Source: a virus. Taken from it: DNA of 38,088 nt. Shown one piece after another: positions 1 to 38,088 of this stretch (positions within the stretch are counted from its first letter, which is position 1; each line of letters starts with the position of its first letter). The notes beneath the pieces were generated by a model. It saw only the letters and a list, made by a program, of their open reading frames with translations. It had not been told where the DNA came from and did no database searches. The position numbers were made by a program, and so were the translations under genes. The stretch lies in UHGV virus genome UHGV-0049967; one strand, given 5' to 3'.

Positions 1-49
1 TGACGGGTAAAAAGTGGATAAAATAATTTTACCCACCGGATTTTTACCC

Positions 50-1207
50 ATGCTCACCGTTAAGCAGATTGAAGCAGCAAAGCCGAAAGAAAAACCATAC
101 CGCCTTCTCGATGGTAATGGCCTGTACCTTTATGTCCCTGTATCCGGGAAAAAGGTATGGCAGCTTCGCTACAAGATTGACGGTAAGGAGAAAATCCTGA
201 CTGTCGGAAAATATCCGCTTATGACTTTGCAGGAGGCAAGGGATAAAGCATGGACTGCGAGGAAAGACATCTCGGTTGGCATCGATCCGGTAAAAGCGAA
301 AAAGGCTTCGTCTAACAACAATTCCTTTAGCGCCATTTACAAGGAATGGTACGAGCACAAGAAGCAAGTCTGGTCTGTAGGGTATGCGACTGAACTTGCC
401 AAAATGTTTGATGACGACATTTTACCCATCATCGGCGGCCTTGAGATTCAGGATATTGAGCCGATGCAACTGCTGGAAGTAATCCGCAGATTCGAAGATC
501 GCGGTGCAATGGAGCGAGCCAACAAAGCCCGCAGAAGATGCGGCGAGGTTTTCCGTTACGCTATTGTCACTGGTAGGGCTAAATATAACCCGGCACCTGA
601 CCTTGCTGACGCCATGAAGGGATACCGCAAGAAGAACTTCCCGTTTTTACCTGCAGACCAGATACCGGCATTTAACAAAGCACTGGCAACATTTTCAGGA
701 AGCATCGTATCGCTCATTGCGACTAAAGTTTTGCGCTACACAGCCCTCAGAACGAAAGAGCTTCGTTCTATGCTATGGAAGAACGTCGATTTTGAAAACA
801 GGATTATCACCATCGACGCCAGTGTGATGAAGGGACGCAAAATTCATGTGGTTCCTATGTCAGACCAGGTAGTTGAACTTCTCACTACGCTAAGCTCCAT
901 CACTAAACCAGTATCAGAGTTTGTTTTTGCCGGACGCAACGATAAGAAGAAGCCAATCTGCGAGAACGCGGTATTGCTTGTGATCAAACGAATCGGCTAT
1001 GAGGGTCTGGAAAGCGGTCACGGATTCAGGCATGAATTCAGCACGATTATGAACGAGCACGAATGGCCTGCTGATGCTATTGAAGTGCAACTGGCACATG
1101 CCAACGTCGGATCTGTGCGCGGGATTTACAACCATGCTCAGTATCTCGATAAGCGCAGAGAAATGATGCAGTGGTGGGCGGATTGGCTTGATGAAAAGGT
1201 GGAGTGA
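50..1207 (+). CDS. int: Tyrosine integrase, P4-like family with N-terminal arm-binding domain
   Basis: N-terminus MLTVKQIEAAKP...YRLLDGNGLYLYV...W.LRY is the typical P4/CP4-57-type integrase start; C-terminal catalytic region with R...H..R...Y-type motifs (HGFRHEFST, ...YNHAQY). ATG at 50 preferred over the GTG at 14. Confidence 0.85.
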   Translation: MLTVKQIEAAKPKEKPYRLLDGNGLYLYVPVSGKKVWQLRYKIDGKEKILTVGKYPLMTLQEARDKAWTARKDISVGIDPVKAKKASSNNNSFSAIYKEWYEHKKQVWSVGYATELAKMFDDDILPIIGGLEIQDIEPMQLLEVIRRFEDRGAMERANKARRRCGEVFRYAIVTGRAKYNPAPDLADAMKGYRKKNFPFLPADQIPAFNKALATFSGSIVSLIATKVLRYTALRTKELRSMLWKNVDFENRIITIDASVMKGRKIHVVPMSDQVVELLTTLSSITKPVSEFVFAGRNDKKKPICENAVLLVIKRIGYEGLESGHGFRHEFSTIMNEHEWPADAIEVQLAHANVGSVRGIYNHAQYLDKRREMMQWWADWLDEKVE

Positions 1208-1400
1208 CCCGCCTTAACAACTATCGAATATCACAAAGCCTTGCAATCCAGTGCAAAGCTTTGTGTGCCAGAGTTTTTTCTCACCAACATCATGACAACA
1301 TTATTCTCTTAGTTAATTACATCGAAAAATCATACATAACCATATTAATTAACAATCTGCGCCTTTTCGACGCAGATTTCATATTGTTTTATGTTGAATA
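1208..1400. other. Candidate attP-containing intergenic region between convergent int and tailspike
   Basis: Only non-coding DNA between int stop (1207) and tailspike stop (1401); in P22 the att site lies between gene 9 and int. Nested inverted repeats (CACAAAGC..GCTTTGTG enclosing TTGCA..TGCAA) at about 1232-1265. Core not identified. Confidence 0.3.
1355..1388 (+). terminator. Hairpin plus T-rich tract downstream of int (possible sib-like or bidirectional terminator)
   Basis: ATCTGCG-N9-CGCAGAT stem followed by TTCATATTGTTTT. Confidence 0.4.
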
Positions 1401-3788
1401 TCATATTTTATTTAAGTTATTCTTTTTTAATGTCATCTCTAGTTCTTCGATACGTCTTTCTATATTATCAATTCTCTCCCAGCATTGCTGAATTGATTTA
1501 ACAATAGGTGGGATGAATTCATCGTAACCAAGTGAGTAAACATCATCCCCACCATTTTTCAAGTGATGCTGTAGCCCACCGAACTCAACACCTAATTTCT
1601 CACACAGTTTCAATACGTCCTGTGCAATAAACCAGTGATGGTATCGTTGACGTTTTTTACTGCCGTCAGGAGTTTTCTGCACTACTTCAAGATATTTTTC
1701 TTCGACATTCTCAATAGCTGATATAGTAATTCCATCAACATCTCGTTCTACTTTTTTTGGTACAATTCTTGTTTTTTCAATAACATCAATATAATCATCA
1801 CGCATATCCCAGCGACCATCGACAGGGCGAAGTCCAAGGATAAATTCAATCCCCAGCAAAGTATCTCGGATATCTGTTTTATCACGCGCATCAGATCTGT
1901 TTTGCACAGTTCCATATACATATGTCGTTGTGGAAGAATTGCCAAGCTGCACCTGATTACTTCCAGACACCCTTGCATCATTGCCAACAGTTGTTGTGTT
2001 GGTAAGTGATGATGTGCTTTCCCCTGATTGAGTTAATCTACCTGAATTATGTCCAATAGCCGTGTTTAATGCGCCGGTTGTATTTGTGACAAGAGAGCCA
2101 GACCCAATTGCAACGTTACTGCTTCCCGATGTTGTTCCTTTTAATGCCTGCTGTCCAACCGCAACATTATTATCACCCGTTGCTGCTATAAGTGCCATGT
2201 GACCAATAGAAACGGTAAATGAACCTAGCGTTTGAGTTTCACCGCATGCACCATAACCAATTACAACAACATTATCTGTAATTGTTGACTCGGTTGCCGC
2301 TCCAGCACCAATAACAACGCTTTCATTCCCTGCAAGATTCTTGCGCATTGCGAACATTCCAATGCCAACATTATCATGCCCAGTCCCTGTACCTGCTGCC
2401 TCCGCAGCACCAAGACAGTTTCCCGCTCTGTAGCCAACCATGGTGTTATTTGAACCAATAGAGAAGTCTCCGGCAAAAGAGCCTACGTATACACTATTAG
2501 ACTGTGAGTAATCTCCAGGATTTCCATTCGCCCGATATCCTACTGCAACTGTATAAATAGTATCTGGAGCCTCAGCCATGGCCTCAAAGCCAACTCCAAC
2601 GTTATATCTACCGCCCTTAACTTTTTCTCCTGCACCAAGTCCGAAGAATGAGTTATAGCTCCCGGTTGTTAGCCACTCGCCAGCAACAGAACCTACAGCA
2701 GTGTTTCCTGTTCCAGTACATCGATACAAAGTCAGGAAGCCAACTCCGGTATTATTATTTCCTGAAATATTACTCATCAATGATTTTGACCCAATGGCAG
2801 TATTGTTAACACCATCGGTCAGATCCTGTAACGCTCGCGGGCCAAATGCTGTATTATCGTAACCCTTTGGCGCTGTTGTTGGATCTGGTAACTCCGGGGT
2901 TAGTTTTTCACCACCACCACCATTGGCACAAAGATTGTAAGATCGAATAAATTCAGCCACTGGCCCAAGTTTCAGATAACCATTGGCAATATTAATTCTG
3001 ACACTTACATTAACTGAGCTACCAGGAGCTTCTATTGTCCTGTCATCAACCCAGGTAAAACTCTGTGGTATCCCGTCATAAGTTAATGTCACATCTCCTT
3101 TATCATTATAATTATAGAACAATGTATAACGCTCATTTATAGATTCAGAACCTGATGATCCTCCTCTCCTCCACCACTCTGCATTATCAAAAATAAGTAA
3201 TCCTGGACCATAATATTTTCCCTTCTGACCCAAGATCATAGGAGTTGATAATCGCCACCTTCCCTCTGGAACATATACATCGATACCAGTTCTTTCTGCG
3301 TCTTTAAACGATTCATCACATAATACAACACCACCTTCAACAGCACCAAATCCACGAACATCACCATTATCTCTCCATCGAGCCATTTGCAACTCAGGAT
3401 ACTTCTTAGCGCCATCAATGTCTTCTAATTGGTTCCGCAGCTGATCAGGATCATACTTCAGTACATTAGGAAAATAGAACTGCTGAGCACCGTAAGCATC
3501 ATATACAGCCATAGAATGGCCTTGCACAGTTACGAACTTAGCAATCTGTCCGTTATATACAGGGTAACCAGCAGCGTTAAGGATGATTGGTTGCGAAACA
3601 GGAATGTGAGAACCATCTTCACTCTCTACATAAACCGGAATCTGGTTTGCTGTATTTACCGGGTCAGTGTCAATTTTACCGATATAAATTTTGCCATTAG
3701 CTACAGCTTTAAAAGAGCGAGCCATAGTGAAGAGTTGCGATGGCATCCCAATTACAACATTTGGAGTTATATTAGGCATATTAGTCAT
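1401..3788 (-). CDS. Tailspike/tail fibre: P22 gp9-like head-binding N-terminus, Gly/Asn-rich beta-helix repeat region, C-terminal intramolecular chaperone (peptidase S74-like) domain
   Basis: N-terminus [47 protein letters not shown]...[13 protein letters not shown] matches the P22 tailspike head-binding domain; central degenerate repeats (NTAIG, NVAVG, VGYRAG); C-terminal ...[11 protein letters not shown]... resembles the self-cleaving chaperone domain of endosialidase-type fibres. Start placed at MTNMPN (AGGA precedes); the ORF-track N-terminal extension to 3872 is considered unlikely. Confidence 0.85.
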
Positions 3789-4123
3789 CCTGTTTGAAAA
3801 CTTAGAAATTGAATAAAAAGGAATGACTGTAGACAAAGATGCAAGTGTTTTGAAAAATAATCTTCTATTCATTTTAAATCATGCAACACAAAAAAACGAT
3901 TATTTTACAACGAGCAAGAATCTTGATCAACAGACATATATTTTAATTGCTGAATACGTCACTTAAAAATGACAAGTACTACTTTTATTCCTATCGTCCA
4001 TGATTTTAATTTTCAAATATTATTAAATAACAATTCCTATTTATAATATCTGTCATTTAATTTGCTCCAGATACAAGTAATCGCTGCAGCATGACTGCAG
4101 TAATACATAATCAATCATACAAC

Positions 4124-4140
4124 AAGACCACCGTGGTCTT
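4124..4140. promoter_or_regulatory. 17-bp perfect palindrome AAGACCACCGTGGTCTT, probable Mnt operator
   Basis: Perfect inverted repeat with CCAC(C)GTGG core, located in the divergent mnt/tailspike intergenic region, the position of Omnt in P22 immI. Confidence 0.5.
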
Positions 4141-4202
4141 ATTGAGGATGCAACCAGCAGATAATAAGATGCCGATCCACTCACAAGAGCGAGGCATCAA
4201 GA

Positions 4203-4454
4203 ATGGGAAGAGATGACCCGCAATTTAATCTGCGGCTACCTTACGAATTAAAGGAAAAACTAAAACAGCGAGCCAAATCAAATGGCCGCTCTCTTAATTC
4301 AGAATTAGTTCAGATAGTGACTGATGCTGTATCAAAGCCATCCAAAATTTCAGGCTATCGAGACGATGCGGAACGCATCGCTGATGAGCAGTCAGAGCTT
4401 GTTAAGAAGATGGTGTTTGATACGCTGAAGGATTTGTACAAAAAACCCACCTGA
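4203..4454 (+). CDS. mnt: Mnt repressor (ribbon-helix-helix, Arc/MetJ superfamily)
   Basis: MGRDDPQFNLRLPYELKEKLKQRAKSNGRSLNSELVQIV...GYRDDAERIADEQSELVKKMVFDTLKDLYKK is nearly colinear with P22 Mnt as I remember it. Confidence 0.9.
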   Translation: MGRDDPQFNLRLPYELKEKLKQRAKSNGRSLNSELVQIVTDAVSKPSKISGYRDDAERIADEQSELVKKMVFDTLKDLYKKPT

Positions 4455-4470
4455 AGGTGGGTTAATTTTT
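4441..4470 (+). terminator. Rho-independent terminator after mnt
   Basis: ACCCACC-TGAA-GGTGGGT hairpin flanked by an A-run and TAATTTTT; the mnt stop codon lies in the loop. Confidence 0.6.
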
Positions 4471-4553
4471 GCATTTACCTGGGCCATATTGACTACTTAT
4501 AAAATGAGATCAATATTTAATCGCCCAATAACGGGTGTATGTTGAGGTATATC

Positions 4554-4733
4554 ATGGCGAAAAAACCAGGTGAAAACACAGGAAAAAACGGCGGAATATA
4601 CCAAGAAGTTGGCCCACGCGGCGGTAAGAAAGACAATTTTGCAACCGTCAAGGACAACGAAAGGCTTCCACCAACAACAAAGCCAGGTCATGGCTGGGTA
4701 TTGGATAAGCGAACTCCAGACAGCAAAAAGTAA
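4554..4733 (+). CDS. Small basic protein (59 aa), unknown function; possibly YjzC-like small protein family
   Basis: GAGGT SD 5 nt upstream of ATG; sequence MAKKPGENTGKNGGIYQEVGPRGG...GHGWVLDKR. Family assignment is from memory only. Confidence 0.5.
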   Translation: MAKKPGENTGKNGGIYQEVGPRGGKKDNFATVKDNERLPPTTKPGHGWVLDKRTPDSKK

Positions 4734-4738
4734 TAATC

Positions 4739-4761
4739 AAGCCGGGTCACTCCGGCTTTTT
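4739..4761. terminator. Shared hairpin between convergent genes (bidirectional terminator candidate)
   Basis: AAGCCGG-GTCACT-CCGGCTT followed by TTTTT on the plus strand; the stop codon of the minus-strand HExxH gene sits in the loop. Confidence 0.5.
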
Positions 4762-5112
4762 GATATGTCGCTCGCAGAACTCAACAAGCCTGCTCATTAA
4801 GTAGCAGTAAGTCTCGTTGGCTCTTCCTGGTTCAACATCAACACCTACCCTTGAGCAGATATCGAATGCCATGTGAGCGCACTCATGGGCAATAGTAGAT
4901 AGTTTGCCATTGAACACGCCTATCACATGCAAAACACCATTCTCGCTACTCATTGTATGAGACGCTCCGTTGGCGTCCGAGTCATGCACGTCAACGCCAA
5001 GTTTTTGATGCAGGCGTTGCCATTCTGGAAAGTCTCTACAAAACACAATTGTACCGCTCTCAAAGAGCGGAACGAGCATCTTTGGTACGTTTCCAATGTT
5101 AACTTTTTTCAT
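4747..5112 (-). CDS. 121-aa HExxH (zincin-like) protein of unknown function
   Basis: HECAHMAFD motif with a downstream Glu (EPGRANE) suggests a minimal gluzincin; AGGA SD 4 nt before ATG; low-GC context. Confidence 0.6.
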   Translation of the reverse strand: MKKVNIGNVPKMLVPLFESGTIVFCRDFPEWQRLHQKLGVDVHDSDANGASHTMSSENGVLHVIGVFNGKLSTIAHECAHMAFDICSRVGVDVEPGRANETYCYLMSRLVEFCERHIKKPE

Positions 5113-5142
5113 GGTATCCTGCGCAAAACTAAGGAGGTTGGT

Positions 5143-5592
5143 GTGAGTGAAAAATTATCAGTTGAGATTTACAGGGATGCAAAAAAATTGATTAAAAAGG
5201 CATTGCTGATTTCCCTATCTTTGTTAGCCATTGCCATTGTTTATTTTGTGGCAGACAAAATCTATACAGAACAAAAAAATAGCAAAAAAAATGCTGAGCT
5301 GATTATGCGCGCAGAAAATGTTGTCAAGGGTAAATCACCCATGGTATTCAACAGAACATTCCTTGGCGAAAGCTCCTCTATTTCTGTTTGGTTTATTAAT
5401 GATTCAGATGGGCATATTCTTGTAGAAAAAAACGGTGAAAAATCATTGTTTTCATCAAGAGAATCCGTATACGGTGGCATCAATGCATACCATCAAGCCG
5501 GAAAGGCATGTGAAACCCTGTCTTTTTCTATGACTTCAGGTTTTGTGATATCTGTTTCTTGCGATTTTGATGATTATTACACTAAAAAATAG
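5143..5592 (+). CDS. N-terminally anchored membrane protein (about 149 aa), candidate superinfection-exclusion protein
   Basis: AAGGAGG SD 5 nt before the GTG start; one predicted TM helix (ALLISLSLLAIAIVYFVADKIY) followed by a roughly 110-aa domain; occupies the position of sieA in P22; about 35 percent GC by eye. Confidence 0.55.
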   Translation: MSEKLSVEIYRDAKKLIKKALLISLSLLAIAIVYFVADKIYTEQKNSKKNAELIMRAENVVKGKSPMVFNRTFLGESSSISVWFINDSDGHILVEKNGEKSLFSSRESVYGGINAYHQAGKACETLSFSMTSGFVISVSCDFDDYYTKK

Positions 5593-5609
5593 CCATCCAT
5601 GGCATTTAG

Positions 5610-7484
5610 TCACTGCTGTGTTGCCTCAGTAGCAAACAGCGGTCTGATGGCATTCGCAGCATTATTTAGCGCTCTTTCATAGGCTGGTGTTCCTGCTTTG
5701 GTGTTTGCCAAGCGTAAGAGAGCATTCCTTGCTGCTCTGGATTCATACAAGCGCATCATTGCACCGAAACCAGCCTCAAGCCCCATTGATACGCCAAGAG
5801 TCGCAGTTGCGCCAATCGTCCTTATCCTGTTGGCTTGCGATTGCCCCGTCTGAGTTACTACATTTGCGGTGTCTGACCTTGCTGTTTGCTGTAGAACTTC
5901 ATGAAGAGCATCAAGTTCTTTCATGTGCTTTCCAGAAAAAATAGTGTTGTAAATTTCACCGCCTGACTGAGATTTCAGCTTATTAACTTCAGTGATGAAC
6001 TTGGCTGGAGAGTCACCGGCCTTTTCCGCTATTTTGCTGACGTAAGCTGCACGCATAGCATCTTTCCCTTTATCATCCAGTGCACTCCAGATTCGTTTCA
6101 CGTCAGATGGTTTTCTGCTTAATACAACGGTATTTATAAGTTCAGGACTGGCTTCACTGCTTGCCTTGTTGAGTTTGTTAGCAATGTTTTTATTAAGCAC
6201 CTTATTATAAACGTTTGCATAATCGGAATTTGCTTTAAGGTATTTTGCTGCGTCTGATGCACCGAGGTTTTTAGCAACTGCGTTACGAAGGTCTTTTGAC
6301 ATTGCATTCTCTACCATATTGGTAGCTGCTTTTGCCCGGTTGGGGAAGACCATAGCATCTCCCTGAACATTAGATCTAAATGCTGTTCTGTGCTGACGCA
6401 AGAGATCAAACGTAACATCCAAATCAGTTGCAGGGTTTGCTAATTCTTCACGTAGGTTACGCAAGGATGTAAGCAGGCTTTGATTGGCAGACGTCCCAAG
6501 CCGTTCCTGTCTTGCGATCGCTGTATTCAGAGCATTCATGGTATTTGTGGTATCAACTGCGGCATTACCCATTTTATTGGTGACGTCATTGATAACAGCG
6601 CCAGCGGCATCCTTCCGTCCCCTTAACGTGGTGGTCAGAGATTTCACCACATCATCCGGGTTGTACTCACCAAAACGGTCAAAATAATTACTTACCAACT
6701 TACTACGCGTTGCATATTGCTCCGCTCGCTTTGAGCCTGTCCCGAGCAAAGCCCCCTCGGCATCCTGAGTAAGACCGCGAGTGAAAGCATTTTTCGGCTG
6801 GATAACATCAGATGTCATAGGTGTCACGCCCATCGATTCTGAGGTGGCAATTTTTTTCGCTACTTCTGGCGCGATATCGCCTTTTATAGCCGTTATTCCA
6901 CGCCCTATTCCCTTTGCTGCTGCGGAAAGAACACCCTGAGCGGCAAGGTTAACTCCGGCGTTTATGGCTGCATTTTGCGCGAAATCGCCTTTCTGGTTTG
7001 CGGCTTCTGCCAGTGATCCTATAGCCATGCTTCCTGCCGTTCCAACTCCTGGAACTAAATACCCGCCAATTGTTTCTCCAGCTTGCGCATAAGGGTCTGT
7101 TGGTCGATCTACTGGACGATAGACATCGTCCAAAACCTTGGGGCCACCAAGCCCCTGGCTGATTGCATTAATCAGACTTGCGCCACCCTGCAATACGTCA
7201 AATGGTATGTTTACCAGACCACGACCAGCCTGCTCTGCAATTTGCCCTGCACTTTGACCACCTGTGAGCCAATCGCCAGCTTGTTGCATCAATGATGGCT
7301 CTTCTTTCTGCTGCTGAGGCGGAGGGTATGCTGCATAAAACTGATCTCTTGCTTCAGCCCATTTGTCACCAGCCTTAGGGGCAACAACCTCATCAAAATA
7401 TTGCGCTTGAGCCTGTGCTTTCTGTTCTTCAGTTAACGCCTGATACTGTGGAGAGGCGATAACATCTTTCCATGCTTTAGCCAT
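5610..7484 (-). CDS. gp16: Ejection (E) protein, P22 gp16-like
   Basis: Size (624 aa) and position downstream of the gp20 homolog; Ala/Gly/Gln-rich as in P22 gp16. Confidence 0.8.
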
Positions 7485-8848
7485 TAATCACCCCATAGTG
7501 AAGAAAAGTTACTGCTGGCTGCTGGCTGTGATACCTGTGTAGGTTGAGATTGCTGCCGCTGAGATTTACCAACATTAACGTTATATTGTTGGTTGTAATT
7601 GTCGGTATATTGCTGAATGTCGCGCATTGATTGTTGCAGTGCTTCAGGGCTTGAGAAATCAACCTGTGGCATACCTTGAAAATACATCTTTGCTTCTGCA
7701 ACGGTGTTGATACCGGATGCCCCCATGTCTCTGGCTGCTGCAATGCCCTGATTCTGCATCTTTCCTTGGATTCGCTGTGCAGCGTTGTATAGTTTCCTCT
7801 GATCACCACCAGAAGCACGGCTACGAATATCTGCACCAAGAGCAGGAGAACCTGAAGAGCCTGTAATGCCAGTCATGAAGCCAAGATCGTCAATTGATGC
7901 ACCAGAAATTGCATCAAGATCTTTCTTCATTGCGTAATTCTGCGCGCTTGCTGCCGATGTAGCCGGAGCGGCAATAGAGCCAGCAGGAACGCGAACCATA
8001 TTCCCCTCGTTGTCGATACCTTCGTAGAACGCATTAGCCCCAGCGCCGTGAAGCTTCCCGCCTACCGTTACAGTTCTGCCATCTGCTAACTGAACTGTAC
8101 GCTCATTATTCCCAACCGCCCCTTTCATTGATGCTCTCTGCATCGATAAATCCTGACCGCGCATCGTGATATTCTGACCACGCGCTGTTAGCGCCTCGCC
8201 AGCCTGATTGCTGCGGATTGTCTCTGCCAGCCTACCTCGGTCAATCTCACGACCAACCATCTTATCCTGAACAGCAAACGCCTTTTCTGGTCCAAGCGCA
8301 CCGAGAGACATAGTAGTCAGCATGTGTGATAGCTGCTCTGGATTCTGGATACCTGTCTGAATCATCCAGTCAGCATTAGCACCAACGCGATTTAACCTGT
8401 CCTTGTTGTCAGTAATGAATTTACTGTAGGCTTCCGGTCCCTGAGAAAGAGCGACGTTAGCCCTCATGGCTAAATCGCCCATATCGTTGCGTTGCTGATC
8501 ATTAAGACCGGAAAACGCCTGTTGTGCCTGTGCAACAAACGCTGGATTTTCCTGGGCAAACTTAAATAGTCCCGATGGATCACCAGAAGCCCATGCATCA
8601 GCGTGAACCTTATTGAACGCACTAATAGCTTTCTGTTGCTGTTCCTGATTGTAAATATCAGCAACTCCAGCCAGACCACGTAACGCGGTCAGGCCAACGT
8701 TATTTGCACCTGAGCGAGCCAGTTCATTGTTTTCGCGGATCAGACCAAGCGTTGCGTTAATGTCGCTTGCCTTTGGCGCATTCTCATTTTGCGCACCGAT
8801 GCCAGCAAGAAACCCACCAGAATTAATACCCTGTTGCCACGTAGCCAT
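7484..8848 (-). CDS. gp20: Ejection protein, P22 gp20-like
   Basis: Size (454 aa) and synteny (gp7-gp20-gp16). Confidence 0.8.
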
Positions 8849-8858
8849 TGATTACCCC

Positions 8859-9551
8859 TTAAAACAACGAGCCAAGCAGACCAAGACCAGCACCGATACC
8901 AGCACCCCACGGAGTTGATAGCTCGAGAGCACTGGCTATGCCACCACCCAAAAGTGCACCGGATGCAGCACCACTAACCCCCTGCTGCAATGCTGACGGT
9001 CGGTTGGCGTTTGCCGCAGCCAGCGCCGCGCTTTGCTGTGAAATCTGACTCATGTTGTTGGCATATGTTTGCCCGGCGTTTGCCTGTCCCTGAAGAGCGC
9101 CAAGACCGATATTTGCCAGGTTGTTGTAATTGTTCATTTGTCCAGATAGCCATTGCTGACCAAGCGTTGGTGCGATTGTTGCTAACTGATTACTGGTTGC
9201 GGTGGAACCCAATCCACCTGTTGCTTCCGCTGCCGCCAGACTCTGATAGCGAGCCTGACCAGCAAGATCTTTGTACTGCTGAGAGTTGTAATACTGGTTA
9301 AGTGCCTGACCTTGCCCCTCCAGAGACGATAAGTTCTCGAGGCTGCCGACATACTTCTCAGCCAGAGGAGTAAACGGTTTCAGGTTGTTCATGATGGTGT
9401 TGAACTGCTGATTTTGCAGGTCTGCGGCATACTTCTGAGCTTCTGCTGCATACTTTGCGCTTTTATCAGAACTGCCACCTTTCCCGCCTTTTTCAGGGCA
9501 ATAAGGTTCCTCGCCGCGCAGTTTTCTGCCCAGCTTAAATGCATATAACAT
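8859..9551 (-). CDS. gp7: Ejection protein, P22 gp7-like
   Basis: N-terminus MLYAFKLGRKLRGEEPYCPEKGGKGGSS... resembles P22 gp7; 230 aa. Confidence 0.85.
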   Translation of the reverse strand: MLYAFKLGRKLRGEEPYCPEKGGKGGSSDKSAKYAAEAQKYAADLQNQQFNTIMNNLKPFTPLAEKYVGSLENLSSLEGQGQALNQYYNSQQYKDLAGQARYQSLAAAEATGGLGSTATSNQLATIAPTLGQQWLSGQMNNYNNLANIGLGALQGQANAGQTYANNMSQISQQSAALAAANANRPSALQQGVSGAASGALLGGGIASALELSTPWGAGIGAGLGLLGSLF

Positions 9552-9553
9552 GG

Positions 9554-10012
9554 CTATCTCCCGTGCTTCAGGAAGTCGATTAGTTCTTCGCGTGTGGCGC
9601 TGTAAAACGTCACGTCATCCACGCCTTTGAAGTATTTCTTGATGGTTCCTACACGCTTAAGGCCAATCATTGCGCAGTACATCTGCCCGTGGCGGAATTT
9701 GCGTGCAGCGAACGATGTGACGCACTGAACGGTGGTGTTAGTCAGAATGTATCGCCAGAACGCCAGCCCGATTTCCTTGCTGAAGCCGCGAATCTCTGGC
9801 AGGTACATGGCGTGGCAATCAAAGGTCAGCGGCTGAATCTCCTGATAGTAAACAATTCCGCCGAACTGCCCGTGCACGTTCACCTCAAAGTAACGGCATT
9901 CAGGCTTGTAGTCGTATCCATCGCCGTTGTTGCTCCCGGCGATAATGTCAGGGTGATTTCCTACTGCTTCGATCAGGTCGATGTTTCGCGTTGGTTTGAA
10001 ATGAATCATCAC
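9554..10012 (-). CDS. gp14: P22 gp14-like virion assembly/ejection-associated protein
   Basis: Synteny between the tail needle and gp7; 152 aa. Confidence 0.7.
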
Positions 10013-10962
10013 TGCTCCGCGATTATCTTGATGGTTGTGGCAGTAAACGCCGCACCATTCGACTGAATGGTTAACGTGCTGCCATTTGTGGCAAGAAAGC
10101 CGTCTTTATCCACACTGAAGAACGTAGCTAACAGGATGTTATCGGTCGTTGTCGCCGAGTTGCGACTGCTTACCAGTGTGTCAGGAACAGAGCCGGAAAA
10201 GGTTAGCTGCATTGACCTGTTTGCGGATCCGCTGGGCCACGTCCCGACAATCGACAGCTTGAAGAACAGGGTTTTGTTCTCGTTGAAAACAACCATCTTG
10301 TTGTTATCAGTATCGAAGAATGGTGCCAACGTCCCGGATGACGGCGTGAGCGTTTTCAGCAGGCTAACAAGGTTGGTCGGCGCTGTTGGAATGGTTACCG
10401 ATACTCCTGAGTAAACAACCTCTGATTTCTTGCGCGTGGTGGCATACTCAAGCGCAGATATTCTTGTTGAGTGATCACCAGCTGTGCTTTGTAGCGTCGA
10501 AATACTTCCCTCTGCCGCTGTGAGCCTGGTATCAAGTGCGTTGATATCGGTTGTATTCTGAGTTATTCGCGCATCATGGTTTGCTAACTCAGATTCATTG
10601 GCAGCAATTCGCGTCTCGTGATCAGCCAGCTCTGTTTCGGCAGCAGTAATCCTTGTTTCATGATCTGCAAGAGTGCTTTCCGCTGCTGCGATTCTATGTT
10701 CATGATTGACGAGAGTTGCTTCAGCAGCAGCAATTCTGGATTCATGGTCTGCAAGGGTGACATCCTGCTCATCATTCTTCACCTGTGCATCATAAGCCCC
10801 CTTCCCTGCTTCGTTGGCCTTGTTCGCCACGTTACCAACATCAGCACCCTGTGCGATAACGTACAACAGATACGACTGCGAGAAGATATTGCGTGGAAGG
10901 ACTGATGTGTCGAGTCGTGTAGCCTGAATGATTACCGGCTCATTGAGATTCGAATCAGCCAT
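10009..10962 (-). CDS. gp26: Tail needle (gp26-like) with trimeric coiled-coil repeats and an extended C-terminal domain
   Basis: N-terminus [39 protein letters not shown]... matches P22 gp26; repeated [11 protein letters not shown] units; 317 aa versus roughly 233 aa in P22. Confidence 0.85.
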
Positions 10963-12380
10963 TACTCAATCCTTATCTGGCAGCCAGACAGAGTTACAGG
11001 TGACTTCGTAATAACGCGCAATTTGAAGCCAATGTTTTTCCTGATGCGCCCTACTCGCTTCCACAAAACGCGTTTGTCGTAAACGAACGGTTCATTCTGT
11101 TCAATCATCTGCTCACGTCCGTAATTTATGCCGTCAGTAGTTGCAGAGAGAAAAAGGCGGTCAGCATACTGCGCAACGCCAGTTGACGATTCAACCTCAA
11201 GGTCGAACACTCTGGCGTTATCCGCTTTGAACAGTGGAGTAAACAGCAGGTGTTCCTGTTGCTTGTCGTACTGGCTGCTGATATCGAATTGCAGTTTCCC
11301 GGTAACAGATTCCAGCTTATCGCCGCACGTTATCTGATTGCCTTCGTAAATGAAGTCGATAGCGCGGTACACATCGTCATACAGACCTGTTTTCAGCACA
11401 CACCATTGTGGGCCATTGGCGCTTGAAGATGCGTCGTACACGAGGACGTGACGCGGAAGGTGGATAATCAGCAACTCATGAGCATCAAATCGCAGCGATT
11501 CCATCACACCATCAGCCAGTTCATCAGCAGTGTAGGAGCGGAGGATTTTCTCAATGCTCGCGCTGGAGATTGGTGACACCTGACCGGAGCCGATGATGTA
11601 TACAGACGGCGCACCTGTTGCCGGATTGCTGATGAACGCATAGGAATCAGCAAACGGCGTTTTGCAGTAAGTCCCGGCGATGCCTTTCTGCACCATCAGC
11701 GATGGTTGTGCAACATACAAAGCGGCACCAACGGTGGTTGCACCTGTCAGGGAAAAATATTCAATCGTCGATGAACCAAAGCAGACGATGAAGTCTCGCC
11801 ATGTACCTATGCCGATGATGCCGTCAGGCTGCGATTCTGCACGATATTGTGCGCTGTAGCGGTCAGGATGCGATTCGTCTTCAAGGTCAGTGATGAACCA
11901 TGAATCAGTTCCGTCTTTTGACCACGCATAACGCCCACGTAAGCGCGTAATGTCGCGGACTGAGCCTAACTCATACTGCGTGAATCCGCTGTCTGTAGGC
12001 CAGTTTGAGACGGTTTTAACCGTGCCATCATAGCGATACTCGACCAGTTGACCATTAACGCCTACTGCCTGTGATGTCCTACCGTGTGCCATTGATACGC
12101 GACCACTTCCGGCAACATCACCGACCTCGCTTTCGCCCTTATACAGTTTGCCACCACACACGCGATAAACAGCACTCTGCGCCATGTTGTACTCGACGCC
12201 GCGCGATATACCGTTCATATCAGAACGTTTGGCAATGCCCGGGAATGAGCGAAGATATCCGCTGCTGTTCAGGATTTCTTTGGGTGTAGCCAGCATATTC
12301 ACTGGCAGATAGTCGATGTAGTCGGCGTTTCGGAAATCTTTGCCGACACCTTTCATAAGCGGAAGTTGCTGAATCGGCAT
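10962..12380 (-). CDS. gp10: Tail accessory factor, P22 gp10-like
   Basis: 472 aa, same length as P22 gp10; synteny gp4-gp10-gp26. Confidence 0.85.
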
Positions 12381-12881
12381 TTATTCGCCCCCGTTATCGC
12401 AAGGTTCCTTCCGGTGGAAGTAATTCCAACCATTCCACTTCGCCAACTGGTTACCGCTACCAACAGGCATACGGTTTGGATAACCGGACTTACATTTAGC
12501 AGCTTTTGCTCTGTCCATTGCAGACAGTTTGACGAGTCGCTCTTTCCCGTATCTGGCAGTGGTTATAAGTTTTGCTGACGCTTCCAGCGCATAATCTGGA
12601 GCAATGCGGCAGGCAAGGTTGAAAATGACGGCATTTATAGCGTTATTTGATAAGCCGTGCTCATCGCCCGGATCTGGAGCGACATCTGCATCAGCAAAAA
12701 TGTAGCCAACGTTGATACCAGGTGACGCATCACCGCCAAGCCATTCAGCCATCATCATTTCAAGGTCGTTGACGCCGTCTTCCATAGACTGCGGTTCGAC
12801 ATCGGTTAACGTGGCATTTGATGCCACACCGAGCTTACGTAATGCCGCAAGGACTAAATCACCCTTCGTTGTCAGGTTCAT
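12381..12881 (-). CDS. gp4: Tail accessory factor, P22 gp4-like
   Basis: From the internal Met, [33 protein letters not shown]... aligns with the P22 gp4 N-terminus; 166 aa. Confidence 0.85.
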
Positions 12882-13101
12882 CTGCTGCCTCCTTAGGTTT
12901 TCGACCAGGCTTTTTACGCTGTTTTTCTTCTTGCTCTGGCTCTGGTTCTGGCTCTGCAACATCCTTCAGAAGATCATCAGGATGTGCAAACCAGCCAGCA
13001 TCCAGATATTCCTGAAGCTCTTCGGCTTTCACGATTTCAAAGTCGTATCCAACGTCTTTCCATTTCTTCATGTCGCCATGACGAAAGATCATGTGTGTCA
13101 T
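12859..13101 (-). CDS. Small protein (80 aa) with acidic Pro/Glu-rich tail, between coat and gp4
   Basis: GGAGA SD before ATG, immediately downstream of the coat-gene terminator; C-terminal [32 protein letters not shown]. Confidence 0.5.
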
Positions 13102-13111
13102 GCTTGTCTCC

Positions 13112-13138
13112 AGATAAAAAAGGGAGCCGAAGCTCCCT
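13112..13138 (-). terminator. Rho-independent terminator after the coat gene
   Basis: GGGAGC-CGAA-GCTCCC hairpin followed by a T7 run on the minus strand. Confidence 0.7.
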
Positions 13139-13145
13139 CTGGTTA

Positions 13146-14441
13146 TCACGCGGTCTGGTTAGGAAGACCAACACCAATTGCCTCTGGTCGTACAGCACAT
13201 GCTGAATACCACACAGCAATACGGCACTTACCAGACAGAGTGTTGATATCACCCTGCGTTGCGAAGATGCCGTTAACACCAATGCCAGGAATGCTGAAGG
13301 AAGACGTTTTCATGCCAGCAAACAGTTCATGGGTTACCGGGATCGGCTGAGACAGCAGTCGGATTGAGTCATCAGCCCAGAACACGTTAGCTGTGGTTGT
13401 TGCCACGTTCAGAACGTTTACCGGAGTGGTATCAGCAAGAGAGGTGTTTACGTTAGCGTAAGCCTTCTCTTCTTTTGTCAGTGACGCGTCATCCAGTGCA
13501 ATCGGCTTCGGCGTGATTTCGATGTGAGTACCATCGATCACACGGGTGATTGAGAAAGTCGCATCATCAGTCAGCACGTTCTTCGCCATCTGAGACAGGA
13601 ATTTCACACCAGTGAAGCTGATTTTGTCGCCGCGCTTAAACCCGGTGGTGGAGGATACGGTCACCGTTGCAACACGGTTGTCGACGTTCTCTTTGTTACC
13701 ATCGGTATCAAGGGTGTATGCCTGAGGCTTAAACTTCTGCGCACCAGAAACAGTTACACCAGTAGCGGTTGACTTGGTAACTGCCGGAAGTTTCGGTGAG
13801 CGAAGAATTTCATCAAAGCCAGCAATCTGACGCTGAATAGTACCGTTGCGATATGCTTCTTCAGGAACGCGCCCGAAGATGTCACCATCTACCAGGTTGC
13901 GGCCTGCTTTGCGGTAATCGTCAGGGTTCAGGAAGTAACTGATGCCCATATCGCGGTTTAGCTCACGGGAGAACATCAGGCGCTCTGCATCAGACACAAA
14001 ATCCCAGCCAGACAGGCCAGTAGATGGACCAATTGCTCGGGTATCGTGAACAACAAGTGAGCCCATTTCAGTTGCCTGTTTGGCAATCGCTGACTCAATG
14101 TTATTCGCCAGTTTTTTGGCGGATGCCTGGATGCGGCGACGGTAAGAACGCTCATCACGCAGGTCATCTGCACGAAGCTCGAAGAAATCGTTATCCGGAT
14201 CGCCCATGTTGCATTTCACGGAGAGTTCCAGAATCCCAGTTGCGTTGCCAGTTAAATCCCAGCCAGTCTGGGTTGGCGCTTCCTGCTCAACAGGCATCCA
14301 CACGGTGTTGCTTGAACGCTGCATGGATTCTGCCGGGGGGGTGTATTTTGTCACTTTGGACGCCATTGGCGTCAGGTTCTGGACGGTTTCGATGATTTCA
14401 TCCAGAGCATACGTGACCAGTTGACCTTCATTTAATGCCAT
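13146..14441 (-). CDS. gp5: Major capsid (coat) protein, P22 gp5-like (HK97 fold)
   Basis: 431 aa; N-terminus [22 protein letters not shown]... and synteny scaffold-coat. Confidence 0.9.
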
Positions 14442-15352
14442 TATCGAATTCCTTTATTCAGTTGCGCCTTGAGCTTGCGGTATGTCTCTACATCCCCTTT
14501 GTTTGCTGCCGCTTCCATCTGCTTTTCAATCGCAGAGATATTTGCAGCAACAGCGTGTCCATGAATGGGTTCATCAGGTAACGGGGCTTCTGAAACAGGC
14601 TTGGCTCGAGGCTTGAGAGTTAAACGCTCTGACAGTCGAGTGAGTTCAATCAGCGCGGATTGCCCGTCCATCGCCAGCAACTGGCGTGTTTTCTCAGGAT
14701 TAGCACCAAGGTGATACATGAGAGCAGCGGATTTCTCCGGGAAGAGGCGCATGATGTCGGCACCGACTGCTGGCGGCACCAGTTGCATGAATGCATCCTC
14801 TTTCTCCTGATAGTCAGGGATATTGAGCTTTTCCGCTGCGTCGTAGTGCTTACGGGCTGCCTCGACGTATTGCGCTGATTGCTGGGTGAACTCCTGAGTT
14901 TTGCGACCCTGCTCGGCGACAGCCTGGCTTCGTGCGTCCATAGCCTTGATCTGCCATTCACTGTTTGCCTGCTGGAAGGCAGCCAGTGCGCGGCTCTGGT
15001 CATAGTCGTACTTAGCCAGTGCATCTTCGGAAAGATAATCGTTAGGGTCTGGTTGTTTTGGTAACTCAGGGTTCACCCGCAGGTGCTCCGGCAACTCTCC
15101 ACGCTTAACTGCTTCCATCTGCTGCTCAAGCTCACGCTGGCGTTTGCGTTCGATGCGGCGACGGGCAAATTCAGCATTAGTTGCCGGGTCTTGTTTTGGT
15201 TTCTCATCGTCTTTCAGGACAATCTCGAAGCCTTCTTCCTGACCTGCGTTGTCGTTGGCATTATCGACAACTAAGCCATCAGCAGATGCCGCTGCATGAT
15301 TGCCGGGCAGGGTTAATTCTTCAGAAGCCTGAATGTCGGTGGTTTGGTCCAT
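14441..15352 (-). CDS. gp8: Scaffolding protein, P22 gp8-like
   Basis: 303 aa (same as P22 gp8); ...[27 protein letters not shown]... and the C-terminal helix-turn-helix coat-binding region. Confidence 0.9.
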
Positions 15353-15365
15353 GATTAACTCTCTC

Positions 15366-17531
15366 TTATTGAGGTGTCTCGGCTACTCCGCCGGAGGGGA
15401 TTTGAACTTGACGCATAAGATTCGCGAAATCCATGCGTTGTGAATGAGTCTGGTCTGCATCTTTAAGAAGCAGCTCAGCGTTAGCACGAGCATCTTTGCT
15501 GCGCTGTTGCTGGAATTGACCTACGAGCTTGAGGTACTCACGCAGTTCTGCCTGCTTGTCGAGGTCCATATTGTTGAAGATTTCCGCAATCTTCGCCGCG
15601 TTGAGTTGGTTTTGTGCTTCAACCTTGGCAGCTTCAACCTGAATCTGCGCCTGTTGGTTCTCTGCCTTGAGCAATTCAGCCTGACCTTGCAGAAGGATAC
15701 CCTGCGCCTGAATTTGCTCTGCTGATGGCTGCTGCGGCTGCTGTTGCGCCTGTTGTACCATCTCCATCTCTTCAGGTGTTTCTGGTTTCTTCAGCCCCAT
15801 CATCACCAGTTGCTTGTTCGCGTACTCTCGCATCATCTCGACGCCTTTACCGTCAAGCAGCGTGAAGTATTGCAGCATCAGCATCTGGAACTCTGGAGTA
15901 CCTTGCGGAACCTTGGTGAGCAACTCCTGAATCTCTGCGCGGTTCTGTTCCTTCATGCTCTGGAAGGATGGTCCGACGTCTGTATAGCACTCATAGCGAC
16001 CGCGAATGTCGTTGAGTGTGACCACATTGCCGGACTGGTAATCGACAACTTGCGCATAGAGTTGAACGTCTTTCTCGCTTCCATCTTCAAGTGTCAGCGT
16101 TACATGACGAGGAACGTCATAAATATCATTGACCATTGAGGCATAAATCTCGCCATCACGTCGCATTGCGGTAGCCAGGTTATCCTGAAACACGTATGTC
16201 TCAAGGTCTGCCCGCATGTTCAGTTGATTGACGGTATCGAAAGCGACCTGAGAGTTTGCTGCCTGCGCATCCACACCAAGACTAGCCACCTCTTTCACTG
16301 CGTTGGTGGCAGCCTCAAGCATGTAAGCGTTGGCTTGCGGCACTTCAGGGTTTTCCATGTAGGAGATTGGACCAATCGGCAGGTCGTTACCGTTTTCATC
16401 GGTCTTGTTCTGCAGATAGTACGGATAGTCATCATTTCCACCGTACATGTATTCGTAGCCTTCGATTTGCTCAGGGAAGAAGGTCGGTTTCTTCTTCGGT
16501 GAACGAGCAACAATATCGGCGTTGAACGACATGATCATGTTACGAAGGCGTTGACCGTCTTTCGTCAGCCTTACCACTCCTTCGTAGCACTCCTTGTCAC
16601 CAGCGAATGACCATTCGCCATACACTGGAACGATTGGAATATGCTCTCCGGCTATCTTCTCGCGGTCTTTCAGTATCTGCGTGCAGGTGATAATCGACTT
16701 ATACACACGCCGACGCTTCACCTTACGCTCTGCTACCTTAATGAATCCACGATTAGCCAGGTCGTCGATGACGTCTTTGATATCCTGCTGGTAATAGCTG
16801 ACTGGCTCACCTGTCAGTGGGTCGCGGTAGATGAAGACCTTCTCTTTCTTCTCTTCGACCTCGTAATACTCAGCGACGTAGACGACATCATTCGATACCC
16901 ACGGAAACAGCCATGTATCGTTCGGATTCTGGAAAGATGGCAAGGTGTCCGGATCAATACCGTAATCCTCTGCGAACTCTTTCCAGCCATTGCGCGACAA
17001 GGCGTTAATCACCGTGCAGTGCTTAGCGTCGCTCTTATCCATCTGCTTGCTGTTGGCGTCCCATATGACGTGTGAGCAGGCTTCATGAATTGGCAGGCGT
17101 CGAATTACCTGATTGTTGCTTGTTGGATCGTTGTCTTCGTACTGCGTGACCAGACGCCATGCACCAACGCCGGACTCTATCTGCTCACGAACGCCAACGT
17201 TAACGGCAATCTTTGCCGTGTTATGGCGCATATCAGTACGATACATTCCCATCAACACATCGGCAGCATCAGGATTAGCGCCGTCTTTTGGTCGGAAGAG
17301 AACGTCGATAGGGTTCCGGCGCATCTCTGCGACCAGTTTCCTGACCACCGGGCGAACAACATCGAATTGTCCGCGATATTGCAGGGTCGTGTAGTTTGAT
17401 AGCCAGTCATCCCATTGCGACACTCGGCTAAAATACAGGTCATTTGTCGCCTCGGTTCTGGCTTCATCGCTCGCCATCCAGTCCGCGTCAAACTTACACA
17501 GAATGGAATTGAGTCTGTTTTCGTCGGCCAT
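15366..17531 (-). CDS. gp1: Portal protein, P22 gp1-like
   Basis: 721 aa; colinear with the P22 portal including the long C-terminal coiled-coil barrel region. Confidence 0.9.
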
Positions 17532-19031
17532 TTAAGTTCTCCGTGCGATGGGCCTGATTGGGGCTGGTATCTTTTTCTCTTTTGGTTTTTTGATGTCGCG
17601 CATCATTTTGGCGAAGCGGCGCATCATGTATGCATAGCGAACGGCTGAGAGAACGTCGTCGTTAAGCTTGACGATCTTCCCGTTTTCATCACGGTGATAG
17701 AGGCGGAACTCCTCAAAGAATGGCTCACAGGTGTTGAATACTTTGAAGCGACCATCAAGCATCATGTCGCGCAATTCAGTGATGCCAGGCTCAACAGCAT
17801 TACCGCCATCAGGCCATGTCGCATGCTCCTGTAACATCATAAATCCAGCGTCTGCATACTGCCCTTTGAGCTGCTCACCGCCGCCCTTCTCATGCTGGTT
17901 TCCGTCATGAGGCCATGCAGTTGGCACTTTATGCGCCCATGATTTAACGGCTCCCCACGCCTGAACGGCTGTTTTTTCTTTCGCCTTCCACACGCGTGAA
18001 ACGTAGATTGTGTCTGCGTCCTTATCCCACCAAAGCTGAACCTGCGCCTGAGGGTGATCCCATCCGAAATCCATCCCGCCAATTACGTAGAAGTGATCAG
18101 GACACTCGAACGGCTGACACTTAATCGTCTCTTCCGGTATCTGGAAGATTCGACCACTACCCATCGTAGGAATACCGCGAGCACGCGCCTCTCTCTCATG
18201 CTCGGGATAGGATGCGATGATTTGCTCTTTCTGCTCGTCGGTGTAGTGCTCAGCGTCGTAGATGGTCATGTTGACAACTTTCTGCGACTTGCTGGGATTC
18301 TTCAGGAACTTGGTAACAACGTCAGACATCCCCATCAGCGGGGTAAACGTCAGAATTGAGAATTGCCCGTATTTGTTGGTACGGGTAAGGCCTTCACCAT
18401 AAATGCTGTATGGTGGCTCTTCGTCAAACCACACGCCGTGGATTGTGTCACCCTGCCAGCGAGCACGGCCTTGCGAGTATGGTTTGAAGTAGCAGATTGA
18501 AATGCCATCTTCAACGCCATCAGCCGTGTGATGCTTAACCAGAAGGTGATCAACAAGGTTCGGAAAGAAAGGTGACTTCTTCCAGCTAATGATGTCTTCT
18601 TTCGGTATGGAACCGTAGCCAGGCTCATCATTCTCTTCGATACGACCGCACAGGATACGTTGAGTCGTTTTGGTTACAGTCTCGTTTGTCTCGCCGCCAA
18701 TCCAGAAGACAACAGGCTCATAGAAACGCTTACCTTTCCACTCTCCGCCATATTTACCATCAGCAGGATAGCCTTTTGTTCCCGGATAACGCCCGGTAAG
18801 GTGAAACGCGACTTCAGCAGCGCCAGTAAATGACTTACCAAGCTGGTTACCAGCCATAAAACAGCGCTCTGGATAGTCATGCCCGGCGTCGATGAACTCA
18901 CGCTGTTTGCTGTATGGCGTAAATTCATATAGCAGGTGTGTGTTCCGGTAGTTCTCTTCTTCTTCGAGTAGCTCGAGCAATTCTATTTGCTCTTCGTCGC
19001 TCAGGTTATCAAGAATCGCGTCCAGTTCCAC
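17532..19031 (-). CDS. gp2: Terminase large subunit, P22 gp2-like
   Basis: 499 aa; [37 protein letters not shown]... as in P22 gp2. Confidence 0.9.
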
Positions 19032-19497
19032 GGTTGAATAGCTCCTTGATACGAGAGCGCCGCTTATCGCGATCTCCCTTATCAGGTGTCACGTCTTCAA
19101 CTTGCGACTGCTCTTTGAGGCCCAAATCACGGGCGATGATGTTAGCGTTGAGAAGGTCAGCGGCTGCGCCAGAGAATTTCTGGTCGTAGATGACCTGTTC
19201 TGCTCGCGTAACGACTTCAGATAAATCTTCTCGCAGGCGATATGTGCGCCATGTTTCAAGCGTCACATCAATGAACAGAGTGAGGCCGGTAATGGTCATC
19301 GCTCGCATCTTGGCGATAGGCTCTTGTATCACTTCACCCTGATACGAGAACGCCTTCATCTCCCATAGCGGGTTAGCTTCCACCCACTCGAAGTATTCAC
19401 AACAAGCAGCCCACAGCGCCTCAGGCGATTCGAATTTAGGGTTTCGCCCATGACTACTGCGGGCCTCCCAAAATCGGTTGCCCTTTGGTGCTGCCAT
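19009..19497 (-). CDS. gp3: Terminase small subunit, P22 gp3-like
   Basis: [44 protein letters not shown]... as in P22 gp3; overlaps the start of TerL. Confidence 0.9.
19203..19230 (-). promoter_or_regulatory. P22-type pac site inside the small terminase gene
   Basis: Minus-strand sequence GAAGATTTATCTGAAGTCGTTACGCGAG matches the P22 pac sequence as I remember it. Confidence 0.65.
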
Positions 19498-19520
19498 ATT
19501 CATCTCACTTAGTTGTTATT

Positions 19521-19700
19521 TCAGGCTGAGGACTCTTTCGCGCCTTCAATCAGTGACTGCTTCAGCAATTCGAGTGTGCCAATCGCCTCGCATAAACTGA
19601 TTTCACCATCGTAATCATGGATGACGCTTTCCAGTCGCTCGTATAGCTCTTGAGTAATTGGGAATTTCTTCTCCTTACCCAAATTGATTACGCGGCTCAC
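19521..19700 (-). CDS. Small hypothetical protein (59 aa, GTG start) upstream of terminase
   Basis: GGAG SD 6 nt before GTG; open frame MSRVINLGKEKKFPITQELYERLESVIHDYDGEISLCEAIGTLELLKQSLIEGAKESSA; below the ORF-track length cutoff. Confidence 0.4.
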   Translation of the reverse strand: MSRVINLGKEKKFPITQELYERLESVIHDYDGEISLCEAIGTLELLKQSLIEGAKESSA

Positions 19701-19701
19701 A

Positions 19702-19944
19702 TCATGCTCCGGTAGTGAACAGGTCTAACGCTTCCTTCGATTTACGCACCGCTTCGATAGTGCGGGTCGTGATATCTGAATTAGCGCCGCCTGACTGGAA
19801 GTGAATTTTGAATAGCTCAAGCTTCAGTTCGTCAGTGCCAATGAATTGAAATGCTTCTTCTGCGGCTGCGTTCTGGTTCATGACCAGTTTGTAAATCTCT
19901 AACTGGAATTTCTGTTCTTCAGTCATGGGAATAATCTCTGCCAT
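19702..19944 (-). CDS. Hypothetical late-region protein (80 aa), P22 orf80-position
   Basis: Compact ORF between the KilA-N gene and terminase. Confidence 0.6.
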   Translation of the reverse strand: MAEIIPMTEEQKFQLEIYKLVMNQNAAAEEAFQFIGTDELKLELFKIHFQSGGANSDITTRTIEAVRKSKEALDLFTTGA

Positions 19945-20200
19945 TGTTGGCTCCGTTTATCCGTTAAAAGGGATATCAGTTAAGTTATCCCGTGTAGGGT
20001 ATAAGCCATTGTCGAGACCACTCATTGAATGGTCTCTGCAATAACCGATGTCTTTCCATCAGTCCGCCACCACAAAGAATCTTTTTTGCCATAAGGCTGG
20101 AGGTTCATCTTTCAGTGGCTGCCAGTGTTATTTCCCCACTTACTGGCTTGGGTTGTTTCGCGGTACTGCCGTAATGCAAAAACTGGATTAACCTGCGAAA

Positions 20201-20731
20201 TCACACCATTCCGGGCAAATACATTTGCACTTCATTTGCCGCTCTCTCACGTGCAACATGAAGCAATCTTTTTCGCCCACCAACGCCCCACTTAGCCATT
20301 TGGCTTGCGCACTGGCTTATCGCTTTGGTTTCAGTATTGATGATGTGATCGATTCTATTCAGACGGGACATTGCGCCAACGCCGAGACGGACAACCGTTT
20401 TGAAAACTTCATAAACTTCGATTTCAAATTCCGGCTTAATCCATGCTGCATATCTGATTGCCAGAAGTTCAACACCCCACACACCTGGTTCTGCACCACC
20501 TTTGATTATTTTAAGTGGTTGAATTTGTTCCAAAGTGCTTTTTTGCACTTTGGCCTCCAGTGCTTTTATGAAGCGTTTTATCTGCGCGCTACGCAAAAAC
20601 TGGCTTGGGCGCTGTTGCTCTGTAGCCTCTCCATTTGCAACTGCTGCTGCATGGAGATCGTTTAAGTTGTAGCGTCCATCCTCATCAACACGAACGGACA
20701 CACCATTGACAATAACTGTTGGGTACTTCAT
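20201..20731 (-). CDS. KilA-N domain protein
   Basis: N-terminal VNGVSVRVDEDGRYNLNDLH... is characteristic of the KilA-N DNA-binding domain; late-region location typical. Confidence 0.7.
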   Translation of the reverse strand: MKYPTVIVNGVSVRVDEDGRYNLNDLHAAAVANGEATEQQRPSQFLRSAQIKRFIKALEAKVQKSTLEQIQPLKIIKGGAEPGVWGVELLAIRYAAWIKPEFEIEVYEVFKTVVRLGVGAMSRLNRIDHIINTETKAISQCASQMAKWGVGGRKRLLHVARERAANEVQMYLPGMV

Positions 20732-21076
20732 CAGTGATTACCTTTTAGTGATGAACCTTGTCACACAGGATTCCGGCCCACAGAAAGGCACCGATCACCA
20801 AACCGGCATCCTCAAGGGTCATCCTGAAAGGTTCTGTGTTCAGAAGTCGCGCGTGTGAAGCGCGTTTGTTGCAGATATAAAAAAGCCCCGCGAATGCGAG
20901 GCTAAATCCTGGTATTTGTAATGACTGGCTCTTATCTCAACGCAGCCCCTTACCGCGCGCCAGATGCTCAATATCAAGCATCAGCAATGAGATGTTTAAT
21001 CTGGATTCACTCCAGAAGTGATCACCATCCTGTCTACAGAGCCAGATGTGAAGGATGATGAGTAAAATTATCGCTA

Positions 21077-21544
21077 TCATCGAAGGCATTGCGTCCTGAT
21101 GTATTCCTGAAGCGTTCTCAGTGCTGTCTGGTCTCTGATGATTCCGTCCCGGATACCGAGAACGTTTCGTCCAGCAACTGGAGAGAGTTCGACGGTGGCA
21201 TCATTGCCCATGCCGGAGGCGCTGGAGGTTTCGGCTGAGGATGGCACAGGGCATTTTCCTTTGACGAGCACCCTGCCACCATTATCAAGCTTGCGCCGAA
21301 GAGCATCATTTTCAGCTTTCGCATCAGCTAACTCCTTCGTGTATTTAGCATCGAGTGCATCAGCATCACGCTGGCGCTGTTGCATGTCAGTAATGGTGGC
21401 GTTCGCCAGCTTCAGCTCACTGACTTTTTTATCGCGCTGCTCTTTGTAGGTAATGGCGTTATCACGGTAATGATTAACAGCCCATGACAGGCAGACGATG
21501 ATGCAAATAACCAGAGCGGAGATAATCGCGGTTACTCTGCTCAT
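21077..21544 (-). CDS. Rz: Rz i-spanin
   Basis: N-terminal TM segment plus coiled-coil periplasmic domain; lambda Rz-like; follows the endolysin gene. Confidence 0.9.
21118..21324 (-). CDS. Rz1: Rz1 o-spanin lipoprotein, embedded in the +1 frame of Rz
   Basis: [22 protein letters not shown] lipobox followed by a proline-rich segment ([16 protein letters not shown]), as in lambda Rz1. Confidence 0.85.
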
Positions 21545-22017
21545 ACCTCAATCTCTCTGACCGTTCCGCCTGCTTCTTTGAATTTTGCAATCAGGCTGTC
21601 AGCCTTATGCTCGAACTGACCATAACCAGCACCCGGCAGTGAAGCCCAGATATTGCTGCAACGGTCGATTGCCTGACGGATATCACCGCGATCAATCATC
21701 GGCAAAGCGCCACGTTCCTTAATCTGCTGCAGCGCAACAGCGTCCTGGCTTTTGGGAGAGAAGTCTTTCAGGCCAAGTTGCTTACGGTAGGCATCCCACC
21801 AACGGGAAAGAAGCTGATAGCGCCCGGCTGCTGTTGATTTGAGTTTTGGGTTTAGCGTGACAAGTTTGCGAGGGTGATCGGAGTAATCAGTAAATAGCTC
21901 TCCGCCTACAATGACGTCATAACCATGATTTCTGGTTTTCTGTCGTCCGTTATCTGTTCCCTCTGACCACGCCAGCATATCGAGGAACGCCTTACGTTGA
22001 TTATTGATTTCCACCAT
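21541..22017 (-). CDS. R: Endolysin, lambda R-type lytic transglycosylase
   Basis: [49 protein letters not shown]... essentially lambda R. Confidence 0.95.
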
Positions 22018-22324
22018 CTTCTACTCCGGCTTTTTTAGCAGCGAAGCGTTTGATAAGCGAACCAATCGAGTCAGTACCGATGTAGCCGATAAACACGCTC
22101 GTTATATAAGCGAGATTGCTACTTAGTCCGGCGAAGTCGAGAAGGTCACGAATGAACCAGGCGATAATGGCGCACATCGTTGCGTCGATTACTGTTTTTG
22201 TAAACGCACCGCCATTATATCTGCCGCGAAGGTACGCCATTGCAAACGCAAGGATTGCCCCGATGCCTTGTTCCTTTGCCGCGAGAATGGCGGCTAACAG
22301 GTCATGTTTTTCTGGCATCTTCAT
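22001..22324 (-). CDS. S: Holin/antiholin, lambda S-type with dual start
   Basis: [39 protein letters not shown]... essentially lambda S107/S105. Confidence 0.95.
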
Positions 22325-22612
22325 GTCTTACCCCCAATAAGGGGATTTGCTCTATTTAATTAGGAATAAGGTCGATTACTGATAGAACAAATCCAGGCTA
22401 CTGTGTTTAGTAATCAGATTTGTTCGTGACCGATATGCACGGGCAAAACGGCAGGAGGTTGTTAGCGCAACCCCTTGCCACCCGCTTTCACGAAGCCAGC
22501 CATTGCGCTGGTTTTCTTTTATGCAAAGCACACCACACCGTAGCCACAGCGGATAAGGTGATTATTTTTGTCTGTCTGGTATTTGGTTTGATGTGCTTTC
22601 AGAAAGGCCGTG

Positions 22613-22656
22613 CTTAAAACGCAAAAAGCCCCGAGCTATTAACTCAGGGCTTTATT
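22613..22656 (-). terminator. tR'-like intrinsic terminator of the short late leader RNA
   Basis: On the minus strand, AAAGCCC..GGGGCTTT hairpin followed by TTTTTGCGTTTT, about 60 nt downstream of the predicted pR' start. Confidence 0.55.
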
Positions 22657-22679
22657 TAACGAGTGCATTTATCCATCGT

Positions 22680-22715
22680 TGGGTCAAATTTACCCAACTT
22701 TATTCAAAAAGTCAA
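22680..22715 (-). promoter_or_regulatory. Late promoter pR' with Q-utilisation (qut) region
   Basis: Minus strand TTGACT-17 bp-TAAATT then TGACCCAACGATGG; nearly identical to lambda pR' through the early transcribed region. Confidence 0.6.
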
Positions 22716-22757
22716 TATCATGCCGTTAATATGTTGCCATCCGTGGCAATCATGCTG

Positions 22758-23381
22758 CTAACGTGTGACCGCATTCAAAATGTTGTCTGCGATTGACTCT
22801 TCCTTGTGGCATTGCACCACCAGAGCGTCATACAGTGGCTTAACAGTGCGTGACCAGGTGGGTTGAGTAAGGTTTGGGATTAGCATCGTTACAGCGCGAT
22901 ATGCGGCGCTTGCTGGCATTCTTGAATAGCCGACACCTTTGCATCTTCCGCACTCTTTCTCAACAACTCTCCCCCACTGCTCTGTTTTGGCTATATCAAC
23001 CGCACGGCCTGTACCGTGGCAATCTCTGCATCTTGCGCCCGGCGTCGCGGCACTACGGCAATAATCCGCATAAGCGAATGTTGCGAGCACTTGCAGTACC
23101 TTTGCCTTAGTATTTCCTTCGAGCTTTGCCACACCACGGTATTTCCCCGATACCTTGTGTGCAAATTGCATCAGATAGTTGATAGCCTTTTGTTTGTCGT
23201 TCTGGCTGAGTTCATGCTTACCACAGAATGCAGCCATTCCGAATCCGGCTTGTGATTGCGCCATCCCCATAGCAGCCATCACATCAGTACCGGAAAGAGA
23301 GTCAGAAGCCGTGGCCCGTGGTGAGTCACTCATCATCGGGCTTTTTGGCGAATGAAATTTAGCTACGCTTTCGAGTCTCAT
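22758..23381 (-). CDS. Q: Late antiterminator Q (lambda type)
   Basis: 207 aa, MRLESVAKFHSPKSPMMSDSPRATASDSLSG... essentially lambda Q. Confidence 0.95.
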   Translation of the reverse strand: MRLESVAKFHSPKSPMMSDSPRATASDSLSGTDVMAAMGMAQSQAGFGMAAFCGKHELSQNDKQKAINYLMQFAHKVSGKYRGVAKLEGNTKAKVLQVLATFAYADYCRSAATPGARCRDCHGTGRAVDIAKTEQWGRVVEKECGRCKGVGYSRMPASAAYRAVTMLIPNLTQPTWSRTVKPLYDALVVQCHKEESIADNILNAVTR

Positions 23382-23566
23382 CGTCTTCCCCTCTTGCCCT
23401 GTTTGACCATCAGGACGCCGTTAACTATTACGTGACGCTCGCCTTTGCTGTCTCGGTTGTACTTGAGCACTGTTCCTCTTGCGCAGGAAAGCATCCTCGC
23501 CACTTCGGTCTGATTGCCTCGTGTCTGGATAAGAAGCTCTGGTATCGTTTGAATTGTGGCGTTCAT
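23378..23566 (-). CDS. ninH: NinH-like protein
   Basis: ...IPELLIQTRGNQTEVARMLSCARGTVLKYNRD... matches the lambda NinH signature. Confidence 0.8.
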   Translation of the reverse strand: MNATIQTIPELLIQTRGNQTEVARMLSCARGTVLKYNRDSKGERHVIVNGVLMVKQGKRGRR

Positions 23567-23925
23567 GCGTTCTCCAGTTCGGTGATTTTTATTCCAAGCC
23601 TTCCGCCTGGTACTTTCACGCCACGAATTACGCGAATGTCATCGAATTGCTCGTCGTCTTCCGCAAATCCGGCGTGGATAAGGGAGTCGAGTAATCCTTT
23701 CAGGATGTTATCGAGGTCGCGGCGGCGGGAGTCTGGAACGTCTGCGATGACTTTGATGCGGAGTCGTGATTTGGTGAAAATGTCTAACTTGAGTTGGCGG
23801 ATGATTTGCTGAACGTCTTTTCGGTATTTCTGGCCTTTATCGCTGATGTAGTATTGGCTTCCCCGTCTTCGCCAGTAGGTATTCACCGACGGCGGGTATG
23901 GAAGCACAAACTGATATTCGTTCAT
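23563..23925 (-). CDS. rusA: Holliday junction resolvase RusA
   Basis: 120 aa, MNEYQFVLPYPPSVNTYWRRRG... RusA family. Confidence 0.9.
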   Translation of the reverse strand: MNEYQFVLPYPPSVNTYWRRRGSQYYISDKGQKYRKDVQQIIRQLKLDIFTKSRLRIKVIADVPDSRRRDLDNILKGLLDSLIHAGFAEDDEQFDDIRVIRGVKVPGGRLGIKITELENA

Positions 23926-24212
23926 GGCTTAATCTTTCCCTCCTTCAGTAGTATCGCCTGCGTCCTGATCACGCCTTCGAGGTGGTAAAGTCTGGCGTCT
24001 TTGTTGTCGAGGTTATGGGTGCGTCGGTCGATTTCATCGTGACACGCGCTACAAGCCCATGCGCCGATCAGGTCGTCAGGCTTCATTCCAGTTCCGCAAA
24101 TTCCAGCCATCCGATAATGTGCCAGAACTGTAGTTTCAGGATTGCCATTGCATACGCCGTAAATACGTACCTGGCATTCTCTGCCGCGTGCTTCTTTGCG
24201 TAGGTTAGCCAT
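23922..24212 (-). CDS. ybcO: YbcO-like (DUF1364) putative nuclease
   Basis: MANLRKEARGRECQVRIYGVCNGNPETTVLAHYRMAG...ACSACHDEIDRR resembles DLP12 YbcO. Confidence 0.75.
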   Translation of the reverse strand: MANLRKEARGRECQVRIYGVCNGNPETTVLAHYRMAGICGTGMKPDDLIGAWACSACHDEIDRRTHNLDNKDARLYHLEGVIRTQAILLKEGKIKP

Positions 24213-24417
24213 TTACCTTCCCTCGCAATTGAAGAATTGACTGAAGGTCTTTTTTAATAAATATGCGAGTGCGAATTGAGCAGTAGTTTTCCTTCATTCT
24301 GGCGTAGTAATAGTCCTTTCTTTGCTTAAGCTTGTTGGCATCCGCTGTCATCCAGTCTTTTACAGCAAACTTAATTAACCAGCGGTGGCAGAGATACCAT
24401 TTCAGGTAATCACTCAT
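24205..24417 (-). CDS. Hypothetical nin-region protein (70 aa)
   Basis: ORF in the operon context between ninF and ybcO; no recognised motif. Confidence 0.45.
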   Translation of the reverse strand: MSDYLKWYLCHRWLIKFAVKDWMTADANKLKQRKDYYYARMKENYCSIRTRIFIKKDLQSILQLRGKVNG

Positions 24418-24586
24418 CGTCTTCTTCCTCGTACATTGAGCTATTCGGATCGCTCATCAGTTCTGCGCAGCAATCGGAACACACGTGAACTTCCAGCACA
24501 TGCAGCTTCTGACCGCAGTTAGCGCACGTTAAAGCTCGCTCGACGCTTTCTTTCTGGTATTGAAGAGATTGGGATGGACTAAGCAT
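24410..24586 (-). CDS. ninF: NinF-like protein
   Basis: [36 protein letters not shown]... matches lambda NinF; start at the internal Met preferred. Confidence 0.8.
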   Translation of the reverse strand: MLSPSQSLQYQKESVERALTCANCGQKLHVLEVHVCSDCCAELMSDPNSSMYEEEDDE

Positions 24587-24986
24587 GGCTTTCACCATTA
24601 AAAAGTCGCTTGTAAGCATCAATGTCTCGTTTTGCTTCACCAAGCTTTCGTCTTAATTCCATGTTTTCTGATTCAAGCTTTTCCATGTCTTGCTGGTATC
24701 GATCGCGGTGTTCTTTCCATGCTTTTCGATACGCCTTCATGTATGTCGTATTGGCCTTTCTCTTTGCCTGACGAACTGCGTGGTGGTTTTTCACAAACCA
24801 GTCAGGGTCGTTAAATGCTGCTCTGGCACATGTATACCAATAATTTGTTGCCTCCCTGTTTAGCCAATAAATACTGATAAATGGCAACCGGATAGACATC
24901 ATTTTTCGTTGTGACTCTTTCTCGCCAAACATGTGCCCTTTTTTGATGCTAAGGCCAAATCCAGGTTGAATTAAAAGCATTGTCAT
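24579..24986 (-). CDS. Hypothetical nin-region protein (about 135 aa) with C-terminal coiled coil, inserted between ninE and ninF
   Basis: ATGA start/stop overlap with ninE; C-terminal [32 protein letters not shown]. Confidence 0.5.
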
Positions 24987-25159
24987 TTCCTCGCACGATG
25001 TCTTAGCCACCGGATATCCCACAGATGAGCCGTGTAATTGAAAGTTTTTACGTCAGATTCTTTTGGGATTGGCTTGGGTTTATTTCTGGTGCGTTTCGTT
25101 GGAAGGTATTTGCAGTTTTCGCAGATGATGTCGGTGAAACTTCGTCGCTGTCGTCTCAT
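24983..25159 (-). CDS. ninE: NinE-like protein
   Basis: [58 protein letters not shown] matches lambda NinE. Confidence 0.8.
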
Positions 25160-25566
25160 TCGTACCTCCTGTCGGTAAATCTGACTCCCTGACCAATAGC
25201 CCATGCTGTTGTGTACTCGATCAGACTTGCCATACGCTTCACGCTCATCTGCGCGCTGCTTTCGCGAATGTTGACGTATTCGCCTTCAAGCCCGGGCAAA
25301 ACATCAGCTTCCTGCTTTGTTGCCACTGCATGACCGCTAATCAACAAAACCTTCCATTGTTCTGGTTTTAACCACTTATCGCACCATTGAACCTGACGAG
25401 CGATATCCGCCAGCATCGCGTGAAATTTTGCGTTCTGGTCAAGATTTCGCTTGTAGTCAGTAATGCGGATGGTGACTGGCTTGTCTTTATCGAGTGGTGT
25501 TGCGAGGATGGCATTTATTGCAGCTTGCTGTTGTTGCTTAGTTCGGAGGAAGATTGTTTGCTTCAT
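25156..25566 (-). CDS. ninB: NinB (Orf-family recombination mediator)
   Basis: 136 aa; ...[22 protein letters not shown]... resembles lambda NinB. Confidence 0.8.
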
Positions 25567-25568
25567 CG

Positions 25569-25883
25569 TTACTCCTTCACTTTGACTCCAGCAGAGCGGA
25601 TGTTTTCCTCATAAGCATCCATTGCATCACCGAAGCCATTGGAATAATCAACAGTAAACCCTTTGGCTAATGCTTCTCTGCTGTCGATAAACTTTGGCGC
25701 TGTTATTTCAATAGCTGCTCGCGATGCCTGCCATAAAGCCCACCACTCATTTAAGGAGTGACGAATATCCATGCTTGAAAATGCGAAGTACCTATCACCA
25801 TTTCTTGCCTCGGTTATCATCTCGAATGGTAATCTCAATTTTTTGGCAACGTATTCCTCAAACTGCTTTCTTGATTCGTCCAT
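25569..25883 (-). CDS. Hypothetical protein (104 aa)
   Basis: ORF in the operon context between the primase-helicase and ninB. Confidence 0.5.
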   Translation of the reverse strand: MDESRKQFEEYVAKKLRLPFEMITEARNGDRYFAFSSMDIRHSLNEWWALWQASRAAIEITAPKFIDSREALAKGFTVDYSNGFGDAMDAYEENIRSAGVKVKE

Positions 25884-25894
25884 ATCAATCCCCG

Positions 25895-26095
25895 TTATGA
25901 CAGGTTAATTTTCACCCAACCCTTCCCACGCACATTTGCAACAAACCCTTTCTTTCTCAGGTATTGCATACGGCGATCGATGGTTTCGATATACATTCCA
26001 TTGCTCCGCCATTTAAGCCAGATATCAAAAACAGGTGTTGGTCTTTCACTCAGCATTGAAAGAATGTTTTGATCTAATTTTTCGTACTTGCTCAC
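25895..26095 (-). CDS. Hypothetical protein (66 aa)
   Basis: ORF in the operon context; basic C-terminus. Confidence 0.45.
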   Translation of the reverse strand: MSKYEKLDQNILSMLSERPTPVFDIWLKWRSNGMYIETIDRRMQYLRKKGFVANVRGKGWVKINLS

Positions 26096-26418
26096 AAATA
26101 CCCTCTCTCACTTAATCGCGCCCACGCTTCGTTAAACTCATCTCTGGTTGCGCCGGATTTTCTTTCTTCAAACATCATGCATTCGCTGATGTCTCCCCAT
26201 GACTTTGGTCGCTTTTCAGCGAACAGATCATCCCATTCGAATACCCAGCGTCCTGATTTTCGGTAGTGGTAAATGGTCAGCCATGTTGTGCTGTTCGCTG
26301 GATACCCATAGAGAACTTCGACTTTTTGATCACGGTCTTTATGCTTTTTCAGCAGGATAAAGCCAGCAACCAGCGAAGCTCCGGCAAGAATGATGATTGG
26401 AATTTGCCAGTCAGCCAC
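26092..26418 (-). CDS. Hypothetical membrane-anchored protein (108 aa, GTG start)
   Basis: N-terminal hydrophobic segment IPIIILAGASLVAGFILL. Confidence 0.5.
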   Translation of the reverse strand: MADWQIPIIILAGASLVAGFILLKKHKDRDQKVEVLYGYPANSTTWLTIYHYRKSGRWVFEWDDLFAEKRPKSWGDISECMMFEERKSGATRDEFNEAWARLSERGYL

Positions 26419-26494
26419 ACTTCCCTCTCCCCCAAATAAAAAGGCCTGCGATTACCAGCAGGCCTGTTATTAGCTCAGTGATGTAGATGGTCAT

Positions 26495-28375
26495 TTAATA
26501 CTCCGTCACATTTTCCTGTCGCCACGCCTCGTCATATTCCGATTTCGGCATATTGGCGATGTAGCTATATGGCGATCCTGATTCAAGTTGCAGGAACTGG
26601 TGCGATTGCTCGTCAAGGAACAACGGGACACCACCTTCCCAACCTTCGCCGTTACGTTGTTTTTCAAGCATCAAAACAGATGCCGGAGATGCCAGTAACT
26701 GTTCGTCCTTCTCTGACATCTTTTCACCACTCTGAACTCTCTGTAACGCTCTCTCGCGAGCCTTGTTACGCCAGATGATGAAAAGGTTGTCTGTCAGGTC
26801 TGTTATCGCTCCAGAGCCTTTTACGTCCATTTTCCCGGTTGGTTTTTCTTCGCTGTCTCCTTTTCGCGAGTGAGTAACGAGAATGACGTGGGAGTTTGTT
26901 TTGTTTTTGAAGTCGCAAATCGAGTCAACAAACGCCTTCTGCCCGTTATAGTCATCGTCGCCTATGCCACATTTCATCAGGCTGTCGATGATGAATAACT
27001 GGATCCCGTATCGGCGGCGAGCGTAGTCGAATATTTCGATCAGCCTGTCGGCTTTCGCCGTTCCGGTCAGACCAAACACCCAAAGTCTTTCGTCATAAAA
27101 TTTAAATGCAGAGTCAATTTCCAGCACTGGCGGCATCTTGCAGCACGTCGCCTGACGGGTAAGGCGCTTAAGGAGAATACCAGGCTTCAGCTCAAGTGAC
27201 GCGATGCACGTCTTCACACCCTGACGCATTGCCTCAAGAGCCATATGCCCGACAACCTCCGTTTTTCCGTGACCGTTCACACCATTGACCAGCGTCAACT
27301 CGGCCTCACGGAACTGGAATTTATCTGCCAGAGATTCCCACGGTGGATTAAACAGATACTGCTGCTTGCCGTAGAAAGCGTTGATAGTGTCCTGGTAAAA
27401 CTCTCGCGCGCTGTAGAGTTCTTCAGGGTCGAAGTAGGATGCCGTGCCGATGTACTGCCAGATTTCATCCTCGGTAACACCGTTCATCAGGCATTCGTTG
27501 ATGTCTTTGTACGGCAGAGTAACAAGACGGCAACGATGTTCACCGAGTCGGCTTGCGATTTCCCTTGCGGCTTCACGACCAACATCATCAACGTCCATCG
27601 AGATGAATATTTCCTCAAACCTGTCGAGGTTGTGATACTCAAACTCAATCCACTGTTGCTTAGCGCCTTTCCCTCCACCAAACGGTACGGATAACGCCGA
27701 GATTCCGTATTGCGCATAGCTCATACAATCAATTTCGCCTTCGCAAAGTACAACCGCCCTCACGCCAGCGTCCAGAGCCTGCCATCCGAACAGACAAGGT
27801 TCGCAATCACCTTCTGCCATAATGACTTTCTTCCCGTCCGGGCGCTCAGTGCTGATTCGCTTGACCTGCAACAACTCACCATCGCGTTTGTACGGAATCA
27901 CCAGAGCATCCAGTTCCCGCTCTCCATTCCACACCTTGCCGCTGACAACCTCGTAGCGCTTTACGATTTCTGGCGATATGCCACGCGATTGCAGGTACTC
28001 AAGATGGGATTCTGTTCTGGTAACGTAGCGGGCGATTTTCTTGCGATCAGGTCTGGAGAATTTCTTCTCACGTTTGGCATCGAAATGGTGATCGTCATCC
28101 TTGATACCGAGAAATGCTTTCGCTTCCTGCATAGCCTGATGCAGGTTAATTCCACGACATGCCATCCACAAATCAAGCATGTCACCGCCGTCTCCCTCAG
28201 CGAAATCAGCCCATTTTTTCTTGCCGCTAAGGTTGACCTTAAGGCTGTTTCCCTTGTCACCGTTGACGTTACCGGCAACCCACTCATGCCCCTCTTTCTT
28301 GCCGTTTGGCAACAGGTGCGGAGCCACCCTGTCAACCTGCGCCCAAAGCAGGTCGCTAAGTTCACTTGGCGTCAT
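26495..28375 (-). CDS. Bifunctional DNA primase/helicase (TOPRIM primase fused to a DnaB/RecA-like SF4 helicase domain)
   Basis: TOPRIM-like VVLCEGEIDCMSYAQYGISALSVPFGGG; Walker A-like NGVNGHGKTE; 626 aa; occupies the P/helicase position after the O-like gene. Confidence 0.8.
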   Translation of the reverse strand: MTPSELSDLLWAQVDRVAPHLLPNGKKEGHEWVAGNVNGDKGNSLKVNLSGKKKWADFAEGDGGDMLDLWMACRGINLHQAMQEAKAFLGIKDDDHHFDAKREKKFSRPDRKKIARYVTRTESHLEYLQSRGISPEIVKRYEVVSGKVWNGERELDALVIPYKRDGELLQVKRISTERPDGKKVIMAEGDCEPCLFGWQALDAGVRAVVLCEGEIDCMSYAQYGISALSVPFGGGKGAKQQWIEFEYHNLDRFEEIFISMDVDDVGREAAREIASRLGEHRCRLVTLPYKDINECLMNGVTEDEIWQYIGTASYFDPEELYSAREFYQDTINAFYGKQQYLFNPPWESLADKFQFREAELTLVNGVNGHGKTEVVGHMALEAMRQGVKTCIASLELKPGILLKRLTRQATCCKMPPVLEIDSAFKFYDERLWVFGLTGTAKADRLIEIFDYARRRYGIQLFIIDSLMKCGIGDDDYNGQKAFVDSICDFKNKTNSHVILVTHSRKGDSEEKPTGKMDVKGSGAITDLTDNLFIIWRNKARERALQRVQSGEKMSEKDEQLLASPASVLMLEKQRNGEGWEGGVPLFLDEQSHQFLQLESGSPYSYIANMPKSEYDEAWRQENVTEY

Positions 28376-28482
28376 GATTCCCTCAGATTGAGATTTTTAA
28401 ACCAGAAATCGACAAACGAAATACTTAACCAGCCGTGGTTATAACCAGCGACCAGTAGCGATTTGATTTTTGATTTCATGGT

Positions 28483-29343
28483 TCACCTGTCGAAAAACAC
28501 GTAGCCAGTTTTCGATACGGTGATTGCGGATGATGGTTTGGATTGTGGTTGAATGGTTTCTGGCTTTTCGTCGTTCCAGCGCTGACCGTTCAGGTAGCTC
28601 GATGGTAACAACCTGTCGAATCCGAACTGCTTACCATTCCTGCATGCGATGTCTTCTGCCAGCATCGTGGCAAACTCGCTTGCCGTACCCCTTGTAGTTT
28701 TACGCCATTCCCTGAACTGTGTTCTGAATGCTGAAGCTGCGTTTTTCTTCCCGGCTTTCCGCATGCCTGCACACCAGAATATTTCCTCGAAGGCCTTGTC
28801 GGTTTCTTCGTGACGGTCAGGTGATTTTTCACACTCCGTCCGAACACTTTCGGACATAGTGTTTTTATTATTTCTTTTTTCTTTTGTAATAGTTTCTTTT
28901 GTGTGTCCCTGTTTTGGTGACAGCGCTGTCACCGTTTTGGTGACACTTTTTGTCACCAATGTAGTGACATTATCACCAGAGTAGTGACACCCTTCGATTT
29001 GCCATTCTTCGATGTTCTTGTTAGGACCGATTTGCTGGCCTTCGCGAAGGATAACCTTCATCGCGATAAGCTCATTCTTGGCCTTGTTTACCTTCTGTCT
29101 TGGCAGCCTGGTAATTTGAGCTAACTGACTATCAGAGATGCGATCCATCTTTTTACCGTAGCCGTATGTTTTACGGCATATGGCGTGGGCAACCTTGCTC
29201 TGATTTTTCGTTAAATCTGCGCCGATAAGCTCTTCATACAGGGCATTTGCAAGACGGGTATAACCATCTTCAACTTCTGCCACACGACGCTCCACAGGCC
29301 GTTGTGAAGGCCTTAAATGTGTTACGGTTGCAAGATTACTCAT
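28483..29343 (-). CDS. Replication initiator with lambda O-like N-terminal origin-binding domain
   Basis: ...[61 protein letters not shown]... parallels the lambda O N-terminus; ori iterons lie inside the gene. Confidence 0.8.
28861..28995 (-). promoter_or_regulatory. Replication origin: iterons (GGTGACA/TGTCACC units) plus adjacent AT-rich region inside the O-like gene
   Basis: GGTGACAGCGCTGTCACC, GGTGACACTTTTTGTCACC and GTAGTGACA-type repeats at 28906-28992, followed (in the direction of O transcription) by an AT-rich stretch at 28861-28905, the same architecture as lambda ori. Confidence 0.7.
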
Positions 29344-29489
29344 GACCTTTCTCCTTCTGCATCAGCTTCACTTTTTCCAACTCAGCCCGGAATCGACCAG
29401 GCTGCTTGAAGCTGGACAGGAAGCGATCACGTAGTATGTGTTTGTGAATTTTGTCCTGGTAAGGACTGAGTTGTTTTGTCATAATGACT

Positions 29490-29562
29490 CCTGTGGATTG
29501 ATCCAGTCTTTCTACATCAGGCCTCGAAGAATTCGCCGTTCTTCGGGGCTTTTTCTTTTGTC
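29490..29562 (+). ncRNA. oop: oop-like antisense RNA overlapping the 3' end of cII
   Basis: CATAAT -10-like element at 29480-29485, then the lambda-like sequence GTCATAATGACTCCTGT, then a GC-rich hairpin plus TTTTTCTTTT at about 29534-29560 on the strand antisense to cII; start and end are approximate. Confidence 0.4.
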
Positions 29563-29795
29563 AGCATTCTGGCTACTTTCTTAGCCAGTTCCGCCAACTC
29601 CTCGTCTTCAACACCCCATTCAAGAACAGCCAGAAGCATTCCCATTTTTGGGATGAAGCTGTCTTTCCATCGCGAAATTTGCGATTCATTAATCCCTAAC
29701 GCGTCGGCAACCTTTCGCTGACCACGTACAGCAATTCGATTCAGGATGTTGCTTGTAATTGCATTCGCTTTCTTGCGAGTACTTGTAAGTTGCAT
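29517..29795 (-). CDS. cII: CII transcriptional activator
   Basis: ...[51 protein letters not shown]... lambda CII-like; upstream TTGTTATCTAAGGAAATACTTACATATG matches the lambda cII leader. Confidence 0.9.
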
Positions 29796-29874
29796 ATGTA
29801 AGTATTTCCTTAGATAACAATTGATTGAATGTATGCAAATAAATGCATACACCATAGGTGTGGTTTAATTTGAT

Positions 29875-29906
29875 GCCCTTTTTCAGGGCTGGGATGTGTA
29901 AGAGCG
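29875..29906 (-). promoter_or_regulatory. nutR (boxA plus boxB)
   Basis: Minus strand CGCTCTTA (boxA) and GCCCTGAAAAAGGGC (boxB) between cro and cII, as in lambda nutR. Confidence 0.75.
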
Positions 29907-29914
29907 GGAATGTC

Positions 29915-31267
<1,353 letters not shown>

Positions 31268-31317
31268 TCCCCACCTCAATCTCAGTAACCCAAAAACAAA
31301 CTATTTTCCGTTTAAAA

Positions 31318-31385
31318 ACAATGGAGTTTGTTTTTTGCACCTCCATTTACAATATTTCTTGTTTACAACATACAATCTTTCTTGT
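31318..31385. promoter_or_regulatory. OL operators (three ACAA-N6-TTGT sites) with PL
   Basis: ACAATGGAGTTTGT (31318-31331), ACAATATTTCTTGT (31349-31362), ACAATCTTTCTTGT (31372-31385), upstream of nutL and N. Confidence 0.75.
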
Positions 31386-31429
31386 AATTTTAAGCCATCA
31401 GCAGGACGCACTAACCACCATGAAGGTGA

Positions 31430-31460
31430 TGCTCTTAAAAATTAAGCCCTGAAGAAGGGC
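31430..31460 (+). promoter_or_regulatory. nutL (boxA plus boxB)
   Basis: TGCTCTTAAAAATTAA followed by GCCCTGAAGAAGGGC, as in lambda nutL. Confidence 0.8.
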
Positions 31461-31658
31461 AGCATTCAAAGCAGAAGGCTTTGGGATTGGATGAATGAGC
31501 AGGCTGATGCTCGACCAATGTATAAACAGCGCTCATGGCAAGCAGTAACCAATCTGCGCCTCAAGACAGCGTCACTGGTAGTGCGGGCGCTCTAACCAGT
31601 AAGCCGGGGTTCAGCGCCGGCCATCCAATCACCAAAGCTAACTGACAGGAGAATCCAG

Positions 31659-31991
31659 ATGGATGCACAAACACGCCGCCGCGAACGTCGCGCAGAGAAA
31701 CAGGCTCAATGGAAAGCAGCAAATCCCATGTTGGTTGGGGTAAGCGCAAAACCAGTTAACCGCCCTATTCTCTCGCTGAATCGCAAACCGAAATCACGAG
31801 TAGAAAGCGCACTGAATCCGATAGACCTTACGGTGCTGGCTGAATACCACGAACAGATTGAAAACAACCTGCAACGTATTGAGCGCAAGAATCAGCGCAC
31901 ATGGTACAGCAAGCCACGCAGTGAAATGGGCGTAACCTGCTCAGGCCGCCAGAAACAACGCGGAAAATCAATTCCAGCTTATTACGATTGA
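31659..31991 (+). CDS. N: Antitermination protein N (lambda type)
   Basis: MDAQTRRRERRAEKQAQWKAANPMLVGVSAKPVNRPILSLNRKPKSRVESALNPIDLTVLAEYHEQIENNLQRIERKNQRTWYSKP... essentially lambda N, including the Arg-rich boxB-binding motif. Confidence 0.95.
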   Translation: MDAQTRRRERRAEKQAQWKAANPMLVGVSAKPVNRPILSLNRKPKSRVESALNPIDLTVLAEYHEQIENNLQRIERKNQRTWYSKPRSEMGVTCSGRQKQRGKSIPAYYD

Positions 31992-31996
31992 GGTTA

Positions 31997-32266
31997 ATGA
32001 TGAAGTTCAAATTGAACGATGAAGTTAAATGGTCAAGCTCATCAAACGGTGTAACGAAGGTAAAAATCGGGTTTATCGTCGAGGTGATTCCTCCTGGTGT
32101 CAACGTAAAAAAATTCGAACTAGGCCGTCTGCTAGATGCACCTGGCCTTCCGAGGAAAGAAGAGAGCTATATAGTTTGTGTAGGTCCAAGACCCGGATCT
32201 CGAGCCAAGCCAAAATATTACTGGCCGCGAGTTAATAACCTGCGTCACTTACACGATGACAAATAG
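31997..32266 (+). CDS. Hypothetical immediate-early protein (about 89 aa)
   Basis: GAGG SD before ATG, directly downstream of N and upstream of the terminator cluster. Confidence 0.5.
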   Translation: MMKFKLNDEVKWSSSSNGVTKVKIGFIVEVIPPGVNVKKFELGRLLDAPGLPRKEESYIVCVGPRPGSRAKPKYYWPRVNNLRHLHDDK

Positions 32267-32321
32267 AAGTGAATATCATTGTTTTACTTTTTCGCAGCAA
32301 ACCACTTATTTGAGGTGATAT

Positions 32322-32645
32322 ATGGAAGCATTAGTAGTAGAGCGAAGCGAGGATGGCTACTGGACGCACCCAGAATACGCCAACCTGTTTGGGGATAGAG
32401 AGGTAATTTCAGTTGATGAGTTCAGATCTTTCTGCAAGCAGCATGGCATTGAATCATCAATTGTTGAAATGGAAAACGACAACAATCAAACGGTAATTGA
32501 CGCGTATTTTGAAGATGGGAATCCAAACATCAGTGGATGGGAGCCAAGCATGCCAGATGGAGAAGGATGGTTTGTCGGTTCGATTCACGATACAGAAGAC
32601 GGTCCGATCTGCGTTTGGTTCAGAAATGTAGATAAGGCCGCATAG
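32322..32645 (+). CDS. Strongly acidic hypothetical immediate-early protein (107 aa)
   Basis: By eye about 22 Asp/Glu versus about 6 Lys/Arg; followed directly by an intrinsic terminator. Confidence 0.55.
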   Translation: MEALVVERSEDGYWTHPEYANLFGDREVISVDEFRSFCKQHGIESSIVEMENDNNQTVIDAYFEDGNPNISGWEPSMPDGEGWFVGSIHDTEDGPICVWFRNVDKAA

Positions 32646-32660
32646 TCGGCCTTTATTTTT
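32634..32660 (+). terminator. Rho-independent terminator (tL1-like)
   Basis: AAGGCCG-CATAGT-CGGCCTT hairpin followed by TATTTTT. Confidence 0.7.
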
Positions 32661-32779
32661 GGCACAAACAACAGAATAAACACTGCACTGTGTATTCATT
32701 CCAACGAGTGAATACACGGAGCAATGTCGCTCGTAACTAAACAGGAGCCGACTTGTTCTGATTATTGGAAATCTTCTTT

Positions 32780-32806
32780 GCCCTCCAGTGTGAGGGCCTT
32801 TTTATA
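32780..32806 (+). terminator. Second intrinsic terminator in the early-left leader
   Basis: GCCCTC-CAGTGT-GAGGGC hairpin followed by CTTTTTAT. Confidence 0.6.
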
Positions 32807-32869
32807 TGCATACCAATAACGCTTCACCCGAGGCGTTTTCGTTATGCAATCAAACAGAAGGAGCATCCT

Positions 32870-33040
32870 ATGCAACAGTTCGCTATTGCAGGGGCGGCAT
32901 CGGTTCGCCCTTTCAACCCGATTTTATCGGTACAGCATTCACGAAAAAATATTTTAACCGGAGCAGACTTTAAACAACCAAGAATGAAAAGTTTGCTCGA
33001 AAAACTTTGGGATATTTTGAAACAACAAGGCCGTCCATGA
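32870..33040 (+). CDS. Small hypothetical protein (56 aa)
   Basis: AAGGAG SD 6 nt before ATG; the longer upstream ORF-track extension is considered unlikely. Confidence 0.45.
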   Translation: MQQFAIAGAASVRPFNPILSVQHSRKNILTGADFKQPRMKSLLEKLWDILKQQGRP

Positions 33041-33121
33041 GTTTTACAGATAACTGGTCAGACGAAGAATTCATTCGTCAGATGAACAAAATGCTCAATC
33101 AGCACAAAAAACAGGAGAAAG

Positions 33122-33433
33122 ATGATGATTCTGACTCTGAATGATAAGCGTGAAATATCGCAAATCATCGCAAGTTTTACTGATGAAGATTACGAACGAA
33201 TCAACAGTGAAGTTGATCGCCTCTGCAAACGTTGCGACCCAATAAGCGAAATGCTTCGCTCATATAAACCAGATGAACACACTAAGGACGCTATCGACTG
33301 GCTGGAAGATGATGACTGTGACTATCAGGAAAAAGCCGCTGAATGGTTCTGGGATGCAATAACCGAAAGAGTTAAGGCTGAATATGCCTTCTCAATATTC
33401 AAACGCAGACACATTTTTGGAGAAGCTGCATGA
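33122..33433 (+). CDS. Acidic hypothetical protein (103 aa) translationally coupled to recT
   Basis: ATGA overlap with the recT start; Asp/Glu-rich (WLEDDDCDYQEKAAEWFWD). Confidence 0.55.
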   Translation: MMILTLNDKREISQIIASFTDEDYERINSEVDRLCKRCDPISEMLRSYKPDEHTKDAIDWLEDDDCDYQEKAAEWFWDAITERVKAEYAFSIFKRRHIFGEAA

Positions 33434-34341
33434 GCAATATCGTTGAATTCGTTAAACAGCAGGAGCAGTTATTCTGCGGAGCATTGACTGAACAGACGGT
33501 GACATGGGCTAAGGAAAGCCAGTTTGCAATTCAGTATTTCCAGAAAAATGATTACCTGGCTAAAACGGCACTGGCAAATCCAACCAGCGCACAGAACGCC
33601 ATCATCAATGTTGCGGCGATCGGCATCACCTTAAACCCGGCTAGCAAACTGGCTTATCTGGTTCCGCGCGACGGCATGGTGTGCCTTGATATCAGTTATA
33701 TGGGATTGCTCCATATTGCAATGGAGTCTGGTGTTATCTCATGGGGTCAGGCAAAACTTGTTCATGCTAACGATACCTATGAGTCAAACGGGCTTGATAA
33801 AGCACCAACCCATAAATACAACGCCTTCGGTGATCGTGGTGATATCGTTGGCGTTTACTGCACAGTTAAGACGCCAGCAGGTGATTATCTAACGGAAGAG
33901 ATGAGTCTGGCTGAAATTGAGGCTGTAAGGAAAACAAGCAAGGCGGCATTCAGCGATAAAGGACCATGGGTAAATCACTGGAATGAGATGGCGCGAAAGA
34001 CGGTCGTAAAGCGTGCAAGCAAGTATTGGCCTAAGGCATCACGTCTTGATAGTGCTATTCACGTACTAAACGAAGAAGAAGGTGTGTGGACTGAACCAGT
34101 TATGCCGCACAAATCAGAGGAAGATATCCGCGAAGATGAACGGAAACGCCAGCAGGAAATAATGGATAAAGTACAACTTCTTTGCGATGAAATGGCTCAG
34201 GCAGAAAACATGGATGATTTGAAGCGATATTTTGCAGAAGCATATCGCCTGACATCTGGAATGAAATTGCAGCAGAACGTACAAGCCATTTACATAGAAT
34301 GCAAAGCGAAACTGGAGGTTGCCAGTGAGCAAACTGTATGA
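33430..34341 (+). CDS. recT: RecT-family single-strand annealing protein
   Basis: ...GPWVNHWNEMARKTVVKRASKYWP... corresponds to the conserved RecT motif (GPWVTHWEEMAKKT in E. coli RecT). Confidence 0.85.
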   Translation: MSNIVEFVKQQEQLFCGALTEQTVTWAKESQFAIQYFQKNDYLAKTALANPTSAQNAIINVAAIGITLNPASKLAYLVPRDGMVCLDISYMGLLHIAMESGVISWGQAKLVHANDTYESNGLDKAPTHKYNAFGDRGDIVGVYCTVKTPAGDYLTEEMSLAEIEAVRKTSKAAFSDKGPWVNHWNEMARKTVVKRASKYWPKASRLDSAIHVLNEEEGVWTEPVMPHKSEEDIREDERKRQQEIMDKVQLLCDEMAQAENMDDLKRYFAEAYRLTSGMKLQQNVQAIYIECKAKLEVASEQTV

Positions 34342-34807
34342 AATAGCCAATGAATACGCAAAGCTGATGGATTCAGATTTAGAGCCAGAGATGATTGCTG
34401 ACACAATAGAAGGCATGGAAGGAGAATTTACCGATAAAATAGAGCAACTTCTTTCCGTCATTAAAAATGAATCTGGTTATGCCGAACGCCTCAAGGAAGA
34501 GGCAAAGTCACTGAATGAGCGAGCCGCAGTAATTCAAAATAAGATTGAGAGCATCAAATCATATATAGCGTCATCGCTTGAAATGGTTGGCAAGAAAAAT
34601 ATTCGAGCAGGCATTCACCAGGTAACAATCCGCAAACCGTCAGAAATTGTAGAAATCATCGACTCAAGCGCCCTTCCTCCTGAATACGTTGAGTTCGAAA
34701 CGACAATTAAAGCCGACAAACTGGCAATCAAACACCAACTAAAAGCAGGAATAAATATCCCCGGCGCTCAACTCAAAGTTGGGAAACCTTCACTTCTTAT
34801 CAAATAA
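34325..34807 (+). CDS. Siphovirus Gp157-like protein
   Basis: About 160 aa coiled-coil-rich protein immediately downstream of recT, the usual context of the Gp157 family; start (GTG at 34325, GGAGG SD) is uncertain, with TTG 34319 and ATG 34367 as alternatives. Confidence 0.5.
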   Translation: MSKLYEIANEYAKLMDSDLEPEMIADTIEGMEGEFTDKIEQLLSVIKNESGYAERLKEEAKSLNERAAVIQNKIESIKSYIASSLEMVGKKNIRAGIHQVTIRKPSEIVEIIDSSALPPEYVEFETTIKADKLAIKHQLKAGINIPGAQLKVGKPSLLIK

Positions 34808-34818
34808 CGGTATCGACT

Positions 34819-35133
34819 ATGAAAAAGACTCCATGGGAGAAATGGGAAGTCGATTTCTTGCGCGAAGTGGCGGCGACAATGCCAGTTGAAGTTATCGCTG
34901 AAAAACTGGAAAGGACTGAAAAAGCAGTAATGGCGAAAGCAACAAGGATTGGAGCTGACATTGTTAGCCGACTTCGTGGAAGACGCTGGACAAGAGCCGA
35001 AGTATCACTTTTCGGTAAGTTCTCCGCAGAAGAAATAGCAATTGCAACCTGCCGCTCAATTTATTCAGTAAGAGCTATGCGATACAAGCTAAAAAAACTC
35101 GATGAAGAAAGAGCAGGCATACGAATAAATTAA
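34819..35133 (+). CDS. Hypothetical protein (104 aa)
   Basis: ORF in the early-left operon context. Confidence 0.5.
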   Translation: MKKTPWEKWEVDFLREVAATMPVEVIAEKLERTEKAVMAKATRIGADIVSRLRGRRWTRAEVSLFGKFSAEEIAIATCRSIYSVRAMRYKLKKLDEERAGIRIN

Positions 35134-35149
35134 CATGGAGTAATTAACA

Positions 35150-35431
35150 ATGAAGCTGAACATCGACCTCGGAAAATACGTTATTACTGGAACAAAACAC
35201 GACCTGATTCTTAATGAAAGAGGAATTATCAAAGAAGGCGAGAATGCAGGGAAAGAAACACTAAGCCGTATCGGTTATTACAGCAAGTTTGAGCATCTGG
35301 TTAAAGAGTTATGCAACCGTGAAATTCTGTTATCTCAGGCGCAGACGCTACAGGATATTCAGCAGCATATCGAAACTTTAGGTGTGTCACTTAGCATGGC
35401 TATTGACCAGTTCGTTGAGAGTAAATCATGA
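35150..35431 (+). CDS. Hypothetical protein (93 aa)
   Basis: ORF in the early-left operon context. Confidence 0.5.
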
Positions 35432-35588
35432 GAGGACTTGCATACAATCCCGGCATCCTTCCGGCAGAAATGATTATTCGCCAACGCGTAAAGCCAATGC
35501 CATCGAGAGAGGAATTGCTTAAGAGAAATTCTTTTCCATCAGTGAATCAAAACAAATATCTGAATGCGATGTGGCGGAGTGGGAAAAA

Positions 35589-36269
35589 ATGAAACAAATG
35601 ACACTAATTGAGATGGATGGATTTCTGAAAGGTAAATGCATCCCAGGCGATTTAAAGGTTAACGAAACAAACGCTGAATATCTGGTTCGTAAGTTCGGTG
35701 AACTTGAATCAAAACTAGAAACGGCGTTGCGCGAGTGTCGTTCCGCTGGAATCACGATTGATAACCTGGAAGCCAAGTGCGCGGCGCTGACTGCTGAGAA
35801 TGGTCGCTACTCCATGTCAGCAGGACAGGCAGACCAAAGAATGGCTGAATCTCGGGCGGTGCGTTCAGCGCTTGGCTTCCAGGAAGACGCAGATGATGTC
35901 TCGCCATCAGACTTGGTGGAAAAGATTCAATCACTAATCACTGAACAAGAGATTCTGCGCAGCGCACATCCGCAGCCACTTGGCCCAATTATGGACTTGG
36001 CGATAGATGCTTTTAATTCTGCTGAAATGCCGGAAACAGGGATGCTCAATGCTTTCTTCATCCTGCGTGACAGCATTATTGTCAAAACCCCAGTCACCGA
36101 TGCTTTTCTGGCTGAAGTGCGGGCGCAGGGGGTAGATATGGCTCGTAACGCGATGATTGATTTTGTTGATGGTGAAGTGGGGCCAAACAAGAACGTTCCG
36201 GGGCTGATTAGAGGCGCAGAGATATGCGTAAGTATTGCTGAACAGCTTCGCAAAGGAGGCGACCAGTGA
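35589..36269 (+). CDS. Hypothetical protein (226 aa)
   Basis: ATGA-coupled to the upstream micro-ORF and overlapping the downstream ead-like gene start. Confidence 0.55.
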
Positions 36270-36934
36270 GCAAGATTGACTATCAGGCACTGCGTGAGGC
36301 GGCGCAACTGGCAACACAAGGCGAATGGGTTGCATTTATTTCGACGGGTACTGGTACGTATGCGGTGCATACGCCCGGTGATAAACGATGTGAAGACGTT
36401 ATCAAATGGACCGGCTTTGATGGACAGAAAAACGCAGAGAACAACGCTCGTTATATCGCAGCTTTCAACCCAGAAGTAGTGCAGGCACTACTGGATGAAC
36501 GGGAAAGAAACCAGCAATACATCAAAAGCCGTGATCAGGAGAACGAGGATATTGCGCTAACGGTAGGGAAGCTGAGAGTTGAGCTTGAAGAGACAAAATC
36601 AAAACTCAACGAGCAGCGTGAATATTACGAGGGAGTAATCGCGGATGGAAGTAAGCGCATAGCAGAACTGGAAGCGCGGGAAATAAAACCAGCCAAAGGT
36701 GAAGTTCTGGTCGTTGTATCTGGTTTTACTGGTTGCGGAAAAAGCGCCATTGCCGGGGAAATAGAAATCGCGATGAAGGCTATTGGTGTACCGGTTAAGT
36801 GGACTAATGGCGATGCGGAAAAGCGCATGACAGGAGCTGACTGGCTGACAGCGATTGAGATGTACAAACCAACAGTGCGCATCGTGGAAGTTAATGTGCC
36901 ACGCGCCGCTGGCATTCGCATCAAAGGAGAGTGA
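36266..36934 (+). CDS. ead/Ea22-like protein
   Basis: N-terminus [22 protein letters not shown]... is the typical start of ead/Ea22-like prophage proteins; central coiled coil. Confidence 0.7.
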   Translation: MSKIDYQALREAAQLATQGEWVAFISTGTGTYAVHTPGDKRCEDVIKWTGFDGQKNAENNARYIAAFNPEVVQALLDERERNQQYIKSRDQENEDIALTVGKLRVELEETKSKLNEQREYYEGVIADGSKRIAELEAREIKPAKGEVLVVVSGFTGCGKSAIAGEIEIAMKAIGVPVKWTNGDAEKRMTGADWLTAIEMYKPTVRIVEVNVPRAAGIRIKGE

Positions 36935-36935
36935 G

Positions 36936-37127
36936 ATGACCGGACAAATATCAATTGTTCGACCGGGAGCATGTGACGATTGCGAGATACGAATGATTAT
37001 TCGTCTGGCGAGGGGGAAAACAATAACTGCTCTCATTACTCCAGAAAATCTCGCATTGGCATTAACCGGAAAGTCAGACCTGCCAGTAGAGCTAAAGCTG
37101 CGAAATGTTGAGATTAAGGTGAAATAG
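36936..37127 (+). CDS. Small hypothetical protein (63 aa)
   Basis: ATG 1 nt after the upstream stop; contains CDDC. Confidence 0.45.
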   Translation: MTGQISIVRPGACDDCEIRMIIRLARGKTITALITPENLALALTGKSDLPVELKLRNVEIKVK

Positions 37128-37129
37128 CT

Positions 37130-37762
37130 ATGACCACTATTACCAAAGAGCGACTGCTGACAATCAAACAGTGGCGCGAAACATACGGACCTGGTAGCAA
37201 CGTTGTACTGCCAGCAGAAGAAGCGGAAGAACTGGCACGAATTGCACTGGCATCACTGGAACGCGAACAGATTCGCCACGAGCATGCCAAATGGTCTGAC
37301 TCCACATTTGGCTGCGTTGGCCCCATTGGTCCGCTGAAACATCTCTCAAAAGAGGCTCTGGAAGCCGCAGCCGAACCTGACGATCTCAGCGAGTGGGCTG
37401 ATATGCAGTTCCTGTTGTGGGATGCACAGCGCCGTGCTGGTATCAGTGATGCTGAAATTACCGCTGCTATGGAAGATAAATTGAAGATCAACATGGAACG
37501 CCAGTGGCCTGAACCAAAAGATGGTGAGCCTCGCTTGCACATTAAAGAACCCGGCAACTCTCCGGTAACTCCGGATGGTTGGATAAGCTGTAGTGAGCGA
37601 ATGCCAAGCGAAGAAGATGTTTTGGTTTATTGCTCAGACACAAAAGAGCAGATGGTAGGGTTTCACAAAGGTAAAGGGTTATTTCAATTCTTTTACATGA
37701 ATGGTGTTGAGGGGGTATGTGAGCCGTCACACTGGATGCCGCTACCAGAGCCTCCACTTTGA
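37130..37762 (+). CDS. DUF550 (MazG-like nucleotide pyrophosphohydrolase-like) plus DUF551 domain protein
   Basis: Two-part architecture with C-terminal ...VLVYCSD...HWMPLPEPP typical of DUF551 prophage proteins. Confidence 0.6.
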   Translation: MTTITKERLLTIKQWRETYGPGSNVVLPAEEAEELARIALASLEREQIRHEHAKWSDSTFGCVGPIGPLKHLSKEALEAAAEPDDLSEWADMQFLLWDAQRRAGISDAEITAAMEDKLKINMERQWPEPKDGEPRLHIKEPGNSPVTPDGWISCSERMPSEEDVLVYCSDTKEQMVGFHKGKGLFQFFYMNGVEGVCEPSHWMPLPEPPL

Positions 37763-37858
37763 AAGCGAAGCTTATACATATCTTTTACATCAGCAATCTA
37801 TTGTTAATCTCCAATCAATGTTACGTTGTCATCTCACTCATGCTTTGGAGGTAGTGAT

Positions 37859-38038
37859 ATGTCTTGTCCAAAATGCGGTTCTGGAAATATTGCAAAAGAA
37901 AAAACAATGCGTGGATGGTCTGGTGATTATGTGTGCTGCGATTGCGGATACAACGACTCTAAAGACGCATTTGGAGAGCGTGGTAAAAACGAGTTTGTTA
38001 AAATTAATAAAGAACGCGAAGGCAACGAAAAAAGCTAA
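37859..38038 (+). CDS. Small zinc-ribbon protein (59 aa)
   Basis: GGAGG SD; CPKCGS...CCDCGY two CxxC pairs. Confidence 0.5.
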   Translation: MSCPKCGSGNIAKEKTMRGWSGDYVCCDCGYNDSKDAFGERGKNEFVKINKEREGNEKS

Positions 38039-38088
38039 TTTATTTATTCATATATTAAAACAATGTAACCAATATTCGAATTGAAGAA

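Follow-up and report, generated by a model that had tools for sequence, protein, structure and literature searches.

The region between the gene-16 homologue and the tailspike gene of the virus genome UHGV-0049967 is best read as an mnt-only ant moron of P22-like phages, of the phage L and ST64T type, in which the Mnt unit has been kept and Pant has been lost (probability about 0.8). The window, which is the whole stretch of 38,088 nucleotides that was analysed, has a P22-type mnt gene 62 bp downstream of a perfect 17-bp palindrome, and a tailspike gene divergent from it, without arc or ant. The small ORFs of the region match phrog_3202 and phrog_1365, both without assigned function. The initial annotation described a reduced immI region at this place, and this description stands: mnt and its operator are kept, and arc, ant, and sar are gone. 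Its further proposal, of tailspike expression driven by a surviving Pant-like promoter and so placed under Mnt control, is not supported by the promoter analysis given below.

The arrangement is not new. An mnt-only immI remnant beside the tailspike gene is classical, known from the genetics of phage L and from comparative genomics of ST64T, ST104, and epsilon34. Published accounts cover L, ST64T, and ST104 (Villafane et al., 2008, PMC2629481; bioRxiv 10.1101/2020.10.05.325894), and SE1 and ST160 belong to the same type. Slightly beyond the publications examined are the data favouring a function of the lone mnt, and a signal-peptide-like extension of the tailspike and its candidate promoter, both unreported there.

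Distribution of the lone mnt

Annotated phages with mnt beside the tailspike gene and without arc and ant include ST160, SE1, Gally, vB_EcoP-720R6, and JEP4. A 57-bp query covering the operator and Pmnt retrieved 31 P22-like GenBank phages at 87–98% identity, among them phage L (MW013502), ST64T (AY052766), and ST104 (AB102868), each at 87.7%, and ST160 and SE1 at 89.5%. The same operator was found in 76 IMG/VR contigs, 69 of them tailspike-adjacent and without arc or ant; the other seven have arc, and six of these seven also have ant. A query built from an alignment of seven Mnt sequences retrieved no relatives beyond the close ones that the single-protein query had given.

The mnt gene and its product

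The mnt gene (4203..4454, plus strand) encodes an 83-aa ribbon-helix-helix repressor with a C-terminal tetramerisation domain. The P22-type repressor reported by the initial annotation was confirmed, with a full-length gene, by matches to the Pfam families Arc (2.8e-22) and Repressor_Mnt (2.2e-18), to the PDB entry 1MNT (2.8e-34) and, for the tetramerisation domain, 1QEY (3e-12), and by 76% identity to P22 Mnt in a tblastn search of P22 proteins against the window. A Shine-Dalgarno sequence, GAGG (4191..4194, +), can be read 8 nt before the ATG, and the surrounding GTGAGG/GCGAGG is conserved among relatives. The stop codon is overlapped by a terminator-like, bidirectional hairpin (4444..4463) with an 8-bp stem, five GC pairs, and T runs on both sides, detected by a terminator scan of both strands and present also in P22.

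Between the window and ST160, dN/dS of mnt is 0.09 at a dS of 0.54, and 39% of the synonymous sites differ. In deeper pairs synonymous sites are saturated and pN is about 0.2. Judged from these substitution patterns, the lone mnt is under strong purifying selection and is not decaying.

The operator and matched specificity classes

The predicted Mnt operator (4124..4140) is the 17-bp perfect palindrome AAGACCAC-C-GTGGTCTT, i.e., AAGACCACCGTGGTCTT, which bears out the palindrome of the initial annotation and gives it exact coordinates. It occurs once in the 38-kb window at up to three mismatches, with 0.10 matches expected from shuffles, one site being counted on both strands. Alignment with the annotated P22 Omnt (AGGTCCACCGTGGACCT) identifies the palindrome as its homologue in both position and sequence: the operator centre lies 69 bp from the mnt ATG in the window and 66 bp in P22, and both operators are followed by ATTGAG.

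The half-sites differ at two positions, AGACCAC in the window versus GGTCCAC in P22, and this change is accompanied by replacement of His6 by Gln in the DNA-binding strand of Mnt. Base contacts of Mnt involve residues Arg2, His6, Asn8, and Arg10. Mnt N-termini and operators fall into four or more matched classes, all with the operator at the same position relative to Pmnt. The P22 class combines RDDPHFNFRM with AGGTCCAC, and the class of the window RDDPQFNLRL with AGACCAC. A third class, found by protein similarity alone, has ELETQFHLRL and AGTACCA-NNN-TGGTACT, and the JEP4 class has YDEAQFHLRL and TACCG-AAA-CGGTA. From these pairings, repressor N-terminus and operator appear to move as cassettes. 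Mnt of the window would be predicted to bind the site at 4124..4140 and to modulate its own promoter. A scan of genome contigs with AGACCACNGTGGTCTTATTG gave two matches, both in unrelated metagenome-assembled genomes and at chance level.

The window and ST160 agree at 16/16 positions of the operator arms, whereas the adjoining 11 bp on the left agree at only 2/11. In relatives the centre base can be C, T, G, or A, while each of several specificity classes retains a perfect palindrome. In a few relatives the operator is damaged by a single base or by a half-decayed arm (GTGGTTT, AGACCGC, AGTATCAC), so the constraint on it is not absolute.

These data bear on a question left open in the phage L genome paper, i.e., whether the lone mnt has taken on a new role or is a remnant undergoing decay (bioRxiv 10.1101/2020.10.05.325894). 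One option, which that paper allows and to which the damaged operators would conform, is that immI is degrading and has left mnt and the palindrome as functionless relics; it is extremely improbable. Both domains of Mnt are intact and dN/dS is low at an appreciable dS, the arms are identical in E. coli and Salmonella lineages that share the deletion junction, and the palindromes are perfect class by class around a varying centre. Strong purifying selection, invariant operator arms, and matched repressor and operator classes together favour function over decay.

Promoters at the operator

The predicted Pmnt (4142..4170, +) consists of TTGAGG (4142–4147), a 17-bp spacer, and TAAGAT (4165–4170). 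Transcription would start near 4177, placing the operator at about −53 to −37, and the −35 hexamer begins one base after the operator. This site is the top plus-strand match of a sigma-70 promoter matrix, with a score of 9.8, which alone is marginal, being reached by 8% of shuffles. It coincides in position with the annotated P22 Pmnt (TTGAGA-17-TATCAT), and homologous hexamers are present in ST160, Gally, JEP4, and diverged loci. In P22, Mnt stimulates Pmnt in vitro.

Alignment with the P22 promoters thus shows a positional homologue of Pmnt, but the Pant hexamers are not kept. The Pant-equivalent positions of the window read TCGGCA-17-TGCATC, where the −10 matches at 2/6, with the key A2 and T6 both missing. 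Among leftward sites near the operator the highest score is 5.5, against a mean best score of 7.8 for shuffles, 86% of which do as well. The matrix is blind to promoters of unusual type; as a control, it ranked the annotated P22 Pant (16.3) and Pmnt (12.5) first. It also detected TTGACA-17 Pant-like promoters, with scores of 12.0–12.3, at full-immI loci with an AGACCAC-class operator. ST160, Gally, and JEP4 have weak leftward candidates at differing positions. By this matrix, the operator overlaps no recognisable promoter directed at the tailspike gene.

The proposal that a surviving Pant-like promoter by the operator transcribes the tailspike gene, with Mnt repressing it in lysogens, is therefore very unlikely. 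The geometry would permit it: the operator lies between mnt and the tailspike, only 50–90 bp from the tailspike start in most relatives, and the P22 operator overlaps the Pant start. A fair −10, TATGAT (4119..4114, −), is found left of the operator, with ATAAGA as −35 and a pair score of 4.7. It is not kept in Gally or ST160, however, and the matrix that finds P22 Pant and the same-class Pant-like promoters gives only the sub-shuffle score of 5.5 near this operator. In the window the operator is also about 345 bp away from the tailspike start, with a vestigial start codon and a mini-ORF in between. With the outward promoter gone, the tailspike is probably outside Mnt control.

Missing immI genes and the spacer

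The absence of arc and of an antirepressor gene, noted by the initial annotation, was upheld by tblastn of the 38-kb window with P22 Arc, P22 Ant, and the Ant of E. coli E4, which gave nothing beyond a cross-match of Arc to Mnt. The sar RNA (Rfam RF00262) was absent from positions 3300..5300 at E up to 1, with a P22 control of 96 bits. Rfam gave no RNA family over this interval, only sub-threshold matches to the terminator hairpin. SieA was not found in the window by the search with P22 proteins. A single deletion in an ancestral immI would have removed arc, sar, ant, and the ant terminator, fusing the Mnt operator, at its left edge, with the short spacer before gene 9. The remaining working unit would comprise the tetrameric Mnt repressor, the 17-bp operator, and the mnt promoter.

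The spacer between mnt and tailspike is composite: it combines an ordinary mnt-gene 9 spacer of about 150 bp, the vestige of a gene-9 start, and an AT-rich leader of about 275 bp. The "415-bp AT-rich region" of the initial annotation is AT-rich only from about 3780 to 4050 (22–30% GC); the operator-proximal part, 4050..4200, has 39–47% GC. A conserved hairpin (4082..4102, −), with a 7-bp stem and a 3-nt loop, precedes the Shine-Dalgarno sequence of the ancestral gene 9 by about 25 nt. P22, full-immI loci, and lone-mnt loci all have it at this position, and changes in its stem keep the pairing, e.g., CCGTAGC/GCTGCGG versus CTGCAGT/GCTGCAG.

The vestigial gene-9 start (4046..4068, −) includes GGAG as Shine-Dalgarno sequence (4068..4065) and ATGACAGATAT (4056..4046), and now opens a 16-codon mini-ORF (4056..4006). 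ST160, Gally, and P22 have the identical sequence as their actual tailspike start; in these phages the mnt ATG is 136–149 bp from the tailspike ATG. The AT-rich leader (3780..4045, −) belongs to the tailspike type of the window and is common to phage JEP4 (87–89% identity) and E. coli prophages. The same segment follows ant and t_ant in the E. coli E4 prophage, which has a complete immI, so it is not an immI relic. Degraded arc or ant was considered as its origin and rejected: there is no tblastn signal, and the segment coexists with the intact immI of E4. A small ORF within the leader (3823..3966, +) was rejected as coding, since a stop codon interrupts it in JEP4 and E4 and it matches no family.

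The tailspike gene, its candidate promoter, and its extension

The tailspike gene (1401..3779, −) is divergent from mnt, as annotated initially, and matches Pfam Head_binding (1.9e-62), with a weak Peptidase_S74 match at the C-terminus. The start had been placed at 3788. The NCBI annotation of near-identical prophages, such as that of E. coli ZH063, starts at the equivalent of 3779, and the longest ORF extends to 3872. AGGA lies 8 nt before the ATG of the short form.

Tailspike expression would rely on late-transcription read-through, as in P22, and perhaps also on a separate promoter in the AT-rich leader. A candidate sigma-70 promoter (3902..3930, −), TTGATC-17-TAAAAT, lies about 190 bp from the operator. 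Its matrix score of 13.6 is reached by 5% of shuffles, and across 13 distinct relatives neither hexamer changes, while the spacer does. A similar geometry, TTGATA-17-CATGAT, occurs 31 nt before the long-form ATG in a Salmonella lineage; in a third lineage the candidate is weak.

The in-frame extension (3780..3872, −) has 31 codons, begins MNRRLFFK, and is signal-peptide-like. In 13 distinct close relatives and in two diverged lineages (MNRRSFFKSIASF... and MKRRTLLKSLLGL...) this frame is open over an equal length; about 230 other tailspike loci lack it. Residues 3–8 read RRLFFK, RRSFFK, or RRTLLK, compared by eye only with the Tat motif S/T-R-R-x-F-L-K. The stretch after the RR motif has a mean Kyte-Doolittle hydrophobicity of 1.2–1.4 and, again by eye, SIS, SLS, or AAS at about residues 21–24. 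No signal-peptide or Tat model matched the whole N-terminus or the peptides alone in Pfam-A and NCBIfam at E up to 10, a search in which HMMER filters may lose weak profile matches. The sole profile match, of one peptide, was to an unrelated OppA model. A Tat reading of the extension is thus unsupported by Tat profile models.

Tailspike-like proteins with such leaders have a precedent in WceF of Pantoea stewartii, a Tat-exported trimeric glycosidase with a tailspike-like fold (PMC7949094). WceF, too, follows a twin-arginine-type signal peptide, of about 28 residues, but it is encoded by a chromosomal exopolysaccharide-cluster gene and has no head-binding domain; the protein of the window is a bona fide virion tailspike whose leader Tat models do not match. 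With the conserved candidate promoter of the leader (3930..3902), the twin-arginine-like motif, the hydrophobic core, and the small-x-small site, a long isoform could perhaps be made and exported. A possible but doubtful proposal follows, in which the tailspike is made in lysogens independently of Mnt, its long isoform is exported to the periplasm, and, separately, Mnt acts as a stand-alone "anti-antirepressor." If true, the periplasmic isoform would cut or modify host surface polysaccharide, a receptor-destroying lysogenic conversion, and a virion enzyme would double as an exported conversion factor.

Possible role of the lone mnt

The best guess, a tentative one with less than an even chance, is that the orphan Mnt acts in trans, repressing antirepressor promoters that share its operator class and are carried by incoming or co-resident phages. 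Mnt is known for this function in P22 lysogens. The orphan Mnt would then be an immunity gene guarding the prophage from induction by same-class, ant-carrying phages. Neither 50,697 GenBank phages nor E. coli complete genomes yielded an antirepressor gene placed under an AGACCAC-class operator; this context was seen only in seven metagenomic or isolate viral contigs. Searches for AGACCAC-class Pant-arc-ant gave other operator classes only, in Erwinia phage Midgardsormr38 and in E. coli EC556 with TAGTACCGTACTA. Megablast of the immI region of one of the contigs (L214) against phages gave nothing.

Alternatively, operator-bound Mnt or convergent Pmnt transcription may tune late read-through, lytic tailspike dosage being the selected function. 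Late transcripts must traverse mnt, in antisense, and the operator before they reach the tailspike, and the operator is beside the tailspike in 69/69 lone-mnt contigs of the operator-selected IMG/VR set. This adjacency is explained by descent, however, because the moron always lies between genes 16 and 9. P22-like phages without mnt have the tailspike directly after gene 16, and a P22 mnt-ant deletion is reported to be viable (PMC11016777). Dosage tuning would also leave the matched diversification of operator and Mnt N-terminus unexplained, and it is improbable. Given the data that favour function, the orphan repressor is a tractable test case for "immunity without an antirepressor."

Comparison with known systems

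The window shares with the mnt-only ant moron of L, ST64T, ST104, SE1, and ST160 the position between gene 16 and the tailspike, an mnt without arc, ant, and sar, the operator class AAGACCAC-N-GTGGTCTT, a Pmnt region 87–90% identical over 57 bp, the deletion junction, and the hairpin before the gene-9 Shine-Dalgarno sequence. It differs in that another tailspike cassette, with the leader of about 275 bp, replaces gene 9 from its 12th nucleotide, so the operator is farther from the tailspike start (about 345 bp) than in these phages (about 55–85 bp). Its host lineage is E. coli, unlike that of the Salmonella mnt-only phages.

With the P22 immI (mnt, Omnt, Pmnt/Pant, Oarc, arc, sar, ant, t_ant) it shares both Mnt domains, the length, symmetry, and position of the operator, the coordinates of the predicted Pmnt hexamers relative to it, the terminator hairpin at the end of mnt, and a small orf59a-like gene. 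The window lacks arc, ant, sar, the ant terminator, the Pant hexamers, and sieA.

Complete immI regions in IMG/VR contigs (L010, L063, L074, L214, L226, and L227) have identical operator arms with TATTG after them, RDDPQFNLR as the N-terminal strand of Mnt, and a Pmnt-like promoter at the same position. They differ from the window in keeping TTGACA-17 Pant-like promoters, arc, and ant, and in having other Mnt C-termini. In the two that were read in detail, L063 and L214, a tape-measure gene is close by, and these are therefore not P22-like; in L214 the immI module lies between tail genes.

Gene content of the reduced immI region

The window carries a P22-like (Lederbergvirus-type) prophage whose orientation is reversed relative to the P22 map. 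The genes are integrase (14..1207, + strand), tailspike (1401..3779, - strand), mnt (4203..4454, + strand), an orf59a-like gene of 59 aa (4554..4733, + strand; phrog_3202, 7.3e-31) and a 121-aa gene (4747..5112, - strand; phrog_1365, 1.7e-39), after which the injection-protein genes 16 and 20 follow in the window's order. The mnt ORF encodes a full-length Mnt, 76% identical to that of P22, with matches to Pfam Arc (2.8e-22) and Repressor_Mnt (2.2e-18), to PDB 1MNT (2.8e-34) and to the separate tetramerisation domain 1QEY (3e-12). The palindrome AAGACCACCGTGGTCTT at 4124..4140 is the sole copy in the 38-kb window, with up to three mismatches allowed. No Arc or Ant homologue was found anywhere in the window when P22 Arc and two types of Ant, one of them that of P22, served as tblastn queries, and Rfam, which detects the sar of P22 at 96 bits, finds none in it. 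Because Mnt is full-length, the palindrome single and Arc, Ant and sar undetected, the initial annotation is borne out in its observation that mnt and its operator are kept and arc and ant absent.

The orf59a homologue, 3' of mnt, also has a weak Pfam YjzC match; a promoter-like site of its own (TTGACT-17-AATATT, 4489..4517) lies before it, and a hairpin resembling a terminator (4739..4758) comes after it. The 121-aa protein resembles orf64 of SE1 and ST160, sits where P22 has sieA, and contains an HExxH motif (HECAH) that points to a possible small metallopeptidase-like protein.

Promoters around the operator

In the P22-pbi record Omnt is annotated together with Pmnt (TTGAGA-17-TATCAT) and Pant (TTGACA-17-TATATT). 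Scored with a simple sigma-70 weight matrix, the two promoters reach 12.5 and 16.3, respectively, each as the top site on its own strand. The best plus-strand site of the window, TTGAGG (4142)-17-TAAGAT (4165), scores 9.8 and lies at the Pmnt-homologous position, with equivalents in ST160, Gally and JEP4. Relative to the predicted start of Pmnt, the operator spans about -53 to -37, a geometry identical to that of P22.

The position equivalent to Pant reads TCGGCA-17-TGCATC. Within 4055..4215 the matrix recognises no promoter directed from the operator toward the tailspike: the best leftward score, 5.5, is below the mean best of shuffled sequences (7.8) and is reached by 86% of them, and the weak leftward candidates differ in position among ST160, Gally and JEP4. 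Where arc and ant are retained next to an operator of this class (IMG/VR contigs L063 and L010), Pant-like promoters with TTGACA-17 are still present and score 12.0-12.3. The initial reading thus stands in that immI is reduced and the operator homologue genuine; the sequence does not support its proposed Pant-like promoter, by which the tailspike would come under Mnt control.

Anatomy of the mnt-tailspike spacer

The spacer of 423 bp is composite. On the right, about 150 bp (4055..4202) correspond to the usual spacer between mnt and gene 9 in ST160 and Gally, and ATGACAGATAT at 4056..4046 (- strand) is the exact site of the tailspike ATG in these phages, with the same GGAG before both. In the window and in JEP4 the homology to gene 9 ends after 11 nucleotides and is followed by an AT-rich segment and a different tailspike gene. 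The segment (about 3780..4045) has 22-30% GC, vs. 39-47% closer to the operator. In E. coli E4, a prophage with a complete P22-type immI, both the vestigial start and the AT-rich segment occur 3' of ant and its terminator. The segment is therefore part of the tailspike cassette, and its interpretation as an immI relic was rejected. The vestigial gene-9 translation start (GGAG and ATGACAGATAT; 4006..4068, - strand) was left by replacement of the tailspike cassette; a mini-ORF of 16 codons, MTDIINRNCYLIIFEN, now begins there. The recombination joint falls 11 nt inside gene 9 and is common to complete-immI prophages such as E. coli E4. The deletion of arc-ant fused the operator, at its left edge, to the short sequence that in P22 follows the ant terminator.

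A conserved hairpin with a 7-11 bp stem and a 3-nt loop lies at 4082..4102 (- strand; 7-bp stem in the window), some 25 nt before the Shine-Dalgarno sequence of gene 9. It is present in all P22-like loci examined (about 2440..2460 in the P22 locus, L004), and stem substitutions preserve pairing. No T run follows the hairpin, and a classical terminator was rejected.

Tailspike leader and N-terminal extension

The AT-rich leader contains a candidate sigma-70 promoter, TTGATC-17-TAAAAT (3930..3902, - strand), with a score of 13.6 that 5% of shuffles reach. Across 13 distinct relatives the spacer varies but neither hexamer does. The geometry is similar in a Salmonella lineage, and a third lineage has a weak site only. 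The candidate ends 29 nt ahead of the ATG at 3872 of a longer tailspike form, in which the ORF is open for 31 codons (3780..3872, - strand) upstream of the NCBI start.

The extension is in frame and 31-32 codons long across three diverged lineages (1539..1631 in loci L356 and L357, 3001..3096 in L358, 3001..3093 in L359); close relatives keep its frame and length, starting with ATG or GTG. It reads MNRRSFFKSIASFVALTP… in an E. coli/E. albertii lineage (73-75% identical, without any mnt) and MKRRTLLKSLLGLTSLLPVKFAAS… in the Salmonella Kentucky tailspike, where GAAGGA precedes the long-form ATG. Some 230 other tailspike loci lack it. The NCBI annotation uses the long form in Salmonella Kentucky and the short form in E. 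coli, whose upstream ATG is without a Shine-Dalgarno sequence and whose annotated start has AGGA at 8 nt.

The peptide combines a twin-arginine-like RRx[FL][FL]K motif with a core of moderate hydrophobicity (Kyte-Doolittle mean 1.2-1.4) and a small-x-small site; the Tat models of Pfam and NCBIfam do not match it. WceF of Pantoea (PMC7949094) is a known case of a tailspike-fold protein exported by Tat, and no description of a phage tailspike with a Tat-like signal was found in the literature. The role of the extension as a signal is unproven but deserves attention: if the signal and the promoter are real, lysogens could make and export the tailspike independently of Mnt, and the broader idea of tailspike expression in lysogens would hold by a route other than Mnt.

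Constraint on the lone mnt and its specificity classes

The window (E. coli type) and ST160 (Salmonella type) have one deletion junction in common, and for this pair mnt gives dS 0.54, dN 0.05 and dN/dS 0.09; in deeper pairs pN is about 0.2 and synonymous sites are saturated. The operator arms of the two are identical at 16/16 positions, compared with 2/11 in the adjoining 11 bp on the left and 24/29 in the Pmnt region. With 39% of synonymous sites differing, identity of the arms has a chance of about 4e-4 by our arithmetic. The centre base of the palindrome varies among relatives (C, T, G or A), and a few relatives have damaged operators.

A sample was drawn with a 64%-identical Mnt as query, on protein similarity only. 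In it the Mnt N-terminus MEELETQFHLRLP pairs with the operator AGTACCA-NNN-TGGTACT in unchanged position, and all members of this class are without arc and ant. Other pairs are YDEAQFHLRL with TACCG-AAA-CGGTA in JEP4 and RDDPHFNFRM with AGGTCCAC in P22. Specificity of Arc/Mnt resides in N-terminal residues, according to what PMC3413123 relates of Knight and Sauer (1989). Loci L083 and L324 have common flanks (…tagtgttta … atgccgatcc…) and different operator classes, which suggests that operator and Mnt N-terminus are exchanged as a cassette. The dN/dS, the invariant arms and the matched N-terminus/operator classes, taken together, argue against the lone mnt as a decaying relic.

The E. coli EC556 prophage (L355, 2640..2760) has the operator TAGTAC-C-GTACTA, the Mnt N-terminus VARNDPQFNVRMP and an intact arc-ant, by sequence an additional specificity class of immI in E. 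coli.

Possible functions of the orphan Mnt

A purely self-regulating repressor would have no selectable output. The highest-ranked possibility, at a probability of about 0.35, is that Mnt acts in trans on other phages, repressing antirepressor promoters that carry this operator class. Trans-repression of the antirepressor promoter is the established role of Mnt in P22 lysogens. This reading fits the immunity-like diversification of operator/N-terminus classes, and complete AGACCAC-class immI modules exist in seven viral contigs; however, none was found in GenBank phages or E. coli complete genomes. Tuning of late read-through into the tailspike, hinted at by Villafane et al. (PMC2629481), ranks after trans-repression and is unlikely. 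Control of the small downstream gene is conceivable.

Complete mnt-operator-arc-ant modules of the AGACCAC class lie at 2100..3710 in L063 and 4830..6360 in L214, another IMG/VR contig, where the module sits between tail genes. Both contigs carry a tape-measure gene nearby and are therefore not P22-like; the immI cassette appears to move between phage types.

Relation to known mnt-only phages

Among GenBank phages, megablast places mnt directly beside the tailspike, without arc or ant, in ST160, SE1, Gally, vB_EcoP-720R6 and JEP4. A 57-bp query spanning operator and mnt promoter has matches of 87-98% identity in 31 P22-like phages, phage L, ST64T and ST104 among them. AGACCACNGTGGTCTTATTG is present in 76 IMG/VR contigs; the site adjoins the tailspike gene without arc/ant in 69, and arc is found in seven, six of them having ant as well. 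Every locus in which Mnt shares 92% identity or more with that of the window lacks arc and ant. The spacer is matched in part by 641 of 5,426 complete E. coli genomes and in full by 20. This variable region was named the "ant moron" (Villafane et al., 2008; PMC2629481). This element adds a new E. coli representative to the mnt-only ant moron of the phage L/ST64T type, an arrangement already known.

What the first reader, a model, noticed from the sequence alone, without database searches (positions are those of the whole stretch)
4471..5609. Low-GC three-gene accessory cassette at the sieA/immI position: small basic protein, HExxH zincin-like protein, anchored membrane protein
Between mnt and the gp16 ejection gene, where P22 carries sieA, this phage has three unrelated genes with visibly lower GC than the structural backbone. 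They are a 59-aa basic protein (4554-4733, +), a 121-aa protein with an HECAHMAFD motif (4747-5112, -) and a 149-aa protein with one N-terminal TM helix (5143-5592, +). The first two are convergent with the HExxH stop codon inside a shared hairpin; the last two are divergent with only 30 bp between starts. The position and membrane topology suggest a superinfection-exclusion or abortive-infection module. The pairing of a minimal metallopeptidase-like protein with a membrane protein is not an arrangement I recognise.
Basis: partly seen in the sequence, partly recalled or inferred. Interest (0 to 1): 0.8.

Follow-up and report, generated by a model that had tools for sequence, protein, structure and literature searches.

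The report
New membrane gene in P22 sieA slot
Only one of the three genes is new: a rare membrane protein sits exactly where phage P22 keeps its superinfection-exclusion gene sieA and uses the same promoter and start codon, so it probably blocks incoming phages too, while the other two genes are ordinary P22/HK620 genes (59a and hkcC) of unknown function.

Summary
The three ORFs exist at the stated coordinates, but they are not a three-gene cassette. Window 4356-5145 is 97.5% identical to phage P22 itself. It carries P22 orf59a, the HExxH ORF (99.2% identical to HK620 hkcC), the t_mnt hairpin and the PsieA promoter.

Homology to P22 stops immediately after the shared ribosome-binding site and GTG start codon of sieA. 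Only ORF3 (5143-5592, 35% GC) is a replacement. In 87 related loci, at least 12 unrelated proteins occupy this slot, and 10 of them start at that same GTG. Eleven of the 12 are predicted envelope proteins.

ORF3 belongs to a small undescribed family with no Pfam, PHROG, NCBIfam or PADLOC match and no hit in deposited phage genomes. It occurs in 5 of 5426 E. coli genomes. It has one N-terminal transmembrane helix, a stalk, and an 8-stranded beta-barrel with two invariant cysteines, probably periplasmic. Members down to 25% identity always sit next to the last ejection-protein gene of P22-like prophages, with or without hkcC.

hkcC homologs lie in late operons of other phages without any membrane partner. 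Its HExxH...E motif is invariant, but no zincin fold match was found.

Best reading: ORF3 is a prophage-expressed analogue of SieA, not a homologue. That function is inferred, not shown.

The parts
4203..4454 (+). mnt (Arc/Mnt-type repressor, 83 aa). This is the left backbone of the 'ant moron'. The N-terminal half differs from P22 Mnt; near-identity to P22 begins at about 4356.
   Evidence: Pfam Arc E 2.8e-22 and Repressor_Mnt E 2.2e-18; alignment to P22.
4444..4463 (.). GC-rich hairpin with T runs on both sides, overlapping the end of mnt.
   Evidence: Terminator-like scan, both strands.
4554..4733 (+). orf59a (P22 gene 59a): a small basic protein of unknown function. It is transcribed in the mnt direction.
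   Evidence: 98.3% aa identity to the annotated P22-pbi orf59a; phrog_3202 E 7e-31; weak YjzC-like match at 19.4 bits, below the 25-bit cut-off.
4739..4758 (.). t_mnt hairpin. It looks like a good terminator for the + strand (mnt-59a transcript) and has a poor T tail on the - strand. The hkcC stop codon lies in its loop.
   Evidence: annotated as terminator t mnt in P22-pbi at the homologous place.
4747..5112 (-). hkcC: a 121-aa protein with invariant H76-E77-x-x-H80 and E100. It is on the same strand as gene 16 and the tailspike gene (late transcript direction). Function unknown.
   Evidence: 99.2% aa identity to the annotated hkcC of HK620 and to the unannotated ORF in P22; phrog_1365 E 1.7e-39; motif conservation; AF2 model pLDDT 83.7.
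5058..5142 (+). PsieA promoter region. These are the 85 bp upstream of the start codon, with one mismatch to P22. The annotated P22 PsieA maps to about 5082-5112, inside the 5' end of hkcC.
   Evidence: P22-pbi annotation transferred through alignment A1. In P22, sieA with 85 bp of upstream sequence, inserted in the Salmonella chromosome, gave at least 10^7-fold exclusion (PMC10883804).
5125..5145 (+). Conserved junction AAAACTAAGGAGGTTGGTGTG (ribosome-binding site plus GTG start). This is the left border of the exchangeable slot.
   Evidence: The same 21-mer, with occasional point variants, precedes 10 unrelated coding sequences in 87 loci. Divergence begins at codon 2. It is also seen in L004.
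5143..5592 (+). ORF3: a 149-aa bitopic membrane protein. It has a conserved N-terminal tail (Y10, D12, K14), a TM helix at about 20-38, a helical stalk to about 61, and an 8-stranded beta-barrel at 67-146 with invariant C123 and C140. It occupies the sieA slot.
5593..5609 (.). 17-nt spacer to the gene 16 stop codon, containing a small palindrome (GCCATCCATGGC). This is the right border of the slot. No convincing + strand terminator follows.
   Evidence: Sequence; terminator scans; the spacer is 17 nt in all 5 ORF3 loci of the survey.
5610..7484 (-). Gene 16 homolog (ejection / DNA transfer protein), convergent with ORF3.
   Evidence: ORF list; RefSeq 'DNA transfer protein' in the 99%-identical E. 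coli locus; PF26808 Phage_P22_gp16 in homologous loci.

Best explanation

Two of the three genes are conserved P22/HK620 backbone. orf59a is transcribed with mnt and ends at t_mnt. hkcC lies on the late strand.

The third gene, ORF3, is a single-gene cassette in the sieA slot. It sits behind the P22 PsieA promoter, ribosome-binding site and GTG start codon, and is convergent with gene 16.

ORF3 is predicted to be anchored in the inner membrane with its N-terminus in the cytoplasm. A helical stalk would hold a small disulfide-bonded 8-stranded beta-barrel in the periplasm.

The most likely function is that of SieA, achieved by a non-homologous protein. ORF3 would be made at a low constitutive level in the lysogen and would stop superinfecting P22-like phages at the DNA-entry step. 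It would bind or obstruct the periplasmic and inner-membrane conduit built by ejection proteins gp7, gp20 and gp16, or block a step that conduit needs.

What is shown: locus anatomy, promoter and start-codon sharing, family distribution, purifying selection, and predicted topology and fold. What is inferred: expression in lysogens, periplasmic location, the exclusion function and its target.

hkcC is most likely an independent late-expressed accessory protein with a metal-binding HExxH...E site. Its role is unknown and it is not a partner of ORF3.
For: Locus anatomy:
- Window 4356-5145 is 97.5% identical to P22, and homology stops right after the sieA GTG.
- The 85 bp upstream of the GTG has one mismatch to P22. 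In P22, sieA plus that upstream segment gave at least 10^7-fold exclusion (PMC10883804).

The slot:
- In 87 loci with a near-identical hkcC flank it holds 12 unrelated proteins: SieA type A, a lipoprotein, signal-peptide proteins, 1-TM and 2-TM proteins, ORF3, and one apparently soluble protein. Ten of them begin at the same GTG.
- One gp16 C-terminal type (at least 90% identity) is paired with 5 different slot types, so the cassette is exchanged at both borders.

The ORF3 family:
- 12 full-length representatives were found, down to 25% identity.
- Every member whose locus was fetched with enough flanking sequence to identify its neighbours lies about 13-21 bp from the 3' end of the last ejection-protein gene of a P22-like prophage, convergent with it. 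L092 is too short for its neighbour to be identified.
- dN/dS is 0.12-0.13.
- Net flank charge is +35 on the N side of the TM helix and +4 on the C side. Every member has exactly two Cys in the C-terminal domain, both invariant.
- The AF2 model has pLDDT 88.6, and all five models are between 87.6 and 88.6.

hkcC independence.
Against: - There is no experimental datum on ORF3. It has no sequence similarity to SieA (BLASTP E 33) or to any PADLOC, Pfam, PHROG or NCBIfam family.
- Slot context is only suggestive. Apart from SieA, none of the slot occupants matched a family of known function in Pfam or PHROGs, and ant-moron genes need not be exclusion genes.
- Topology rests on charge bias and cysteine conservation only.
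- ORF3 is rare (5 of 5426 E. coli genomes), so it could be of marginal benefit.
- In the P22-like prophage BTP1 the exclusion agent from this interval is an antisense RNA, not a protein (PMC7067206).
Confidence: 0.5

Rival explanations
1. The three genes form one accessory superinfection-exclusion or abortive-infection module in which a minimal HExxH metallopeptidase works together with the anchored membrane protein.
For: The genes are adjacent. The starts of hkcC and ORF3 are divergent and 30 bp apart. HExxH is invariant. One distant locus (L093) also has mnt-59a-hkcC followed by an ORF3 homolog.
Against: - 59a and hkcC are present in P22 and HK620 next to sieA or other genes at 98-99% identity.
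- The same hkcC flank is combined with 12 unrelated slot genes.
- ORF3 homologs occur without hkcC in L003, L004, L094/L095 and ExPEC XM.
- 0 of 80 distant hkcC loci have ORF3 or SieA nearby.
- hkcC is on the late strand while ORF3 is on the prophage-expressed strand.
- Only ORF3 has low GC.
Confidence: 0.03
2. ORF3 is a lysogenic-conversion envelope protein that benefits the host in a way unrelated to phage entry. Examples would be a membrane-tethered periplasmic inhibitor or binding protein (lysozyme-inhibitor-like), or a stress or virulence factor.
Against: - No Pfam MliC/PliC hit for any of the 14 family members.
- No solved-structure sequence relative.
- The family was found only in P22-like prophages, and always against the ejection-protein gene.
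- The slot's one characterised occupant is an exclusion protein.
Confidence: 0.25
3. The active product is partly or wholly RNA. The PsieA transcript reads through ORF3 into the 3' end of gene 16 in antisense. It would silence the late mRNA of an incoming related phage, as STnc6030 does in the P22-like prophage BTP1.
For: STnc6030 arises in the same interval of BTP1, is antisense to the 3' end of the gene 16 homolog, and confers immunity (PMC7067206). In the window, no terminator-like site follows ORF3 within about 700 nt on the + strand. ORF3 is convergent with gene 16 and only 17 nt away.
Against: - ORF3 is a conserved protein family (25-100% identity) under purifying selection, with dN/dS of 0.12-0.13. 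An RNA-only role would not require this.
- P22 sieA, with the same geometry, acts as a protein (PMC10883804).
- The terminator scan is a crude consensus scan.
Confidence: 0.1
4. ORF3 is an abortive-infection membrane effector similar to Cap15: a transmembrane anchor plus a ligand-sensing beta-barrel that disrupts the membrane on activation.
Against: - 5% sequence identity and no PADLOC hit.
- No cyclase or other signal-generating partner gene is adjacent.
- The charge bias and the invariant Cys pair favour a periplasmic barrel, whereas Cap15's barrel faces the cytoplasm (Cap15 orientation is from my own knowledge).
Confidence: 0.05

Closest known systems
P22 SieA (superinfection exclusion protein A, types A/B/C; phrog_7745)
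   Same: Same genomic slot, between hkcC/mnt and gene 16 and convergent with gene 16. Same PsieA promoter region, ribosome-binding site and GTG start codon. Similar small size (149 vs 164 aa). Both are predicted inner-membrane proteins carried by P22-like prophages.
   Different: No sequence similarity (BLASTP E 33). ORF3 has one TM helix plus a beta-barrel domain, where SieA has 3-4 TM helices. ORF3 lacks the cytoplasmic FxRYPxEAxxFNK motif. Exclusion activity has not been tested for ORF3.
P22/HK620 'ant moron' genes hkcC and 59a (Villafane et al. 2008, PMC2629481)
   Same: ORF2 is hkcC (99.2% aa identity to the HK620 gene). ORF1 is 59a (98.3% aa identity to the P22 gene). Order, orientation and terminator are the same.
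   Different: Nothing material. Here the moron lacks arc and ant, and mnt has a different N-terminal half.
Other single-pass or envelope-anchored phage exclusion proteins that block DNA entry (HK97 gp15, T4 Imm and Sp, T5 Llp, phi80 Cor). This comparison is from my own knowledge.
   Same: All are small prophage- or phage-encoded envelope proteins thought to act at DNA injection. T4 Sp and HK97 gp15 are likewise N-terminally anchored with a periplasmic domain.
   Different: No homology was detected to anything in Pfam, PHROGs or PADLOC. The target phages and ejection machinery differ. The mechanism has not been tested.
Small 8-stranded beta-barrels: PliC/MliC-type periplasmic lysozyme inhibitors, Brucella PhiA, the ToxS periplasmic domain, the Cap15 barrel
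   Different: 5-12% identity and no family HMM hit. ORF3 has its own conserved residues (W83, D87, D89, H91, G120, C123, C140). ORF3 is tethered by an N-terminal TM helix and stalk.
Minimal gluzincin or SprT-like HExxH metallopeptidases (comparison for hkcC)
   Same: Invariant HExxH, with an invariant Glu 20 residues after the second His, on the next helix. The secondary-structure order is beta-beta-alpha-beta-beta-alpha(HExxH)-alpha(E), as in minimal zincin domains.
   Different: No significant structural match to any solved zincin. The best zincin hit, SPRTN 6mdx_A, has Foldseek E 0.49 and TM 0.32. There is no Pfam or NCBIfam peptidase hit. Only 2 of 5 AF2 models were confident.

Membership tests
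SieA (types A, B, C) | Detectable sequence similarity to SieA proteins | tested here: not met
   BLASTP of ORF3 against P22 SieA gives E 33. P22 SieA hits phrog_7745 at E 3.7e-108, while ORF3 hits no PHROG at E below 0.06.
SieA (types A, B, C) | Three (type A) or four (types B, C) transmembrane helices | tested here: not met
   A hydropathy scan finds one segment (about 15-41) in ORF3 and several in SieA. The AF2 model shows one long helix followed by a beta domain. The SieA description is from PMC10883804.
SieA (types A, B, C) | Conserved cytoplasmic motif FxRYPxEAxxFNK near the C-terminus | tested here: not met
   The motif is absent from the ORF3 sequence and from the family alignment A3. 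The motif itself is taken from PMC10883804.
SieA (types A, B, C) | Located between the gene 16 and gene 9 homologs of a P22-like prophage | tested here: met
SieA (types A, B, C) | Blocks DNA injection by P22-like phages when expressed alone | not testable with these tools
   This needs plating, K+ efflux and DNA-entry assays.
hkcC family (phrog_1365) | Full-length sequence similarity to HK620 hkcC | tested here: met
   99.2% identity over 121 aa to the annotated hkcC of NC_002730; phrog_1365 E 1.7e-39.
Zincin / gluzincin metallopeptidases (for hkcC) | HExxH motif conserved across the family | tested here: met
   H76, E77 and H80 are invariant in 19 sequences down to 43% identity. The equivalent residues are invariant in 16 more distant members.
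Zincin / gluzincin metallopeptidases (for hkcC) | Third metal ligand (Glu) on a following helix | tested here: inconclusive
   The invariant E100 in the ANET motif lies 20 residues after H80, at the start of helix 100-116. The geometry could not be measured.
Zincin / gluzincin metallopeptidases (for hkcC) | Structural similarity to solved zincin catalytic domains | tested here: not met
Zincin / gluzincin metallopeptidases (for hkcC) | Match to a curated peptidase family model | tested here: not met
   No Pfam or NCBIfam hit. One of the 19 members has SprT-like at E 0.055. A PDB profile search found nothing.
YjzC-like (PF14168) (for orf59a) | Score at or above the Pfam gathering threshold | tested here: not met
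   19.4 bits against a 25-bit cut-off, E 0.0013, covering 46 of 59 residues. This suggests a distant relationship only.
PliC/MliC lysozyme inhibitors (for the ORF3 barrel) | Family HMM or sequence-level match | tested here: not met
Cap15 (CBASS effector) | Encoded in an operon with a CD-NTase; recognised by defence-system models | tested here: not met
   No PADLOC hit. The neighbours are hkcC and gene 16 or other moron genes.

The most novel reading that the evidence does not exclude
The PsieA slot of P22-like prophages would be a plug-in expression platform. A fixed promoter, ribosome-binding site and GTG start codon would have at least a dozen unrelated envelope proteins swapped in from codon 2 onward. 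The ORF3 family would then be a fourth, structurally unrelated class of injection blocker. It would act from the periplasmic side through a stalk-mounted beta-barrel, by binding the gp20/gp16 conduit or an ejection-associated muralytic step, rather than within the membrane as SieA does. If so, the other slot occupants would form a ready-made catalogue of new exclusion proteins.
Probability: 0.3. Interest if true: 0.6.

Novelty: new variant of a known kind. Interest (0 to 1): 0.4.

Why it matters
SieA is the only characterised product of this slot, and its mechanism (interference with the gp16/gp20 DNA conduit) was worked out only in 2024. A non-homologous protein of different architecture, placed behind the same promoter and start codon, offers a natural comparison. 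If it also excludes P22-like phages, escape mutants would show which other face of the ejection conduit is vulnerable.

The survey also gives about ten further uncharacterised envelope proteins that can be tested with the same single-copy construct.

Separately, hkcC turns out to be a widespread late-operon family (278 clusters) with an invariant HExxH...E site and no known function. It often lies in the lysis-terminase accessory region, so it is a reasonable candidate for follow-up.

None of this changes the basic picture of the P22 ant moron, which was already known to be in rapid flux.

Tried and rejected
- Homology of ORF3 to SieA: rejected, along with TM count and motif.
- Family assignment of the three proteins in Pfam, PHROGs, PADLOC and NCBIfam. 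This gave only phrog_3202 and phrog_1365 (both of unknown function) and a sub-threshold YjzC hit; nothing for ORF3.
- Sequence-level link of the ORF3 barrel to solved structures: none.
- orf59a and hkcC as an obligate mobile pair. They are convergent neighbours in P22-type loci, in L093, and in one Rodentibacter prophage (73% and 46% identity). However, 0 of 80 distant hkcC loci contain 59a, so the link is not general.
- Co-variation of ORF3 with the gp16 type. ORF3 identity roughly tracks gp16 identity in six loci. Yet one gp16 C-terminal type carries five slot types, so physical linkage is the simpler explanation.
- ncRNA in the interval: no Rfam match better than E 0.1.
- ORF3 in isolated phages: no tblastn hit in 50,697 records.
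- One dN/dS comparison (L073) failed because of a coordinate or frame error and was discarded.
Full report
**What is in the sequence**

All three ORFs exist as described.
- ORF1: 4554-4733 (+), 59 aa, basic.
- ORF2: 4747-5112 (-), 121 aa, with HECAHMAFD.
- ORF3: 5143-5592 (+), GTG start, 149 aa, with one hydrophobic segment.

The stop codon of the 121-aa ORF lies in the loop of the hairpin at 4739-4758. The divergent starts of ORF2 and ORF3 are 30 bp apart. On the left lies an Arc/Mnt repressor gene, 4203-4454. On the right lies a gene 16-type ejection protein gene, 5610-7484, on the minus strand.

The low-GC claim holds for ORF3 only. ORF3 is 35.1% GC, orf59a 46.7% and the 121-aa ORF 46.2%, against 47.2% for the whole window.

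**Two of the three genes are P22 backbone**

A megablast search of deposited phage genomes shows that P22 itself carries window 4356-5145 at 97.5% identity. In the annotated P22-pbi record this stretch holds the following features:
- the end of mnt;
- orf59a;
- the t_mnt terminator;
- the PsieA promoter;
- the first bases of sieA.

The same 121-aa reverse ORF is present in P22 but is not annotated in that record. Its product is 99.2% identical to the annotated hkcC gene of coliphage HK620.

Villafane et al. 2008 (PMC2629481) call the interval between genes 16 and 9 the 'ant moron'. They describe it as being in rapid flux. [quoted passage not shown] So ORF1 is 59a and ORF2 is hkcC.

The pairwise alignment shows near-identity up to and including AAGGAGGTTGGTGTG, which is the ribosome-binding site and GTG start codon of sieA. 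From the next codon on there is no similarity. Only ORF3 replaces sieA, and it does so in frame at the same start codon.

**The slot is a general exchange site**

I collected 80 IMG/VR loci with a near-identical hkcC and added six annotated loci and the window. In each I read the gene that follows the junction. Twelve unrelated proteins occupy the slot:

| Occupant | Loci |
|---|---|
| 161-aa lipoprotein | 20 |
| SieA type A | 13 |
| 129-aa signal-peptide protein | 13 |
| 109-113-aa TM plus coiled-coil protein, second kind | 8 |
| 75-aa two-TM protein | 8 |
| 109-aa TM plus coiled-coil protein, first kind | 6 |
| 106-aa TM protein | 5 |
| ORF3 | 5 |
| 62-aa two-TM protein | 4 |
| 68-aa YobH-like protein | 2 |
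| 99-aa signal-peptide protein | 2 |
| 140-aa apparently soluble protein | 1 |

- Ten of the 12 start at the very same GTG after the conserved AAAACTAAGGAGGTTGGTGTG. One of them has ATG in a single locus.
- The lipoprotein brings its own ribosome-binding site and ATG. The first TM plus coiled-coil kind reads from a TTG three bases further on.
- Eleven of the 12 have an N-terminal hydrophobic, signal-peptide or lipobox start (read from the sequences; hydropathy run only on a subset).
- Each of the nine other non-SieA occupants scanned has its own PHROG of unknown function, and SieA is phrog_7745. The 140-aa soluble protein was not scanned against PHROGs. ORF3 has no PHROG.
- The last 150 residues of gp16 fall into clusters at 90% identity. 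The window's cluster is combined with five different slot types. The cassette is therefore exchanged at both borders.

**The ORF3 family**

ORF3 is rare.
- A word-indexed search of 5.8 billion proteins found only four clusters, at 71-99% identity.
- An exhaustive HMMER scan of 1.84 billion representatives found 12 full-length relatives, down to 25% identity.
- No deposited phage genome encodes a homolog.
- Five of 5426 complete E. coli genomes carry it, against 588 that carry the flanking sequence.

The alignment shows these invariant or nearly invariant positions:
- Y10, D12 and K14 in the N-terminal tail;
- A57;
- R71, W83, D87, G120, C123 and C140 in the C-terminal domain;
- nearly invariant D89, H91 and A119.

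Lys plus Arg total 58 on the N side of the TM helix and 39 on the C side. Net charge is +35 on the N side and +4 on the C side. Every member has exactly two cysteines in the C-terminal domain. Together these favour an N-in, C-out topology with a periplasmic disulfide. This is an inference.

AlphaFold2 on the 14-sequence alignment gave a confident model, pLDDT 88.6 with all five models between 87.6 and 88.6. It shows one long helix (residues 2-61: tail, TM segment and stalk) followed by eight beta-strands (67-146).

Sequence identity in these matches is 5-12%. This is a fold class and says nothing about function.

dN/dS against the 71-73% identical homologs is 0.12-0.13, so the protein is under purifying selection.

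**Where ORF3 relatives live**

Every member whose locus was fetched with enough flanking sequence to identify its neighbours lies in a P22-like prophage. Each is convergent with, and 13-21 bp from, the 3' end of the last ejection-protein gene. L092 is only 1.7 kb and its neighbouring genes could not be identified. The left neighbours differ.

| Locus | Left of ORF3 homolog |
|---|---|
| Window, L002, L067, L073, L089 | hkcC |
| L093 (33% identical ORF3) | mnt-59a-hkcC |
| L004, L094, L095 | mnt directly, no 59a or hkcC |
| L003 | a lipoprotein and other genes |
| E. coli ExPEC XM (100% identical ORF3) | a YafO-toxin-containing flank |

In L094 and L095 the adjacent ejection protein is an 894-aa SLT-domain protein. 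ORF3 is therefore tied to the slot next to gene 16, not to hkcC.

**hkcC**

A profile search found 278 clusters in Enterobacterales and Pasteurellaceae. All are about 120-130 aa and none has a Pfam domain.
- H76, E77, H80, N99 and E100 and two cysteines (C86, C103) are invariant across both alignments. C25 and C78 are not.
- The predicted secondary-structure order is beta-beta-alpha-beta-beta-alpha(HExxH)-alpha(E100). From my own knowledge, this is the order of a minimal gluzincin domain, and the 20-residue His-to-Glu spacing equals that of thermolysin.
- Only two of the five AF2 models were confident.
- No peptidase family model matches.

The motif is real and conserved. The zincin fold and any catalytic activity remain unproven.

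hkcC lies on the same strand as gene 16 and the tailspike gene. Distant homologs (about 40% identity) sit in late operons of other lambdoid prophages, co-oriented with the late genes. Typically they lie between Rz and the small terminase gene:
- 48 of 80 loci have a DUF2560 gene next to hkcC;
- two have a Tad2-like gene nearby (L009, L157);
- none has 59a, ORF3 or SieA nearby.

ST64T/L orf129 and epsilon34 gene 70 belong to this class. Some P22-like phages carry both copies. hkcC is therefore an independent gene, most likely expressed late.

**Mechanism proposed for ORF3**

The 85 bp upstream of the GTG differs from P22 at one base. In P22, sieA with exactly that upstream segment, placed in single copy in the chromosome, gave at least 10^7-fold exclusion (PMC10883804). 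I infer that ORF3 is expressed in the lysogen from PsieA.

[quoted passage not shown] Mutations that escape it map to the C-terminal regions of gp16 and gp20 (PMC10883804).

ORF3 has the same slot, the same expression signals, a membrane anchor and a probable periplasmic binding domain. It is also restricted to P22-like prophages and sits next to the ejection genes. The most economical reading is an analogous exclusion function carried out by a different architecture. I put this at about 0.5.

Alternatives:
- a host-benefit envelope protein unrelated to phage entry (0.25);
- an antisense-RNA effect of the PsieA transcript running into gene 16, as shown for STnc6030 in BTP1 (PMC7067206), with no terminator-like site after ORF3 (0.1);
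- a Cap15-like abortive-infection effector (0.05);

**Verdict**

It is wrong about what is accessory. The proposed pairing is not supported.

What remains is a rare, undescribed membrane-protein family occupying the sieA slot, together with a clear picture of that slot as a fixed-start-codon exchange site. This is a moderately interesting lead that can be tested directly. It is not a new kind of system.

Noticed in passing
window 5125-5145; loci L012-L091: The 21-mer AAAACTAAGGAGGTTGGTGTG (ribosome-binding site plus GTG) is a fixed left border of the sieA slot. Ten unrelated coding sequences start at that same GTG and diverge from codon 2. I did not find this described in the papers read.
   Followed up: yes
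L009, L011, L096-L175 (hkcC homolog at about 4001-4370 of each locus): Distant hkcC homologs sit in the lysis-to-terminase accessory region of many lambdoid prophages. They are next to a DUF2560 gene in 48 of 80 loci and close to a Tad2-like (anti-Thoeris family) gene in L009 and L157. This position often holds accessory or counter-defence genes.
   Followed up: partly
L010 5001-5581 (Rodentibacter haemolyticus prophage): An hkcC homolog (46% identity) is followed by a convergent orf59a homolog (73% identity) in a non-P22-type phage, between head genes. This is the same convergent pair as in P22. The pair is absent from 80 other distant hkcC loci, so the link is occasional and unexplained.
   Followed up: partly
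window 3873-4356: There are no arc or ant genes between the tailspike gene and mnt, only an AT-rich spacer (25-33% GC at 3750-4200). The 5' part of mnt (up to about 4356) diverges from P22 mnt, while the 3' end is near-identical. This suggests a mosaic joint inside mnt and possibly a different operator specificity.
   Followed up: no
L094 and L095, 5471-8155: In the prophages carrying the most distant ORF3 homolog (25% identity), the gene at the gene 16 position encodes an 894-aa protein with an SLT lytic-transglycosylase domain. This may bear on the idea that the ORF3 barrel meets a muralytic ejection protein.
   Followed up: no
L176 (E. coli ExPEC XM, NZ_CP025328 837161-843610): A 100% identical ORF3 lies next to gene 16, but the left flank holds a YafO-family toxin gene, two hypothetical genes and a truncated antirepressor gene instead of mnt-59a-hkcC. 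The record has a second match to ORF3 elsewhere that I did not inspect.
   Followed up: partly
phage records ST160, SE1, ST-32, SW-70, UAB_Phi20: Some P22-like phages have two matches to hkcC. Probably one is in the ant moron and the other is a roughly 38-40% identical paralog (orf129 type) at the lysis-terminase junction.
   Followed up: no
window 1401-3872 (-): The tailspike ORF as listed (823 aa) starts at an upstream ATG. By eye, the sequence resembling the P22 head-binding domain begins about 30 residues in (MPNITPNVV...), so the true start is probably internal. The 3' part of the gene has low GC (33-39% at 1200-1950).
   Followed up: no

Follow-up and report, generated by a model that had tools for sequence, protein, structure and literature searches.

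A lambdoid phage or prophage with small acidic genes in two separate modules of its early-left operon

The early-left operon and its acidic genes

The DNA analysed here, the window, is the whole 38,088-nucleotide stretch of the UHGV virus genome UHGV-0049967, and it is a lambdoid phage or prophage. The cI gene (30234-30866, + strand) is followed by an ORF of 158 aa in the position of rex and then by N; with N downstream of cI on the + strand, the pL operon runs rightwards. On the 3' side of N the order is orf92, orf107, three terminator-like hairpins, cIII, a micro-ORF, orf103, recT, a gene for a Sipho_Gp157 protein and a phrog_323 gene, as follows.

31659..31991, + strand: N antiterminator, first gene of the pL operon (Pfam N36, 4.8e-26; phrog_271, 5.4e-26)
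31998..32266, + strand: orf92, about 89 aa, second cargo gene of the N-cIII slot (phrog_11941, 7.2e-46)
32322..32645, + strand: orf107, acidic alpha/beta protein (phrog_1372, 1.6e-43)
32634..32663, + strand: terminator-like hairpin with a T-run, spanning the orf107 stop codon (terminator scan)
32780-32807 and 32818-32847, + strand: two more terminator-like hairpins, in the conserved cIII leader (terminator scan)
32870..33040, + strand: cIII, 56 aa, with an AAGGAG Shine-Dalgarno sequence (phrog_550, 1e-22)
33037..33144, + strand: micro-ORF, 35 aa, acidic (PHROG match, 2.9e-15)
33122 (likely 33125)..33433, + strand: orf103, acidic, all-helical protein (phrog_3486, 5.9e-59)
33430..34341, + strand: RecT single-strand annealing protein (Pfam RecT, 3.3e-32)
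34319..34807, + strand: Sipho_Gp157 protein (Pfam, 2.1e-37; phrog_253)
34819..35133, + strand: orf104 (phrog_323, 'D5-like regulator')

Some of these calls need a word of comment. orf92 encodes a basic protein (pI 10) and starts at the ATG at either 31998 or 32001, GAGG lying just 5' of both. The true start of the Gp157 gene is probably a few codons 3' of 34319, as the RefSeq homologue has 160 aa. orf104 and P22 Abc1 both match phrog_323, and a direct BLASTP comparison of the two found no similarity. Rfam, searched at the gathering threshold, has no match anywhere in the window.

An earlier note, made from the letters alone, had singled out orf107, orf103 and the micro-ORF as strongly acidic; all three ORFs are present where it placed them, intact and conserved, and their computed pI values bear out the acidity. 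The orf107 product (107 aa) has a pI of 4.09 and a net charge of -17, with 23 D/E against 6 K/R; that of orf103 (103 aa if read from 33122) a pI of 4.59 and a net charge of -10 (25 D/E against 15 K/R); and the 35-aa peptide of the micro-ORF a pI of 4.51 and a net charge of -5 (10 D/E against 5 K/R). Among stand-alone representatives of phrog_1372, 50 of 52 have a pI below 5, the median net charge being -16, and all 34 aligned relatives of orf103 lie between pI 4.4 and 5.1. Because it is conserved among relatives, acidity is a trait of the orf107 and orf103 families and not a matter of chance. Low pI is not distinctive in this part of the operon, several other cargo proteins of the N-cIII interval having a pI of 4.2-4.4.

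The note's remark that the three proteins resemble no known inhibitor stands: Pfam and profile comparisons with Ral, Lar, Ocr, ArdA, Gam, GamL, Abc1 and Abc2 are all negative, and in particular none of the three matches Pfam Ral (PF11058) or Lar (PF14354). Likewise, PADLOC, NCBIfam and Pfam return no match for any of them, apart from a single chance-level match of orf107 to DUF2303, the only Pfam family to reach E<=1 with that protein.

The transcriptional and translational layout separates the three genes. The scan, which detects intrinsic and not rho-dependent terminators, predicts none between N and orf107, so that the proposal that orf107 precedes the first terminator after N holds for intrinsic terminators, the first being the hairpin at 32634-32663; rho-dependent sites are invisible to it. 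The hairpin at 32634-32663 travels with the orf107 cargo gene, and that at 32780-32807 corresponds to the annotated terminator of phage mEpX1. Beyond the hairpins the genes are closely packed. The stop codon of cIII overlaps the start of the micro-ORF (ATGA, 33037-33040), the last 23 nt of the micro-ORF lie within orf103, and the stop of orf103 overlaps the start of recT (ATGA, 33430-33433), an arrangement that agrees with the earlier note in joining micro-ORF and orf103 to recT and by which orf103 and recT are translationally coupled. The start of orf103 is probably the second ATG, at 33125, which has the better spacing to AGGAG and gives a protein of 102 aa, in agreement with homologues of that length and with the RefSeq call. 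The earlier note had treated the three acidic genes as one group and had missed cIII (32870-33040) between them; they are in fact two independent mosaic modules, split by terminators and cIII. It was right about the general location, orf107 occupying the ral slot of sibling phages and orf103 the position of gam or gamL.

The micro-ORF/orf103 pair ahead of the recombination genes

Members of the orf103 family are uniformly about 102 aa long and limited to prophages of Enterobacterales (Escherichia, Salmonella, Enterobacter, Cronobacter, Erwinia and Dryocola); a search of genome contigs gave 5 loci. In 88 of the 88 loci examined, orf103 lies directly 5' of recombination genes. These genes are of more than one type: most of the 88 loci have RecT and Gp157, four (L011, L012, L016, L017) have RecT and a lambda-like Exo, and in L010 and L018 orf103 stands before ExoVIII and a gene resembling SEN22 gp31. 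The orf103 of SEN22 is 94% identical to that of the window, yet a different recombination module lies behind it, and SEN22 and the window cease to be similar exactly at the orf103/recT junction. Given that SEN22 keeps orf103 before a module without RecT, orf103 is not dependent on RecT. Whichever type of recombination module follows, the conserved pair of micro-ORF and orf103 always stands at its head.

What else can stand at this position is revealing. On the one hand, in a sample of 77 viral contigs encoding a closely related RecT (87-100% identical), the micro-ORF/orf103 pair precedes recT in 75 and orf103 alone does so in one more. On the other hand, in one of the 77, L161, a lambda-type Gam, 62% identical to that of lambda, replaces orf103 ahead of a RecT that is 98% identical; the order there is Gam, RecT, Gp157, orf104, and Gam can accordingly coexist with Gp157. 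In lambda itself the order is cIII-kil-gam-bet-exo, and in phi80 gamL lies directly 5' of the gene for Rec, which is 59% identical to the RecT of the window. As Gam or GamL replaces orf103 before a related RecT, the position has three known occupants, of which two are RecBCD inhibitors. The orf103 product is like Gam and GamL in size class (about 100 aa), in acidity, in helicity and in its place directly 5' of the gene for an annealing protein; it differs from them in lacking any sequence or profile similarity and in being always accompanied by a small upstream partner ORF. In hhalign comparisons orf103 reaches a probability of 1.4% with lambda Gam, 0.1% with phi80 GamL and 0.2% with each of P22 Abc1 and Abc2, and its predicted model gives generic helical matches only, with no specific fold match.

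Because Gam and GamL are its alternatives upstream of orthologous RecT, we rate orf103 a candidate host-nuclease inhibitor, non-homologous to Gam and in the Gam position, an assignment to which we give a little less than an even chance. The protein would most likely neutralise a host nuclease, RecBCD in the first place, and so let RecT-driven recombination and rolling-circle replication proceed; its position, the gene swaps and the absence of Chi suggest a functional analogue of Gam and not a homologue.

Several observations weigh against this assignment. Most orf103 loci also have Gp157, which in a recent classification of lambdoid recombination modules is counted as the anti-RecBCD function; the HK140 module is classed there as RecT plus 'MuGam', that is Gp157, and orf103 goes unmentioned (PMC12315714). 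No junction of the L161 type, with Gam next to RecT, occurs in 5426 complete E. coli genomes (0/5426), so the swap of Gam for orf103 rests on one viral contig. The Chi counts are likewise close to chance. Phages without anti-RecBCD genes tend to accumulate Chi, and the SEN22 type, which has no known inhibitor, has 0/0 Chi (PMC12315714). ENT47670 and Midgardsormr38, in which orf103 is followed by RecT and Exo and in which Gam, Abc2 and Gp157 are not detectable, have no Chi on either strand, nor does the window; given that chance alone predicts less than one per strand (0.45-0.8), these zeros are weak evidence.

The main rival to a Gam-like role is that orf103 and the micro-ORF together act as a recombination accessory factor in the manner of P22 Arf or Abc1, in loading, SSB handling or timing, and do not inhibit a nuclease. 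We consider it unlikely, though worth weighing. orf103 is strictly linked, and translationally coupled, to the recombination genes, the micro-ORF has an Arf motif and the N-terminus of Gp42.1 (below), and Gp157 may already supply the anti-RecBCD role. Yet the positional alternates of orf103 are Gam and GamL and not accessory factors, and the nearly unchanged orf103 of SEN22, standing before a module without RecT, makes a specific partner unlikely. A Gam-like role for orf103 is thus the reading we prefer.

The smaller member of the pair has relatives of its own. The first 16 residues of the micro-ORF are identical to those of HK97 Gp42.1, and its match to phrog_2123, the Gp42.1 family (2.1e-10), is confined to residues 1-20. 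With P22 Arf it has the motif [WF]SDEEFI (FSDEEFI) in common, at a pairwise E of 0.005; phrog_2445, the PHROG of P22 Arf, gives no match, and there is no similarity to lambda Kil. Like P22 Arf and HK97 Gp42.1, the latter located between kil and erf, it is acidic and lies between cIII/kil and the genes for recombination. It differs from them in length, 35 aa against 47 for Arf and 83 for Gp42.1, and its C-terminal half is unrelated to either. By these similarities the micro-ORF is a predicted HK97 Gp42.1/Arf-like peptide. Given its relation to Gp42.1 and the Arf motif, it belongs to the leader region of the recombination module and not to an anti-restriction slot.

A peptide of this kind need not have a function as a protein. 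The micro-ORF might be the remnant of a mosaic junction, the conserved 5' end of a Gp42.1-type gene, retained for the coupling of cIII to orf103 that its translation brings about. Such an origin would agree with the finding that just its first 16-21 codons are held in common with the Gp42.1-type genes of other lambdoid phages, with its weak Shine-Dalgarno sequence, its ATGA overlap with cIII and its 3' end inside orf103, and with a natural micro-ORF/orf103 fusion in P0061. The conservation of the peptide speaks against it: 87 of the 88 loci carrying orf103 have the frame intact, and diverged loci retain the protein motif [ST][DE][DE]xF[IV]RxM..ML despite their differing sequences. We regard a functionless remnant as rather improbable.

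orf107 and the N-cIII slot

The interval in which orf107 lies is highly variable. Across 61 otherwise near-identical loci having both N and orf103, the distance from N to orf103 ranges from 0.7 to 2.3 kb, and the cargo between N and cIII includes Ral (19 loci), an unknown acidic protein of 106 aa (12), DUF2528 (11), Nmad5 (10) and orf107 (3); orf92 is likewise found in 3 of the 61. The neighbours of orf107 differ in each of its three loci. As the cargo of the slot varies and orf107 is present in 3 of 61 loci with changing neighbours, orf107 is mobile cargo of the ral slot, a swappable gene of a hypervariable N-cIII interval.

The protein itself is effectively already known. By sequence comparison orf107 is 97.2% identical (104 of 107 residues) to AFM76385.1 of phage mEp213, from which it differs at positions 28, 31 and 35, and searching by peptide in the supplementary data of Silas et al. 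(bioRxiv 10.1101/2023.04.06.535777) identifies AFM76385.1 as UDP0184, or orf184. orf184 sits in the accessory region of ral, and its expression kills strain ECOR59; Tn5 insertions that suppress this toxicity fall in the gop and beta genes of a P4-like satellite that ECOR59 carries, and in a lab strain the effect of orf184 with gop-beta-cII was reconstituted (bioRxiv 10.1101/2023.04.06.535777). The gop-beta-cII system guards against lambda and P1 (PMC9122126). orf107 and orf184 both belong to phrog_1372 and both lie in the N-cIII accessory region; their neighbours differ, orf92 being upstream in the window. Triggering of gop-beta-cII cell death was demonstrated for the mEp213 allele, from which that of the window is set apart by the three substitutions, and on this near identity orf107 can be taken as orf184, a gop-beta-cII trigger. 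An anonymous ORF of the window is in this way tied to a protein with a published phenotype.

Near relatives of orf107 are Enterobacterales proteins of about 105 aa that have in common an invariant WTHP segment and a GWFxGSIHDTEDGP hairpin. Beyond them, a profile search with the family recovers 1009 clusters at E<=1e-3, and among the best 150 of these 1009 about half have additional flanking domains, N- or C-terminal. The family extends across proteobacterial phages, with relatives in those of Burkholderia, Pseudomonas, Vibrio, Klebsiella, Yersinia and Erwinia as well as in the P1-like phage D6. A confident AF2 model of orf107 matched no solved fold, those of Ocr, ArdA and Gam included. By sequence and model orf107 is a compact alpha/beta domain, strongly acidic, and the phage family to which it belongs is very large and uncharacterised. 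A metal or catalytic site formed by the invariant residues H16, H89, D90 and C97 was considered and rejected, since these residues lie 8-14 A apart in the published AF2 model of ORF184. In the same model T15, S87 and H89 form a hydrogen-bond network; with H16, H89, D90 and C97 too far apart and T15, S87 and H89 hydrogen-bonded to one another, the invariant residues look structural.

What does a protein of this kind do? Its gene being upstream of the first intrinsic terminator, orf107 would be made together with N. Most likely it is an effector, of counter-defence or of host takeover, that binds a protein of the host or of a defence system, and its near-identical mEp213 copy sets off the gop-beta-cII system of the P4 satellite, an abortive system resembling a toxin-antitoxin pair. 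Against an effector role stand the relatives that lie deep in the ea region beside a metallophosphatase gene, and the fusion partners of the domain, most of them uncharacterised. In the published screens the genes that sensitise hosts to phage include Ocr, Ral and ArdA and do not include orf184 (bioRxiv 10.1101/2023.04.06.535777; PMC12373910). As orf184 has no counter-defence phenotype in them, a counter-defence role for orf107 is conjecture.

The fusions suggest another role, in which the orf107 domain is an adaptor or targeting domain for phage enzymes of DNA metabolism, has no part in defence, and in its stand-alone form regulates such an enzyme. In Stutzerimonas and other Pseudomonadaceae the domain is found fused to a Rv2179c-like, DEDD-type 3'-5' exonuclease, each such protein being present on up to 12 contigs, and a further fusion joins it to a DHH/DHHA1 phosphoesterase; one relative has a tandem duplication of the domain, and at P0021-type loci the gene overlaps one for a metallophosphatase. 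Most other fusion partners, however, are unrelated domains that match only PHROGs of unknown function, and with partners so largely uncharacterised the fusions reveal no function for the domain; no gene for such an enzyme adjoins orf107 in the window, and the published orf184 phenotype concerns a defence system, gop-beta-cII. We consider the adaptor role improbable.

Least probable, and in our view very unlikely, is the proposal of the earlier note that orf107, and perhaps the other two proteins, are DNA mimics of the Ocr/ArdA kind that block Type I restriction-modification straight after infection: it could draw on the conserved strong acidity, on the predicted early expression of a small protein encoded 5' of the first intrinsic terminator, on the slot that orf107 shares with ral and on one relative whose fusion partner is a Lar-like restriction-alleviation domain (38.8 bits against a Pfam cutoff of 28.6), but it is opposed by the searches of Pfam, PADLOC and NCBIfam, by a model unlike Ocr or ArdA whose fully conserved residues make up a structural network and no regular acidic array, by the generic helical matches of orf103, by the absence of the 97%-identical orf184 from the host-sensitising genes of a screen that recovered Ocr, Ral and ArdA, and by the suppressors of orf184, which map only in gop and beta and not at the loci in ECOR22 and ECOR55 where those of Ocr and ArdA map (bioRxiv 10.1101/2023.04.06.535777). 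orf107 resembles Ocr and ArdA in being small, acidic and, by prediction, early, has no relation to them in sequence or fold, and is very probably not a DNA mimic of their type. The earlier note's broader picture of host-directed early proteins is plausible; DNA mimicry and anti-restriction are unsupported.

Two modules, two possible host targets

Taken together, the two unrelated modules would comprise orf107, a cargo gene directed at the host or its defences, and a micro-ORF/orf103 cassette in the Gam position whose larger product is Gam-like, a reading that we consider about as likely to be right as wrong. A more specific version, in which orf103 with the micro-ORF represents a third class of Gam-position inhibitors of RecBCD or another host nuclease, and orf107 is a widespread acidic effector domain whose host target is guarded by gop-beta-cII, is more tentative, and we hold it to be less likely than its contrary. 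Small acidic host-directed proteins are to be expected in both slots, and neither point would be surprising in kind.

The consequences would nevertheless be of some interest. How gop-beta-cII senses infection would be explained by the native target of the orf107 family. Should orf103 prove to inhibit RecBCD, it would found a new family beside Gam, GamL, Abc2, MuGam and T7 gp5.9, close a gap that the recent classification of lambdoid recombination modules leaves, and account for the Chi-free SEN22, ENT47670 and Midgardsormr38, in which no anti-RecBCD gene is detectable. orf103 could also serve as a compact tool for RecT recombineering. Among 5426 complete E. coli genomes, 263 contain the micro-ORF/orf103/recT junction, so that prophages of about 5% of them carry the micro-ORF/orf103 cassette.

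Cargo of the interval between N and cIII

The interval between the antiterminator gene N and cIII in the pL operon is a hypervariable cargo slot. Comparison of window positions 31991-32870 with loci L021-L100 reveals at least 15 alternative genes at this site, including Ral, DUF2528, Nmad5 and several uncharacterized ones. In the same comparison, orf107 is not alone in being small and acidic: at least six other occupants are too, with a pI of 4.2-4.4, among them a phrog_1273 protein of 106 aa found in 12 loci. The slot of this phage also carries a basic protein, immediately 3' of N and 5' of orf107, and is bounded by a cIII gene that the earlier note had overlooked between orf107 and the acidic micro-ORF:

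31998-32266, + strand: orf92, basic protein, pI 10, phrog_11941
32870-33040, + strand: cIII, 56 aa, AAGGAG Shine-Dalgarno, phrog_550 (1e-22)

The first intrinsic terminator lies downstream of orf92 as well, and orf92 is itself rare cargo, present in 3 of the 61 loci. A 91-aa ORF called mechanically at 32765-33040 is an over-extended version of cIII, and the RefSeq record of mEpX1 annotates cIII with the same over-long call. Downstream of the orf107 terminator and upstream of the cIII leader lies a perfect 10-bp inverted repeat that has no T-run (32690-32717, + strand; GTGTATTCAT TCCAACGA GTGAATACAC).

Relatives and variants of the small acidic proteins

P0021, an orf107 relative of 47% identity with 380 member sequences, differs in its genomic setting; orf107 occupies the N-cIII slot, whereas P0021 lies deep in the ea region (L004-L009, 5001-6001), where the beginning of a metallophosphatase gene overlaps it in every case. 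The P1-like phage D6 has this overlap too. A further small domain may move among early-left operons, as pointed to by an 'AAAPELLEALQ' type segment common to the 106-aa slot protein and to an ORF of L161, the viral contig carrying a lambda-type Gam in place of orf103:

L161 2371-2613, + strand: 80-aa ORF between kil and gam

In P0061, an E. coli protein of 69 aa, the N-terminal part of the micro-ORF is joined in frame to the last 40 residues of orf103 (the two genes span 33037-33433 in the window), a fusion that occurs naturally. Because the joint falls at a DDD run present in both genes, the fusion looks like the product of a deletion between short repeats. In the alignment of the orf103 family (A3), Cys35 and Cys66 co-vary; nearly all members outside a Dryocola-like subgroup keep both, and within that subgroup position 35 is Ala (Ser/Thr in two members) and position 66 is Val (Leu in one). 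Such joint change suggests that the two cysteines are in contact or share a ligand.

Other genes and whole-window scans

Two further ORFs have PHROG matches:

34819-35133, + strand: orf104, phrog_323 'D5-like regulator' (2.8e-20)
30791-31267, + strand: ORF in the rex position, directly 3' of cI, phrog_2651 (8e-59)

P22 Abc1, which sets off P4-dependent cell death (Silas et al., bioRxiv 10.1101/2023.04.06.535777), matches the same PHROG as orf104 (phrog_323, 2.1e-23), and both genes lie downstream of a recombinase gene; direct BLASTP of orf104 against Abc1 detects no similarity. Neither strand of the window (1-38088) carries a Chi site (GCTGGTGG), against a chance expectation of 0.45 per strand. 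An Rfam scan of the same span yields no family at the gathering threshold. The rex-position ORF has no match in PADLOC or NCBIfam. It carries a hydrophobic, signal-like segment at its N-terminus, and could be an exclusion or envelope protein made from the prophage.
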